Source of the DNA: Octopus vulgaris
Lineage: Eukaryota
DNA: 64,000 nt
Direction: 5' to 3'
Assembly (NCBI GenBank): GCA_951406725.2
Contig: OX597815.1
Span: 156,984,001-157,048,000, forward strand
The position numbers and the translations under genes are program-made. The notes beneath the pieces are model-generated. The model made no database searches and was not told where the DNA came from. It worked only from the letters and a program-made list of their open reading frames with translations. Positions 1 to 64,000 of the stretch are shown one piece after another (the stretch's first letter is position 1; each line of letters starts with the position of its first letter).

Positions 1-49
1 AGAGAAAAAATTCCAATTCTTGTTCTTGTACGAAGTAGTTCTGTTTCAA

Positions 50-182
50 AGAAAAATTGTATTACACGCGGCTTTGGTCGGCCCTAGGCTAGGCTATAGT
101 TGTCGAAGGTGCCACGCAGTGGGGCTGAACCCGGAACGATGTGGTAGGTAAACAAGCTACTCACTACACAGCCACTTCTGCG
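50..182 (-). mobile_element. tRNA-derived SINE fragment (family A)
   Basis: Reverse complement reads gtggctgtgtagtgagtagcttg...gttccgggttcagccccactgcgtggcac (A/B-box-like head); related copies at ~12020-12175 (-) and ~56130-56450 (+). Confidence 0.65.
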
Positions 183-669
183 TCTATATATATCAGTTGA
201 ATAAAGTCAAAGCATGGTCTGGTTTTCACGTTTTTTTTTTTTTATTATGGTATTTCAAAGACATAAATTACCGCTTTCATACGTTCGTAGTAGTCATCAG
301 ATTTGAAAATGTATTTACCTGACAGTTGACTTCTTGACTACACTAGTAAAATGCCTGACTTCTTACTTTTTGTACCTCTCAGGAGGTTCCAAGAAGCCGA
401 AGTTTTGGAATACGGTTTTGACCAATCCGCACACAGCTTAAACGTCACGGTTTGCCGGACAAACCGATATTTCTGGCATAGATCCCGCCTTTATGTTCAC
501 CAATTAGCTTGCGATTTACACGTAATGGTTATATGAGTGAGCAAACTTAGTTGGGTTCGATCATCTTTATTTCAATTGGTGGGAGTCATCTGTAATCTGT
601 TAATATTCATATGTTATAGATATTTTTTAATCCACATCATTGACAGGTTACTATATCATTGTCGTTATT

Positions 670-1300
670 TCCGTTCAGAATAGGATTGAACATTTTAATA
701 AATCGATTTTCTGTTAACTTTCTCCTAACCTCCCTCGTGTCATGTAGTTTGTGGAAACGAAAAATTAGAAATATTTATGGAATTTGGTGAACATTAGTGT
801 TCCGGATTTGTTGTCTGTGGGCTGGTGAGCGTTCCGATAATACATTCTCTGTCTCGATAATATATAACTCCTCGCAATTCGGGCATTTAATGCAGTGGAA
901 CATATTTCTGCTTTTGCAGTTCATATCTGTATTTGGGAAAATCTGTCCATTTTCAATTTTTCCCAAATGGATCTACGAGTATGCATGTATTGCTACGTTC
1001 CACATCTGTTATCATTACGCTTGGATACTGTGAATGTTTTATCCTGTTGAATTTTGCCTTTGCTAATAGTTTCTTTAGATGATGTAGTTGCTTTTTGATT
1101 AAGATAAGTGTTTGATCAGTTACCGTTTTTTAAAAATTTTACACTGCATTTCATGATTGGAAAATTTGTTTCCATAATGTTAAAAATGTTTTAGCGATGC
1201 AAGAAACGGTATTGTGTTCTGTTACTGGGTTCGTCTTTCTCATGTTGCCTTAAGTTGTTCTGTAGGTATTTCTTTTGGTCGTTGTATGCTATTTTCTATA
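670..1300 (-). pseudogene. Penelope-like retroelement fragment (GIY-YIG endonuclease region), degraded
   Basis: Minus-strand peptide CKSRNMFHCIKCPNCEELYIIETENVLSERSPAHRQQIRN matches the Penelope GIY-YIG pattern (C..N.IY.I.C..C...YIGET...L..R...H..QI); C-terminal FIKMFNPILN follows; stops and frameshifts. Confidence 0.75.
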
Positions 1301-1425
1301 ATATTTCTGCTATTTATATATGATACATATGTATGTATGTATGTATGTATGTATATATATGTATATGTATATACATATATATATGTGTGTGTGTTTGTAT
1401 GTATGTATGTATGTATGTATATACA

Positions 1426-2040
1426 TCACTGAAGTGATTGAGGGCACTAGTCAGCACCAGTATTGCTTGGAATAAGAGTTAAAACAACTCATAGCACAAG
1501 AAGTACCTTATTTTAATGACTCACAGGAGAGGCAAGCTCCCTCGGCGCCAAGAAATAGCCAGATATCACAGCGATTTCGCATTTATATTAATACTCTTCA
1601 ATGACTGTCACCTAGCGCCTTGGGTTAAACTCAAGTCTTAGAAATCATACGTTGATTTCCTAAACGGTATAAGTGAAAATTATGAATAATATGGGTGACG
1701 TGTTCGCAATTTTACAGCGAAATGTAAGAAATATATACGTCACTGAAGTGTCTGCGGGCAATAGTCACCACCATTGTTGTTAGAAATAAGAGTTAAAACA
1801 ACTCATAGCCACAAGAAGCGCGTTATCTTAATTACTGACAAGGGAGGTAACCTCCTTCAGCGCTTAGAAATAAACAGTTCACAGTGATTTCGTATTTATA
1901 CATAAGCTGCTTCTTGTGTCTATGGGGCTGTCTTAACTTTTATTTCTACCAATACTGGTGCTGACTAGAATCCTCAGTCAATTTAGCGATGTATATGTTT
2001 CTGCTTTTCATTGTAAAACTGCGAACAAGCCACTCTTATC
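1426..2040. repeat. Two direct copies (~1426-1735, ~1740-1900) plus one inverted copy (~1905-2035) of a Penelope pLTR-like repeat
   Basis: cactgaagtg...aataagagttaaaacaactcatagc.caagaag at ~1428 and ~1741; reverse complement at ~1908-1990; degenerate hammerhead-like core on the minus strand at ~1568-1608. Confidence 0.6.
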
Positions 2041-2099
<59 letters not shown>

Positions 2100-2220
2100 G
2101 CAATTAAGGACAACTACTTAATAAGGAAAACTTAGCAAGAAATTGTCAGGTAGATAACGTAAAAACCTCATAAGAGAAAAAATTTCGAAAATAATTATTT
2201 CTTATTGAACATATTAATTT

Positions 2221-2362
2221 ATATATAGAGGGCATTATACATACATGCCAGAAGGCATGTAATATTAGTAATTAGTAATATTTTTGGTAGAAATGACTAA
2301 TTGTCCCTCTTAGCGTTTGGCATGTATATATATAATGCCTTCTGGCATGTATGTATAATGCC

Positions 2363-2372
<10 letters not shown>
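2221..2372. repeat. Foldback inverted repeat (38-bp perfect arms), part of a dispersed repeat also found inverted at ~11715-11995
   Basis: atatatagagggcattatacatacatgccagaaggcat (2221-2258) and its reverse complement ending at ~2372. Confidence 0.8.
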
Positions 2373-2393
<21 letters not shown>

Positions 2394-2396
<3 letters not shown>

Positions 2397-3003
2397 TATT
2401 ATAAAAGGCAGATTTTATCTGCCTCCCTTTGGGAGTTATACAAATCTACAATATAGGATTTCTTCAATTACAATTTACCTAGCAGTTTTAAGAGTACAAT
2501 GCATCGCGTCATGCCAGGTCCAGTTTTTAAAATTTAAACTCCAATTAAGCAAAATTTACAGAAAACTCACATTCTGGTGTGTGTGTCAAATGCTTTTCTT
2601 AGTCTGGTTTACACCACACGCAAACGCACACACACAGTGGGCAAGGAATAAAATGAAAGTAATTCACTTACTGTAGTGAGTGATTCTTTCACTCTGCCTC
2701 CCACTTCCTCTTTACACACATATAAAAAACTTTTATTTTTTTACATAAGTAATGAGAGCGAAAGAGACTAAGAGAAAGCGATTGTATGACGAGGGAAGTT
2801 CCTTTGAAGTTACCGTGCATGGGACTCATTGATGTACATGTGTGTGTGTGTGTGTGTTTGATGGAGTGTGGGAGACAGACAGTATGTTGTGTAAGTGAAG
2901 TGCTTCTGTTAGTGTGTGTGAAGAGACAGAGAGAGTAATGTGTGAAAGAGAGAGATAACTGAAATTTTTTACTCGGTTTATGTGTATATGTATGTATGCA
3001 TGT

Positions 3004-3035
<32 letters not shown>

Positions 3036-3896
3036 GTGTGTGTATGTATGTATTTATATATAAAAGAAAGGTTGTGTGTCTGTCTACTCCGATTTAGATT
3101 CCTAACTACTCCCACATTTTGCGATGCAGTTTAACCAAAACCGGGTATCTTATAGTCGTGATTCATATCGAGCCCTTCTGGGTATTAGCGCGCGTCTACG
3201 ATGAGTCTATGATTTTACAAATAATTTACCATCATTTTTTTCCATTTTAATGCATATTTTTAAAAATAAACGGAAGTAACTCTCAAACTTCACACCAATA
3301 TGCGTGCTCATATGCGACGTAATATCACATCACCAGCATTTCCTCACACTCTCCTTGCACTTGGCGAAGGCAAAATACCAGGGGATGAAAATGGTAATAT
3401 TGCCATCGATTCCATTTGTACCATTGTTAAGACGCCTTCTGATCTCAGAGATGCAGTGTTCCCAGATTTACAAGCTAATTATCAGAATATGGATTGGATT
3501 GGCAAAAAGGCTATACTGGCCCCGAGGAATAAAACTGTTCACCATATTAATGATGAAATGCTAAAACTCATTCCTGGGGAAGTCGATGTATATCAGTCTA
3601 TCGATACAACTCCTGACCCAGAGGACGTCATCAACTATCCAATAGAGGTACTCAATTCCTTTGAGCACCCCGGACTACCACCACACTTTCTCAAACTTAA
3701 AGTTAGTGCCCCTATAATGCTCATCAGAAATTTGGTTCCCCCAAAACAATGCAATGGCACACGTTTGGCGTTAAGTCCTTATCTCCCACCGTAAGCTTAT
3801 TTCAATATTTGCCTGAATAATCATCATAATTCAGTGCAATCATTAACAGTACTTTCAAGCAATTCAGCCCCGAGCAACGCCGGGCAATTCTGCTAG
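2394..3896 (+). mobile_element. Non-autonomous Helitron copy 1 carrying a PIF1-helicase fragment
   Basis: 5' TC start (tcttattataaaaggcaga) after TA repeat; 3' hairpin cccgagcaacgccggg followed by CTAG at 3893-3896; internal helicase ORF. Confidence 0.85.
3300..3794 (+). pseudogene. Helitron Rep/Hel PIF1-family helicase fragment (164 aa)
   Basis: Motifs AILAPRNKTVHHIN, YPIEVLNSFEHPGLPPHFLKLKVSAPIMLIRNL, CNGTRL are characteristic of Helitron PIF1 helicases. Confidence 0.9.
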
Positions 3897-5440
3897 TCTT
3901 ATTATAAAAGGCAGATTTTATCTGCCTCCCTTTGGGAGTTATAGAAATCTACAATATTGGATTTCTTTAATTACAATTTACCTAGCATTTTTAAGAGTAG
4001 AATGCATCGCGTCATGCCAGGTCCAGTTTTTAAAATTTAAACTCCAATTAAGCAAAATTTACAGAAAACTCACATTCTGGTGTGTGTGTCAAATGCTTTT
4101 CTTAGTCTGGTTTACACCACACGCAAACGCACACACACAGTGTGCAACGAATAAAATGAAAGTAAATAGCGACAGAGTGATTTGAGGAAGACTAAACTGA
4201 AAGTATTTAAACCACTACTCAAAAAATAAAAAAACACAGCAAACAGAAACAAATAAATACATAACCATTTACTCCTCACACAATTTCTTCAATTACAATT
4301 TACCTAAGATTTTTCAGAGTACTTCAGTGAGTGATGCCATAAAAAATGTCTTTCAATTTTACCACCCAATTAAGACAAAATTCGAGAAAACTCAATATTT
4401 TAACATATCACTCCGAAAGCATTGATGTACATGTGTGCGTACGTGAGTGTGTGTGTGTCATTCCTCACACACACGCATACACATACAACTACATACACAT
4501 ACAACTACATACAAACACGTGAGTGTTTGTTATTAGTAAAAAGGCGCCAAAACTCAACTCACTTATCATTCCAACACATTTGCAAAGACACACGGACGGA
4601 CAGAAAAGGTAAATTGGTTTTTATTTTACTCTGTATATATTTTATTATATAATATTATATATAGATATATGTATATATAATTGCAGTATGAAACAGTGTT
4701 TATGTATAAACAGACGACACTTATATATAGTTACCAAGCCGCCCGAATTTACCTATTCATATTTAAATGAGAATATCAGAGCAAATCTCTTTAGTACATT
4801 CGTGAAAACACGTATTATACTTCGTAAACACTTCATCTACAGTTTTGTACAAAAATTCGAAGTGTAATTTTAATTCCGTGAATTATGAGAGATTTTTTTC
4901 CGAAATTTGTTCCTATTGTGTTTTCAAAATTTGTAATTCTGACAAAAAATGGATACGAATTTCATTATATCAAGCAGCGAGTCAGAATTCGAAGGATTTT
5001 CTACTGAAGACCTTCATAAATCTAACTCTATGACTGAAAAAAAAAAGCATCTTTATATAAGAGTGAAGTTGTGTGTCTGTCTCCTACGATTTAGATTCCT
5101 AACTACTCCCACATTTTGCGGTGCAGTTTAACCAAAAGCGGGTATCTTATAGTCGTGATTCATATCGAGCCCTTCTGGGTATTAGCGTGCGTCTACGATG
5201 AGTCTACGATTTAAAAAAATGTACCATCATATTTTTCCATTTTAATGCATTTTTCTCGCTTTTATATAAGGGAAGTAACTCTCTAAAAATATCTACGATG
5301 TGTCAACGATTTAAAAAAAAATTTACCTTAATTTTTTTTTCAATTTTTAATGCATTTTTTTGCTATTTTTTGGCTATAACTCTCTAAAAATGCTTATATA
5401 TTTATTTCCCTTACAACCCGAGCAACGCCGGGCGATACTG

Positions 5441-5444
<4 letters not shown>
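3897..5444 (+). mobile_element. Non-autonomous Helitron copy 2, head-to-tail with copy 1
   Basis: Starts tcttattataaaaggcaga immediately after copy-1 CTAG; first ~260 bp near-identical to copy 1; same 3' hairpin at 5417-5432 then CTAT. Confidence 0.8.
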
Positions 5445-5500
<56 letters not shown>

Positions 5501-5662
5501 AAGTATGTATTTGTATGTATGTATGTATGCATGTATGTATATACGTGCATAGGAACTACAGTCGCCATTCGCAAGCGTATATGGATAGGTAGTAGCATAT
5601 GTAATGCTTTCGATAATTCTTTTAAGTGCCGTAATTCTCCGCAATGAAAATAATAATAATAG

Positions 5663-7910
5663 GTAGGGGAAGCTTGGGAGAGTCTTAGCCACACGAAGAG
5701 TTGAGCCATAACAATTTTCTCTAAATCTATAAATTATAAAAAGTAATTACTGCCACGTATTGGAAGCACTTCTGATCTAATACATTTAACAAGTGTAAGT
5801 AGTTTATACAGCTATATATTGAAAAAATCTATTTTTACATCAATAAGTAATAGTTGGGCTTGAAGGTAAGCATGTTCATATTTCTCTAGTAGTATGTAGC
5901 ATTCTGATTGAATGCATTTTGTCATATACCTTTATCGATTCTCTATCACTGTTATTGTTAAAAAGAATCCGTGTCACTAACGCTACAGTTACAATGATAC
6001 ATGAAGTTAAGATGGGGAGAGTTGGGACAGCTATGTATGGGAGAGTTGAGCAGTTACTAAACTCTCCTTTTATTAATGCGTATTGAAAAAACAATTTTAA
6101 CCTGTTAATTTTATTACTTCCTGTGCTAATTACCAAAAACTCTGCGTTTGCTTTCGAGTTTAAGTGTGTTGAAGCTAAGCTGCACAGGGCTTCAATTCAA
6201 AATAAGGGATTAAATTTTGATCTACCTGCCTTCATACTGGCTAAAATTTGCACATGTATTGACTTTTTCAGATGCCTCGGAAATATATCCCGACGACCAA
6301 TCGTGCGGCCGCAGAGGATGATTTAGTAGGGCCAGAGATCGCGTCAGAGAAGGATGCAGTATTCGTAGTGCTGCTAAAGATTCTAATATAGCAAGAATGA
6401 CACTAAAAAACATATATAGAAAAATGCAATGAACAAAATGATGGGCAAAACGAAGTGTTTGGGTACAATATTTGCAAGATAAAAGATATGGCATTTTCAT
6501 CAGAGATGGAAGCTGGGTTATCGACTCACACAAAGACTTTAGCCGAGCAGTTCCACGGACTCACACGAAATAAATTCCGTGAGTTGATAGTGGAATATGC
6601 ATTAAGAAAAAATGTTACGGTCCCTGATTCTTGGTAACAAAACAGAATGACTGGCGACCATTTTTGGATATCCTTTGAAGAAAGAAACCATCTAGCAATT
6701 CGAACACCAGAGGCTACATCTCTTATTAGAGTAAGTGTGTTCAATCGCTACAACGTTGGCAAGAGTGTTACGGACCTGCACAAGTTTGAATGCCTCGACA
6801 TTTATAAAGCAGATGAAACCGGGTGCGCAACTATGCAGCAACCTGAAAATGTCATCTCTGTACAGGAAGTAAAAGAAGTAGGATCTATAACTTCTGGTGA
6901 GAGAGGAGAACTTTAACAGTTGTGTATGCAGTTAATGCAGTAGGAAGTGCTGTTCCATCACTTCTAATCTTCCCACGATAAAACTATAGGGATTATATTA
7001 TCAAAAGTGGTCCTGCAAGCTGTATCGGAGGAGCCAATTCCAGTAGATGGATTAATGAAGATCTGTTTGTGACTTATTTAAAATACTTTATAGCCTACCT
7101 CAGGGACAGCAAAGAGAAAAAAGTGTTGTTAATTTTGGACAATCATGAAACGCATTTGTCTTTTGCAGTTATTGGCTTGGCCAAAAAAAATGGGGTGACA
7201 TTAACAATCCCACCTCACACAAAGCACAACCATTGGACGGCATACAGTGTTGCGGTTGATAACGGGAAGAGGTCCCAACCCGGAAGGTCGATTACAATAT
7301 ATGACATTTCTGAGTTTGTTTCACATGCTCAGATACATGTTCTTACCACTCCAAACGCTATGTCTGGGTTTCAACGAACGGGAATTTATCCCTTTAACCA
7401 GAGTTAGCACTTACAGTAGTCTTCTAACATCATCTGAAAACCAAACAGATGTTCTCCAATCAAGTTTTAAAGAAACACCAGTTTCTTATTCAATGACAGA
7501 GTCACCCAACATTTCACAGGAACCATCAACTTCTACCGAAACTGCTACTCCGAATGTTAAACGAAGTGGAGTTCTCAACTCTTCAAAATAGAGCACAAAT
7601 CATTTATATGTAGTTATGTAAATGTTTCATCTTAGCGTACAATCAAATAAAATATCACTTATCCAAACTCATGCTATGTCCCAACTCTTCCCTATACATG
7701 GCCCAACTCTCATCATCCCCTGGGAGAGTTGGGTCAAATCACTACCCTTTGAAAAGCATGCTGCATCAGTTTACATTCATTTGAAACTATATCCCTGGCA
7801 TATATAAGTTACACGTTTATAAATGTTACAAGCTGGTAAAGAATTCTATCTTATGCACAGAGATTCTGTATCATATTGATATGTAAAAAATGACCCAGAT
7901 CTTTCCCTAC
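5663..7910 (+). mobile_element. pogo/Tc5-like (psq-HTH + DDE_1) DNA transposon with imperfect TIRs
   Basis: Left gtaggggaagcttggga vs right tgacccagatctttccctac; repeated subterminal gggagagttggg motifs at both ends. Confidence 0.7.
6272..7407 (+). pseudogene. DDE_1 (pogo-family) transposase pseudogene
   Basis: MPRKY...GCSIRSAAKDSNIARMTL (psq HTH), LAIRTPEATS, YKADETG, ITSGERGE, VLLILDNHETH, SGFQRTGIYPFN; multiple stops and frameshifts. Confidence 0.85.
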
Positions 7911-8092
7911 ACTCAAAATCCTCCAAAACACGACACCGCGGAGCATCCAGGAAATCACAGTTTGAGAAAGGAAAGGCAGCACAAACATACAGGTAATATG
8001 CATTTCATCCGAATAAACTGATAAACGCCCGGTTCAGGAATCGACTATATGACCAGACACACTATATATACAAACATATAGGCATACTTTAT

Positions 8093-8290
8093 ATACGATG
8101 AGATGCTGAAAAGTTCCTGGCTTTCGGTAAAATAAATTATAGAAAGTTCGGTTACTTATGATTTTATTCAACATATTCCCCTGTCAGATTTACGCACTTA
8201 TTGCAGTGGTCATTCAGTTTTTCTAAGCCCTGTAAAAGAGCTCGGAAGGATGAGACTTCAGCCTGGCTTTTACGATACCCTTAAAGCCTC
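8093..8290. mobile_element. mariner-derived MITE/terminal fragment
   Basis: tacgatgagatgctgaaaagttcctggc resembles a mariner TIR; related fragment at ~29040-29170. Confidence 0.45.
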
Positions 8291-8293
8291 GTG

Positions 8294-8390
<97 letters not shown>

Positions 8391-8736
8391 TTATCCGTTT
8401 AACATTAACTGCTGAAAAAAATACTGAGTACAACACTAGAGTTTGGCTACTCTAAGTTCCACCTGTACGGAGGCTGAATCTTCGGGTACGTTAGGGCAGC
8501 TGGGTTTTTGCAGTTATTTGTGAATATACAATTGAAATGCATTATGATAGGCGTATACTGATGGAATCATATACGTACAATTTTTGCATCTTAGTATCAA
8601 AAGTACATGAAGCAGTTTACGAAACAACTATCACCTTATGGAAGTCATATGGAAAACTAATTATTTTCGTTTTTCAAATCTCCTGACTTTGCGTTCCATA
8701 TATATATATATGTCATAATAAGATTTCTCATACTCG

Positions 8737-8779
<43 letters not shown>

Positions 8780-8826
8780 TGCATATACATAGGTGTAACT
8801 ACTTACCTAAATATACAAGTGTGTGC

Positions 8827-8859
<33 letters not shown>

Positions 8860-9125
8860 CATATATGTATGTATGTACGTATGTATATATATATATATAT
8901 ATATACACACATGTATATATATATATATATATATACACATGTATATGTATATATATATATATACACATGTATATGTATATATATATACACATGTATATGT
9001 ATATATATATATATATATATACATGTATATATATATGTATATATATATATATATATACATGTATATATATATGTATATATATATGTATATATATACATAT
9101 ACATGTATATATATATATACGCTGA
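8290..9125. repeat. (GT)n, (CA)n and complex (TA)n/(TACA) microsatellites
   Basis: Direct inspection; source of spurious YI-rich ORFs. Confidence 0.95.
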
Positions 9126-9419
9126 GGATAGTAATTGAAAAGAAATTCGAACAAATAGACATAACGATGCAATACTCCGAAAGGCGGATGGTAACAGCTA
9201 ACAAAGTTGTGATATCTATTTCATGTGTGTATGTGTTTATGTATGTATGCATATAATGCATACAGAGATGGATAGATATGAGCGGTTTTTTTTTTCAATT
9301 ACTGACACACAATGTTGTAAAAATTACAGAAGACTAATATAGAACATGAAAATGAGTTACTAAATTGAATAAAGAAGAAACTATAACAAATAGGCCAGAC
9401 TTTTCTTGATATTATTTCT

Positions 9420-10165
9420 AAGACGATAAGCTGGCAGAAATGTTGGCACGCGGCGGCGCGCTGGGAGAAACGTTAGAACGCCAGACGAAATATTTAGCGG
9501 TATTTCGTCTGTCTTTGCGTTTTGAGTTCAAATTCCGCCGAGGTCGACTTTGCCTTTTATCCTTTCGGGGTCGATAAATTAAGTACCAGTTGCGCACTGA
9601 GGTCGATGTAATCGACTTAATCCGTTTCTCTGTCCCTGTTTATCTCCTTTTTTTAGCGCCTTGTAGGCAATAAAGAAATAAGAAACGTTAGCAGGCCGGG
9701 CGAAATGCTTAGCAGTATTTCGCCTGTCTTTACGTTCTGAGTTCAAATTCTGTCGAGGTCGACTTTGCCTTTCATCCTTTCGGGGTCGATTAAATAAATA
9801 CCAGTTACGCACTGGGGTCGATATAGTCGAATTAATCCGTTTGTCTGTCTTTGTCCTCTCTGTATTTAGCCCCTTGTGGGTAGTAAAGAAATAGGTATTT
9901 CGTCTGCCGTTACGTTCTGAGTTCAAATTCCGCCAAGGTCGACTTTGCCTTTCATCCTTTCGTGGTCGATATAATCGACTTAATCCGTTTGTCTGTCCTT
10001 ATTTATCCTCTCTGTGTTTAGCCCCTTGTGGGTAGTAAAGAAATATGTTCTGATTTCAAATTCCGTCGAGGTTGACTTTGCCTCTCCTCCTTTCGGGGTC
10101 GATAAATTAAGTACCAGTTGCACACTCCCCCAAAATTTCAGGCCTTGTACCTAAAGTAGAAAAGG
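9420..10165 (+). mobile_element. Nested/tandem array of tRNA-derived SINE family B; three units carry a Tx1-like 3' tail
   Basis: Repeated ttctgagttcaaattccgccgaggtcgactttgcctttcatcctttcggggtcgataaattaagtaccag core; tails ending ...taaagaaat at 9679, 9892, 10044. Confidence 0.85.
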
Positions 10166-10571
10166 ATATCACTTCTATCTCTCGCCTCGCTTTCTGACTT
10201 CCTTCTCAGTAATATTCTGCCTTTCTATTTCTGTTTCTCCTTTGCTTACTCTTAGCTCCTTCACATTAAATATACTCTCATTCTTTTTTATTCCTTTTGT
10301 TTTGCGCAATTGATACTTTGTTTAATTTCTTCATTTTTATTTCCCTCTTTTCTCTCTTCTGTCATATCACTACTTTTTCTATATAGAGTTTCTGTTACAA
10401 ACTCCTAGTTTTCTTTCCTTCCACTTTTATTCCCAAATATTCCTCTCATCACATAGTTAACTGTCTATCCATATCCACTGCGTTTTTTCATATACTCGCA
10501 CATAGAAACACATACACACATAAGCGTGCATACACACAAACACTTATGATGGCTCCCGTGCACATGTATGA

Positions 10572-10614
<43 letters not shown>

Positions 10615-10659
10615 ATTAATGTATTCGTAAGTGTATCGTAAGCATACGTATACAATGTT

Positions 10660-11150
10660 TATTGCCCAGGGGTCATGTAGAACACGTCTGTGTTAATCCC
10701 AGTCACACACTTGCTGCATGAGGACACCAGATACGCTTCTTACGTGAAAAGAAAAGACAATTCATGACCAGAAAAAGTCGGGAGACCCATGAGATTCATG
10801 TGAAGCGTTCAGGCATCCCGAGAAACAATCAGGTTCTGGGTCCTTCTCAGATTAAAATTACATCTATCAGGATTATAAAGTTACCAGGAGGAGCGACAAG
10901 CGGCTGAGCGTGAACCCTACGAGAATGCTAGTTTTCAACAACAGTGATAGCCTTGAAGGTCGCAAGCAAACGGCTTAGAGTCAATGCCATCGTTTGGATC
11001 GAGGTGTTGGATACGGTAGTCAGAAACTGGATAGAGGAGGTGGCCCAGAAAGGCTTTTACAAGCATAGTCCTAGAATCGAAGGAGTGGCTGACCGAGAAT
11101 TTCCACGGCGATGGGAGCTGCATGTATGCTTCCGACTAGTTCTGATTTAA
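10660..11150 (+). mobile_element. Degraded Tc1/mariner (maT-like) fragment
   Basis: Weak similarity to the element at 31.5-32.75 kb (VNAIVWIEVLDTVVRNWIEEVA). Confidence 0.45.
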
Positions 11151-11714
11151 ACATCCTGTCTGGACTACTATCAGTGCTGCTCCATCGCTTTGGCGTCCCG
11201 TTAGTACAACTGTTGTAATTATACTCAGTATTGTTCCTAATTACAGTGATGGACGTCAGTACCCATGATACTTACTGGATAAGTAACAACCCGCCTTGGG
11301 AGTCACTGTGATGTTGCCCAAATTCCTAGAAATAGCAACCAAATTCCCCAAAATTGCACCCTACCGTCTTTAAAAGAAAAGGAGGAACAGATTGGTAAAC
11401 GTAGTCCTAGATATACTAAGGTACAGGCTGCTCTTCGTGGATATATCTTCGCTCAAATTTCTTGAGTTAAACACCAACTACTTAAAAGCAACATGGTGAA
11501 ATCTGCTAGCTTCAGTTGTTAAGAGGCTTGCTATACGATTAAGTGTTCTCTCGTCTGGTTACATGATCCACAATCAAACTTGTCATTCATGTTCCCTTTC
11601 TTTTATCTTTACTTAACACAAGTACAAAGATAAACACATACATACATACATACATACATACATACATACATACATACATACATACATACATACATACATA
11701 CAAATATATATAAA

Positions 11715-11885
11715 TATATATTAAGAGCATTACTATACATGAATGCCTCACGCTAGAGGGAATCTTAAAGTCAAAACTACCATATTAAATAAACACATTG
11801 TACCGAAGTTTATTTATTATGGTACTTTTGACTTTAAGAGTCCCTCTTAGTATGAAGCATTTATGTATAGTAATGCCCTTAATAT
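11715..11885. repeat. Imperfect foldback inverted repeat (~75-bp arms)
   Basis: ttaagagcattactatacat...aataaac and gtttatttatt...tatagtaatgcccttaa are reverse complements; the flank matches 2100-2240 inverted. Confidence 0.75.
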
Positions 11886-11992
11886 AAATAAATATATTTA
11901 AGAAGAATAATTGATGGATTTTCCCTTATGAGGTTTTTTCACGCTAACTACTTGATAAATTCTTATAAAGTTTTTATCCTATTCTTCAATTG

Positions 11993-12023
<31 letters not shown>

Positions 12024-12407
12024 GGCTTCTTTCAGTTTCCGTCAACCGAATATAGTCACAAGGTTATGGTTGGACCTGGGCTATACTTGAAAACAGTTTC
12101 CACGCAGAGGGACTGAACCCAAGACCACATGATTAAGAAGCAAAGTTCTTAACGATACAACCACAGTTGCACCTTTCTTCACACTTCATAATTTCCTGAA
12201 TCGATTTAGGCTCTGTTGATAAGACTTTAATCTTTGTTGGTATGAATGAAAAGATCGATGTGATTAGTGCTGATCAAATTAATCAATGTCATAAAAGTCA
12301 ATTTTATGAAATCCCTTTCAGCACACAACTATGACGAATATACACAAGATTACATTGGATCATGAAGATATTTGCAAAGTCATTTTTACTCTATAACTAC
12401 TACTACA

Positions 12408-12443
<36 letters not shown>

Positions 12444-12454
12444 GTATGTGTATG

Positions 12455-12499
<45 letters not shown>

Positions 12500-12502
<3 letters not shown>

Positions 12503-12710
12503 TAATCCAAACATGAAAACACAAAGAGAAAACACAACAACGCGAGGACGTGGAACTAGTATAGTGTTATTGGACACTCAGGAAATGAAAGAAAGAAGGC
12601 GGATTTAACGTTTCGAGCGGAGCTCTTCGCCAGAAACATAGGAAAAGGAAAGATCCAAGGAAGGGAAGACGGAGGAAATAATCGCTAACGGTACACACGC
12701 GGTCAAATTA
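12500..12710 (-). mobile_element. Penelope-derived short repeat with minimal hammerhead-like motif
   Basis: Minus strand 12601-12640: ctggcgaa-gagc-tcc-gctc-gaaac-gtt; decayed relative at 29405-29490 (+). Confidence 0.6.
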
Positions 12711-13074
12711 TATATATATAATACTTAATCATATCAAAGGGAAATGGAAATGGAAATTAATTAAAATTTCCATTTCCAGTGGCCTAACGTGTAAAAGTCT
12801 AGTCCAAAGATTATGTATTAGTCATAAAATACAGTGTACATTTAAACACATGGGGAATCCATTTGTGGGATTCAACACGCTAGAAAGAACAGCTATGTTT
12901 CATAACTACAATATTAGGGCTAAAATTCGACAGGAACGAAATGAAAAAATATGATCATTTTACCATCTAGTTTCCTGGACCAATTGGTTTCTGATTTTAG
13001 TTTAGCAAGTAAAATAACATATACTCGCTAGGTGAAATCGTCCTCAGCAGGAACACCTTGGATTAAATATATAA

Positions 13075-13112
<38 letters not shown>

Positions 13113-13679
13113 GTTCCTCTGTATATATAAGTGCATATATTTAAGTCGCTTTTCCAACCTCTTCGGTCAATAAGTAGAAACGAGTCACTTTTGAAACAGC
13201 TAAAAATCTTTAATAAAAATATAATTTGTAAAATTTATAAAATAACAACGAGATTCTAAATATTAATTACTTTAGATTAGTTTATTATCATGAAATTTAT
13301 TTGCATTAATATTTATAAGCCAATTAATTTGTAATGAAGCACTTTTAAATAAAAATTTAGAATAAATATTTTTTTAAAACCTATTCTTATAGTTGACCTG
13401 TTTTCTACCAATAATGTAATAAAGTCCATAAAACTATCTGTGTACATTAATTGCACATTTATTCATTATTCATCTATTTCACAAAAACAAAAAAATGTTT
13501 GTGAGTTAAATAAGACAAACATTTATAATTATATGTTAATTTTGTGATATACCACACGAAACAAAATACATCTATTGACACCTAGAAAATTAATATCTTC
13601 CAAGAAACAAAATAGCTTTTGCAAAATAATAAAATATATTATCTACCTTTTTGCTGTATTTATTCAGTGAAATTCTTGC

Positions 13680-14650
13680 GGCTGATGCCGTTTCAGATAT
13701 CAGAATTCATAGTTGTTTGAGATGAAAATTATTTCTACTTAAAATTGTAAACGATTGCGAACTTTTGAAATTAATAAAGACACCCGGCTATACCCTATCT
13801 CAACTAGGTAAGAAGTAGAAAATATAATGAAATATAAATTTACTTTCTACCAAAGCAATGGGAATTTCATAGAAATTTCATTACCAATCCATAAGTTATG
13901 GAGCCTATGATTAAATGTAGTTTGAAAAGTTTCACGTCTCTACAACTCAATAATACTCCGGCTTCATGACAACATACGCTGTAGTTATTCCAAATGATTC
14001 TCCCAATCAACTTGAAATGTTTATTCCCAGATCTTTGAAAATAATTTCCATATCATTGCGCAGTTTTTTTAAGTGCTCAGTACAGACTAAAAGATGATCC
14101 TCCTCAATAGTGACAAGCATTTGCAAATGTATCACCTCCTTGCGCTTAATATTTATTCTAAATAGATAGATCTAGTTTCCCAAAGAAAGCACTAGTAGCC
14201 TCTTTGAAAATTAAAATATTTATATTTTTATTTTGAAGCTGTTTGTTCAAGAAAGTTAGCTTCGTAAATACTGCTAAACGGCAGAGAATGTCACATTTGG
14301 CAGCAAGAATTTTTCGCTAAGCTGCTCGTTATTCGGAATTATTACATTGTCTTGATGTTCAACGAAGCAGCACAAGCAATAACTCAGAGATTTTCATGTG
14401 GTGTATGAAATTCAAAGCAGCAATATAAAATTTGATTCATACAAGACTTCCCAAAGTCAATTTGACACTTTATTCATCAATGATAAATCATTTTCAAAGT
14501 GTCAAATGAATCATTCTTTTACAGCCATGACAGAACTTAAGATGTAGAGAATATATCGGTTGTATGATTTTCTTGTGCGTAAATTTTATAGAATTACAGA
14601 CAGCGATAAGAAATCTTGAACAGAAAAAGTGATCGACTCTGCGACCCTTC
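13680..14650 (-). pseudogene. hAT (Buster/ZBED5-8-like) transposase pseudogene
   Basis: Manual minus-strand translation gives LTFLNKQLQ, EDHLLVCTEHLKKLRNDMEIIFKDL and FSTSYLVEIGYSRVSLLISKVRNRL (hAT C-terminal dimerisation motif); many stops. Confidence 0.7.
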
Positions 14651-14669
14651 TTAATTTCCAATTTTTTTT

Positions 14670-15930
14670 CATTAGCTCTCCTGAACTTTGCCATGGCTTT
14701 TCCTCCTGCATTTTTAATTTCTGACTTCTAATTCTCCCTTGCCTTTCATCCCCCTGAGGTCGATAAAATAAGTACCAGTTTAGCACTGGAGATGGTATGA
14801 TTGACCTACCGACTCTCATCAAAAATGTTGACTTTGTGCTAAAATTTGAACGAATTATTTTATGTCATTTAGTGGGGATGGAATTGACAAAAATCGTTAA
14901 ATGTTTAAACAAAAATAGCTACAGTATTTGGTTACGAACGTTCTGCATTCAAATCCTTTTGTTGTTAGTATTGCCTTTCATCTTTTCAGAGTAGATGAAT
15001 TAGAGTTCCAATTAGGTAATGGGTTGCTGTAATCGATTACATCCCTCCTTCGAAATTGATGGCCCTTTGTGTGACATGTAAGGTTATTTGATATTATAGG
15101 TTTCAAATTTTGGTACAAGGCCAACAATTTTGGGGAAAGGAGGATAGTCTACTACGCCAAACTAAGTGCTTAACTGATACTTATTTTATCGAGCCCGAAT
15201 GGTTGAAAAACAAAGTCGACTTCGACGGAATTTGAACTCAGAACATAAACATGGACGAAATGCCGCTAAGCATTTTGCCCGGCGTGCTAACGATTCTGCC
15301 AGCTCGCCGCCTTATTTTTTGATGATATTGATTGCATGGTTTCTGAGTTTTATAAAAAGCAACTAATTTCGGGTGTAAGTACACAGTGATCCATTTTAGT
15401 TTGGCACTTTTGTTATCTACTCCAGACGGATGTAAGACAATATAGGCTTCACCAGGTTTTGAAAGTAAATTGTTATCATTAAATATCTCAAAACATTTTA
15501 CGTTACTAACTCTGCCAGTCGCCTTGAAAATAATAATGATTGCATCTGATATAGGTACATTAAAAAATATGGGGAGATTTTTGACCGATGTAGTTGACAT
15601 TCATACTTGAATGGCATTTTATTTACTGTCCTCGAAACAATGACAGTTGAAGCTGAGATCGGAGGAATTTGAACTCAGAACATAGAGCCGGAAGAAATTG
15701 CGCTAGGCATTTTGTCTGATACTCTAACAATTCTGATTGCTGGTCAACTTTCTGAATAATTCTCTCAATTTCGAGGAGAGGAACAAGCCGATTATATCGG
15801 CCACAGTTTTCGACTGGTACTTTATTTTATCGACCATAGAAGGATGAAAAGTAAAGTTCAGAACATAATGAGCAAGAAGTTCCAGTGGGATTTTCTCCTA
15901 CGTGCTAACGATTATGGCTGCGTGTCACCT
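14670..15930. mobile_element. Cluster of older SINE family B copies in both orientations
   Basis: Core motif gcctttcatc...cgataaaataagtaccag (+) at ~14740; minus copies at ~15100-15313 and ~15600-15930. Confidence 0.7.
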
Positions 15931-15949
15931 TCATTAACAATAATAACTG

Positions 15950-16314
15950 TTGGCACACTGTCGGTTACGCCGACGAAAGTTCCAGTTGATCCGATGAACG
16001 GAACAGCCTGCTCGTGAAATTAACGTGCAAGTGGCTGAGCACTCCACAGACACGTGTACCCTTAACGTAGTTCTCGGGAAGATTCAGCGTGACACAGAGT
16101 GTGACAAGGCTGGCCCTTTGAAATACAGGTACAACAGAAACAGGAAGAAAGAGTGAGAGAAAGTTGTGGTGAAAGAATACAGCAGAGTTCACCCCCACCC
16201 CTGCCGGTGTCTCGTGGAGCTTTAGGTGTTTTCGCTCAATAAACACTCAAAACGCCCGGTCTGGGAATCGAAACCGCGAGGCCGCTGCCCTAACCACTGG
16301 GCCATTGCGCCTCC
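15950..16314 (-). mobile_element. tRNA-derived SINE family C
   Basis: Minus-strand head ggaggcgcaatggcccagtggttagggcagcgg...ggtttcgattcccagaccggg with A and B boxes; embedded in AAT/AAC repeats. Confidence 0.7.
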
Positions 16315-16361
16315 AACAATAATAATAATAGTGATGATAATAATAACAACAACACCACCAC

Positions 16362-16392
<31 letters not shown>

Positions 16393-16401
16393 AATAATAA
16401 C

Positions 16402-16431
<30 letters not shown>

Positions 16432-16435
<4 letters not shown>

Positions 16436-16989
16436 GCCCTGATGCAGTACCAGACAGTACCTCACATGGCTTCTGATATTAACTGATTGGCAATGTTATC
16501 ATGTACATTGTTTTGTCTTGGTATAAAAGATGGGCTACAGCAAATAATCTGCTCAATACCACAGATTTACTTGTCAGTTGTTTGAACTTAACCAGTTGAG
16601 CATGTCCCTTAGTGGCTGACGATATGTGCATCTCTAATCAGGAGCAGAAGTAGCGGGGGAGCATCATAGCCATGTGTTGAGAGGGATTCTTTGGGGTTTG
16701 AATAATTCACCTCTGGAAGCATGGGTGTTTCGTTCAACATCCTTAAACAACCCTTATTCAGGGACCTTTAGAGCGAGATGGGCTACTCGACCAGAAGAAA
16801 ATTCTAACTGGGTCCCACCTGCAAGGTCATGCGCTGTTTATCTTGATATGAGATCACCATGTCGTGCACATATGGTTATGATGCATATGCCTGGTATACA
16901 CTTATCAGATGGGTAGTCATGATGGGTACACTAGACTTCATATATTTTATCCCAGTATCACTTTGATGGCAGGCACTGCTCTCTCACTC

Positions 16990-16990
<1 letters not shown>
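16432..16990 (+). mobile_element. Non-coding ~560-bp retroposon within (AAT)n, copy 1
   Basis: Flanked both sides by (AAT)n; homologous copy at 19378-19890. Confidence 0.7.
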
Positions 16991-17036
<46 letters not shown>

Positions 17037-17039
17037 CCA

Positions 17040-18603
17040 CTTCTCCACGTGCCGAACCGCAAGGCCACCGACTACCTCTGGTTATTGTTTCATTTTACAA
17101 TTTCCAAAATTCCTGACTCTATTACCGTAACGTTGTCCCATAAGATGACACGAATCTTCTGAAGCCAAGTCCACGCAAGATACCCCTCGAAATATCCAGC
17201 AGCACTGCCACATTTTGGCTCACAAGAGAGATTTTTTTTCGTTTTGCTGCCATTTGCAGTAGACATCTGTCAAAAGATCACCGAACAAGTCTGGCATATA
17301 AAGATAAATGTTGAAGGGCAAACCATCTAGCCTCAGGGACTTTTTTACATCAATTTATTGCATCACGTATGTCTTCGGATGTTATCAGTATTTCATAGAA
17401 CTGCGCATCCCCGATTCTAGGTCGCAGGAAGCCGTCAACCTAGTTGGCAAAATCCACCCCGTCTCCAACCCACCGTATGCCTTGTACAGATTCCGTACAC
17501 ATGTTTTTTATTAGAGTAGCAAGAGCCCAACTTAACCCGTCAAAGAATGAATTGTGACTTCGTTGCCATATGTGTTAGAGCATGTGCCCTAGCTTTGACA
17601 ACGTATCCTTTGCACTTTGCATTAAAAAATCAATCAGGAGCCAAATTCGCTGCCAGTGTGTCAGTCGCTATACATTTTCTATGTGCCCCATCGAGCTTCC
17701 TAGCTAGGTCTTCTTCCATTCTAGTCTTTACCGCTATTTCATTACTAAACATTAACGCCTCTACCTTAATAGCCTTATCAGAACTGACCACCCTCGGTTG
17801 TTGACGATTGCACCTGTCAACTTTGATGAACTAACTTGCTAACACGATCTCTGAAAGCTTGGTGCCCCGGGAACGATGCGTTCAGGGTCCAGTATCCGGG
17901 GCCCTGCGTATGGATTCTATCTAGGTCGACCGTACAGGTCACAAATTTGTGGTCTATCTAGCCAGTTCTTTGAATTATGGACTACTTATGCTATTTGCAT
18001 CTACAGGCCTACAGAGTATTCTATCTAGATACGATCTGGATGGGCCGGTGCTGTTTGTCCATGTCCACATTCGCGGATTCGGGAATTACACTCGGTGCCT
18101 GTTTGCCAGTTGGAAGTGACTGACCAGGTTTGTGAGGTTGTTACAATAACCTTTCCTATCAACTAGTCCCGCACAATCGGGGCGTGCAGCCAAGAGGACA
18201 TTCCAGCACTAATGAGCTACACTTCCGAAGGAAACTGTCAAACGTCGGAAGAAATCCGACAGCCTCATCTCAATTGGATCCTAAACAGCGACTAGCCTTT
18301 GCTGTGGTATACACACAGGACCACCAAGTTACCATCCGTGTCCAGGTAAATCGTCCGTATCTCGAGATCTAAACCTTTCCTAAACAGCACTGCCACTCTG
18401 CCTCCCATTCCAGGTCGACACTGAGATTCACAGATCTCAAAGTTCTCAAAAATGTGCGCTAGCCTACGTTTGTCAGAAATCCTTGCGTCGCTGGTGGCTA
18501 TTAATTCCAAACTTAGCAACCTGAGGCCATGGGGCAGGTAGCATTTGCTTCTAGGGCGATTCCGACCACATGCATCTATGCCAACCGCTTTTAAACCAGC
18601 CAT
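17040..18603 (-). pseudogene. L1/Tx1-clade ORF2 fragment (APE endonuclease + linker), degraded
   Basis: MAGLKAVGIDACG...LIATSDAR...GGRVAVLFRKGLDLEIRTIYLDTDGNLVVL; downstream minus-strand SYLDR and DHKFV motifs; stops and frameshifts. Confidence 0.75.
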
Positions 18604-18729
18604 GTTGGCTAAAATGTAAAGAGAAAAGGAAATGGGTCAATTACTGACTCTTACGTTCGAACTGTGAAATTCGTTGGAGAAAACCTACCTTAATACTTTT
18701 TATGTCTCCAAATCCAGTGTTATTATTTT

Positions 18730-19333
18730 CAAGATATGTGGCACTTTCAATATGTGGTGAGAGAGTTGAAACAGTATGGTACATCTTTGGCGAATGACCG
18801 AAATTGGTATAACTTAATTATGAAAGACGACATGACAATGTAGCAAGAATGATCCATTGAGAGCTCTGTAGAAATCACGGCCTACAAGGAGCAAAGACGT
18901 GGAATGAGCAAGCCCCGAAACGAGTCACATAGAAAGACGATTGCAAAATCCTATGAGATCCAATGATTCAGTGCGATCCCCCGACATGACATCAGAAACA
19001 GCACATTGTTGTGGTGAATAAACAAGAAAGAACTTGCATGATAATTGACATAGCATATCTCGGTGATAACAGGTTTAAAGAGAAAGAAGAAAAACTGAAC
19101 AACTACGACGATTTAAAGTGGGAGATACGAAGATTGTGGTCAATGATGAGAGTAGACGTGATACCAATAGCAATTTGCGCACTCGGAAATATTAGTATGC
19201 AACTACCAACATTGCTCAAAAAGATTGGTACAAATATAAAGATGAAACACCTACAAAAATCAGCATTGCTTGGAACTGCAAGAATTCTTCGCAAGGTTCT
19301 TGAAGCATGACCAGTAGTGTGAGCTTTTCATCA

Positions 19334-19335
<2 letters not shown>
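18730..19335 (+). pseudogene. R4/Dong-clade non-LTR retrotransposon 3' fragment (restriction-like endonuclease)
   Basis: RHDNVAR, CMIIDIAYLGD...EKLNNYDDL..EIRRLW...VIPIAICALG...LQKSALLGTARILRKVL; followed by (TAA)n. Confidence 0.8.
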
Positions 19336-19377
<42 letters not shown>

Positions 19378-19378
<1 letters not shown>

Positions 19379-19890
19379 CTTAACTGATTGGAAGTGTTAT
19401 CATGTACATTGTTTTGTCTTGGTATAAAAGATGGGCTACAGCAAATATTCCGCTCAATACCACAGATTTGCTTGTCAGTTGTTTGACCTTAACTAGTTGA
19501 GCATGTCCCTTAGTGGCTGACGATATGTGCATCTCTAATCATGAGCAGAGATAGTGGGGGAGCATCATAGCAATGTGTTGAAAGGCATTCTTGGAGGTTT
19601 GGATAATTCACCTATGGAAACATGTATGGTTCGTTCAACATCCTTAAACAATCCTTATTCAGGGACCTTTTGAGCGGGATAGGCTACTCAACCAGAAGAA
19701 AATTCTAACTGGGCCCCACCTGCAAGGTCATGCGCTGTTTATCTTGATATGAGATCACCACGTCGCGCACACATGGTTGTGATGAATGTGCCTGGTGTAC
19801 ACTTATCAGACATGTAGTCATGATGGGTATACTGGGTTTCGTATATTTTACCCCAGTGTCACTTTGATTTCATGTACTGCTCTCTCACTC
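19378..19890 (+). mobile_element. Non-coding retroposon within (AAT)n, copy 2 (5'-truncated)
   Basis: High similarity to 16480-16990. Confidence 0.7.
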
Positions 19891-19964
19891 CTCCTCCTCA
19901 ACAACAACAACAATAATAATAATGATATAAATAACAATGATGTAATAATAATAATAATGATATA

Positions 19965-20376
19965 AACGTATCTGAGCAAATATAAAGATCTGGAAATAGA
20001 AATCAGCAAAATGTGGAACCTGAAGACTAAAACAATACCTATTGTCATTGGGGCCCTGGGAATGATAGCAAAAGGGGCTGATTGCTACCTAACTCAGATA
20101 CCAGGAAACCCAAAAATGGCAGAAATTCAAAAGATAGTGCTCATGGGAACTGCTCACATCCTACGCAAAATACTTTCTATATAATCTCAAGTTTTAAAAC
20201 AAACATAATTTTCGTATGGTTTTTTTAGGCATTCACTAGTACAACACTAAGTACAAAACCAAATACTAGGCACCCTAGGCATAACACCAACACGAACTTC
20301 CAACTTGTTGTCTCTTGAGGTGTCTGGGTGAAACTTGGAGCCAGCTTGTGCAAATGTAAAGCAAAAGTCAAACATA

Positions 20377-20378
<2 letters not shown>
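19965..20378 (+). pseudogene. Second R4/Dong-clade 3' fragment with 3' UTR and (TAA)n tail
   Basis: 19981-20184 translates YKDLEIEISKMWNLKTKTIPIVIGALGMIAKG...IQKIVLMGTAHILRKILSI*; flanked by TAA repeats. Confidence 0.8.
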
Positions 20379-20446
<68 letters not shown>

Positions 20447-20471
20447 AACAATAATAATAATAATAATGACG

Positions 20472-20518
<47 letters not shown>

Positions 20519-21709
20519 TGGTACTTATTTTATCTACCTCCGAAAAGATAAAAAGCAAACTGAACCTCGGCGAAATTTGAACTCAGTATAATAGCCCTGT
20601 ATACTGGTAGGAAGAATACATATAACATTATACATGAAGAACGTGTGATTAATATCATCCAATTAAGTAGAAAAAATCCATTGTAATTCTTTATATCACT
20701 TATCGACTCGGTATGTGACTGACAGACAAATGCAAAATTTTGATTTATATAGCATTCTGAATTGTAAAGGAAACTGAAAGTGAATCTATTCAAGTCAGGT
20801 GGTCAAGATAGAACGAAACATGGAACTTTCTACAGAGGACGATGTTGGGGACAGACAAACACTAATTTACTTGAAGATGAGATTAAACAATATTGCAGTT
20901 AATCACGGCAGAAAATGAAAACATTCCTATCAATTATGGCATTAACTTAAGAACGAAGTAGTTAACTATGCCAACTACTCCAACGACAGCAATAGGCGCT
21001 ATAACGACTACCACAGCAGTAAGAAGTGTGACGTTATTATGAGTAGCATCAGTAACGGTGGTAGAAGCAACGACAATAGCTCAGTCACATATATTAATAA
21101 CATGTTTAGTACCTGTCGATATAGAAATAGCAGTAGCAACCCAAAACACACACGATAGTGTTTGTACAACCAGGAGCAGTAACAGAAGCTGCAAAGCCAT
21201 GGACTCTCATAACAACATCAGTGCCATTTGTAATAACAAATGCGGTAAGAGAGGCAACGATAATATTCCGAACATAACTATATGGATTACCGTACTTTTC
21301 AGTTCTTTAGATTGTTTTAGATGTTACGAGTTAATTCCAAGCTGAAATACCGTCGGATAATGGGAGATTTTTGACATATGCATAAGCGAAAATAAAAAAC
21401 AAGTATTGCGTATATGACCAGAAAAAGTGGATCCCAAATCCTCATGAGTTACTCAAGAAAAGAGAAGACCGATGTCTTGTGTTGGTTTGTTTGTTTTTAG
21501 ATCGATTCCTTGGCTTACCACATGAACAGACAGGTTTATGTGACATTACAATACTACTCACGCACAAATATTGAATTTGCAGTGGTAAGATCGGATGCTG
21601 AAAAAGCAACTTCAGTTCTCTACACCTACTTACGGGACATGATTATTCTACAAGTGCAGGATTTCACATTCTGCCAGTTTCTGATTATCAAGACTCAGGT
21701 TATAACAAG

Positions 21710-21749
<40 letters not shown>

Positions 21750-21909
21750 TCTACCCATCATTCATGAAGAGTTAAATGAATGAATACATGTAGAATTTGG
21801 TTAAATTTAAGAAGAACCACAAACTTGCCAATGTCCTTCGTAAGGCTTGGGTTTACGAGAGGCTGTAGTGATAGATATTTGCTTCAGATAAAAAGCAGGA
21901 AGCATATCC

Positions 21910-22140
21910 GGTAAGTTCACCGTCATCAACTCACCACAGTAAAAATTCGCCGTCATCAATACACCGTTTGTTTTTGTTTTTTTGCTTTGTTTTGTTCTGT
22001 TTCCTTTTTCTTTTAGTAAAATAGTTGTTTAAATATCAATGGTGAGATACTATGGATGTATTTTCTTGGTAAACTTTCCTCACGGTGAATTGATGGCAGT
22101 GATATTTCCCTGCGATGAATTGGTGGCAGTGAACTTATCT
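21910..22140. mobile_element. MITE with ~58-bp imperfect TIRs
   Basis: ggtaagttcaccgtcatcaactcaccacag...caccgt vs acggtgaattgatggcag...gcagtgaacttatc. Confidence 0.65.
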
Positions 22141-22684
22141 GTAATCAACAATGAGATCTGACCCAAGACCTCGTGGCTGAAACAGTAACTTCTTAAGGAC
22201 TCAGTCAGGCATGCGTACACACGCGCACACGTAATAATGTGTCTTCGTATTAATTTGTGCCTGATATAAACGTTTAAACGTCATGTGCTTTCACGATTAC
22301 GGCATAAGATGAAAAATGCCAGTCGATGGCGGAAACTATTACACCAATGTAACCAGCCACTCCTTGCCATCATATTAAGCAGAAGTAAATATAGTGCGGG
22401 ATTAATTGCGATCGTTTAACGTCATTTGTACAACACATACATCGTTGATATTTTTTATGGCATTTTGACCTCCAACGAAGAAGACATCCTCAGACCAGTT
22501 TCACACCAGAAACTTCCATACTGACTGAAATGGTACCAGGATATATGTGATATATATATATATATATGGTAAAGATTTTAAGTCCATTCATAATATCTAC
22601 AGCGTAAAATGGAAAAAGTGAACCGAGTCGCTTGCTGAAATTAAACCACGAATTCCCAATTAATTTGAATTACGTATCTCTCTA

Positions 22685-22745
<61 letters not shown>

Positions 22746-23424
22746 CTCTCTTTCACACATACTCACACACATGTAAACAAATACATACACATAATGAGAT
22801 ATGAGTTATTTCAGGAGCGTGTAAGAGGTGGTAAGAAGAAACGGTTGGCAGACTTTTGGTTACATATATAGATATACTCACATTAGGCTTATTGATACTG
22901 TAAGACTGAAGAATCTTGAGAAAATTGTTTATTTCTATTGTGAATGCAATTTGCCATTGCTTTGTTAGCTGGTAGATTTTCCAGTAACAAAAAGGCACGT
23001 TTCATGAGAATATCTTCAATACACAGAGAAGATATTTTAATTAATTCGAGATTTAAAGAAGCTGTAAACAGTATGTTTACATACTTGCAGCAGAGGTAGA
23101 AGATGATGGAGGAAGATTAGTCTATAATGAGAGAAATTATCTTTCACTATTGGATTGAGTAACAATGAAAGCAATATATTAAACAAAACAACATCAGTGA
23201 CTGTAAAACAAATAGAAGAGGGAATAGAACTACATCCACTGCGGCGAAGGCGATGCCGACAAAAAGACAGCGTATACGGCAGCAAGAGCAATAATAATAG
23301 CATAGAAAAGAATAACAAAATCAAAAAGAATGAGCATCACACCCAACAGCGCCAGAAATTGTTGTTAAAAGACAATTACAACTCCAAAACTGAAAACTAT
23401 AAGAGGTTAAATATATTCTTTACT

Positions 23425-23617
23425 GCTCTAGGCACAAGGTCCGAAATGTTGAGGAAGGGAGCCAGTCGATTAAATCAACACCAATACGCAACTGGTACTT
23501 AATTTATCGACTCCGAAAAGGATGAAAGGCAAAGTTGACCTCGGTGAAATGTGAACACAGAACATAAAAACAGAAAAAATACCGCTAAGCATTTCGCCCG
23601 GCGTGCTAACGTTTCTG
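23425..23617 (-). mobile_element. SINE family B host copy (body); its 5' head remnant resumes at 27290-27316
   Basis: actggtacttaatttatcgac...gcatttcgcccggcgtgctaacgtttctg, continuing after the inserts as ctacctcgccgc (cf. intact ggcgtgctaacgattctgccagctcgccgcc at ~15280-15312). Confidence 0.85.
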
Positions 23618-25622
23618 ATTTCTTTATTACCCACAAGGGGCCAACATAGAGGGGGACAGAACAACCGGGGAACTTAAAATAATAAAAGCGAATGAAAAAA
23701 GACGAAGAAAATAAAGATAATAATGAGTTATGAAAAGATATTTACAATGAGGTGTAATGCCCACTCGATCCCTGAAATCGAGTGGTTATATTTTCGTCAG
23801 TTTTTTTCCACAGAATTTCACAATTTTACCGAATACATTTTCAAAATACATTTCACAAAATTTCAACAAATATTTTACAGAATTTCAAAGTAATTTTCTC
23901 AATATTTCAAAATACATTTTCCAAATACATTTCGCATAATTTCAAAAATACATTTCACAAAATTTCAACAAACATTTTACAGAATTTCACAATACATTTT
24001 TACAGAAATTCGAAATACCTTTTCACAGAATTGCTAATAGGGTTTTCCTTTAACACAATTTTAGAAAAATTCCAAATCTTGCACAATATCATCGTAACGC
24101 TCTATTGAACGTGGCTGCCTTGCCAATCGGCAAAACGCGTGTTCTAACACGTTCTCTCCGGCGGCCTCAACGAACCCATTGACACTGTCCTCATGAATTA
24201 GAACACTCCACTCGGTATCCATTTTAACTCATGTATGTCCTTTTGTTCTGTTTATTAATTCTTTCATTTCAGGGCAGCTCCTGAATTGCGCTAACATTCC
24301 ATAAAATCTGCGTTGACTATTCGAACCTGTGTTTTCTTTTGTCTTCCTTTTCAGACTTATTTCTTCTTTATTCTCCTCTCTTGATTTCTCTCTTTCTCTC
24401 TTCTTGCTTTCCTTCTTTTCTTTCTCTTGTCTTTTTAGTTCTCTGTCTGTTGTCTCTCTAACTTGTGTCTTTTCTGTTGTTTCTTTTTCCTTCTGTGTAC
24501 TACCTTTTTCTTTCTCTTGTCTCTGTTCTTTCTTTGGTTCGTTTTCGATTGTTTCTCTACCTTGTGTTTTTCGTTCCTTTCCTGTTGATTCTTTTTCGTT
24601 TTCCTTCAGTGTACTGCCTTTTCCTTTCTCTTGTCGTTTACCTGTTGTTTCTTTTTCCTTGAGTGCACTATTCTTTCCATCTTCCTGTTCTTTTTCCTTC
24701 TCTCTCTTTTCCTCTTCTATTGTCTCATTTCGTTCCATTTCTTTCTCCACTGTAAACCCATATAGAGGACATTCTTTTCTTATATGGCCCCTAGTTCCGC
24801 TCAAGTAACAGTTAGGTTTTCTCCCCTCGACGATTACGCTAAGAGTCTTTTCGTTTTCAATCTCAATTCTGAAGGGAAACCTTTCAATATCTTCTGTTGT
24901 GGCCATCGGCCATAAATCTACCCCGTATCCTTTCCAGTTCACTACGTTTGACTCCTTAATTGATCCAATTTCTACTTCTTCTTCTGCTGACCCTAGAATG
25001 GCTGCTGCCAGCCATTCTGTCTTTACTTCAGGGGGTACATTCGGGATTCTGACTCGAACCCCTCTTCTTCCTTTATATGAAGGCCACATCGTGAATTTTT
25101 CGGTTCTTAGTACGGTGGTAGCCAGCGATCTGCAACTTCCTCAGTTGTACACCTCACCTCCACCGTACCAAATTTCTTGCCTCTGCTCACAAAAGTAATT
25201 TTCTCCATTATGTCTCCCAGACATTTCTCAATTTCGTCTATAGCTATTCTTGCTAGCTTCCTTGTACTCCTATCTTGGGTTTTGTAGGTCACTGTCTTGT
25301 TTTCCTTGTCCTCTTTTGTTTTCGTGGGGGGGGGGATTAGCATCACGCTGTCACCCTCCCTTTTGAAAAGTTTCTCATATTCTTTAAGTTTTTCCTTCTC
25401 AAAGAATACTTCTCTTACAGTAAGTGACGAATCACTCTTCTTTGTAGCGACCCCCGCGTAAGTCTCCCTGACTGGGGGTCGACGCTTCTTCTATAAAAAG
25501 TAACGACAAAGTTCCTTCTATAAAGCAACGGCACTCCTCGCACGATTTGATCCCGTTACGTCTTTTTCACAATTTTTCACTTTTTTCCATCCTTCCGAAC
25601 AAAAATCAACGTCCGCCTCTGA
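23618..25622 (-). mobile_element. ORF1-only non-autonomous non-LTR retroelement 1 (Tx1-like), ~2.0 kb, with 19-bp TSD
   Basis: TSD cggcgtgct(a/g)acgtttctg at 23599-23617 and 25623-25641; 3' end ccccttgtgggtaataaagaaat; no RT or endonuclease inside. Confidence 0.8.
24229..25490 (-). pseudogene. gag/ORF1-like CCHC zinc-knuckle protein, frameshifted
   Basis: ETYAGVA...FVSRGKKFGTVEV (upstream frame) then VRVRIPNVPPEVKTEWLAAAI...VEGRKPNCYLSGTRGHIRKEC (knuckle C->S); homologous to the 25975-27102 protein. Confidence 0.75.
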
Positions 25623-25641
25623 CGGCGTGCTGACGTTTCTG

Positions 25642-27289
25642 ATTTCTTTATTACCCACGAGGGGCTACACAGAGGGGACACTACAAACATTGGGGACATA
25701 AAACATCACAATTACAAAGAATGAAAAATTGAATTTTGAAAATGATATTATGAAAGTAATGCTAACGGCCCCTTCCGCTAGCATCACTTACCTGTCCTTT
25801 GGTTTTCACCGTCACTTGAATGTTCATTCCCAATACGAATACCTTCCATATCCATTCTTACTCCGAAATACTCCTCCATATTTTCCACGAATTCATCGCT
25901 CATTCTTATATCTTTCACCTCCCAATTCTCCCTTTCACACCTCACCATAAACTCATCTATTCTCTTCTTTTCAATCACAGCATACCTAGTCTCACCAACT
26001 TCATACCATTTATACTCTTCCTTTTAACTTCTTTCTGTTCTGTCATAGTACAAATGTTCGGCCTGGGTTCGATTTCAATCTCTTGTCTGTCTGTATTATT
26101 TTTTTTCTTTTGTTTTCTTGTTGGAGGGGAGCGGGTGGGTTCACTGTCTGCAGGGATAGGGTGGGACTCATAGGGTATGGGTGGTTTGGGGGTGGATTGG
26201 TGTTCTATGTTATTTTCTTTTCCTCTTATTCTCCTCTTCCTCTTCTTCCCAGCTTCTTTCCATTCCTGTGTATTCTCTTCCTCTTCTACTGTCTCCTTCT
26301 CCTCTGGTTTCTGCTCCTCTCTCTGTGGTTCGGAATCCATTTCTTTCACTGGAGGAGGGCAGTAAGCTCTTATGTGACCCCTCAGGCCACACTTGTAACA
26401 ACGTGGAGCTCTGCCCTCCACCCACACTCTCATGATCACGTCTCCCAATCTGATGCTTTCCGCCAGGTCCACCAGTACCTCGTTCTCTGCCTGCACGTTC
26501 AGCTCCACTGTTACGCCTCTCCAGCCCTCGGTCTTAACCGAGGTATGGAGAATATCCACTTCCTCCTCGTGGCCGCTGATCACAGCCGCCACAATCCACT
26601 CGGCCTCAACGTTTGGGGGCACTCCCTCCACCCTTACTCGTGTAATCCTTCTATTTAGATATGTAGGCAAAAGTGTTACCTTCTCGGATTTCACCGCCTT
26701 CGCCGCCATCTTCCTTGCTGCATTCTCACTTTTAAAATGTACCACTACAGTACCATACTTTGATCCTCGAGTCAGAAAATTAATCTCCTCTTCCGTTCTT
26801 CTCAGCGCCTCCTCTATCAACTCCATGTTTACAACTTCTATCTTCTTCCTTTCGCTTGCGAACACCCTGTATATGATGGTCCTTTTATCGTACCATTCTT
26901 TTCTCTTGGGTGTCGGTGCTAGTTCGACCTCACCGCTGTCCTTCTTCATATATATCTGGTAACTTGGCAGCTTGGCCAAGTCCAGCCCTTTCTCTTCCGC
27001 CTTCTTGGTCACTCCGGCATAGGTATAACCCAGCTTCATTCTCACTGCCTGTTCCAGTTCCTCATCAGTCGTGGACAAGTCTGATAGGGACTCATAGTCC
27101 ATTTCCTTCTGTCTGACAGACCGAAAACGGCCGCCCGAACAGAAAGAGTGTAACGCGTAGAACCAGCGAAACGCGAAACCGCATCAACGACGTTCAAAAT
27201 TCCGCAATAAAATAATTCAGTTTTTGTTCTTTTTTCTTTTTTACCGAATTTTACAGAGCGTAAAAAAACCACGACCGACGTCAAACGAA
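25642..27289 (-). mobile_element. ORF1-only non-autonomous non-LTR retroelement 2 (Tx1-like), ~1.65 kb, with ~15-bp TSD
   Basis: TSD gtg(c/g)tgacgtttctg at 25627-25641 and 27290-27304; 3' end cccctcgtgggtaataaagaaat. Confidence 0.8.
25975..27102 (-). CDS. gag/ORF1-like protein with CCHC zinc knuckle (375 aa; probable frameshifted continuation to 25784)
   Basis: Open ATG-started ORF; RRM-like region, VRVEGVPPNVEAEWI, VEGRAPRCYKCGLRGHIRAYC, WKEAGKKRKRR basic motif typical of L1/Tx1 ORF1. Confidence 0.8.
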   Translation of the reverse strand: MDYESLSDLSTTDEELEQAVRMKLGYTYAGVTKKAEEKGLDLAKLPSYQIYMKKDSGEVELAPTPKRKEWYDKRTIIYRVFASERKKIEVVNMELIEEALRRTEEEINFLTRGSKYGTVVVHFKSENAARKMAAKAVKSEKVTLLPTYLNRRITRVRVEGVPPNVEAEWIVAAVISGHEEEVDILHTSVKTEGWRGVTVELNVQAENEVLVDLAESIRLGDVIMRVWVEGRAPRCYKCGLRGHIRAYCPPPVKEMDSEPQREEQKPEEKETVEEEENTQEWKEAGKKRKRRIRGKENNIEHQSTPKPPIPYESHPIPADSEPTRSPPTRKQKKKNNTDRQEIEIEPRPNICTMTEQKEVKRKSINGMKLVRLGML

Positions 27290-29218
27290 GTGGTGACGTT
27301 TCTGCTACCTCGCCGCTTTCAAAGGTTAAATATATTGTTGTTGGTCAACTTTGATCATGTATATCTACGGTGAAAGCTTCCTACTTACGCTCAATCATTT
27401 CGTCTTCTGTTTCATGTTATATGGTATTTATAATAGCCGACATGTCTGTCCATTTTTTAAGGTAATATGGTGAAATTTCAGGGACATTTGGTTACTATTT
27501 CTAGTAGATTGAACAACCTCTGAGCCTTGTTGCTGGGCTCACCCGAACTCAGCTTAGAGTTATCATCTTATAAAAGTTTCAGGAAGAGCATAATTAGAAT
27601 CGGCCTGTAGTAGAATCCTGCCAATCCTATTACTTTTAATAATACAGAGACCCAATCACAGGCATCAATAAAATATTATATCCCAATCCACATTTAAACG
27701 TTAGCAGCAGGACGCAATCAGAAGTGTCAAACCTGAACATTAACTAATTATCTCTCCTGGTAAGCATACACTCTCAACACGCCCTCATCAGGGCGAGAAA
27801 ATACTTCAACACCAGCACAAACGAGCATCATCACCAACAGTAGGAATATTATCAGCAAAGTTCGTTGATGGAATTTTGTTTAACTTGTGCTGCGCCCTTG
27901 CTCATCAGAGGATAGATTTTACGTTATCTTGAGGACAGCAATTTGAATTTGTTTTGAGGAAAAATTCAGTATAGGGCAGCGATTAGCTAAAAGAACAGAG
28001 AAATATTGATATTTGTCGATCTCGTTCACCTCCAGGTCGAGTCGTTTTGCCTAGTTTTGAAATATTCTGTTTTGACGCTATTCGTTTTTTTGAGGGATCT
28101 CCTCCGGGTGAAATTTCACAGTCTGAAAGTGTTTAAACAACACGCATGCATTGTGACATCGATAGTGTGTGTGTGTGTGTGTGTGTCTGTGTGTGTGTAT
28201 CTGTGTGTAAATGCCTTTCACCACCGGACAAAATTAATTGCTGTGTTTCGTGACGATAATTCTTGTTCCGATTTCAAATCTATTCGATATCAGCTTTGCT
28301 TTTTATTGTTAAAGAACCAAAAAAGTTTATTTCTTCAATCTAAGCATCCATATAAAATAGTTAAACCAGGGCAAACTGAGACAAGTATATAAGCTTTACA
28401 GATAAAGGGAAACAAACAAAAGAAGGTAAAATATAAAAAAAAGATGAGGAAGAAAAGGAATTTATAGATTAAGAACAGTTAAATGCTTCAGTTGTTAAAT
28501 CTTTTTTGTAGCCTCACTGAATTGGAAGATCTTATTTATGGTTAGTGAATTCACCAAATATAAATTGTTTCTCCAGCCTAGGTAGGACTTTTATGACCTG
28601 TTTTAAAATGCACTGCCACTAAAGCTCGGAATTTTTGCAATACAAAAAATACTGATTATGTCACTGAATAATCTTCACAGAACGTACGTGTGATTCCATA
28701 AGACATGTGCAAGGTCGAATAGAGTTCGATTAAACCCATTACAACCCTCATCAACAACATATTCTACCATGTAACTCTGTAGCAAATTATAAATGCTGGC
28801 GCAATTTTTGATTAAATATCATTCTTTCATTGCACAATATTGCGAGTTCAACTCCAACCAAAATCAAGTTTTGTCTTTTCATTCATTTGGGGATCGTGAA
28901 ATAAAGGCCAAAAAATATACAAAAACATCACATTTTCAAGGTGAAAATGTTTCAAACTTCAAGCTACCTGATCATAAATATGTACGTGTGTGATTGTGAA
29001 TGAGTGCACATATATGTATATGTACGTATAGATATAAAAAATAGGGTACTGAAAGGTTCCTCGCTACAAGGACTGGTTGGACGTCAAACCTACCGCGTAC
29101 TTTTCAAAAATTCTTTTTAAAAATGAAGAACCGCTGCAGTAAGTGGGTGAATCACATATTTACTGATCCTCATATATTTCCTTTTATGCAAAGCAGGAAC
29201 TTTTCAACCTTCTATATA

Positions 29219-29271
<53 letters not shown>

Positions 29272-29278
29272 GTATATG

Positions 29279-29310
<32 letters not shown>

Positions 29311-29529
29311 TGTATATATATATACATACATACATACATACATACATACATACATACATACATGCATATACATACATTTGCATGTATATACATATATATA
29401 TATACGTTAGAGAGCGTAGGCTCCAAACGTAAAAGACTTTCCCACCTTCCCGAGCGCCAAACTAAAACACCTGCTTGTTGTTTATACACCTGCCTTCGTC
29501 TTTACTTTCTCTGTAAATTTTAACTATAT

Positions 29530-31210
29530 ATAACGCTCCATCCCCACAAACAACAACACCCACCACCATAATATATACTCTATTTACAACACCACTACCA
29601 CCACCAATATCTCAAACAAGGAATCCCCAAATCTGCCGTTATTCCCTGCGAGACAGTTGGGTTTGCACAGGGATTGTCCCTTTACCCATCTCCCGGGGAC
29701 TCATCGGACAAATGATAATAAAAATAAAAGCAAAAAAACCTATGACTCATATAAAAATAACCACTCATATAAAAATAACCACAACCACTGTCACCTAAAG
29801 TTCCCTAGACAGGAAACTTCTTCCTCTTTTTTTAGCTATTATGAATCTAGCAAAAGAACTGGAAAGAAACATTCGAGCTATCACCCTGCGCCATCCACCA
29901 CTATCACCCCATTGCACATGCCATTAAAAAGCAAACAAATAAACAAAACACCAAAACAACTAAAACCATCCACTCTCGCTTCAACATTTTTGCTTAACGC
30001 CCAAGGCATCAGCCCTTCCACCAATTCCTAAAAAATGGAAGATAAAATTCCTGGAGGACTGGGTTGATGCCCAGCCAAACCACATCCCTTTCTTCGTCCT
30101 CACTGAAACCCATCTCAGTAACCTCCACGTGGAAGCCGATGTGAAAGGGAAAAATTTCAAAGCCATTCTTGCTGATCGTGCTGGCAGAAGAAAGTGTGGG
30201 GGGGAGGGACTGCCATTTATGTTCATAATTCTTTCTGAACAGAGGCTGTAAACATATTTTCTAATGGATACTGCGAAGTTGTTGCTGTATTCAGTCAAAC
30301 CAACAACTTAATAGTAGTTGGGCTCTACAGACCACCCCAAACACCCCTACCATGCTTCAAGGAATGCCTCAATAACATAAATTGTTTCATCTAGCAGTGT
30401 TAACCTGACAACATCTTAATGATGGGGGATTTGAACCTCCTCGGGGTTGACTGGTCTACAAACAGTCTGCCGTCAGTTTCTTCTGTCTCAACCCCTGGCA
30501 GGGAGGCAGTGGAATCGCTTCTTGACTTCATAGATGATTTCTTCCTGTCCCAACTGGTGCTCGAACCAACGAGATGTCACAAAAACGTCCTAGACCTAAT
30601 TTTCAGCAATCACACTGACACTGTCCACAATATTGCAGTGGAGAAAACTCTACTCTCTGATCATGATATGGTTCTCTGTGATCTGAGATTTCACCGGCCA
30701 AAATGCAAAACAAATGTCATCCCTCCTGTCCATCCATTTGACACTATGGATTTCCACAACGCAAACTGGGAAGCGATCAGTCATGATCTTGCACATGTCG
30801 ATTGGTCCTTCATGCACGCACACACACACACACTAACATCAAAAAGTCCTGGCAGTCATTTGTAAACACCATTACAAACATATGTGCAAAACACATCCCA
30901 TTAAGATCTGTAAACAAATCTAAGTGCAGAATCCCTGGAAATAGAAAAACACTCATCAGGAAAATTAAAAGAACTAACAAAAAAATCAACAAGCTGAAAT
31001 ACTGTCAACAGCAGCACACCAACCTGATTGCCATCACATCACTAGAGATTAAAAAACATAATCTCCAAAACAACATGATATCTATCATCAATAGTCAGAG
31101 AAGAGCCGAAGAAGCCTGGGCTGTTGAGATCAAACTTAGTGACAAAGTGTTCTTTTCATTTGCAAAAAAACAAAAAGTCACTGGCTCTACTCTTGGCCCT
31201 CTGATTGATG
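29530..31210 (+). pseudogene. CR1/L2-like LINE fragment (end of ORF1 plus ORF2 APE endonuclease), degraded
   Basis: LLNAQGI, VLTETHL, VVGLYRPP, MGDLNL, EPTRCHKNVLDLIFSN, LSDHDMV; stops and frameshifts. Confidence 0.8.
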
Positions 31211-31265
31211 AAATATATATACATATATATACACATATACACATACATATACAGATATATATACT

Positions 31266-31307
<42 letters not shown>

Positions 31308-31350
31308 TATATACATATATATATATATAAATATATTTATATATACATAC

Positions 31351-31393
<43 letters not shown>

Positions 31394-31399
31394 CATACA

Positions 31400-31433
<34 letters not shown>

Positions 31434-31486
31434 CATACACACACACACACACATGAATATATATAATCGTACATACATATATAGAA

Positions 31487-32755
31487 TACGGTGTATAAAC
31501 TGTCGTCTAAATTTCGCATAAGTGAAAATAACACTGACATCTCATTTTAACAGATTTACCAAAATTACACAACATTATCTTGAAATACTAAACAGTAAAT
31601 TTATTCAATAAAATCGCTATTGGTTTCTACCACAGCCTCCAGACGACTTCAAAATCATCTGCAACTCTTCTGGACGGTCGCCTTGTTTAAGTAGGTGAAT
31701 GCTGCCATAATCCTTGCTTTCAGTTCATCTTTGCTGTTACAAGGAGTTTTGTTAGTGTCTCGCTCAACCGCGCTCCACATATAATAATCAAGTGGGGAGC
31801 AGTTCAGAGAGTTAGGTTTTCCAAATGTTAGTGGTGATGTGGTCGCAGAAATTGTCTGACAGCCATGACTGAGCTCTCCTGCTTCTGTGGCATGGTGCAG
31901 AGTCCTGTTGCCAGACATGGGGGCTTCCAGCGACCACCCTCTTGACCCAGGGCAGAGGTACCTCCTCCAGGCATTTTATGTAGGCCTCCATGTCGAGTGT
32001 GAGGCTGTGTAGGAAGGTGAATGGAGGTATAACGTTGCGATTACTTGTGATCATTCCAAACGCTATGATGTTGACTCTATGTTTGATTTTTATCACTCTC
32101 AGTACATGTTTTGGGAACACCATCTGTGTGTTCACCATTTGATCCTGGCAGAAATCTTTGAGAAAAACTAAAGCATGCTCGGTTTCAGGGGTGCTTGAAA
32201 ATGTTCAAAAGCTTAGTAGCGCGGTCTTTCCTCTTGGCTTTGATGACTTGGTTTAAAAATTATCTCATTGTCATCGTGTATGAGGAATACCGAATCTCTT
32301 CATGCAATACCTGCCTGATAAGAAACTCAGACACACTCACATGTCCCAGGCGATGGACCTGATTGACTTGGAGGAATCGTTGTGAATCATGGCCTGCATC
32401 TCACCAACAAATTCAGGAATCCTTTTCTTATCAGAACTATCAGGGTGAGTTTTCCGAACTGCCGTACCTTCGTAATCACCATTAGATCCATCTAGTTCTT
32501 TCCAAATCCTCTGCACTATCCTCAAATTGACACTCAAACACTCTGAAATGTTCGTATTAGAGCTTCCGGCAAGAAAACCAAGCTATACAGCATGCCGTTT
32601 CCCGAATTCTGGCTGACTGAATTGCATCATGGTGCTGTTTTTCTCACAGACGGTGTCCAGCTGACCCCACTGTGCTAACAAAATCAAAAACAAACAACAC
32701 GCATGCCCGAATTTAAAAATATAAAATGGCAACACATTATCCATTGCACCCTGTA
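31487..32755 (-). mobile_element. maT-type (DD37D) Tc1/mariner transposon, degraded
   Basis: WQQDSAPCH...WLSDNF...PNSLNCSPLDYYMWSAVER with ~37-residue D-D spacing; KSIRSIA HTH; terminal tacagggtgc on the minus strand. Confidence 0.8.
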
Positions 32756-32879
32756 TATAAGCTTAATGAGAATATACTCTGCTTATAGTGTTGTTTAATT
32801 CTTCAGTTCATTACTACAATGAATTTATTATATATAATTTAGCAAAGAAGCGAACATGATTATATATATACATTTTTCC

Positions 32880-33265
32880 GCCTTTAACCCACCAACGCGG
32901 CATATAGGCCACTTATAATTTAATTCCATATCGCATAATTTTTCTCTTCTGTACTTATACTCTGCCATGAATGTCCCCCTTTCTCTAGTTCCTTTTGTGT
33001 TGATCTCCGCCACGAGTTCTTATGCCTACCTTTCTTTCTATATCCATCCGGATTCCACTGTAAAGCACTTTTCGCTACATTTGGTGTGTCTTTTTTAATT
33101 GTGCTACCAATCCACTTCCACTTTTTCTTAAATATTTGCTCCATAATCGAAACTTGATTTGATCTTTGCCATAGCTCCATATTGCTTATGTGTTCGGGCC
33201 ATCTAATTTTAAGTATACTACGCAAGCATCTGTTGATGAATGATTGTATTTGCTTATTTGACTTA
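32880..33265 (-). pseudogene. RTE-clade LINE 3' fragment
   Basis: RSILKIRWPEHISNMELW...KWKWIG...KSALQWNPDGYRKKGRHKNSWRR. Confidence 0.8.
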
Positions 33266-33859
33266 ACTGATATATATACTTACGTTCCATGTGTGTGTGT
33301 GTGTGTGTATGTGTGTATAACATTTATATGATTACATATATAATTTGACGTATAATTTATGCGAATACACATTATGTTATACTTATTATCCTTCAATGTT
33401 AATAGCGGAGTTTATTTTTTCATTTCTTTTTGACCCACTTTGCAATCAGTGTCATATCAAAATCTTCTAATGGCACTTTATTGATTTTCTTTAGTGCTTG
33501 CCTCGCTGGAATCTAACACATACTCCTCTTGAAATTATATTCTACAAATTAAATGTCTTAGAAATGAAGTATACATGAATTATATTCCCTACCTTATACA
33601 TAACAGCTTACCACTTACTCATCTTTGCTTTCGCTTATCTACAACTGAGATGTGCAGTAACATTGATTACAACTTTATCTATTTATAACTTAATATATCC
33701 CTTATTATCTACCAAAATTTACATTATGTATTTTCCTTGTTTTTTTTCTGCCGATTTTCCCATGTCTATGCATAAACGCAGCAGGCGTTCTGACTGTGCC
33801 GCCACACCGGTGTTCTTTAAACAACAGATGAACGGCCTTAGGCTCACTTCAGATGATAT

Positions 33860-34330
33860 GTGAAGCTGATGGACAGGGTTACTGCTGGAAGGCCATATGT
33901 GTGGCAGCAGGATTCGAGCCCCCTACCATACCACCGGAAAGTATCAGTTGTGGTTGTCGGAGAAGTTCAATTACGTCACCAGCCCCAATTTCTGTCCGCC
34001 AAATTCCCCTGATAGAAATCCCATGGATTATTATGTGCAGGGTGCAGTTGAGAGGGACATCAACTGCTCTGCCTACAACACCAAGGCCGAGATGGTGTCC
34101 AAGATCAAGGAGGTATTCGATGATCTTCCCAGGGACATAATAAGGAGCTCAAGCGCCAGGTTTCGGAGTCGTCTTAACGCTGTGGTGAAAGTTGAGGGCT
34201 ACCACTTTGAGTAAACTGTTATCACCCAGCCACAGTTTTGTTGATTTTTTTTTGATTTTTTTAAATGCTTTTACCTTCAGATGTGATACCGAGTTTTCTT
34301 TTCTCTTTAAATAAACTATCAAATTTAGCA
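33860..34330 (+). pseudogene. maT-type transposase 3' fragment
   Basis: APYHTT...WLSEKF...PPNSPDRNPMDYYVQGAVERD...RFRSRLNAVVKVEGYHFE. Confidence 0.75.
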
Positions 34331-34580
34331 CGAACACTCAGCATATGTCGACATACAGGCTACTACACACACACATACACACACACAAATACGTGTGTGT
34401 GTGTAGTGTATTGTTTTGTGATGGTAAGATCAATAAAAATGTACTACATCTGGTGAAAGATAAATATTATTTAATAAACACAATGTTCTTTATGTGATAC
34501 TATTTCTCTCATGCGATGAAAGTATCTCACACAACATTTTTTAACGTCTGGTGACTTAGGTAGATAATATTTGTCGCCGT

Positions 34581-35050
34581 AAGGCGGTGAGCTGACAATC
34601 GTTACTGCGTCGCACAAAATGTTTAGCGGCATTCTGATTAAAAAATTTTTTTTTTTATTACCCACAAGGGGCGATGCAGAAGGGACATTACAAAACATTG
34701 GGGACATAGAACATAATAATTAAATTTATGAAAAATGAATTATTAAATGAAAAAATGATAATATGAAAGTGATACTAACGGCCCCATCCGCTAGCATCAC
34801 TTACCTGTCCTTCGTACCCTATCATCCATTGTTCTCCCCAATTTGAAAATACATATTCTCCAAGTCTATCGCATATCTTTCTTTAAGTTTAGCGGCATTC
34901 TGTCTGCCTTTAGATTCGGCGTTCAAACGCCGCTGAGGTCGACTTTCATTCTTTTGGGGCTGATAAAATAAATACCAGTTGAATCTTGGGGTTGATGTAA
35001 TCGACTTACCCCCTCCTCCAAAACTGCTGGACTTGTGCCAAAACTTGAAA
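34581..35050 (+). mobile_element. SINE family B copy interrupted by a 250-bp insert
   Basis: aaggcggtgagctg head, insert, then gaggtcgactttcattc...ataaataccag core and tail. Confidence 0.75.
34637..34886 (-). mobile_element. 5'-truncated copy of the ORF1-only element family with 16-bp TSD
   Basis: TSD gtttagcggcattctg at 34621-34636 and 34887-34902; ctaacggcccc.tccgctagcatcacttacctgtcc matches ~25762-25798. Confidence 0.8.
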
Positions 35051-35620
35051 CTAATATTCATCGATGTAAACAAGGCAAATATAATACTCTTTTCTTTATT
35101 AACCATGTAAATTAAAGGCAAATATAATACTAGCAGTTTAGCGGTCAATACTTCTGAGATATTTTTAATAAGATTATGAGCAAAAATAGTATATTTTTGT
35201 TTATTTTCTACGTAAATTTACCACATTTTCCTGGCTCTAGATTAGATTTCTTGAGCAAGTTACATTTTCCATCTTAAGTTAATGATTACATATCAACGGA
35301 AATAACTGTTTTAATATTTTCTGGGGAAGCGGTAGCATGAATTAAAAAAATCAGATAATAGAAAAAAAGAAAAGGAGTGAAGGTATAGTTAAAAAAAAAA
35401 GAAAAGGAAAAGACGTAAGCAGTAAAAGCTTGACTAAATTAGAGGCAAAAAGAAAAGGAGGAATGGAAAAACAAAGGAAAGGAAATAGAGAGGAAGGGAT
35501 ATGGTTAGTAGTAGCAGAACAAACGAGAGCAATGAGGAGGGACGGAAAAGCATAAAAGGAACAAATGCACAGGCGGTAATTTGTTGAAAGTAGTCATTCT
35601 TGACATTGCTAGCATTTACG

Positions 35621-35701
35621 ATGAAGCTGCAAGTATGTGTTGTTCTACTATTATGCAGTTTTATCCGAGCGGAGGAAAGTGGCAACTACAACTTTTCAAG
35701 T
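35621..35701 (+). CDS. Astacin gene exon: signal peptide MKLQVCVVLLLCSFIRAEESGNYNFSS
   Basis: ATG, hydrophobic core, donor gttcgt, phase 0. Confidence 0.65.
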
Positions 35702-38700
35702 GTTCGTATATTTTTATATAATTGTTTTACATGTAACAGACTTCCCATATTGTTCTAGTTCGCATTTTTTTTATGTTTTTGCTTGGTTTTTTCTTTTTAA
35801 AGTACACCTTATATAATTATATATATGAAACGGATTATTACATTTTTTTTCCTCAATTGTTATAAAAATTTGTAATTCCAAAATATTCAAAATGGCATTT
35901 TAATTAAGGACAAAATTAACTTTTTTCGGTGATATTCAAAGGCATGTCTTTATCTCTCGATTAATTTCATTTTGAATTATCTTTACAATGTTAAAGTTAA
36001 TTGTCTGAACAGCTGCATAGAATAAATAATTCCAATCAATATTGGCAATTACACTCTTTATAGTGCCTGCTGATGTTTTTTTTTTTTTTCTTTCACATGA
36101 ATATCAAATTCTCAATATCGTTCTTCATTATATACCGTGTCCTCTGGGATAACGTAATCTTCTAGGGAAGGAGATAAACTTGCAGAATTTCTCTTAATAT
36201 GGGACTGGTTAAATCCACTTTCAGTTACATTGATAATGCCTTTTCAAACATGAGTGATATTCCCTTAAACGTATTGACCTGTCTAAAATAATGCCGTGAA
36301 AGTAAACAAGTAAACCTGGAAGAATGATATTCTGCTTCAAAAAATACAAGGTAAAAACATCTTGAGAAATTAATAATTTTTGGTTAGTATGTTTTCCGAC
36401 AAGCATAATTGTTAACTTGTTAGTATATGAATTAAATCGCGAATACGAGATAACTGGACACGAACCATTCCCAAATCCTCCGGTACTGGAGTTTGATAAA
36501 ATTGTACAGTGTGAACCTCTGTAAGTAGACCATCCGAATGAAACAAAAGCATTGATATTCACGAGAGCTGAAAGGATGATTCGATGTGGTGGTTACCGTC
36601 TGCTTGAGAAGGAGCGAGGCACTGTACTGAACTTTGAGAAGTTGGTGGTATAGAACTGGAATCAAATTTTCTGTATCGTAATTCACAAATATATATTTGA
36701 GATTCAATTTATCTGAGTGCTGTGAATGATCATTTATGATAGAAATCTCGTAAGAGATACAGGTTTATTAATGGACCATATCCATCTGAAATGGTAATCT
36801 TAGTTTATATGTCCACAATTTTTCAATCATTTGCTCCATTCCATTCATATCCTTTATCAAGTATTTACACTGAATGTAGTACAATTTTATAAATCAAATA
36901 GACTTGTAGCCGGCGTTAGCCTTTTATCGATTTAATCAATTTTAAGCTAATATTTTTCTTTCACTATATACGAAAGCGATATTCGGTTTCAATAGTTTTT
37001 TTTTTTTTTTTTTTTTTTTGTTAAATGAAAAAAAAAAAAACATTTAATTTTTTATGTGGAAGCCGTCTTATGCCAAACTACAGATGTTAGTTTTAATATC
37101 TCTAATATATTTCAAATTTCTATTACCAAAAACGTGTCTATCGTTTTTAAGTTTCTTTTTATAGCTACTATAAAATCATTGGTAGTCGTAGATTTTATAA
37201 CGTACGACGTGAAAGTAGTTCTGTGTCAACATTCTTCTGAAAACTGAAACTTACTCCTCGAGAATAAAAATAATCAGTAGCAATTAAATCGTTTGATTTA
37301 GTTACGTCAAACGTGATTAATTTTAGTCAGTCACTCAGAAGAAAATGTAATGCAGAAAATTATATACATTTCTGTAGTTTGTAGCGGAGAACTCTTGAAA
37401 TTATTACAATTTCGTCCTCATTATTTTCGTTCCAGACATTACTGTTTAACCTTTTCAAAAATTGTCCTGTAATTGTTTACAATGAACAAATTAATGAATA
37501 CTTTTTTTCCTCTTGTCGAAGAATACACAAATGTATCAACGTAACAAATTTTTACATTTGCTTTTTTTCTTTCTAGAATTCTGAAGTGATACAGAAAAAG
37601 GCCAGCTTTATATTTGTGGATAACAAGACAGAATACAGAGTAATATTGGTTTTATTTTCAGTTTTTGCTTTCATTACTTCAATTCCAATCTTATAAGGAT
37701 TTCCCAAGAAATTTAACGAGCTGAAATTAATCTGTTTTGTATATTCGAAATTATACATACTTTTATTCTGCGCAGCAATGTCAATTTCTCAACATTCTAA
37801 ATATACATTGGCATGGTATTCGTACTGCATATTTTCTCCGGTTGCGACTTTGTAAAAAATTGATGTTAACCGTTAGAGCTGAAACGTAGTTTGCTGTGTA
37901 TTAAAGGCACTGCGCCATACTTTCGCATCAGCTCTAAGGGCTGTAATGAAAGTTTATTTGCGTCAAGCCTTAAAATTATCTTCTCTACGACTGTATCTTG
38001 GACACTTCACTACAAAGATGTAATCTACTATAGTAGAACGGTGCTTCCAGTGATATGATCTAATAGTTTAGAACATGACCATCATTATGGACTTGTGTTT
38101 AAGTTTGAACCCTTTTTCCTAACGATAGTAAATATCTTTACCATGATCTCTTGTTAATCTAGAGGATATGACTTAAAAGCATTAACTGAATAAAACTATT
38201 TGCTATGTATTACATGAAAATCTTTAGTCCTCTCTTACATATTTTCTCATACCTAGCATAAGGTATGACTATATCCGCTTATTACTAATTTCAATAGTAA
38301 AACTAGCGAGAATTACAAACAAATCTCACTGCAACTGGATAACAAATCTTTTTCCCCATGGTTACTAATGGTAATATTGCTAATATTAATTATAATGTAT
38401 TAAAGTACAAGTGCCATAATTTTCAAACGGAAAATAATTGAAATTGTATTTCGAAGTGTAAATATGTATATGCCGTGATTTGAGACAGATGCATGCATAC
38501 TTTCTAAGTTTCTTAGATTAATTTACGTCGAATTTAAGTACATTGGACTTTCAAGCAGAACTTTTGTACAATAAATAAATATTCGATTTACATAGTAATG
38601 GTAACTAGATGTTTTAAACAAACTTGCATTCGTCGATTAAACTTATATACTATATATAAATAATTTATAACTCTGACGCTTCTTCGACATGACCTTGTCA

Positions 38701-41700
38701 ACAGGAAAAGCAGCTGCATATTGGATAATTTCTATTTTTCGTTTTATTTAGTGGGAGCCAAATGACCTCGACAAACCTAGTGTAGAGGAATACATATCCA
38801 ATGTCACAAAGGTGTTGGAGGGAGATATTTTTGTTGAGGAAAACGTAAGTATTGAACAGTGTGAAAACACTGTTTTAATATGTAAATAAAAAAGTTATAT
38901 TTATACCTTCAAATATTGAAATTTTAGCGACCATTAAAAAATGTAGACTGTGAGACAGTGTGTTTCTTCTCTTGCACGAGGCAGTGTCAAAAGGTTCCCA
39001 GGCTAGTTATGTTTAATAAAAAGAAATGTGTGCATTGTCGTCGCAAAGAATTCAATTCTTCGCGTTCCACAGATCTGGTTGCTTTCAAAGTCTTAGGTCT
39101 CTCGATTGAGGGTCTGGCATGGGGGTGCGAATTCTCAATGCACAATGAGGGGGGTTTTGAGCGGCAGCTCTGTCGTACCTTCCTCGGCCGTGGAGATGAA
39201 AGGTTCTTTTTTGTGATGACTACTGCATCATCTGAGTCGGTGATGTTCATTGGCATGAATGATGGGTCATCACGGGCAAGCTGCCGGAAATCTAGACACT
39301 ATTTTGGCGCGATGTTCTTTCTGCTCAGTCAAACTTGGCAGAGACACGCTGCATGTTGAATTCAAAGGTGAGGATTGCCTGCACGGACCCGTACGACAGA
39401 CCAACAACATCAATGTCATTGATTGTTCTCGGACAATCCTCATGCACAAGCTGATAAAATTTCTCCACATTTCCGGGAAAGACGCTCGTGGCAGGTCTTC
39501 CAGATTCCTCATCTTCCATGGATGTTCTTCCGCTTTTGAAGCGCCCATGCCACTCAAAACATTGAGTACGACCGATTGCCTCGTTGCTTGTTGAAACCTG
39601 CTCAATGTCTCCAGACTTCCCAAGTCAAGTTTAACGCAAAAGTTCACGTTGGCTCTTTATTCCAAATTCCTGCACATGACAACAGACTACAACATACATG
39701 ATCCCAAAAACACAAATTTCACAGCTTGCGAGGTAAAACCAACGATGTCACTCGGCACACTATCTCATAAAGGTCACTACTAACTCTCACTGCGCACTCA
39801 AGTTTGTTGCCATGTATTGGTGCGCTACAGAACTATTCCGGGATCTTTTTGATACCACCTCGTAAAACTCAAACAATTTACTAAACAGCATCTCAGATGA
39901 CAGTTCAAAAGGGTCTAACGTGGAAATTTGTTAACGATGATCGTAACACTACAATAACTAGAACAATTCAGGTCCAAGACACTCGGGAATGCAGGATTTT
40001 TCATACGTTTCCCTCATTTTGGTATTTTTTCCAGACGCACTTACGTTTAGTTATGGTTAATCACATGAACAGCCTTTTAAATGCATCAGGTCATCCCATA
40101 AGTAATGTTCAGATCTGAAATAGGGCAATGATTATCTATGACATCATTCCGTCTACCTGTACGCAGTTTAATTACATTAGTGAAAAACTCGGTTTTGAAG
40201 AGAACTTTGAAATGTCAGTTTCGACTTCTTCAGCTGTCTCGAGAGTTAATCCAGCAATATTATTTTGTAAACTACGGAACAAATAGTAATCTGAAGGAGG
40301 AAGGTCTGTGGTATAAAGCAGATGAGCAATTTTTTCCCAGCCATGTTCCTCGATTTTCTTTGACGTGCTCTTTGCAATGTAGGTTCCTTTCGATTCACTA
40401 AAGCAGGCCTTTTTTGTCTTCACAGCGTTCAAACGCTCTAATTGCTGGCGATAATTGTTGTGACAGTTGTTAGTAACTCAGTCAATGACTCTTCTGCAAT
40501 CCCACCAATCACAAGAACCTTCTTCGCATGTCTTGAACGAAGCTTGCTTACCAATTCTTCAACTAAAACTGCACGATTTTTTTCAACTCCTGCCGAATGG
40601 ATCTTATCAAACTCAACTGCACGTCCTGTTTGGACCTCCTCTTCAAGACTGAAATCTCCACTTCTTAATTTTACAAGCCAACTCTTTCATTCAGGCACTC
40701 AACTCCGTAAGTTGAGTGAATATTTCGAGTCACTTCAGCTACCAAGTTGCCTTTTTAAACTCATCAATCTCTGTAGACAGTTCTGTTTGAAGAGCTATAA
40801 TTAGTGACATTAAGTTATTTTGAAAAATGCAATTTAACTAGTTTATGTCAAAATATATGCTATTAGATTTTCTAAAATACCGTTAAAGCGCTTACAAATT
40901 GAAAATATAAAAATCCGAACATTATTTATGGGAAGACCTGATCCTCTTAATTTCCTGTGATATTTATTAAAAGAACATGCGTTCATGCTCTCTATATTTG
41001 TGGAAAGCTGGTATATGGAAAGCAGTTCATTAAACATATTACAACTTGATATACTATATGAAATCATTTTCATTTCTTTCATTTGATGAGCATGCAGTTA
41101 TAGATAATTGTATTTAACAATGTTAAAAATATTTGTCGGTGGATCAGTCATCGCCTAGTCGGCAAAATACCGTGAGAAAAAAAATAGTATACGTATATTT
41201 AACTAATAAAACATTAAATGACTTCGGTATTCTTCTTGTAGCCAAGTCCCTTTTCGAAAAGAAAAGCTGTATTGAAACTTAAGCGGTGGAAGAACAAAAC
41301 TGTCCCGTGGAAATTTAATACGGACAAGAGGAAATTTGGTGAGCTAATAAATCATTCTTTCAATTGTTGGGAGTGTTTGTGAACGCCCTCCCGCCTTTTT
41401 TTTTAGTAGTGCATCGTTTAAGTGATCTCCAGTTAGCTGGAATTGTGGCTTACTTACAGGCGACTGACAAAAATGTTTGTCCCGAAGAATTCTTCGAGCA
41501 GATATAGCATCAGTTTCCAGCCGTGTCATTGTATGACTTAATATGTTTATGATGATTGGGATTTGGGAATGATCTTCCTGTTATTTCCAAGCCAATTTGG
41601 TATCTTTAAACTACTGCAAACCCTATCAAATACAGTAATTCCACGACTAGTCGATTACTTTCGACTAATAACACAGGGCAACAATTTTGATTATAATTTC

Positions 41701-44700
41701 TGTTGAGTTTGCTTTTTCACTTTTAGACTAAAATTTTCATGCTCGTTTCAAAACAGCTTTCTATCCGGTCAAATTTTTATTTTTCCTACAGCTTACTCTC
41801 TAAGTAAGCACAATTGCATTGTTTGCTTTTTGCTAAACAGATTGGTCAACTGCTTTTAGTTTATTCATAACACTAGGAAACGTTTTCGAAGAAATGTTTT
41901 TGTCTCGCATTTTATTAGTTCTTAATGCTGAGTTCAGAAATGCCCTCATATATTTTCTGCAACGCAGTGGTTTTATTTATTTATTTTATTTTTTTTTTGT
42001 TAAACAGGAACTCTGTTACCAAAAAATTATCTATTTAGCCATTAAAGCAATACTGAAATAAGAAGCTAATCAAATCGTAATTTTATTACATTAATTAAAA
42101 TGTTTAATTACCCATCTTTAGTTAGCATCTTAAGATAGTTTTAACTATACAAGGAGTAAACTTTTTCTTTGAATAATTTTGCATTTCGACAGTCTATTCG
42201 CAGACCAGAAGTCAGTCATCATCTTAGTGCGCCATCTCTTTTGTCTCCACGCTGTCGATGTTTTGGTGGAATCTTTCTCCTTGCTCATCACTTAACTGCA
42301 CTATGGTTTTCAAGGAAATACTCCAGATGACTGTGCAGGATATGTATTTTGACACTGAAGTTGCAGCTCGGTGCCCGAAAACTAATAGAAAATCGGACAC
42401 AACTGCAGAAAAATCATTCCATGCTACTTTTTCAACGCCAAACAGTCTCTAAAAACTGCCCATCCTGCAGTAGTCACCTAATCTGTATCATATCAGACGC
42501 ATCAATCTTTTGGCACAAGACGTAGCTAGAAGCTTTCTGCTTAAGTATTTGAAACGGGCACTGATTATATGGGGTGCCCAGGTCTTGGCTTGGTCACCCA
42601 GTTTCATACCAAATTAAGAGGAGTTTCTTTTTCCCCCCACAAGATCTGTGATTTATTTCACTGTCTAGGTAAATGTAACATCCACAAATATAACAAAACA
42701 TCGGGGTATTTTTGCATTTTCTTTTACAACAACTGAACATATTTTTGAAATACAAAACACATCCCAGCTAGTTGTCACCGAGGAAAAGAATTTTCAGAAT
42801 TGTCAAGTCATAAAGCAAACGCAGATTTGTGATGGCAAAATTCCATAAAGAGCAGTCTCTTAACCAGGTTTGACAAAAAGTGACCTTGACTCCTGTTATC
42901 TCACATTTAAAATATTAGGGGCGCATTCAAAACAATTTTCAGAAATAAAGATTAACACCTAGTTATTGTATAAAGAATATTTGTCACTTTCATTACATTT
43001 AAAACTGGTTGTATTCAAAATGGTGAAGTCGCTGAGGTTTGTTACTTTTTGAAGATACTTCAAATGAAGTATTTGAAGATGCTTAAATCATGGCTTTTAT
43101 TTTCACTTTCGTAGTTGTATTTGCTTCAAATGGTATTGAAAAAAATTTTCAAATTTATGCCTAGCTCCTTACATAGCTGTGCATCTGAAGCCAAAGCTAT
43201 CCTTGGAAATGGTGACTATCCTGCATCCAAAAATTACTAGACAACCTGTCTACAGAACCAGGCAACAAAATCCCTGTTCCCTAGTGTAATCCATTTCTAG
43301 ATGAACGAACCAACACATGAGACAAAGAAAAGTCGAATGTAAAAACAGTTCAGATGAGTGAGCATCAAGCGAAAGCTTCAACGGGTTTTCTATCAAGGCA
43401 TTTGGCTGAAGATATTTTGATGCTAAATTTATAATAATTTTAAAATCTTCATTGGAACAGTATTATAGATGACCTATAGCAATGATGCGTTCGTTTATTG
43501 TACTTATGCCTACATTACTTTTCAATGTTTCCCTTAATTTGACGAGTCATAGTCTGATTGTATATTATTTCAATCTAATCATGAAAGATGTCATTTGCTG
43601 TTTGATTGAATCAGGTTTTCTAGCTGCAGTCTTCATACAGATCTCGATAGATTAATTACATTTCTTCTGAAGCATAAGAAAATCAAAATGAAATGGAAAT
43701 AGGATATTTCAATAGTCACAATCTCGTACTGAGTTTCGTAACAGCGATTATGTCTTCTAATCAAGATCGTAAATAGTGATGACGTTGTTGCATGTTAGGA
43801 ATTTTCTAAAAGTAGATTTTCACTTTATTTTAATTTTGTTACTTCCTTCACTCCAGATTTCGCCAGTTCATACTCTACCGTGAAGAAAGCTATAAGTATT
43901 GTGGAAAGTAATTGCTGCTTGCGTTTTCCAGAATGGACAACAAAAAGGGCTGATGAATTAGGACCTGCTTATTTAGACATTGGAAAAGGCGAAGGGTAAA
44001 TATATTTGTATGTCATCTCTCCCAATATAGGATCCTATTTTTATGATGAATATTTAAAATAATTATTTTCTACCATGTCATAAACACTAGCAATGCACCC
44101 TGGCGTTGCCTGGATGTTATGACCTACAGTAACATTGTATTATTTGTTCCTTATAGGCAAAATCAACACCCGAGGAGTAACAAGCAAACAAGTTTTTCGG
44201 TCACTTTCTGATGAACAATGCTGAAATGCTTGACACCAAACACGTGTACAATGGCAACTTAGATTAGAAGGAAATCCTAACATTGCCTCCTCGGTTTGGT
44301 GTTAATTTTTGTAGTAAAATAGTTGCTGTACAAAAAACGTACTTTACGCTGGCAGCCGAAAGATTGCTCAATCTTTTGATATCTCATACAGCAGTATTGG
44401 CAACTAAGTTTCATGGCTACAAATCGGTTAATGTAGAAGCTGAAATAGTTCTTACACGTCCCATAAAAAAAGCCACGTTCAAAGATATTATTTTTCTTTG
44501 CAGGCATATTTGGTATCCGTTTATATTAATGCTGAGGCCAACATAATAAAAGGGCTTTGGAGCGGTATATGTACATATAAGGATATGAGTAAACAAGGTT
44601 AATGTGGGCAGTTAGGCATAGATATATAGGGACGCTGTGCGTCTTGAAAATAGACGAATGGTTTTAGTCATTGCTTCAAGTCTTTACCACACTTGAACGA

Positions 44701-47700
44701 ATATAGGCTGTTGTTTTGCTTTATCATTGGGAAATTTAATTTAAACCTGAGAACGCTCCTTGGGCATTCTGGAGTCATTTGCTGTCAAGAAAATCTAATC
44801 TATAAGAAACTGTTTCCGGTATTAATTAGAAAATTTTCTGTTGAAAAATAGAACTTTGTGCAAAGAAATGGTATCACAATACTTCAGACACTGTTTAATC
44901 TTGGAATAATGAAGACGTTCACATTGGAGGTTTAGTTGTGGCAAATGCTATTGTTGACAGAAAATGTGCCAATAATTGTGCCATAAAAGCATGTTTTTGT
45001 CATTTTTTTCCGTTGACAAATAGGGTTTTGTGTATCACAAACGCATTCATACCACTCCTTCTACATTGCATTTTTTATACAGAAAACCTTAAAATTAGCA
45101 ACGTAGATAAGCAAATAGAAATATTGCCCGAAAAGACCACAAAATTGTGCGACCCAGACTCGTTTTCAAGGTCACTCTTGTAGTAAAAACATTGTGCAAA
45201 ATACCTACTTTATTTGATAGCCAAAAGATTACTGAATTCTTTGATACCTCGTGCCTCAAAATCGGCAACTCAGTTTTTGGAACCCATAAGAAAACCGCGC
45301 GCGCACATAGATTAAACGAGGTTTTTGTAGTTATTTACCCATTGACATTCGATATATTATGCTTATATAACATTTTAAAACTGTAGTCGGATAATTCTGG
45401 CCAAGGGTGTATAAAATTCCAATCTTCAGTTTTCACATATAGAACAGTGGAATAGGGCCTTAATTAGCACTTCATCTGCTTAAAATGAATTTATACGTGG
45501 ACATTTAATGCAGGCTTTATTTTGAAAATGTATTGAAATAGCTTTAAAATATTACGCAAGGTGGCTGCATTTTAAACTTGCATTTTGTAAATTGTTCACT
45601 AATTACATAATGAACTGAAAATTTAATATTCCATGAAATTTTGATCAATACCAAAGTGGACATTTTTGTACACCAATCAGTTGGTGACTACTTCACTGAA
45701 CAGATCATATTAAATGTTTGAAGATTTCCTCGCTTCAATAGATGAAGACAGTGTTTTAGTGAAGATGTACTCCATATGAAATTGAGGACTTACCAAATCA
45801 AGAGATTCTTAGTGCGGCCAGTGAAATGCGTTTCAGATTTGAACCTCGTAATTTTGATGCAAACGTCTTTAGAATTTTAATTTCTCATTACTTTAACATT
45901 GAATTAATATTAGTTTTATATGCTAGATCGTATTTTCTCTACAGATGAAATACACTTATCAATATTTGTTCTGAAATATTTCAGGTGTGGATCATATGTT
46001 GGTTATCGTAAAGGCCGGCATCATATGTTGTTGCTAAGGGAGACTTTTTGCATGAAGGTAAGCAAGGGGCTTTCCTAGATTTACGAAATAGAAATTGCTG
46101 CTTCAGTTTTTTTTTTTTCTACCAGTATTTTTGATGGGTATTACAAGACTTTGAATTTTCAGTGAAACTAATCTCCAGACTAGTTTCGTTTTGCAGATAA
46201 CCATTTTATATTGCCCGTTTGCTGTAAATGCTCTACTTGTATCTTTAATGTTTTTGCTGAGAAAGATGTAATTTGATTTTCCATGTATGAAAATCAAATG
46301 ACACAAGCTTAATAGTTAAAATATAAATTTGTGCATAGGCAAATATATATATTCATGTGTAGTTTTTAAGTGTATTTTACTTGGTTAATTTTTTTTCTCA
46401 ATGATAATTTGGGGAATCAAAATGTATGGGCATACATTAGCTCCTTATTATGCGAATTATGAAAACGCGTCTCTAGTTCATGCAATAAAACAAGAGATAA
46501 GCACGAATTCTCCAAATATTTACGTATCACTGGAGCCGCTAAAACTGAGAAAATATGCAACACTTGAATACTAATCCCAATAAGTCAGATTCATCCCCGT
46601 TTCTAACAAATTTTATAAAATAAATCTTAATTCATCTGAACACCTTAAGTCATTTCATGCGCTTAACAGATTGAGAACATTCGACATTTCTAATAGCTTT
46701 CCTAATTCTTTATAGCTAAGATAAATAGCAATAATCTACCTAGAAACAGTGAAACGTTTATTGCAGGTTTGAAGTTCTGCCCCATGAATTTAGCCGAGCA
46801 TCTTGCTTACATGATCTCAAACATCTTGGCGTTCAATATATTAATGATTTTTTAATTCTTTTAAATAGATCGGAATCGTCGTACACGAGCTCTGCCATGC
46901 CCTTGGCTTTTACCACGAACATGCTAGACGTGACAGAGATAAATACATCACAGTACATTTTGAAAATGTTGACAATTCGAAGAAAGAAAATTTCAATATT
47001 CATTTTCCAACTTACAACTACGTAGAGTATGATTACGAGTCATTAATGCAATACGGACCGCTAGTAAGTATTTTCTTTCAATTTGACCATTGTATCAGCA
47101 CACAACTGGATTGATGTGTAATATATCACTGACGAGACTTTGATTTGTACTGAACAACGTAGGCCCTATTCTGTATAGGAACATTTTCATCAGCCTTCTG
47201 CTCGAAGTAGACTAATTTGTATCGATCAACATTTCACTTCTGACCCACCTTTGATCTGTCCACATAATTACCGTTTGTTTTACCTTTTATACACCAATCA
47301 GTTGGTGTATAAACCATACTGTACAACGTCCAAAATAGATTTCGTTCAGCTATTTATAGTACTAGATTACAAACCAAAAACCCGATTGCTATCTTTTTTC
47401 CTTGTAACATATTACTCATTGTGAACTGATTTTAGTTACTTGCAGTTAACTAGGTTTCTGAGTAATCCAATGTTTAACTTATTTTTAATACGAATGAATG
47501 ACATAGTAATCGCTCACATATGTTCTATAAAATAAGCTCGGCGGTTTTGTTTTTCGGAAATTTCGGATGAAAGTATTTTTTTAAACTTTCTTTTGTGACT
47601 ATGGAATTAGTAAAACTTCTTGAATCACACTTGTAACCGCTTTTGAAATGCCAGTAACCAATTCTTAATGAGCTTTCTGGTCACAGATCTAATCAATATT

Positions 47701-50700
47701 AAGCAAAATGGAATGATCTACAATAATCCCTGGTACCATGCGTATTTGTCCTGATTGCATTGGAGAATGTTATATATTCATTTCTGGCTTAAAATAGTTT
47801 GTCTACTCAAATATTCCATTAGTCTCATTTCTTTCAACAACAATTTTTCTTTCTTACGTGACATTTGATCTATTCTAGTGGATATTTTGTAGCCTTAGAT
47901 TCGGAAGTCATAATGTATAATTCAGAAATCTTAAGATCACTTGCCTGACTATTGATCTTATAGTAACATGTCTATTTTTAAAGTACATCGTTACTTAATT
48001 CGTTGAGGTATTAACAATGACAACAATTTACTAGATCTTCTGTAAAACGTTTCGTTTTTACATAAACTGTTAACAATCAGCAGATATGCATCATTTTTAT
48101 CTTTCAGTGATGTTTATTTTGAATGTCTGAAAATCTACATACTTTTAATTAACAGGCTTACAGTAAGAATATGAAGACTACTATCGATCCAAAAGATGAA
48201 CATCTTCAATTTCTTCTCGGTCAAAGGAGTAAACTATCCTTCTATGATAGGAAAACTATTAACTTGTTTTATGAGTGCAATGGTATGCTTCATCTTGGTA
48301 CTTATATTTTAACTAATAAACAACTTTTCACTTTAACATTTTTTTTCTTAGGAAACCATTGTAAGATATTATATCGTGTACTTAGGACATCTACTTTAAT
48401 GCACCTGTCTTCGAGATCCATGGCTTCAGTAGCCACTCATTATTTTGACATTTTTTTTTTCTCGATGGTGCCAAAGTGGCATGTTTTGGCTACCTGAAGC
48501 TCTTGCAGCCTCCCCCCAAATTATGGCTTTTAACCACATAAAGAATCGCCACATACACGGATTGTTTGACTTTTCAAGTTGTCTCGTTCGATCACTTTTA
48601 AACTAAGTATTCGTGGCGAAACATTGTTCCCTAATCCATCAGATAATACAAATTAGGCTTCCGTAAAGTGGGTTCTAATAAGTACATGCTCTTGTGTTAC
48701 CCTCCAGTGAGCTCTCCACTTAACATTGTTAGACAATACAAGTTTTATACTGGTGATACCAGTCTTTACATTTTTCTTTCATCACACGGGTATCCTCGTG
48801 TTTAGACAGCTCAAACTAAACTTAATCGGGGCTATATAACTTGGTTGATTTGAGTAAAATCAAATCTACATTTGATAGAGCTGATATCTATGGTACATAA
48901 TGCATTTTTAATCTTAGTAACATTTTGTACGGAAATACACATTAATAGCTCAACATAAATTACTATGTAGGATTTTATGCAAATCTTATGATTCATGATG
49001 TATGAAATTGCTTTTCGTTAAAAATGAAAATTAGCACGAATTCAGTTTTTATTCCCTAGATCCTGCAAAAGCGATAGTATATATGGCTTTTTATAGACTC
49101 TTTAACTGAGAGATTAATTTTCCTTTTGAGCCTTTGTAAGTAAACTCCTGCAGAAAAGACACAAGCAAACATGGGATTCCACAAAGCCGACCTGGAATAG
49201 AATGGTGATAAATGCGGGAGAGTCGGGAGGATTGTACCTGAGGAGATCAACAGGGAAACGTGGATGGCGGCGGCATAAGCACAGCCAGAGCCGATGAGCA
49301 TGTCAGTATAGCAGCGGTAGGGAAAAGACAGCGTGACTAGATCAGAAGCTGAAACAATTATGACTGGCTTCATACCCTTTATGGATAAGGGTTAAGATGT
49401 CTGTAGCAGCAACAATTCCATACAGGAAAGAAAGATTTATTGTAAGCCTGATCTGAGCTTTGTAGTTTGCCAATTGATGGTGGATGAAGTATCTTGTCCA
49501 AGAGAAGGGCTAGCTATTACGATGCATTCATGGCTAAGTGTAGGATGTACTTGACCGTCAGTGATAACAACCTGGAGCTATTTTGGGTTTCCTTGCTGCT
49601 TACAGTTGATTAAGGGGGTATAGTCTGATGGTATTAACTTGAAAGAGAAGTGCTTCTTTTACTCTTAAGAATAGGTTGCTTTCGAAATTTATACTCATGG
49701 AATATGCGGTTTAGGCTTGCAGCGTAGTGTTCGGGGAAGTGGTTGATGCATGGGTGAGCAGGTTAGGAAAGTATGTAGTGCCATTTGCGTAAATCTTGTT
49801 AGATGTGGCGCAAGAAAGACATAGGTGTACAAAAGGAAGAGATGGAACAAAACGGTTTTGCTGTATGCTGGAGTCGATAGAATGAGGGGCGAAGAGCTCC
49901 GACACATGCTGCGGTTGTACCACCTAATAAAAAGGTAAGATGACTGGAATGCGTAGGAAGTTTAAATAAGTTTGCTTACTAGATACAGTTAGTATTGCTT
50001 TTGCTTCATTGAATATCTACAAGGTGAGAGCGCACTGATACGTAGGAGAGTACGGCATTAGTGAATCTCGGTGTTACGTAAACTATAATCCTATTCGTTT
50101 AGAAGGTTCAAGGTGTTGAATGACGAGGTTAGCTGTCACATCAGTCAGTATAGTGTGTGTGTATGTGAGAGAGAAATAAAATAAGATTCAAAGTGAAATA
50201 TTAGATTTAAACTGAAAACTTAAAATCTACAAATCCTTACTTGAAGATTTTCGTTTGCTTGAACGTTAAGAAACCTACATATTACTCATTGTAACAAATA
50301 ATATTGTTTCCAGTAATACTTTTATTCTACATGCGTACAGATATCATGGTGTACACATAGCACGTGCACGCGCGCACACATCTCTCCAGTTATAGATGCA
50401 TGTATATTTGTAATTTGAATTCTTCCAAATGATTTTGTTTCTAACAAAACTCCATCACTGGAATTTGGATAACAAATGTTACGTGTCGAACCTTAGAAAA
50501 GATTCCTCTTTTTGTATTCGTAAAAGGCATAGTAGCTGGTGGAACTTTTTTCCCCAGATAGCTCCTCCGTTTCTGACTAATATAAACATTTAATATAACC
50601 AAGTGCATCAATAAGTGAATTTATACCAAGGGCAGGGATGCCACTAATTTAGACCTAAATGTTCATTCTTGATTATTTTGGAAACTAACACAAACCTCGG

Positions 50701-53700
50701 GGCAGGTGACCTAACTGTACGTGATTCTTTTTGTGCCAAATCTTCAGTCGTTCGTTCTTGGCGGTTGATTTGATTGGAATGTTCTATACCTTGTGTCGAG
50801 GTGTATTTGTGTATTCAATAAGTGTTGACAAGTTATCGCAGATAACTTGCTACAGAGGGCCTTGATTATGTTTTAACAAGCTCCAGAGAGCAGTTTTGGG
50901 GCTAACTGCTCATCCGACGTAATATCTTGCACAAAATTTCTATTGTTCAAGATGTCATAACTATCTCCTCCTGTTGTTGAAAAGCAAACCTTAAAAATAT
51001 GACATTATATAACCACGATGGTGTAAGAAATGTGGTGACAATATTAAAATATTGTTTGTACTATGTATTTTTGTTCGGTTATTTTATTTTAGCAATGCAA
51101 AGTTCATGTTACAGATCTAACATTTTGAGAACCTGTTTACACATTTATTTCTATTTAGATTTGTGCATAAGGCCATTAAAATCTTGCAAATATGATGGCT
51201 ATATTGATTACAACTGTACATGTTACTGCCCCAGTGGACTGGAAGGTGATGATTGTTCAAGAGTAGAAAACCAAAATGGTTTGTACTTAGCTTTTTATTT
51301 TTACATTTTATTAGAGAGTAGGTTTTAGTTCGAAATTTCCAAACATAAGATTTCAGAAATCGAGAATCCTGAAAATGTGGTCAGTTAAGTGGGATATAAT
51401 ACAAAATTCCTTTTCATAAAGATTAAACTGCAAAGCATGGAACTAGAACAATCAATCATGAATCAATTGATTTTGTTGCGGCCTCTTACTATATATTACT
51501 CTATTACTAAGATAAATTTGATAAATTTAACCCAAAATTTTAACTATTATAATTGCAACTAAACCGACTTCAGAAATTTTAATTTGCAATTAGAGATTGC
51601 AGTAGTACAGAAAACTTGATCTCCAGTATCATGATTGTGATCTTAAAAAATGAATCATGAAACTAAGATATCTGTTAGAGAAAAATATCTGAAAGTAATT
51701 CCTTTCCTACACACTAAGTGAAATATGGGACTATAATAAACATTCTAAGCAATTAGGCACATAAACTAAAGATCTGAATTTTTGATTACAAGCTGGCTTG
51801 TAGTTACCAACTTAACTGTGTCCTGCTCATAACTTGCTGCAAACTACCAGGTCCAATACTTCGGAGTTTGTTGATTCGTATTAATATATGATGTAGAGTA
51901 AACAGACATGATTTCCGAAACGGGGTGAACTAATGTTTTAAGTGTGTATTAGCTTATATATTTCCAAGTGGATGAGAAGTGTTAAAGAAAGAATATGGTC
52001 ACATAAATAATTTTAGTGCTAGTTAATTTTCTTTACGACCAAATAAGATTAAAGGTATTTTCTTTATTGAAACCATTTTACTTTTTCTTTCACTTTCCGC
52101 TGTTTAATGATTGATAAATGAATGAAAACTTTAAGCTTTAGAGAATTACTATGACATTTTTTGTATATTTACAGCATCTTAATCAGATTAATATTGTAAA
52201 ATTGTACGTAATTGAGATCGATTTTTGTGAATGTATATTCTTGGATATACTTTTTTTAGAAACATCACATTTAAAGCTAAACCTCTTTTTCTAGATTTAC
52301 TTCAATATGTTTATTTTCATCTTTATTTTTACAGAATGCGGTGGTATCTTATCTCTGGATTTCAAACATCTGTACACACAGATATATTTCAATTCTAATT
52401 TAAATAAGACTGGCAAGGCTAACAAATGTGTTTGGTTAATTGAGGTCAGTTCAACAGTATTTGAAAACTTCAAATTTTTAGACACTTCCTCCCTTTTGAA
52501 ATTTAGTTTTATTCATCAAAATTGTGAAATTATATGCTTCAGAATATGCGGTGTGTTCTATTGTAATCGTTTACCGTAGGAAAACCAAAACTTAAGGTAC
52601 GTGCAAACTGCAACAAAGAATGGCATCTACTTGAACTTCTGTATTCTGCTTGTCAGAAAATTGTCAAGATATTCTAAAGGGCTTCAAATCTAAATCTGGC
52701 ATTTAAATTACTCACCGACTGATCTTAAGTAGATCTGGATCAATGGAAGCCAAATGGTTAGGTTGGTAAGAAAAACGTGATAAGATTTGGGTTTTCTCCA
52801 GATTTAAGTTCGCCATAAGTGCTAGAGCTCAAATATCGAGATGAATTTATCTTCTGTGGATAGATTAGACGATAGCTCTAAAATTATGATTAAAGCCTTG
52901 AAAGTGCGCATGTGATGATGCAGAGTGCGTGAGAATGAGCTTGGAATAGCCATGTCCTACCTCCGATTAGAATCAGAAAAGATAGTTTTAGAAATTTTTC
53001 AGTTAATGTTTTCTGCAAATTATAGTCTATTACAATTTGAAAGGTAAGCTTACAGCAGGTCTATGCACAAAGCCATAAGTAAAATGCGCTTCTCGTTAAA
53101 TCACTGCAACTGTAGGAATTGTAAGTTACTTCCAAGTATTTATTTTGTACAGCAGGATCGTATTTCTATTCCAAGCAATTGTGGCGCTTTTACAAATCAT
53201 TTTCCCACTCATTTGTATTCAGAAGGGCAATGTCTTACAAAAATGGTTTACTGCGTGAATATTTATTTTAATGCATCATATTCGATAAACTATTAACAAA
53301 TGTCTTTATTTCTAGAGCCCAGCTTTGACTCGAATGGAAATAGCAATAGACAATCTAAGAATCAAAAAGGAAAATTATAATTGTCTGCAATGGCTTGAAA
53401 TGCGATATAATTTAATTGGGCAACATGGTCCCAGGTAAGATTTTGATAATTGAACAGGATTTAGTTATGTCTGTAAACCTTATGTTTGGTATTTGTTTTT
53501 GTTAATATTGAAAAATCGATCTTTCGCTATCCGCTTTAGATTCAGTATATTTCAATGATATATTCAAAGAATTAAAATTACTCAACGGCGGTCATTTACT
53601 GTAGGAAGTTCACATGGAAAATGTTTCAGAATAGTCGATTTCAATTTTTTTGAAATTATAGTTTGCTTAAGAAGCTATAAAATACAATCGATCTGTGCTA

Positions 53701-56700
53701 TTGTAGAGTACGTGATTCAGTTCGGACACTGAACATCATTGAATTCACAAGTTGTATTTAATTTATTGGCCACATTACCTTACCTGACTAGAAATATCAG
53801 AATTCCTAATCAAGCATAATCCCCTTCACATTGGGTAATACATGGGATCAAAGCGTTAATGGGTTCCGTAACTTGCCATCTTAGTTGACATCGTAGATCT
53901 TTGAGAGTAGCTACACACCAGTGCATTTTCGGTTTGATCTTTAATGTTTATCCTGTCACATTCTAATGGTTCACGAAACTAACATACGGGAGCATATGAA
54001 AGTCCTTTTATATATCATTGCAGTCACTAATTGCTGTTGGATTGACTTCCTAGTTGCATCATATTAGACGACGAAGCTAACTGCGAGCCTTAGTTGTTTT
54101 AAGAATTACATTGGAATTGTAGAATTCGATCTTTTTGTCTTCGCGGATCACCTTCTTGCTCAAGGTTTTTATATTTGAATGCAACAATTTACCTACCACC
54201 TGGCATTTTTGTCTGTTCTTTTAGTTGACGGCGCTGAAGCGTTTACGCGGGCGCAGATATGTGCTGTTATGATAAATGTACCAGCACAACGAATTCGGGT
54301 CAAAACTGGTGAATGACTGTCGTCAGCCCCGATCACTGTCCAACGCAAATAATAGCAGCAGCAGCATCCACAGTTAGCAGTGATCTCTAACTTGAATTAC
54401 CTGTTCTACACGATTTGAGACCAAACATATTAATTACAATTAACTTGGAGTTTCAAGTGTTCAACTTGTTATATCATCATGTACTACACTAGAAGTCTAA
54501 CTCGTTCTAGTGTAAACCGTGCGTTTTAAAAATGTTTAATACCGTTCAATATTATGAAGACTCACAAGTATTTTTTTCTGACTTGTAATGCTTGTTTCAT
54601 TCTTTAGATTTTGTGGCGTAAGTGCAAAGCTAAATCATTCGTTCAATACAACGACTAACATCGCGATGCTTATCCTAGAATCTTCAAATAATTTGGATAA
54701 TATATCTTTTGAAGTGAATGTGTCTATATCGACAGACTACAGTAAGATTTATTTCTAAGTAGAATCTGCATGAATTTATATCTTTAATATTGAACATTTT
54801 AAAAGATGTTTAAACATTTGCATAAATACTTTTCTAATCAATCAATGCCAATAACATGAAATAGCTAATATTAATTGATATAACTTGTTCACTTTAGATT
54901 TCTTATGAATTTGAAAATATTTCGAAAATGTTTAATTTTTCTGTAACTCATAAAAACTTTTCTCTTGAAGATGCTGATATTAATTGCACTTTTGAACTTG
55001 GGAATGACTTCTGTGTTTTTAAACAAACCGGTGGTTCCGATAAATGGCTTATATCTTCTGTGAGTACTTAAAATCTTTCGGATAAATCCTTCATTTATTG
55101 AATAATCTAAAACAAATTATCTCGTGAATTTCTCCAGTGTACAAATTTTAAAATATGCTAACAGCGAAAATACTTTTTCTTAAATTCGTTATTGTTTTTT
55201 TGTTTTTTTTTTAATCGTATTTGATTCATCAAATAAGAGACTTAATTAACAATTCCTGTAACAGCATTTTGTTCACAATCAAAATTACAAAACTAACAGT
55301 TTTGAAAAGGATAGTGTTAGTATTTTAAAGTTCGTGTGAACCCAGCTAGGGTCGCATGATCTAATTTTTATCGCTAAAATAACGTATTATTCAACACCAT
55401 CGACTCCAATAATTGACTAATTCCTCCCCTCAAAATTATGTTTTCCTAAATAAGAAACGATTACATCGGAATTAAAATGACTGCCTTTATTTTCCAATGC
55501 AACTGACAAGTTGATGTTGATCTCCGATCACAGGTTCACATTTTGATTTTAACAAACCTACTTCATTATTTATTTGGGATATGAGGAAAATGCAATATTT
55601 ATATTTTCAAATTACATTTGTGACGTTTCAGTGTTCAGATGTAAATGATACGATCTCTTCAGACCTTCTTTAAAACTCTATGCCAGTCATTTCATGCAGG
55701 CTTTACCATCTTTTTAGCTTCTTTCTTGCATGCTACAATTTCTGAAGTAATATTGGCTACTTTTGTACCATTTAAAAGTATTAACCTATATGTCACGTTG
55801 AAGGTAGGGGTGATTATTTCCTATCATCCTCTGACGTCAATGATAATCTAGAGCAATATGCTTCACGACAACTTTTAGTTTTTAATATGTATTTCTTTGG
55901 AAATTGTCTTTTTAAAAATCAAAGCAGTCGTCTCGCCAGATATTAACCCTCTGTAATTAACTTGCGTGCTGAAAGAAATTACCTAGATCAGCTTCTAGTA
56001 TCTATTTAAGAGATCGCCTTTCATATTGCACAATTTTCCTCAGTAAAATTTATTTCAACCTAATATATGGATATTGCGGTGCTCGTCTTCTAATTATCGA
56101 CTTGTATTAGCATTAGTGTATCATCGTTGGATACTTTGGTTCCATCCCAGTCACATGGTTCCGGGTGCAGTCCCAGTGCGTGACATCTTGTGCAAGTATC
56201 TTTAGCTTTAGGCCCAGTTAAGTCGTGTGCATGGATATGGTAGATGGAAACCGGGAGAAGCTCATTGTGCGTTTGTCCCTCTACCACTTGAAAACTGGTG
56301 CCGGTGTGTTTACGTCCCCGTAAACTGGCGGTTCGGCAAAATAGATCGACAGAATAAGTACCAAGCTTAAAAAGATGAGTACTGGGATCGATCTATTCGA
56401 CTGAAATCCTTCAAGGCAGTGACTGCAGTCTAATAACTGAAACAAGTAAATGGTATAATGGTCGTTTCTTCATTATAAATTCGTATTAGTGAGAGGGGGG
56501 GTTTCCACGTGGCTGGCCGATATCGTAAATATTGTACAATTTACTTGCAATTACACTTGTTTTAAGAATTTGTAATCCTGGATACATTATGCTTGAATCT
56601 AAGATTGATTTTCCTGACTGGAATTCCTTTGATCATAGACCTATTCAATTTGATGCAACCTAGAATTGATAATGGCAATAGATTTGACACAGTACAAATG

Positions 56701-59700
56701 AATGTCTTTTATAAATCTGTTTTATAATGGAGGTAATATCGCTAATTGATTCGGAATATTATTAAGCCGATATAACAATATAAACGCGAATTGACTAGTC
56801 AACGACTAGATCTAAATATTTACGATACATTTATCTCTTCTGTACTCGACGCTCGAAATGCCAATGGGAAAATGATTTCGGTTTTTATTCCTCCAGAGCT
56901 AAAATAACCCCTAATATATTTAATTTCAATCCCTTTGGCCGTACACCTATTCAGAATTAATCTAGTTACTCGACCTACTTTGCACCATAAAAATCTTTCA
57001 AGTGTATTTACTGTATTATGTTCAATTTGCCTTGACTCATGAAAACCAAATACAATTAATCTATCAAAAAAATTCATGAAATACTATCAAATTGAGTGCT
57101 CGCATGTGTATCTGAAATTGAAAATGTTTTTAGCTACTTCCAGGTAGTTTCAGTACTTTAATATACTTGTTTATGCTACTCAGTTGATTTTACCCATATT
57201 ATTTTCTTAGAATGCCGAAAGAGTGAAGGGTGTGAGAGGTCACAACAATTCGGAAAAATACATTTACTTGAGACCAACAACTCGTCCTGGTAATATTAAC
57301 GGCGTTTTAGAAAGTCGATTAATCACAGGTTAGTCTTCTAAACTGAAGTCATAAATTTTCACTGCCTCCTTCCTTTTTGTAAGCCAAATTTCTACTGTAG
57401 TTTTGAATTGAATGTTTTAAATGAAATGTAAAATTGAGTATGCAAAAATCAGTGATTTTAATTATTTTAGTAAAAAGCCAACGAACGATCTTCGACCTGC
57501 TATAAATAGCATATATTTCTTCAGCGTCACTTGCCGTTTTATAACGGGACGAACACTTGAAATTCCGAGACAGTTTAAGTGGTCCTAGCGGAAAGACCTG
57601 ATTGTGCTGACCTATATTGCTACATAGCTCTAGATTATTTTATACAAATTCCAGTGCGTCTTTACAATTATATTTAAATCTTAACGTCGTTTTAAAATCA
57701 CTTCAACTATACTGATAACGGCTGTAGGTTTGAAACCGTATCTGTTGTAGAATTTGTTGGATTTTTTAAACTAAAGCAATCTCTGAAAAGATTTCTCCAA
57801 GAAAATCATCTAGATGGAATTCAAGTTTCATATTTGAGTTAATGCTAAATAATATCTTATTTTTATAGGAGGAAACACTTCATTACTGACGCTAATTACG
57901 GGGAATATTTCTTTTCCCAATTAATCTTAGACATTGATAGTAAATACGATAATTCAAACTACGATTTTGTTCGAGAAACAGATTGATTGATTGATAGGTT
58001 ATTTTAACACTAATTGGTATGCTTATCAGTGACTTTTATGTCATTGACAACTTCTGACGGGTTCAGAGATATTCATTTCCTAAGGTACATGTCATACCTT
58101 TTTACAGGGAAGTGCGATGAGAACGTTATATTTGCTCTAAAAGACAAGTGAACTGGTCCGAAATGAGTCTCATGAGCGATTTGCAAGAATTTTGGTGTGG
58201 CCAGCAATGTAATACCTAAAAATACTTTTTTCATATAACATGCGTTAAATGAATATCTTTGCAGGTGGCCGTAAATGTATCAGTATCTATTACATAATCA
58301 ACGTTGAACCAAGTGCCTTCTATCGATTGAATTTATATATTTCTTCTCCAACTGAAAACAAACAGCCAATTGTTCTACGAAAATCAAGATATAGAAATTG
58401 GCAAAAATATGAGTTTTCTGTTGTCTCCGCGTATGAATTTAAAGTAAGTTTGATATTCTTACATATTTGAGAGGAACCCGTCATAAAGATGGGATTTAGT
58501 TCATTTAATTACCCCAGTTACATAACTAATTTATAAGGGTAGAGGAACATCGCAAAGCTGTGACACGAGAAGATATTGATAAATCGAGTAGAGCTGATAA
58601 AGTATGGAAACCACCTCCACCTATGGGATGCAGTTAAGATAATAAACAGAACGCCAATTCAAAATACGAAAAATAAAAGCAGCACATATGCTAGGACACA
58701 ACCACCTCCTAGGCAGACCGAGGAAGGATAGGAAAATATTTGAGTTATAAGCCCTAAAATTCATTCCATATGGCGTAGTGGTTAAGAACGCGGCTACTAA
58801 ACCCAAGATACCGAGTTCGATTCCAGGTAGTGATTAGGATTGAGAACCCAGGTTCAAAATTTCTGTAAGACATCTGATGAAGGTTGGAAGGTGTATCAGC
58901 CGAAACGTTGTTTTAACAAACAAGATGGACAAATTTTCGTCAAATGTAAATAATTGTAATAATGTACTTTATTTATACTCGTTTATCCCGAATATTTCGT
59001 TCAAATGAATCGAATATAAATTATAGAACATTAGTAAAAAAATTTTTCATTCTGCGATCCCAAATTGTACTAAATACTGTGACTGTCACAGATGAATTCG
59101 CGACAAGTGTAACTGTCGAGAGTGGGACGTAACGTATTACCTGAATCAGTGATGAATGAATTAATGATAAACGAGGATAGATGTATATGTCCAACCAGCC
59201 ATTGAATTTTCTTTTCCCCACCACTGCTGGATAAAAGCTTTCATCTTATCTCTTCACAATTCTTAGTTTTAGATGCTCGGTCTCTAATCTTTAATATTTT
59301 TATTAACGTCCATTTACTTCAGGAGTGCGATTTAAACATTTATTTGATTCCCTTTAACAGTAACGATCCTTAGTGTTAAGATCTCTCTTAAGGGGTTTGC
59401 CGCTTTCTTTATATCATGTTAGAGGTCGTGTCAATCTACTTTGGACCTGTGTTATTTATCTATTTTTTTCATCGAATATGGTATTATGAAAATTAGTTCT
59501 AATCGTCGGATTTCGAACTCGATACACAGTATTTATCGCGACTCCTTGCGTGTTCTATGTTGTTCGATGTTCCAACAAGTCTAACAGCTAGAGCTGCTAG
59601 AAATAGTAGCTAGTTAAATTTAGCTCAAACTACACTATTGCTTTAAAACGCATTAAGTCTTCTGCATCCAAGATAATGTGATCTTGGGTCTAATAAAAAT

Positions 59701-60804
59701 AGTAAGTTTCAAAACAATCAGAGCTGAAACTGCTGTTGATCATATTTTTGTCTATAATGCTTAATCTGCTAATAGGGGGAGGGGCTTAAACAATTTTTTT
59801 TATGGAGTTTCTCATGACTTCACTAAATAACGCAAGGCAATTTGTCTGGCACTTCCAGCTATTTACCATTATATGACTGAGTAAAACTTCTCAATGACAT
59901 TTTCTATTTGAATCACTCTAACTAAACTTTAAATATTTGATATTTAAATGGATTTAAATATTATATAACCTATTCGCTGATTATTATATAATCGACTATG
60001 ACTTACTGAATTTTCATTACTTCATATAAAAGTTCCATATGAACTAATTGTTTGTTTTGAAACAGAGCCGAACATTAACCCATAAAGCGCTGGGAATTGC
60101 ACTTACATAGCATGGACTGCTGAGCACATTTTATGAAAATGAGACTACCATGCACCCAAAAACAAAAGAATAGTTAAAATATCTTATGGTGGCAAAATTT
60201 TAAATTATTTGCAAAGTCATTAATTGAATTATTAATCCTCTTGCATTCTGGTGGGTATCGGGGCGTTTGAGTGACATTAGACCTCAACAAACGCCCATAA
60301 ATTAAATGCGTCTGAGCCACGATCATGACCTGAGCCTGACGGCCACGAAAGTGGCCCATCGCGCTTTGTGTTGATTGAAATACAGATAACATTATTAAAA
60401 TAGATACAATGTCAATTGAGCAAAAATATTATGAAAATAGTAATTTTCTTATATAAAACTCATTTAAGTTATCTCGAAGTTCAATTTGCGCAATATAAAA
60501 ATGCATACTTTAAAGAATTCAGAATTGTGTACTAGTAAATGTTTCACAGAGGCTGGAATATGAGACCAAGAAGTAGTTTAACAGCAAGGATTAGGTCATT
60601 TTCTTTACAAGTTATTTGCAGGCTATCCGGTTTAAAAATTATCTTTTTTAATTTTAAAAATAAACAAATTATATTTATAACAATTTCAGCTGACTATTCG
60701 CGGGATAATTAGAAATGGCAGAGATGGGTATATTGCTTTAGATGATATTTCCCTGATGAATGGAATGTGTCCAGGAGAAACAGAAGTGATAACAATCTCT
60801 GAAG
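35621..60804 (+). CDS. Secreted astacin-family (M12A) zinc metalloprotease, SP-pro-astacin-EGF-CUB-MAM; at least 16 exons, ~617 codons, 3' end unresolved
   Basis: Phase-consistent GT-AG exons 35621-35701, 37577-37639, 38752-38844, 41242-41338, 43857-43995, 45985-46057, 46869-47063, 48156-48282, 51159-51278, 52335-52444, 53316-53434, 54608-54741, 54971-55059, 57211-57328, 58265-58443, 60690-60804; [19 protein letters not shown] and SLMQY. Confidence 0.9.
37577..37639 (+). CDS. Astacin gene exon: propeptide NSEVIQKKASFIFVDNKTEYR
   Basis: Strong polypyrimidine acceptor, weak donor gtaata, phase 0-0. Confidence 0.5.
38752..38844 (+). CDS. Astacin gene exon: propeptide with LEGDI motif
   Basis: WEPNDLDKPSVEEYISNVTKVLEGDIFVEEN; ag/gtaagt. 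Confidence 0.85.
38975..39864 (-). mobile_element. Internally deleted mariner transposon (intronic)
   Basis: TIRs cacgaggcagtgtcaaaaggttccc / gggatctttttgataccacctcgta; remnants NFCVKL, EDEESGRPATS, MQRVSAKF. Confidence 0.75.
40110..40830 (-). pseudogene. Mos1/SETMAR-type mariner transposase fragment (intronic)
   Basis: YTTDLPPSDYYLFRSLQN (YSPDLAPSDY motif), GWEKIAH. Confidence 0.75.
41242..41338 (+). CDS. Astacin gene exon: activation site and start of catalytic domain
   Basis: PSPFSKRKAVLKLKRWKNKTVPWKFN; ag/gtgag. Confidence 0.85.
43857..43995 (+). CDS. Astacin gene exon: catalytic domain
   Basis: VKKAISIVESNCCLRFPEW...YLDIGKGEG. Confidence 0.85.
44087..45370 (-). mobile_element. Probable non-autonomous Helitron (intronic); 5' boundary uncertain
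   Basis: Minus strand ccaggcaacgccagggtgcattgCTAG resembles the 3' hairpin+CTAG of the Helitrons at 2.4-5.4 kb. Confidence 0.5.
45985..46057 (+). CDS. Astacin gene exon: CGSYVG motif
   Basis: GCGSYVGYRKGRHHMLLLRETFCMK; ag/gtaagc. Confidence 0.9.
46869..47063 (+). CDS. Astacin gene exon: zinc-binding motif and Met-turn
   Basis: [27 protein letters not shown]...YDYESLMQYGPL. Confidence 0.95.
48156..48282 (+). CDS. Astacin gene exon: end of catalytic domain
   Basis: AYSKNMKTTIDPKD...LGQRSKLSFYDRKTINLFYEC. Confidence 0.9.
49110..49600 (-). pseudogene. Old CR1/Jockey-like LINE 3' fragment
   Basis: LSFPYRCY...SALWNPMFACVFSAGVYLQRLKRKIN resembles the LINE ORF2 C-terminus. Confidence 0.5.
51159..51278 (+). 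CDS. Astacin gene exon: EGF-like domain
   Basis: CIRPLKSCKYDGYIDYNCTCYCPSGLEGDDCS. Confidence 0.9.
52335..52444 (+). CDS. Astacin gene exon: CUB part 1
   Basis: ECGGIL...KCVWLIE. Confidence 0.85.
53316..53434 (+). CDS. Astacin gene exon: CUB part 2
   Basis: NCLQWLEMRYNLIGQHGPR; ag/gtaaga. Confidence 0.85.
54608..54741 (+). CDS. Astacin gene exon: CUB part 3
   Basis: RFCGVSAK...NIAMLIL...ISFEVNVS. Confidence 0.8.
54971..55059 (+). CDS. Astacin gene exon: MAM part 1
   Basis: INCTFELGNDFCVFKQ...DKWLISS; donor gtgagt. Confidence 0.85.
56130..56450 (+). mobile_element. SINE family A copy (intronic)
   Basis: cacatggttccgggtgcagtcccagtgcgtgacatcttg...agaataagtacc. Confidence 0.65.
57211..57328 (+). 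CDS. Astacin gene exon: MAM part 2
   Basis: GHNNSEKYIYL...GVLESRLIT. Confidence 0.8.
58265..58443 (+). CDS. Astacin gene exon: MAM part 3
   Basis: GRKCISIYY...LNLYI...NWQKYEFSVVSAYEFK; donor gtaagt. Confidence 0.85.
58771..58965 (+). mobile_element. tRNA-head SINE-like element containing a hammerhead-like motif
   Basis: A box tggcgtagtgg (58771), B box gagttcgattcc (58813-58824), then ctgatga...gaaac. Confidence 0.65.
58867..58915 (+). ncRNA. Minimal type-I hammerhead ribozyme-like motif
   Basis: CUGAUGA (58874-58880), stem II ggttgg/tcagcc, GAAAC (58902-58906) followed by GUU; stem I imperfect. Confidence 0.55.
60690..60804 (+). CDS. Astacin gene exon: MAM part 4
   Basis: LTIRGII...GYIALDDISLMNGMCP. 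Confidence 0.9.
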
Positions 60805-63800
60805 GTAAATTTGTTTGACCTTATTTGTGCGATTCAATAAGCATTTTTATTTTTTTAGTTCAAATCTACGGTCATCAACTGGTAATTGAACCCTTCCAGG
60901 ATCAATGAGTTCCATTCATGGTTTATAGGATATGCTTTTGCTATGAAAAAATGTGCCGTTGTCTGTATTAGTAGTAGCTGCAGCTATCTTTTCTGTACAT
61001 AGTCTTATATAAACGTCTATTATTTAGATCTATGCATAGATGAAAACTTTTGGAAATGTGTACCTTATTAAAACTAGTCTAATATGTATTCTATTGCATT
61101 CGGTTCTCAGTATAGCGTAAAGAAAGACTAAGTATGTTTAAAACATTTTGTCTACTCAAATTTTATGAACTTAAGTTTTCAGATTTATATTTTTAGTTTA
61201 CATGGCACTTGCATAACCATTGAGATTTTGGGTTTTTCTAAAGTTTCATATTTGCGTTTTTCCTCCAAGTGTATTCGAAAGCTGTTAAAACTTTATCGCA
61301 CCTCTCATCTTATCAGCAATACTCGACAATTGCTCCAATTTTTGGTTCTCGCTATCATCAAGGATTCTCTCCTGGTGAAAGCATATCTTATTCTTTTTAC
61401 TTCTTTTAATACAAACCCACCCAAGCCAGTTTTCTTCTGTGGTATAAACTTTATATAAAGTGATCTAAATGAAAAAACTCTAATAAAAATGTTTTCCAAA
61501 TACCAGTTTAACTCTTGGTAGATTTACTAAATTATTCACTACTTCAAAAATATATTGAAACAACGGTAGTATAGTTTAACATAAAAATAACAAACGGGTT
61601 AACATTTCTAGTACTGCGTCCCGACGATTGTTCTTTCTCCTTACGACCAGGAAATACTTCAGTCGCCAATCGACTCTACATATCTCTGGTTAGCTCACGA
61701 GATTATTACTCTCGCATTCGGAACGGTGCGATTTCTAGATAACCTTCAAAAGAGGAAATTCACTCATGCTCCAGCCTGACACACAGCTCGCTGTCTTGTT
61801 TTTCTATTGTTGCAGTAGTAGCGTTTGTTCTATGGAACTTGGTGGGCTCATGTCAACTTTTAGTAAGATATTCTTTACCCGCTCCCTTTCCTTCGTCATA
61901 ACTTTGAAACCCCTCAATTCCTAAGTTTTTTTTTCTCCAATTACTACACGAGTTTTTCTTTCAAGAACGTCGGTTCTTTGGAAGTCAATACTTACGAGAA
62001 AGACATGGGTAGGGGGGGGGAATTTCAAAGGTTCTAGAATAATGTAGCATCAGTCTCACTGCTTTAAAAGGGTCCACACAAGCCACCGGTACTCGTATCT
62101 GTTTTGATACCACCATTAAAATGGTTTGAAACAAGATTTAAAATCTTCAACTCTTGCCGCGAGATGTACATTTTCTGACAAGGTCATGTTAGTACGGCGT
62201 CTATAGTCGACTAAACCGGTTTCTATTTATGATAGAATAAATTTGAATAAATTTCAGTCTGTGTGCTTATCTCGAAAGTATTTTGTAGATTCACTGTAGT
62301 CGACTTGATAAATAGTAAAGCTCGTGCTTATGCAATTGAAACTAATTTGAATACATTAAATTTGAATAAACTGAGTTCGATTGAATAAAACTACAAAACT
62401 TATTTTCAGATATAAAATTTTACAAAATTTTCCCCATGAAAAAGGAAAAATTTGATAATCCTTGCTTAGTCGGTCACTTTTGCTAATAATACTTTACATT
62501 TACTATAAATAATAGGTAAATGTAAAGTAATAGAAACTGCGCTATGGGTGCGATCTGTAATGTTGGGTGTCAAGCACGGGTATCTCAAATCTCTAGAGGG
62601 ACGTTTACCGCTATAATTAATGGAGTTTTTTGATAACCTGTCATATTCACTACATGCTTTTTCTACAATACGCTGTAATAATTATGAACTCTGAATCTGG
62701 ATACGATTGACATAACTGCTGACGTTAATAAATCCCACGCAAATATCGAAATATATTCAGTAGATATCGATTTTTTTATCTCGCATTCTTTGACCATAAA
62801 ATGTAGTGTCGAAAATAGTCATAATATACATGGTAATTTTATAGATTGATCTGAAAATGAAAACAGAAGAGCAATATCAATTGATGTAGCTTTAAAATGC
62901 TGTATCGAAGCTAAAATATTCAACATAGGATTTAAACATGTCATGTTTACTTAGATCTATGTACATGATGGTCGAAAACGTGTTGTAATAACAAATGATC
63001 ATTTACTTGATTACCAAAGCAAATGTTGGAAACGTATTGGATTTTTCCCCTCTTGCAAATTTTGCTGGATGTTTTCCTTATTCCTAGGCTACAAATAAAA
63101 TCAATATTTGTTTCTTGCCAATTCAATGTCTGCAGAAACAATGTTAATCTCTTCAATACCTTGGATATTATGAAGGCAGCTCCTTTCTGTCTGAATAATC
63201 TGTTTTAACTAAGAGACCTCAATTAAAACGTAGCTTTGTATAGTAACTGTATTTACATTTGTAGCTCATTGATACCGAACAAGGTCTTTTAGTTTCGATG
63301 GCCAAGATATAATCTGTCCAAATAATGATTTATATTCTTTCTATACCAAATTTCCTGTATAAACCTACTGGTAAAGCTGTCATCCAAGAATAAAGGCTAT
63401 TAAACACCTGGACTTGACGGCAACTGTTACTAACGACATCCAATATGTGCATTTCCTATTTAAGCGACTTCCTCCAACTGAAATTCTAAAATGGAGGAAT
63501 TAATTTCTCGTGATACGTATGTAACTGTCACGACGGATCTGAAATATTCAATGACTTAATAAGTAATGACATGGATTCCACTAGATAGTTCGTCTATATA
63601 TGCACAGAAGAGCAAATATAGCTGACTGTTTTAGTAAAATGTTAATGACTATGCAAAAATTACTTACTTTGCCAATACATTTCTTTAGTGAAGCTTGAAA
63701 CCGACAGTTCTTATGAGACTAAGCGAAGGAGGGGACTTTTTAATATAAAGTTAAAATTAGAATTTGCGTAAAGATCATTAAACTTGAAAAATAAGATTTA

Positions 63801-64000
63801 AGTCTGGCACTGATAAGTCTCAATGTTTCTATTTTATTCACAAACCTCTTCCGATTATCTTCAAGCTATTATATAGAAAACTGCTGTATTCCTTTCAAAG
63901 TCCGATATTTTCTCCAGACAGAATTATGCTTAAGCAAACTCAATGGATCCTTGAACTTACAGATATTCTAACAACGTAGCAACGTCTTCTGGCTGTTTAG

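Follow-up and report, generated by a model that had tools for sequence, protein, structure and literature searches.

The closest described system is that of the crocodilian SINEU-3 and SINEU-1 families, which are moved by Tx1-type machinery, with Tx1-Mar LINEs, and prefer a site in an abundant transposon (Kojima 2015, PMC4494074). The sections of that paper used here give target preferences of 90 %, 23 % and 13 % for three families and record tandem insertions. The SINE found in Octopus vulgaris has in common with these a site preference within a transposon and the occurrence of tandem insertions. However, SINEU inserts into a Mariner DNA transposon, with tandem copies that sandwich a duplication, whereas the octopus SINE targets its own family, at two sites, and the head of the host copy is usually gone. 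Mechanistic precedents, in which RNA or cDNA containing target sequence anneals to the target, come from R1-type elements. For R1A in the melanogaster group, annealing of this kind has been proposed to delete the target precisely where the 5′ junction forms (Stage and Eickbush 2009, PMC2718515, in the part consulted), and for R1Bm and SART1 annealing at the 3′ side, with accurate priming at the 3′ junction, has been proposed in the available text of PMC7265360. R1 and SART1 are autonomous, reside in rDNA or telomeres and are associated with 9-bp deletions, whereas the octopus SINE is non-autonomous and would replace 16-49 bp of the head of a relative at dispersed loci numbering in the tens of thousands.

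In the L1 clade, SINE/LINE pairs with a shared tail have also been described, and only three such SINEs were counted in the relevant part of Ohshima 2013 (PMC3747384). As in these pairs, the 3′ end of the octopus SINE is LINE-derived, but the pairs in that source are from plants and algae, whereas the octopus pair lacks a poly(A) tail and is self-targeting. A recent octopus repeat annotation lists active L1-Tx1 families (PMC13282606). The word 'nested' is absent from its main text, and its supplements and Repbase may hold the families described here. A self-targeting array system is unmentioned in the portions consulted of PMC4758252, PMC4824008 and PMC5804259. The octopus SINE families OK, OR1 and OR2 and the conserved-domain superfamilies Nin/Deu, Meta and CORE appear in the literature consulted as names only, with no sequences. 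No description of a self-targeting, head-replacing SINE was found in the open full-text literature, which does not include subscription journals or the paper that first described octopus SINEs.

The octopus SINE array system is a real and unusual variant of these SINE/LINE targeting systems. The explanation we favour, and consider fairly probable, is that LINE enzymes insert the SINE at fixed bases (mostly base 50, less often base 17) of older relatives, and that the new cDNA replaces the homologous head of the host.

The SINE is short, non-coding, interspersed and present in high copy number. The consensus, 233 nt in length, was made from 49 full-length copies. A putative assignment as a tRNA-type SINE is based on an A-box-like TGGCAGAAACGTTAG and a B-box-like GAGTTCAAATTCC in the head, identified by visual comparison with the usual motifs; neither ARAGORN nor Rfam yielded a tRNA or any significant hit. 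The LINE-type tail has 99,045 exact matches in the genome and the reversed-pattern control has none, hence the matches are not due to chance. The distance from base 50 to the end of the SINE is 184 nt, and this spacing recurs among the tail matches. Target-site duplications, variable in length but mostly 10-18 bp, were detected at 72 of 141 loci compared with 12 of 421 shifted controls. Loci that had been picked by their flank (L031-L047 and L188-L217) were left out of the duplication, flank and junction parse. Hairpins in the SINE tail were no better than those of shuffled sequences (z of -0.44, 0.24 and 0.08), and a hairpin with a loop bordering base 50 is stable (z=-2.6).

In the window, defined as the whole 64,000-nucleotide stretch of DNA that was analysed, the array extends from 9420 to 10164 on the forward strand when read against this consensus. 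Immediately before it (9408-9419, 10 of 12 bases identical to 10165-10176) is the upstream member of the target-site duplication that flanks the oldest host SINE, the one with the ordinary tail. The first segment is a stacked host head (9420-9451, consensus 1-32, 6 mismatches in 32 bases), the last 16 nt of which (9436-9451) are a duplication of 9681-9696. Unit 1 (9452-9680) is a full-length LINE-tailed SINE covering consensus 3-233, with the GGCAAT tail variant, and is located at site 17. Unit 2 (9681-9893) covers consensus 17-233, ends in a LINE tail of the GGGTAGT variant followed by site 50, and contains the hairpin with the loop bordering that site. Unit 3 (9894-10045) belongs to the 184-nt unit class and consists of consensus 50-233, less a 32-nt deletion, with a LINE tail. 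Unit 4 (10046-10164) runs from consensus 69 onward to an ordinary (O1) tail and is likely to be the oldest host of the array.

The three LINE tails stop at 9679, 9892 and 10044, each plus a terminal A. A first-pass annotation of this DNA had matched them to the 3′ ends of two elements at 23618 and 25642 and had noted the ordinary tail of the last unit. Both observations are real, with 78-87 % identity between the tails over approximately 40 nt. The same annotation had placed the first junction at the site occupied by the ORF1-only elements at 23.6-27.3 kb, and junction 1 is indeed at AGAAACG, the site of both of these elements, with a 16-bp duplication (13 of 16 bases identical). Junctions 2 and 3 lie elsewhere, at sites 50 and 69, with no host head upstream. 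Near-identical units, suggested as a sign of unequal crossover, are not what is seen here, and as the units differ pairwise by 7-14 % the array is not a recent tandem duplication. Junction 1 is one of the rare classical nested cases (stacked heads at site 17 number five), and the window array belongs to, and typifies, a genome-wide class.

The frequency with which tails adjoin another SINE was determined in an unbiased sample of 60 evenly spaced 10-kb stretches (600 kb). LINE-tailed (T) units ran into a SINE body in 20 of 41 cases, compared with 3 of 42 for ordinary tails (p=2e-5), the latter made up of 3 of 18 for O1 and 0 of 24 for the second ordinary type, O2. About half of the T copies are thus solitary and half are in junctions, and the expectation that tail-bearing copies insert preferentially into their own kind is borne out. 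The proportion also exceeds the >20 % of flanks that defines a target-specific element in the portion of PMC4494074 used here. The 20 T junctions comprise 17 at base 50, two at base 50 with a short slip and one at base 17. In the whole set of body hits, 34 of 366 had unclassified tails and were dropped. Genome-wide, exact T junctions number 36,853 for base 50, compared with 2,635 for base 17, and the O1 tail meets base 50 in seven exact junctions among 6,425 exact O1 tails, though ratios of these counts are approximate because the junction patterns are unequal in length. The main site is therefore not site 17 in the head, which the first-pass annotation had named, but base 50, which is about 14 times commoner. 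Fixed junctions had been thought to indicate crossover; they do not count against retroposition here, and there is good support for the view that the SINE inserts into older relatives at a fixed base.

Most of these arrays are not nested in the classical sense. Stacked heads number 336 at base 50 genome-wide, in addition to the five at site 17. Among 30 of the base-50 loci examined, 16 had a clear host head, with duplications mostly of 15-17 bp, and several duplicate host-private variants over 15-17 bp. These cases are ordinary target-primed insertions into a SINE. However, classical nested copies with 15-17-bp duplications account for only about 1 %. Of 138 arrays in which the first head is intact, just two have a second head, the host head being absent from the other 136, and the earlier description of the arrays as nested is therefore rarely accurate. 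A single duplication surrounds the whole array in 25 of 52 T-ended and 26 of 49 O1-ended arrays.

Divergence was used to date the parts of these arrays. The last O1 units do not differ in divergence from solitary O1 copies (0.066 versus 0.073, p=0.65) and are star-like, with a pairwise distance of 0.137. Within arrays, the first unit is less diverged than the last O1 unit (0.036 versus 0.065, paired p=7e-8, n=63). The heads of site-50 dimers have a divergence of 0.072 (n=22), comparable to that of solitary T inserts (0.083, p=0.39) and half that of solitary O1 copies (0.144, p=0.001), and they are insert-like along bases 4-49. Mismatch in the duplications of O1-ended arrays is 5.7 %, between the young (3.7-3.9 %) and old (9.1 %, 77 bases) values. 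As the last O1 unit is as old as a solitary copy and the lone head is as young as an insert, the ordinary-tailed downstream unit is likely to be an old host whose head was replaced by the incoming cDNA.

The sequence of events that we envisage would begin with insertion by the LINE enzymes, as indicated by the shared tail, the 10-18-bp target duplications and the nested base-50 insertions that duplicate host-private variants. The targets would be older copies, since divergence shows the ordinary-tailed downstream units to be as old as solitary copies and the lone head to be as young as an insert. The end of the cDNA would then anneal to the upstream head of the host and overwrite it, which would leave one head followed by 184-nt (or 217-nt) units inside the old duplication of the host. 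Such an insertion would create a further target site without supplying a promoter, and the positive-feedback amplification loop proposed in the first-pass annotation is at present hypothetical.

A single head and a single duplication around an array, together with the hairpin at the junction, are also what would be seen if arrays were assembled at the RNA level, either by template switching of the reverse transcriptase at the base-50 hairpin or by amplification of a few read-through dimer masters via the terminal tail. This is quite improbable, as the ordinary units that end the arrays match solitary copies in both age and diversity, and include very old O2 units (0.134), and true DNA insertions at base 50 exist. 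In addition, the host at the window locus is common to organism C. At the orthologous site in organism C, four more bases of the 9408-9419 duplication are followed by a SINE head (5′ flank, from two studies), and the O1 tail of unit 4 and the 3′ flank are on one single-copy contig. Alignment of organism C contigs to the array as a whole was dominated by paralogues and gave none that bridges the repeat, so that an empty site was not seen directly. Relative to the body, the T tail has a summed depth of 0.016 in organism C and of 0.16-0.19 in two closer runs, where depth does not equate to copy number.

Alternatively, the heads could have been lost after insertion. One or more Tx1-type LINE families may nick SINE bases 17 and 50, with the SINE following passively and the stacked heads deleted later between direct repeats. 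Random deletion is expected to leave mixed heads, whereas the heads found are insert-like along bases 4-49, and this favours loss during rather than after insertion. Head replacement in the course of insertion is thus likely. If true on this scale, SINE copies could not always be treated as insertions that are independent and irreversible, which bears on the dating of repeat bursts and on SINE-based markers in cephalopods.

Targeting by the endonuclease alone can also be assessed from the landing sites. Targeting of other transposons by Tx1 families has been documented (in the part of PMC4494074 consulted), the ORF1-only passengers at site 17 have clean 17-18-bp duplications, and the stable hairpin loop that borders site 50 could be a feature that is recognized. 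Intact SINE sites make up only 55 of 935 GGTAT words, hence more than five bases, or the hairpin at base 50, must contribute to the choice of site, as would be the case for an enzyme that reads a longer sequence. However, the landing motif is found only 3′ of the junction. On the 5′ side of the nick, including at non-SINE targets, there is no consensus other than depletion of G at position -1. Furthermore, subfamilies that differ by two bases in the tail have different motifs, and no LINE with the tail form of the young LINE described below was found at site 17 or 50. Taken with the insert-like heads, these points make it rather unlikely that the endonuclease alone is responsible.

The association between tail and flank is strong. 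GGGCAAT tails are followed by AGA in 9,543 cases and by GGT in 1,453, and GGGTAGT tails by AGA in 1,385 and by GGT in 48,854, giving an odds ratio of approximately 230 for the two-base tail difference versus the first three bases of the flank. The link persists in non-SINE flanks (41:5 versus 6:28, p=6e-11), and a third class inserts in TATA repeats. Host bases 50-56 are nearly invariant, with mismatches in 3 of 285 compared with 53 of 458 in controls. Further into the host, the insert-type G65 was enriched (13 of 41 hosts versus 8 of 67; uncorrected p=0.02 for one position out of the five that were tested). Host-derived sequence up to base 65 was considered and rejected, as concordance at bases 63-64 between first and second units in ordinary-tailed hosts was at chance (6 of 27).

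The dependence of the flank motif on the SINE subfamily suggests that read-through RNA primes insertion. As the SINE has neither a poly(A) tail nor a terminator of its own, its transcript would extend beyond the tail and include bases that flank the parent copy (GGUAUUU or AGAAAC). In this less firm part of the scheme, the read-through flank would pair with the nicked target, such that a subfamily inherits the landing motif of its parent, and the best match would be another SINE. Priming by read-through RNA was examined by asking whether the downstream duplication is corrected toward the expected flank or not. An asymmetry of 10:1 (p=0.012) in 16 loci became 21:11 (p=0.11) in a larger set, and for the AGAAAC class it was 2:4, in the opposite direction. 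Different LINE enzymes active at different times could also be the source of the link between subfamily and flank. Target choice inherited via the RNA is, by itself, plausible but unproven. We regard as tentative, and somewhat doubtful, the full proposal of SINE retrohoming, in which target choice would be RNA-inherited via the landing-site bases and copies would overwrite the promoter heads of relatives at tens of thousands of sites. Target specificity switches often among Tx1-type elements, and a SINE with approximately 100,000 copies, in which subfamilies two bases apart have different motifs, allows a direct test of whether such specificity is guided by the RNA or coded in the enzyme.

Tail-bearing copies were also found repeatedly in two other repeat families (L009, L012, L015, L023, L024 and L046). 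The sites in these families are GGTACTGGC-like and GGAAACTG-like, and resemble the two SINE motifs.

A proportion of the arrays has been lengthened by later local duplication, as 16 of 78 adjacent T-T pairs share at least two rare variants, compared with 5 of 2,869 random pairs, and the median distance within adjacent pairs is 0.065 rather than 0.103. Local duplication would thus be the final step of the scheme, multiplying some of the tail-to-tail units. The same figures are those expected if unequal crossover or slippage alone had produced the 184-nt arrays. However, these pairs are a minority, the distances in the remaining T-T pairs equal those of random copies, and the units in the window are likewise 7-14 % apart. 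Moreover, neither process is able to place a LINE-tailed unit next to one with an ordinary tail, and such junctions were present in 79 of 397 parsed loci, a tally that does not represent a frequency because some of the loci had been selected for sites 17 and 50. Unequal crossover as the sole cause is refuted by these junctions, and the chance that crossover or slippage alone accounts for the arrays is very slight; it remains as a secondary process. Ordinary-tailed SINE fragments are also found in rare tandem arrays, with periods of 101 nt and 170 nt (G000:C1:15779651-15780178 and C24:32712915-32713283).

The source of the tail was traced to a LINE. The intact copy L306 (G000:C3) encodes ORF1, with a CCHC knuckle that is weak (zf-CCHC, 0.051), and a 1,131-aa ORF2 with an APE endonuclease, a reverse transcriptase and a C-terminal zinc motif (Pfam Exo_endo_phos, 1.5e-13; RVT_1, 1.4e-30; zf-RVT, 1.4e-8). 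The best solved relative is L1 ORF2p (6.7e-65) and the nearest named relative of the LINE is from Argonauta. The last ~45 nt of L306 are nearly identical to those of the SINE, and a further 13-nt block is shared 5′ of this, across a 10-11-nt gap. Judged from these alignments, the SINE tail belongs to an autonomous lineage of L1/Tx1-type LINEs, and capture of the tail by the SINE, as first suggested, is supported. We take the LINE to be putatively of the Tx1 type from its architecture and its target preference; there was no named Tx1 reference among the homologue hits examined, and the names of the homologues did not settle membership.

The flanks suggest that the LINE lineage that carried the SINE is distinct from the young LINE found here. 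Among 29 readable 3′ flanks of the young LINE, 22 are in an ORF1-like repeat, five are its own 5′ end, two are other sequences and none is a SINE site. The young LINE thus lacks the target motif of the SINE, and the shared target expected of a partner LINE was not seen for it. Its tail form had no matches at site 17, and three matches at site 50 were SINE variants. A search from one truncated tail variant reached only further ORF1-type elements. These 22 of 29 flanks are at a single site in the ORF1-like repeat, which is decayed, and the shared tail is thereby found in a second system with site specificity. Intact LINE copies also occur in tandem, with a period of ~5.26 kb (L276-L307, e.g. G000:C3:34854000-34870000).

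Half-L1 (HAL1) elements encode only ORF1. Similarly, the two elements at 23.6-27.3 kb in the window encode only an ORF1 homologue, and they share the LINE tail, but, in contrast to HAL1, the octopus ORF1-only elements stack head to tail, with a period of ~1.75 kb, at defined sites. They had been proposed as the machinery responsible for the arrays. As they encode no enzyme they are passengers, and the tail comes from the autonomous LINE. All parts of this locus are on the reverse strand. The 3′ part of the host SINE, from site 17 onward and with an ordinary tail, is at 23420-23617. Element 1 (23618-25622, 5′ end approximate) has the shared tail and a 286-aa ORF (24229-25089). Element 2 (25642-27285) has a 375-aa ORF (25975-27102) with a CCHC knuckle, and its protein is 36 % identical to the ORF1 protein of the LINE. 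The two elements are separated by an 18-bp target duplication. The host SINE head (bases 1-16) and the upstream 18-bp duplication are at 27286-27320, and this head was retained because the ORF1-only inserts have no homology to it.

The family of element 2 is young, the 150 best hits being 87-100 % identical and nearly all without stop codons. It forms head-to-tail arrays with the ~1.75-kb period, of up to 13 copies and often ending in a full LINE (G000:C2:138771236-138793000, C17:67745017-67759573 and others, L128-L157, L274 and L275). Some ORF1-only tails (L142-L154) contain TCCGCCAT, the reverse complement of the frequent flank ATGGCGGA; a match of this kind between tail and own flank was not apparent by eye in the SINE tail. 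In the window, a 5′-truncated ORF1-only element (~34640-34886, reverse strand) lies antisense in a SINE (34580-35060), near base 57, with a 13-bp duplication and the target AGAAT on the element strand.

The repeat finder applied to the window was swamped by microsatellites. A 164-aa ORF at 3300-3794 resembles a helicase fragment of a rolling-circle transposon. Dispersed repeat pairs that are 92-97 % identical were found at 16476-16775 and 19377-19676, at 2394-2662 and 3897-4165, and at 3052-3221 and 5049-5218.
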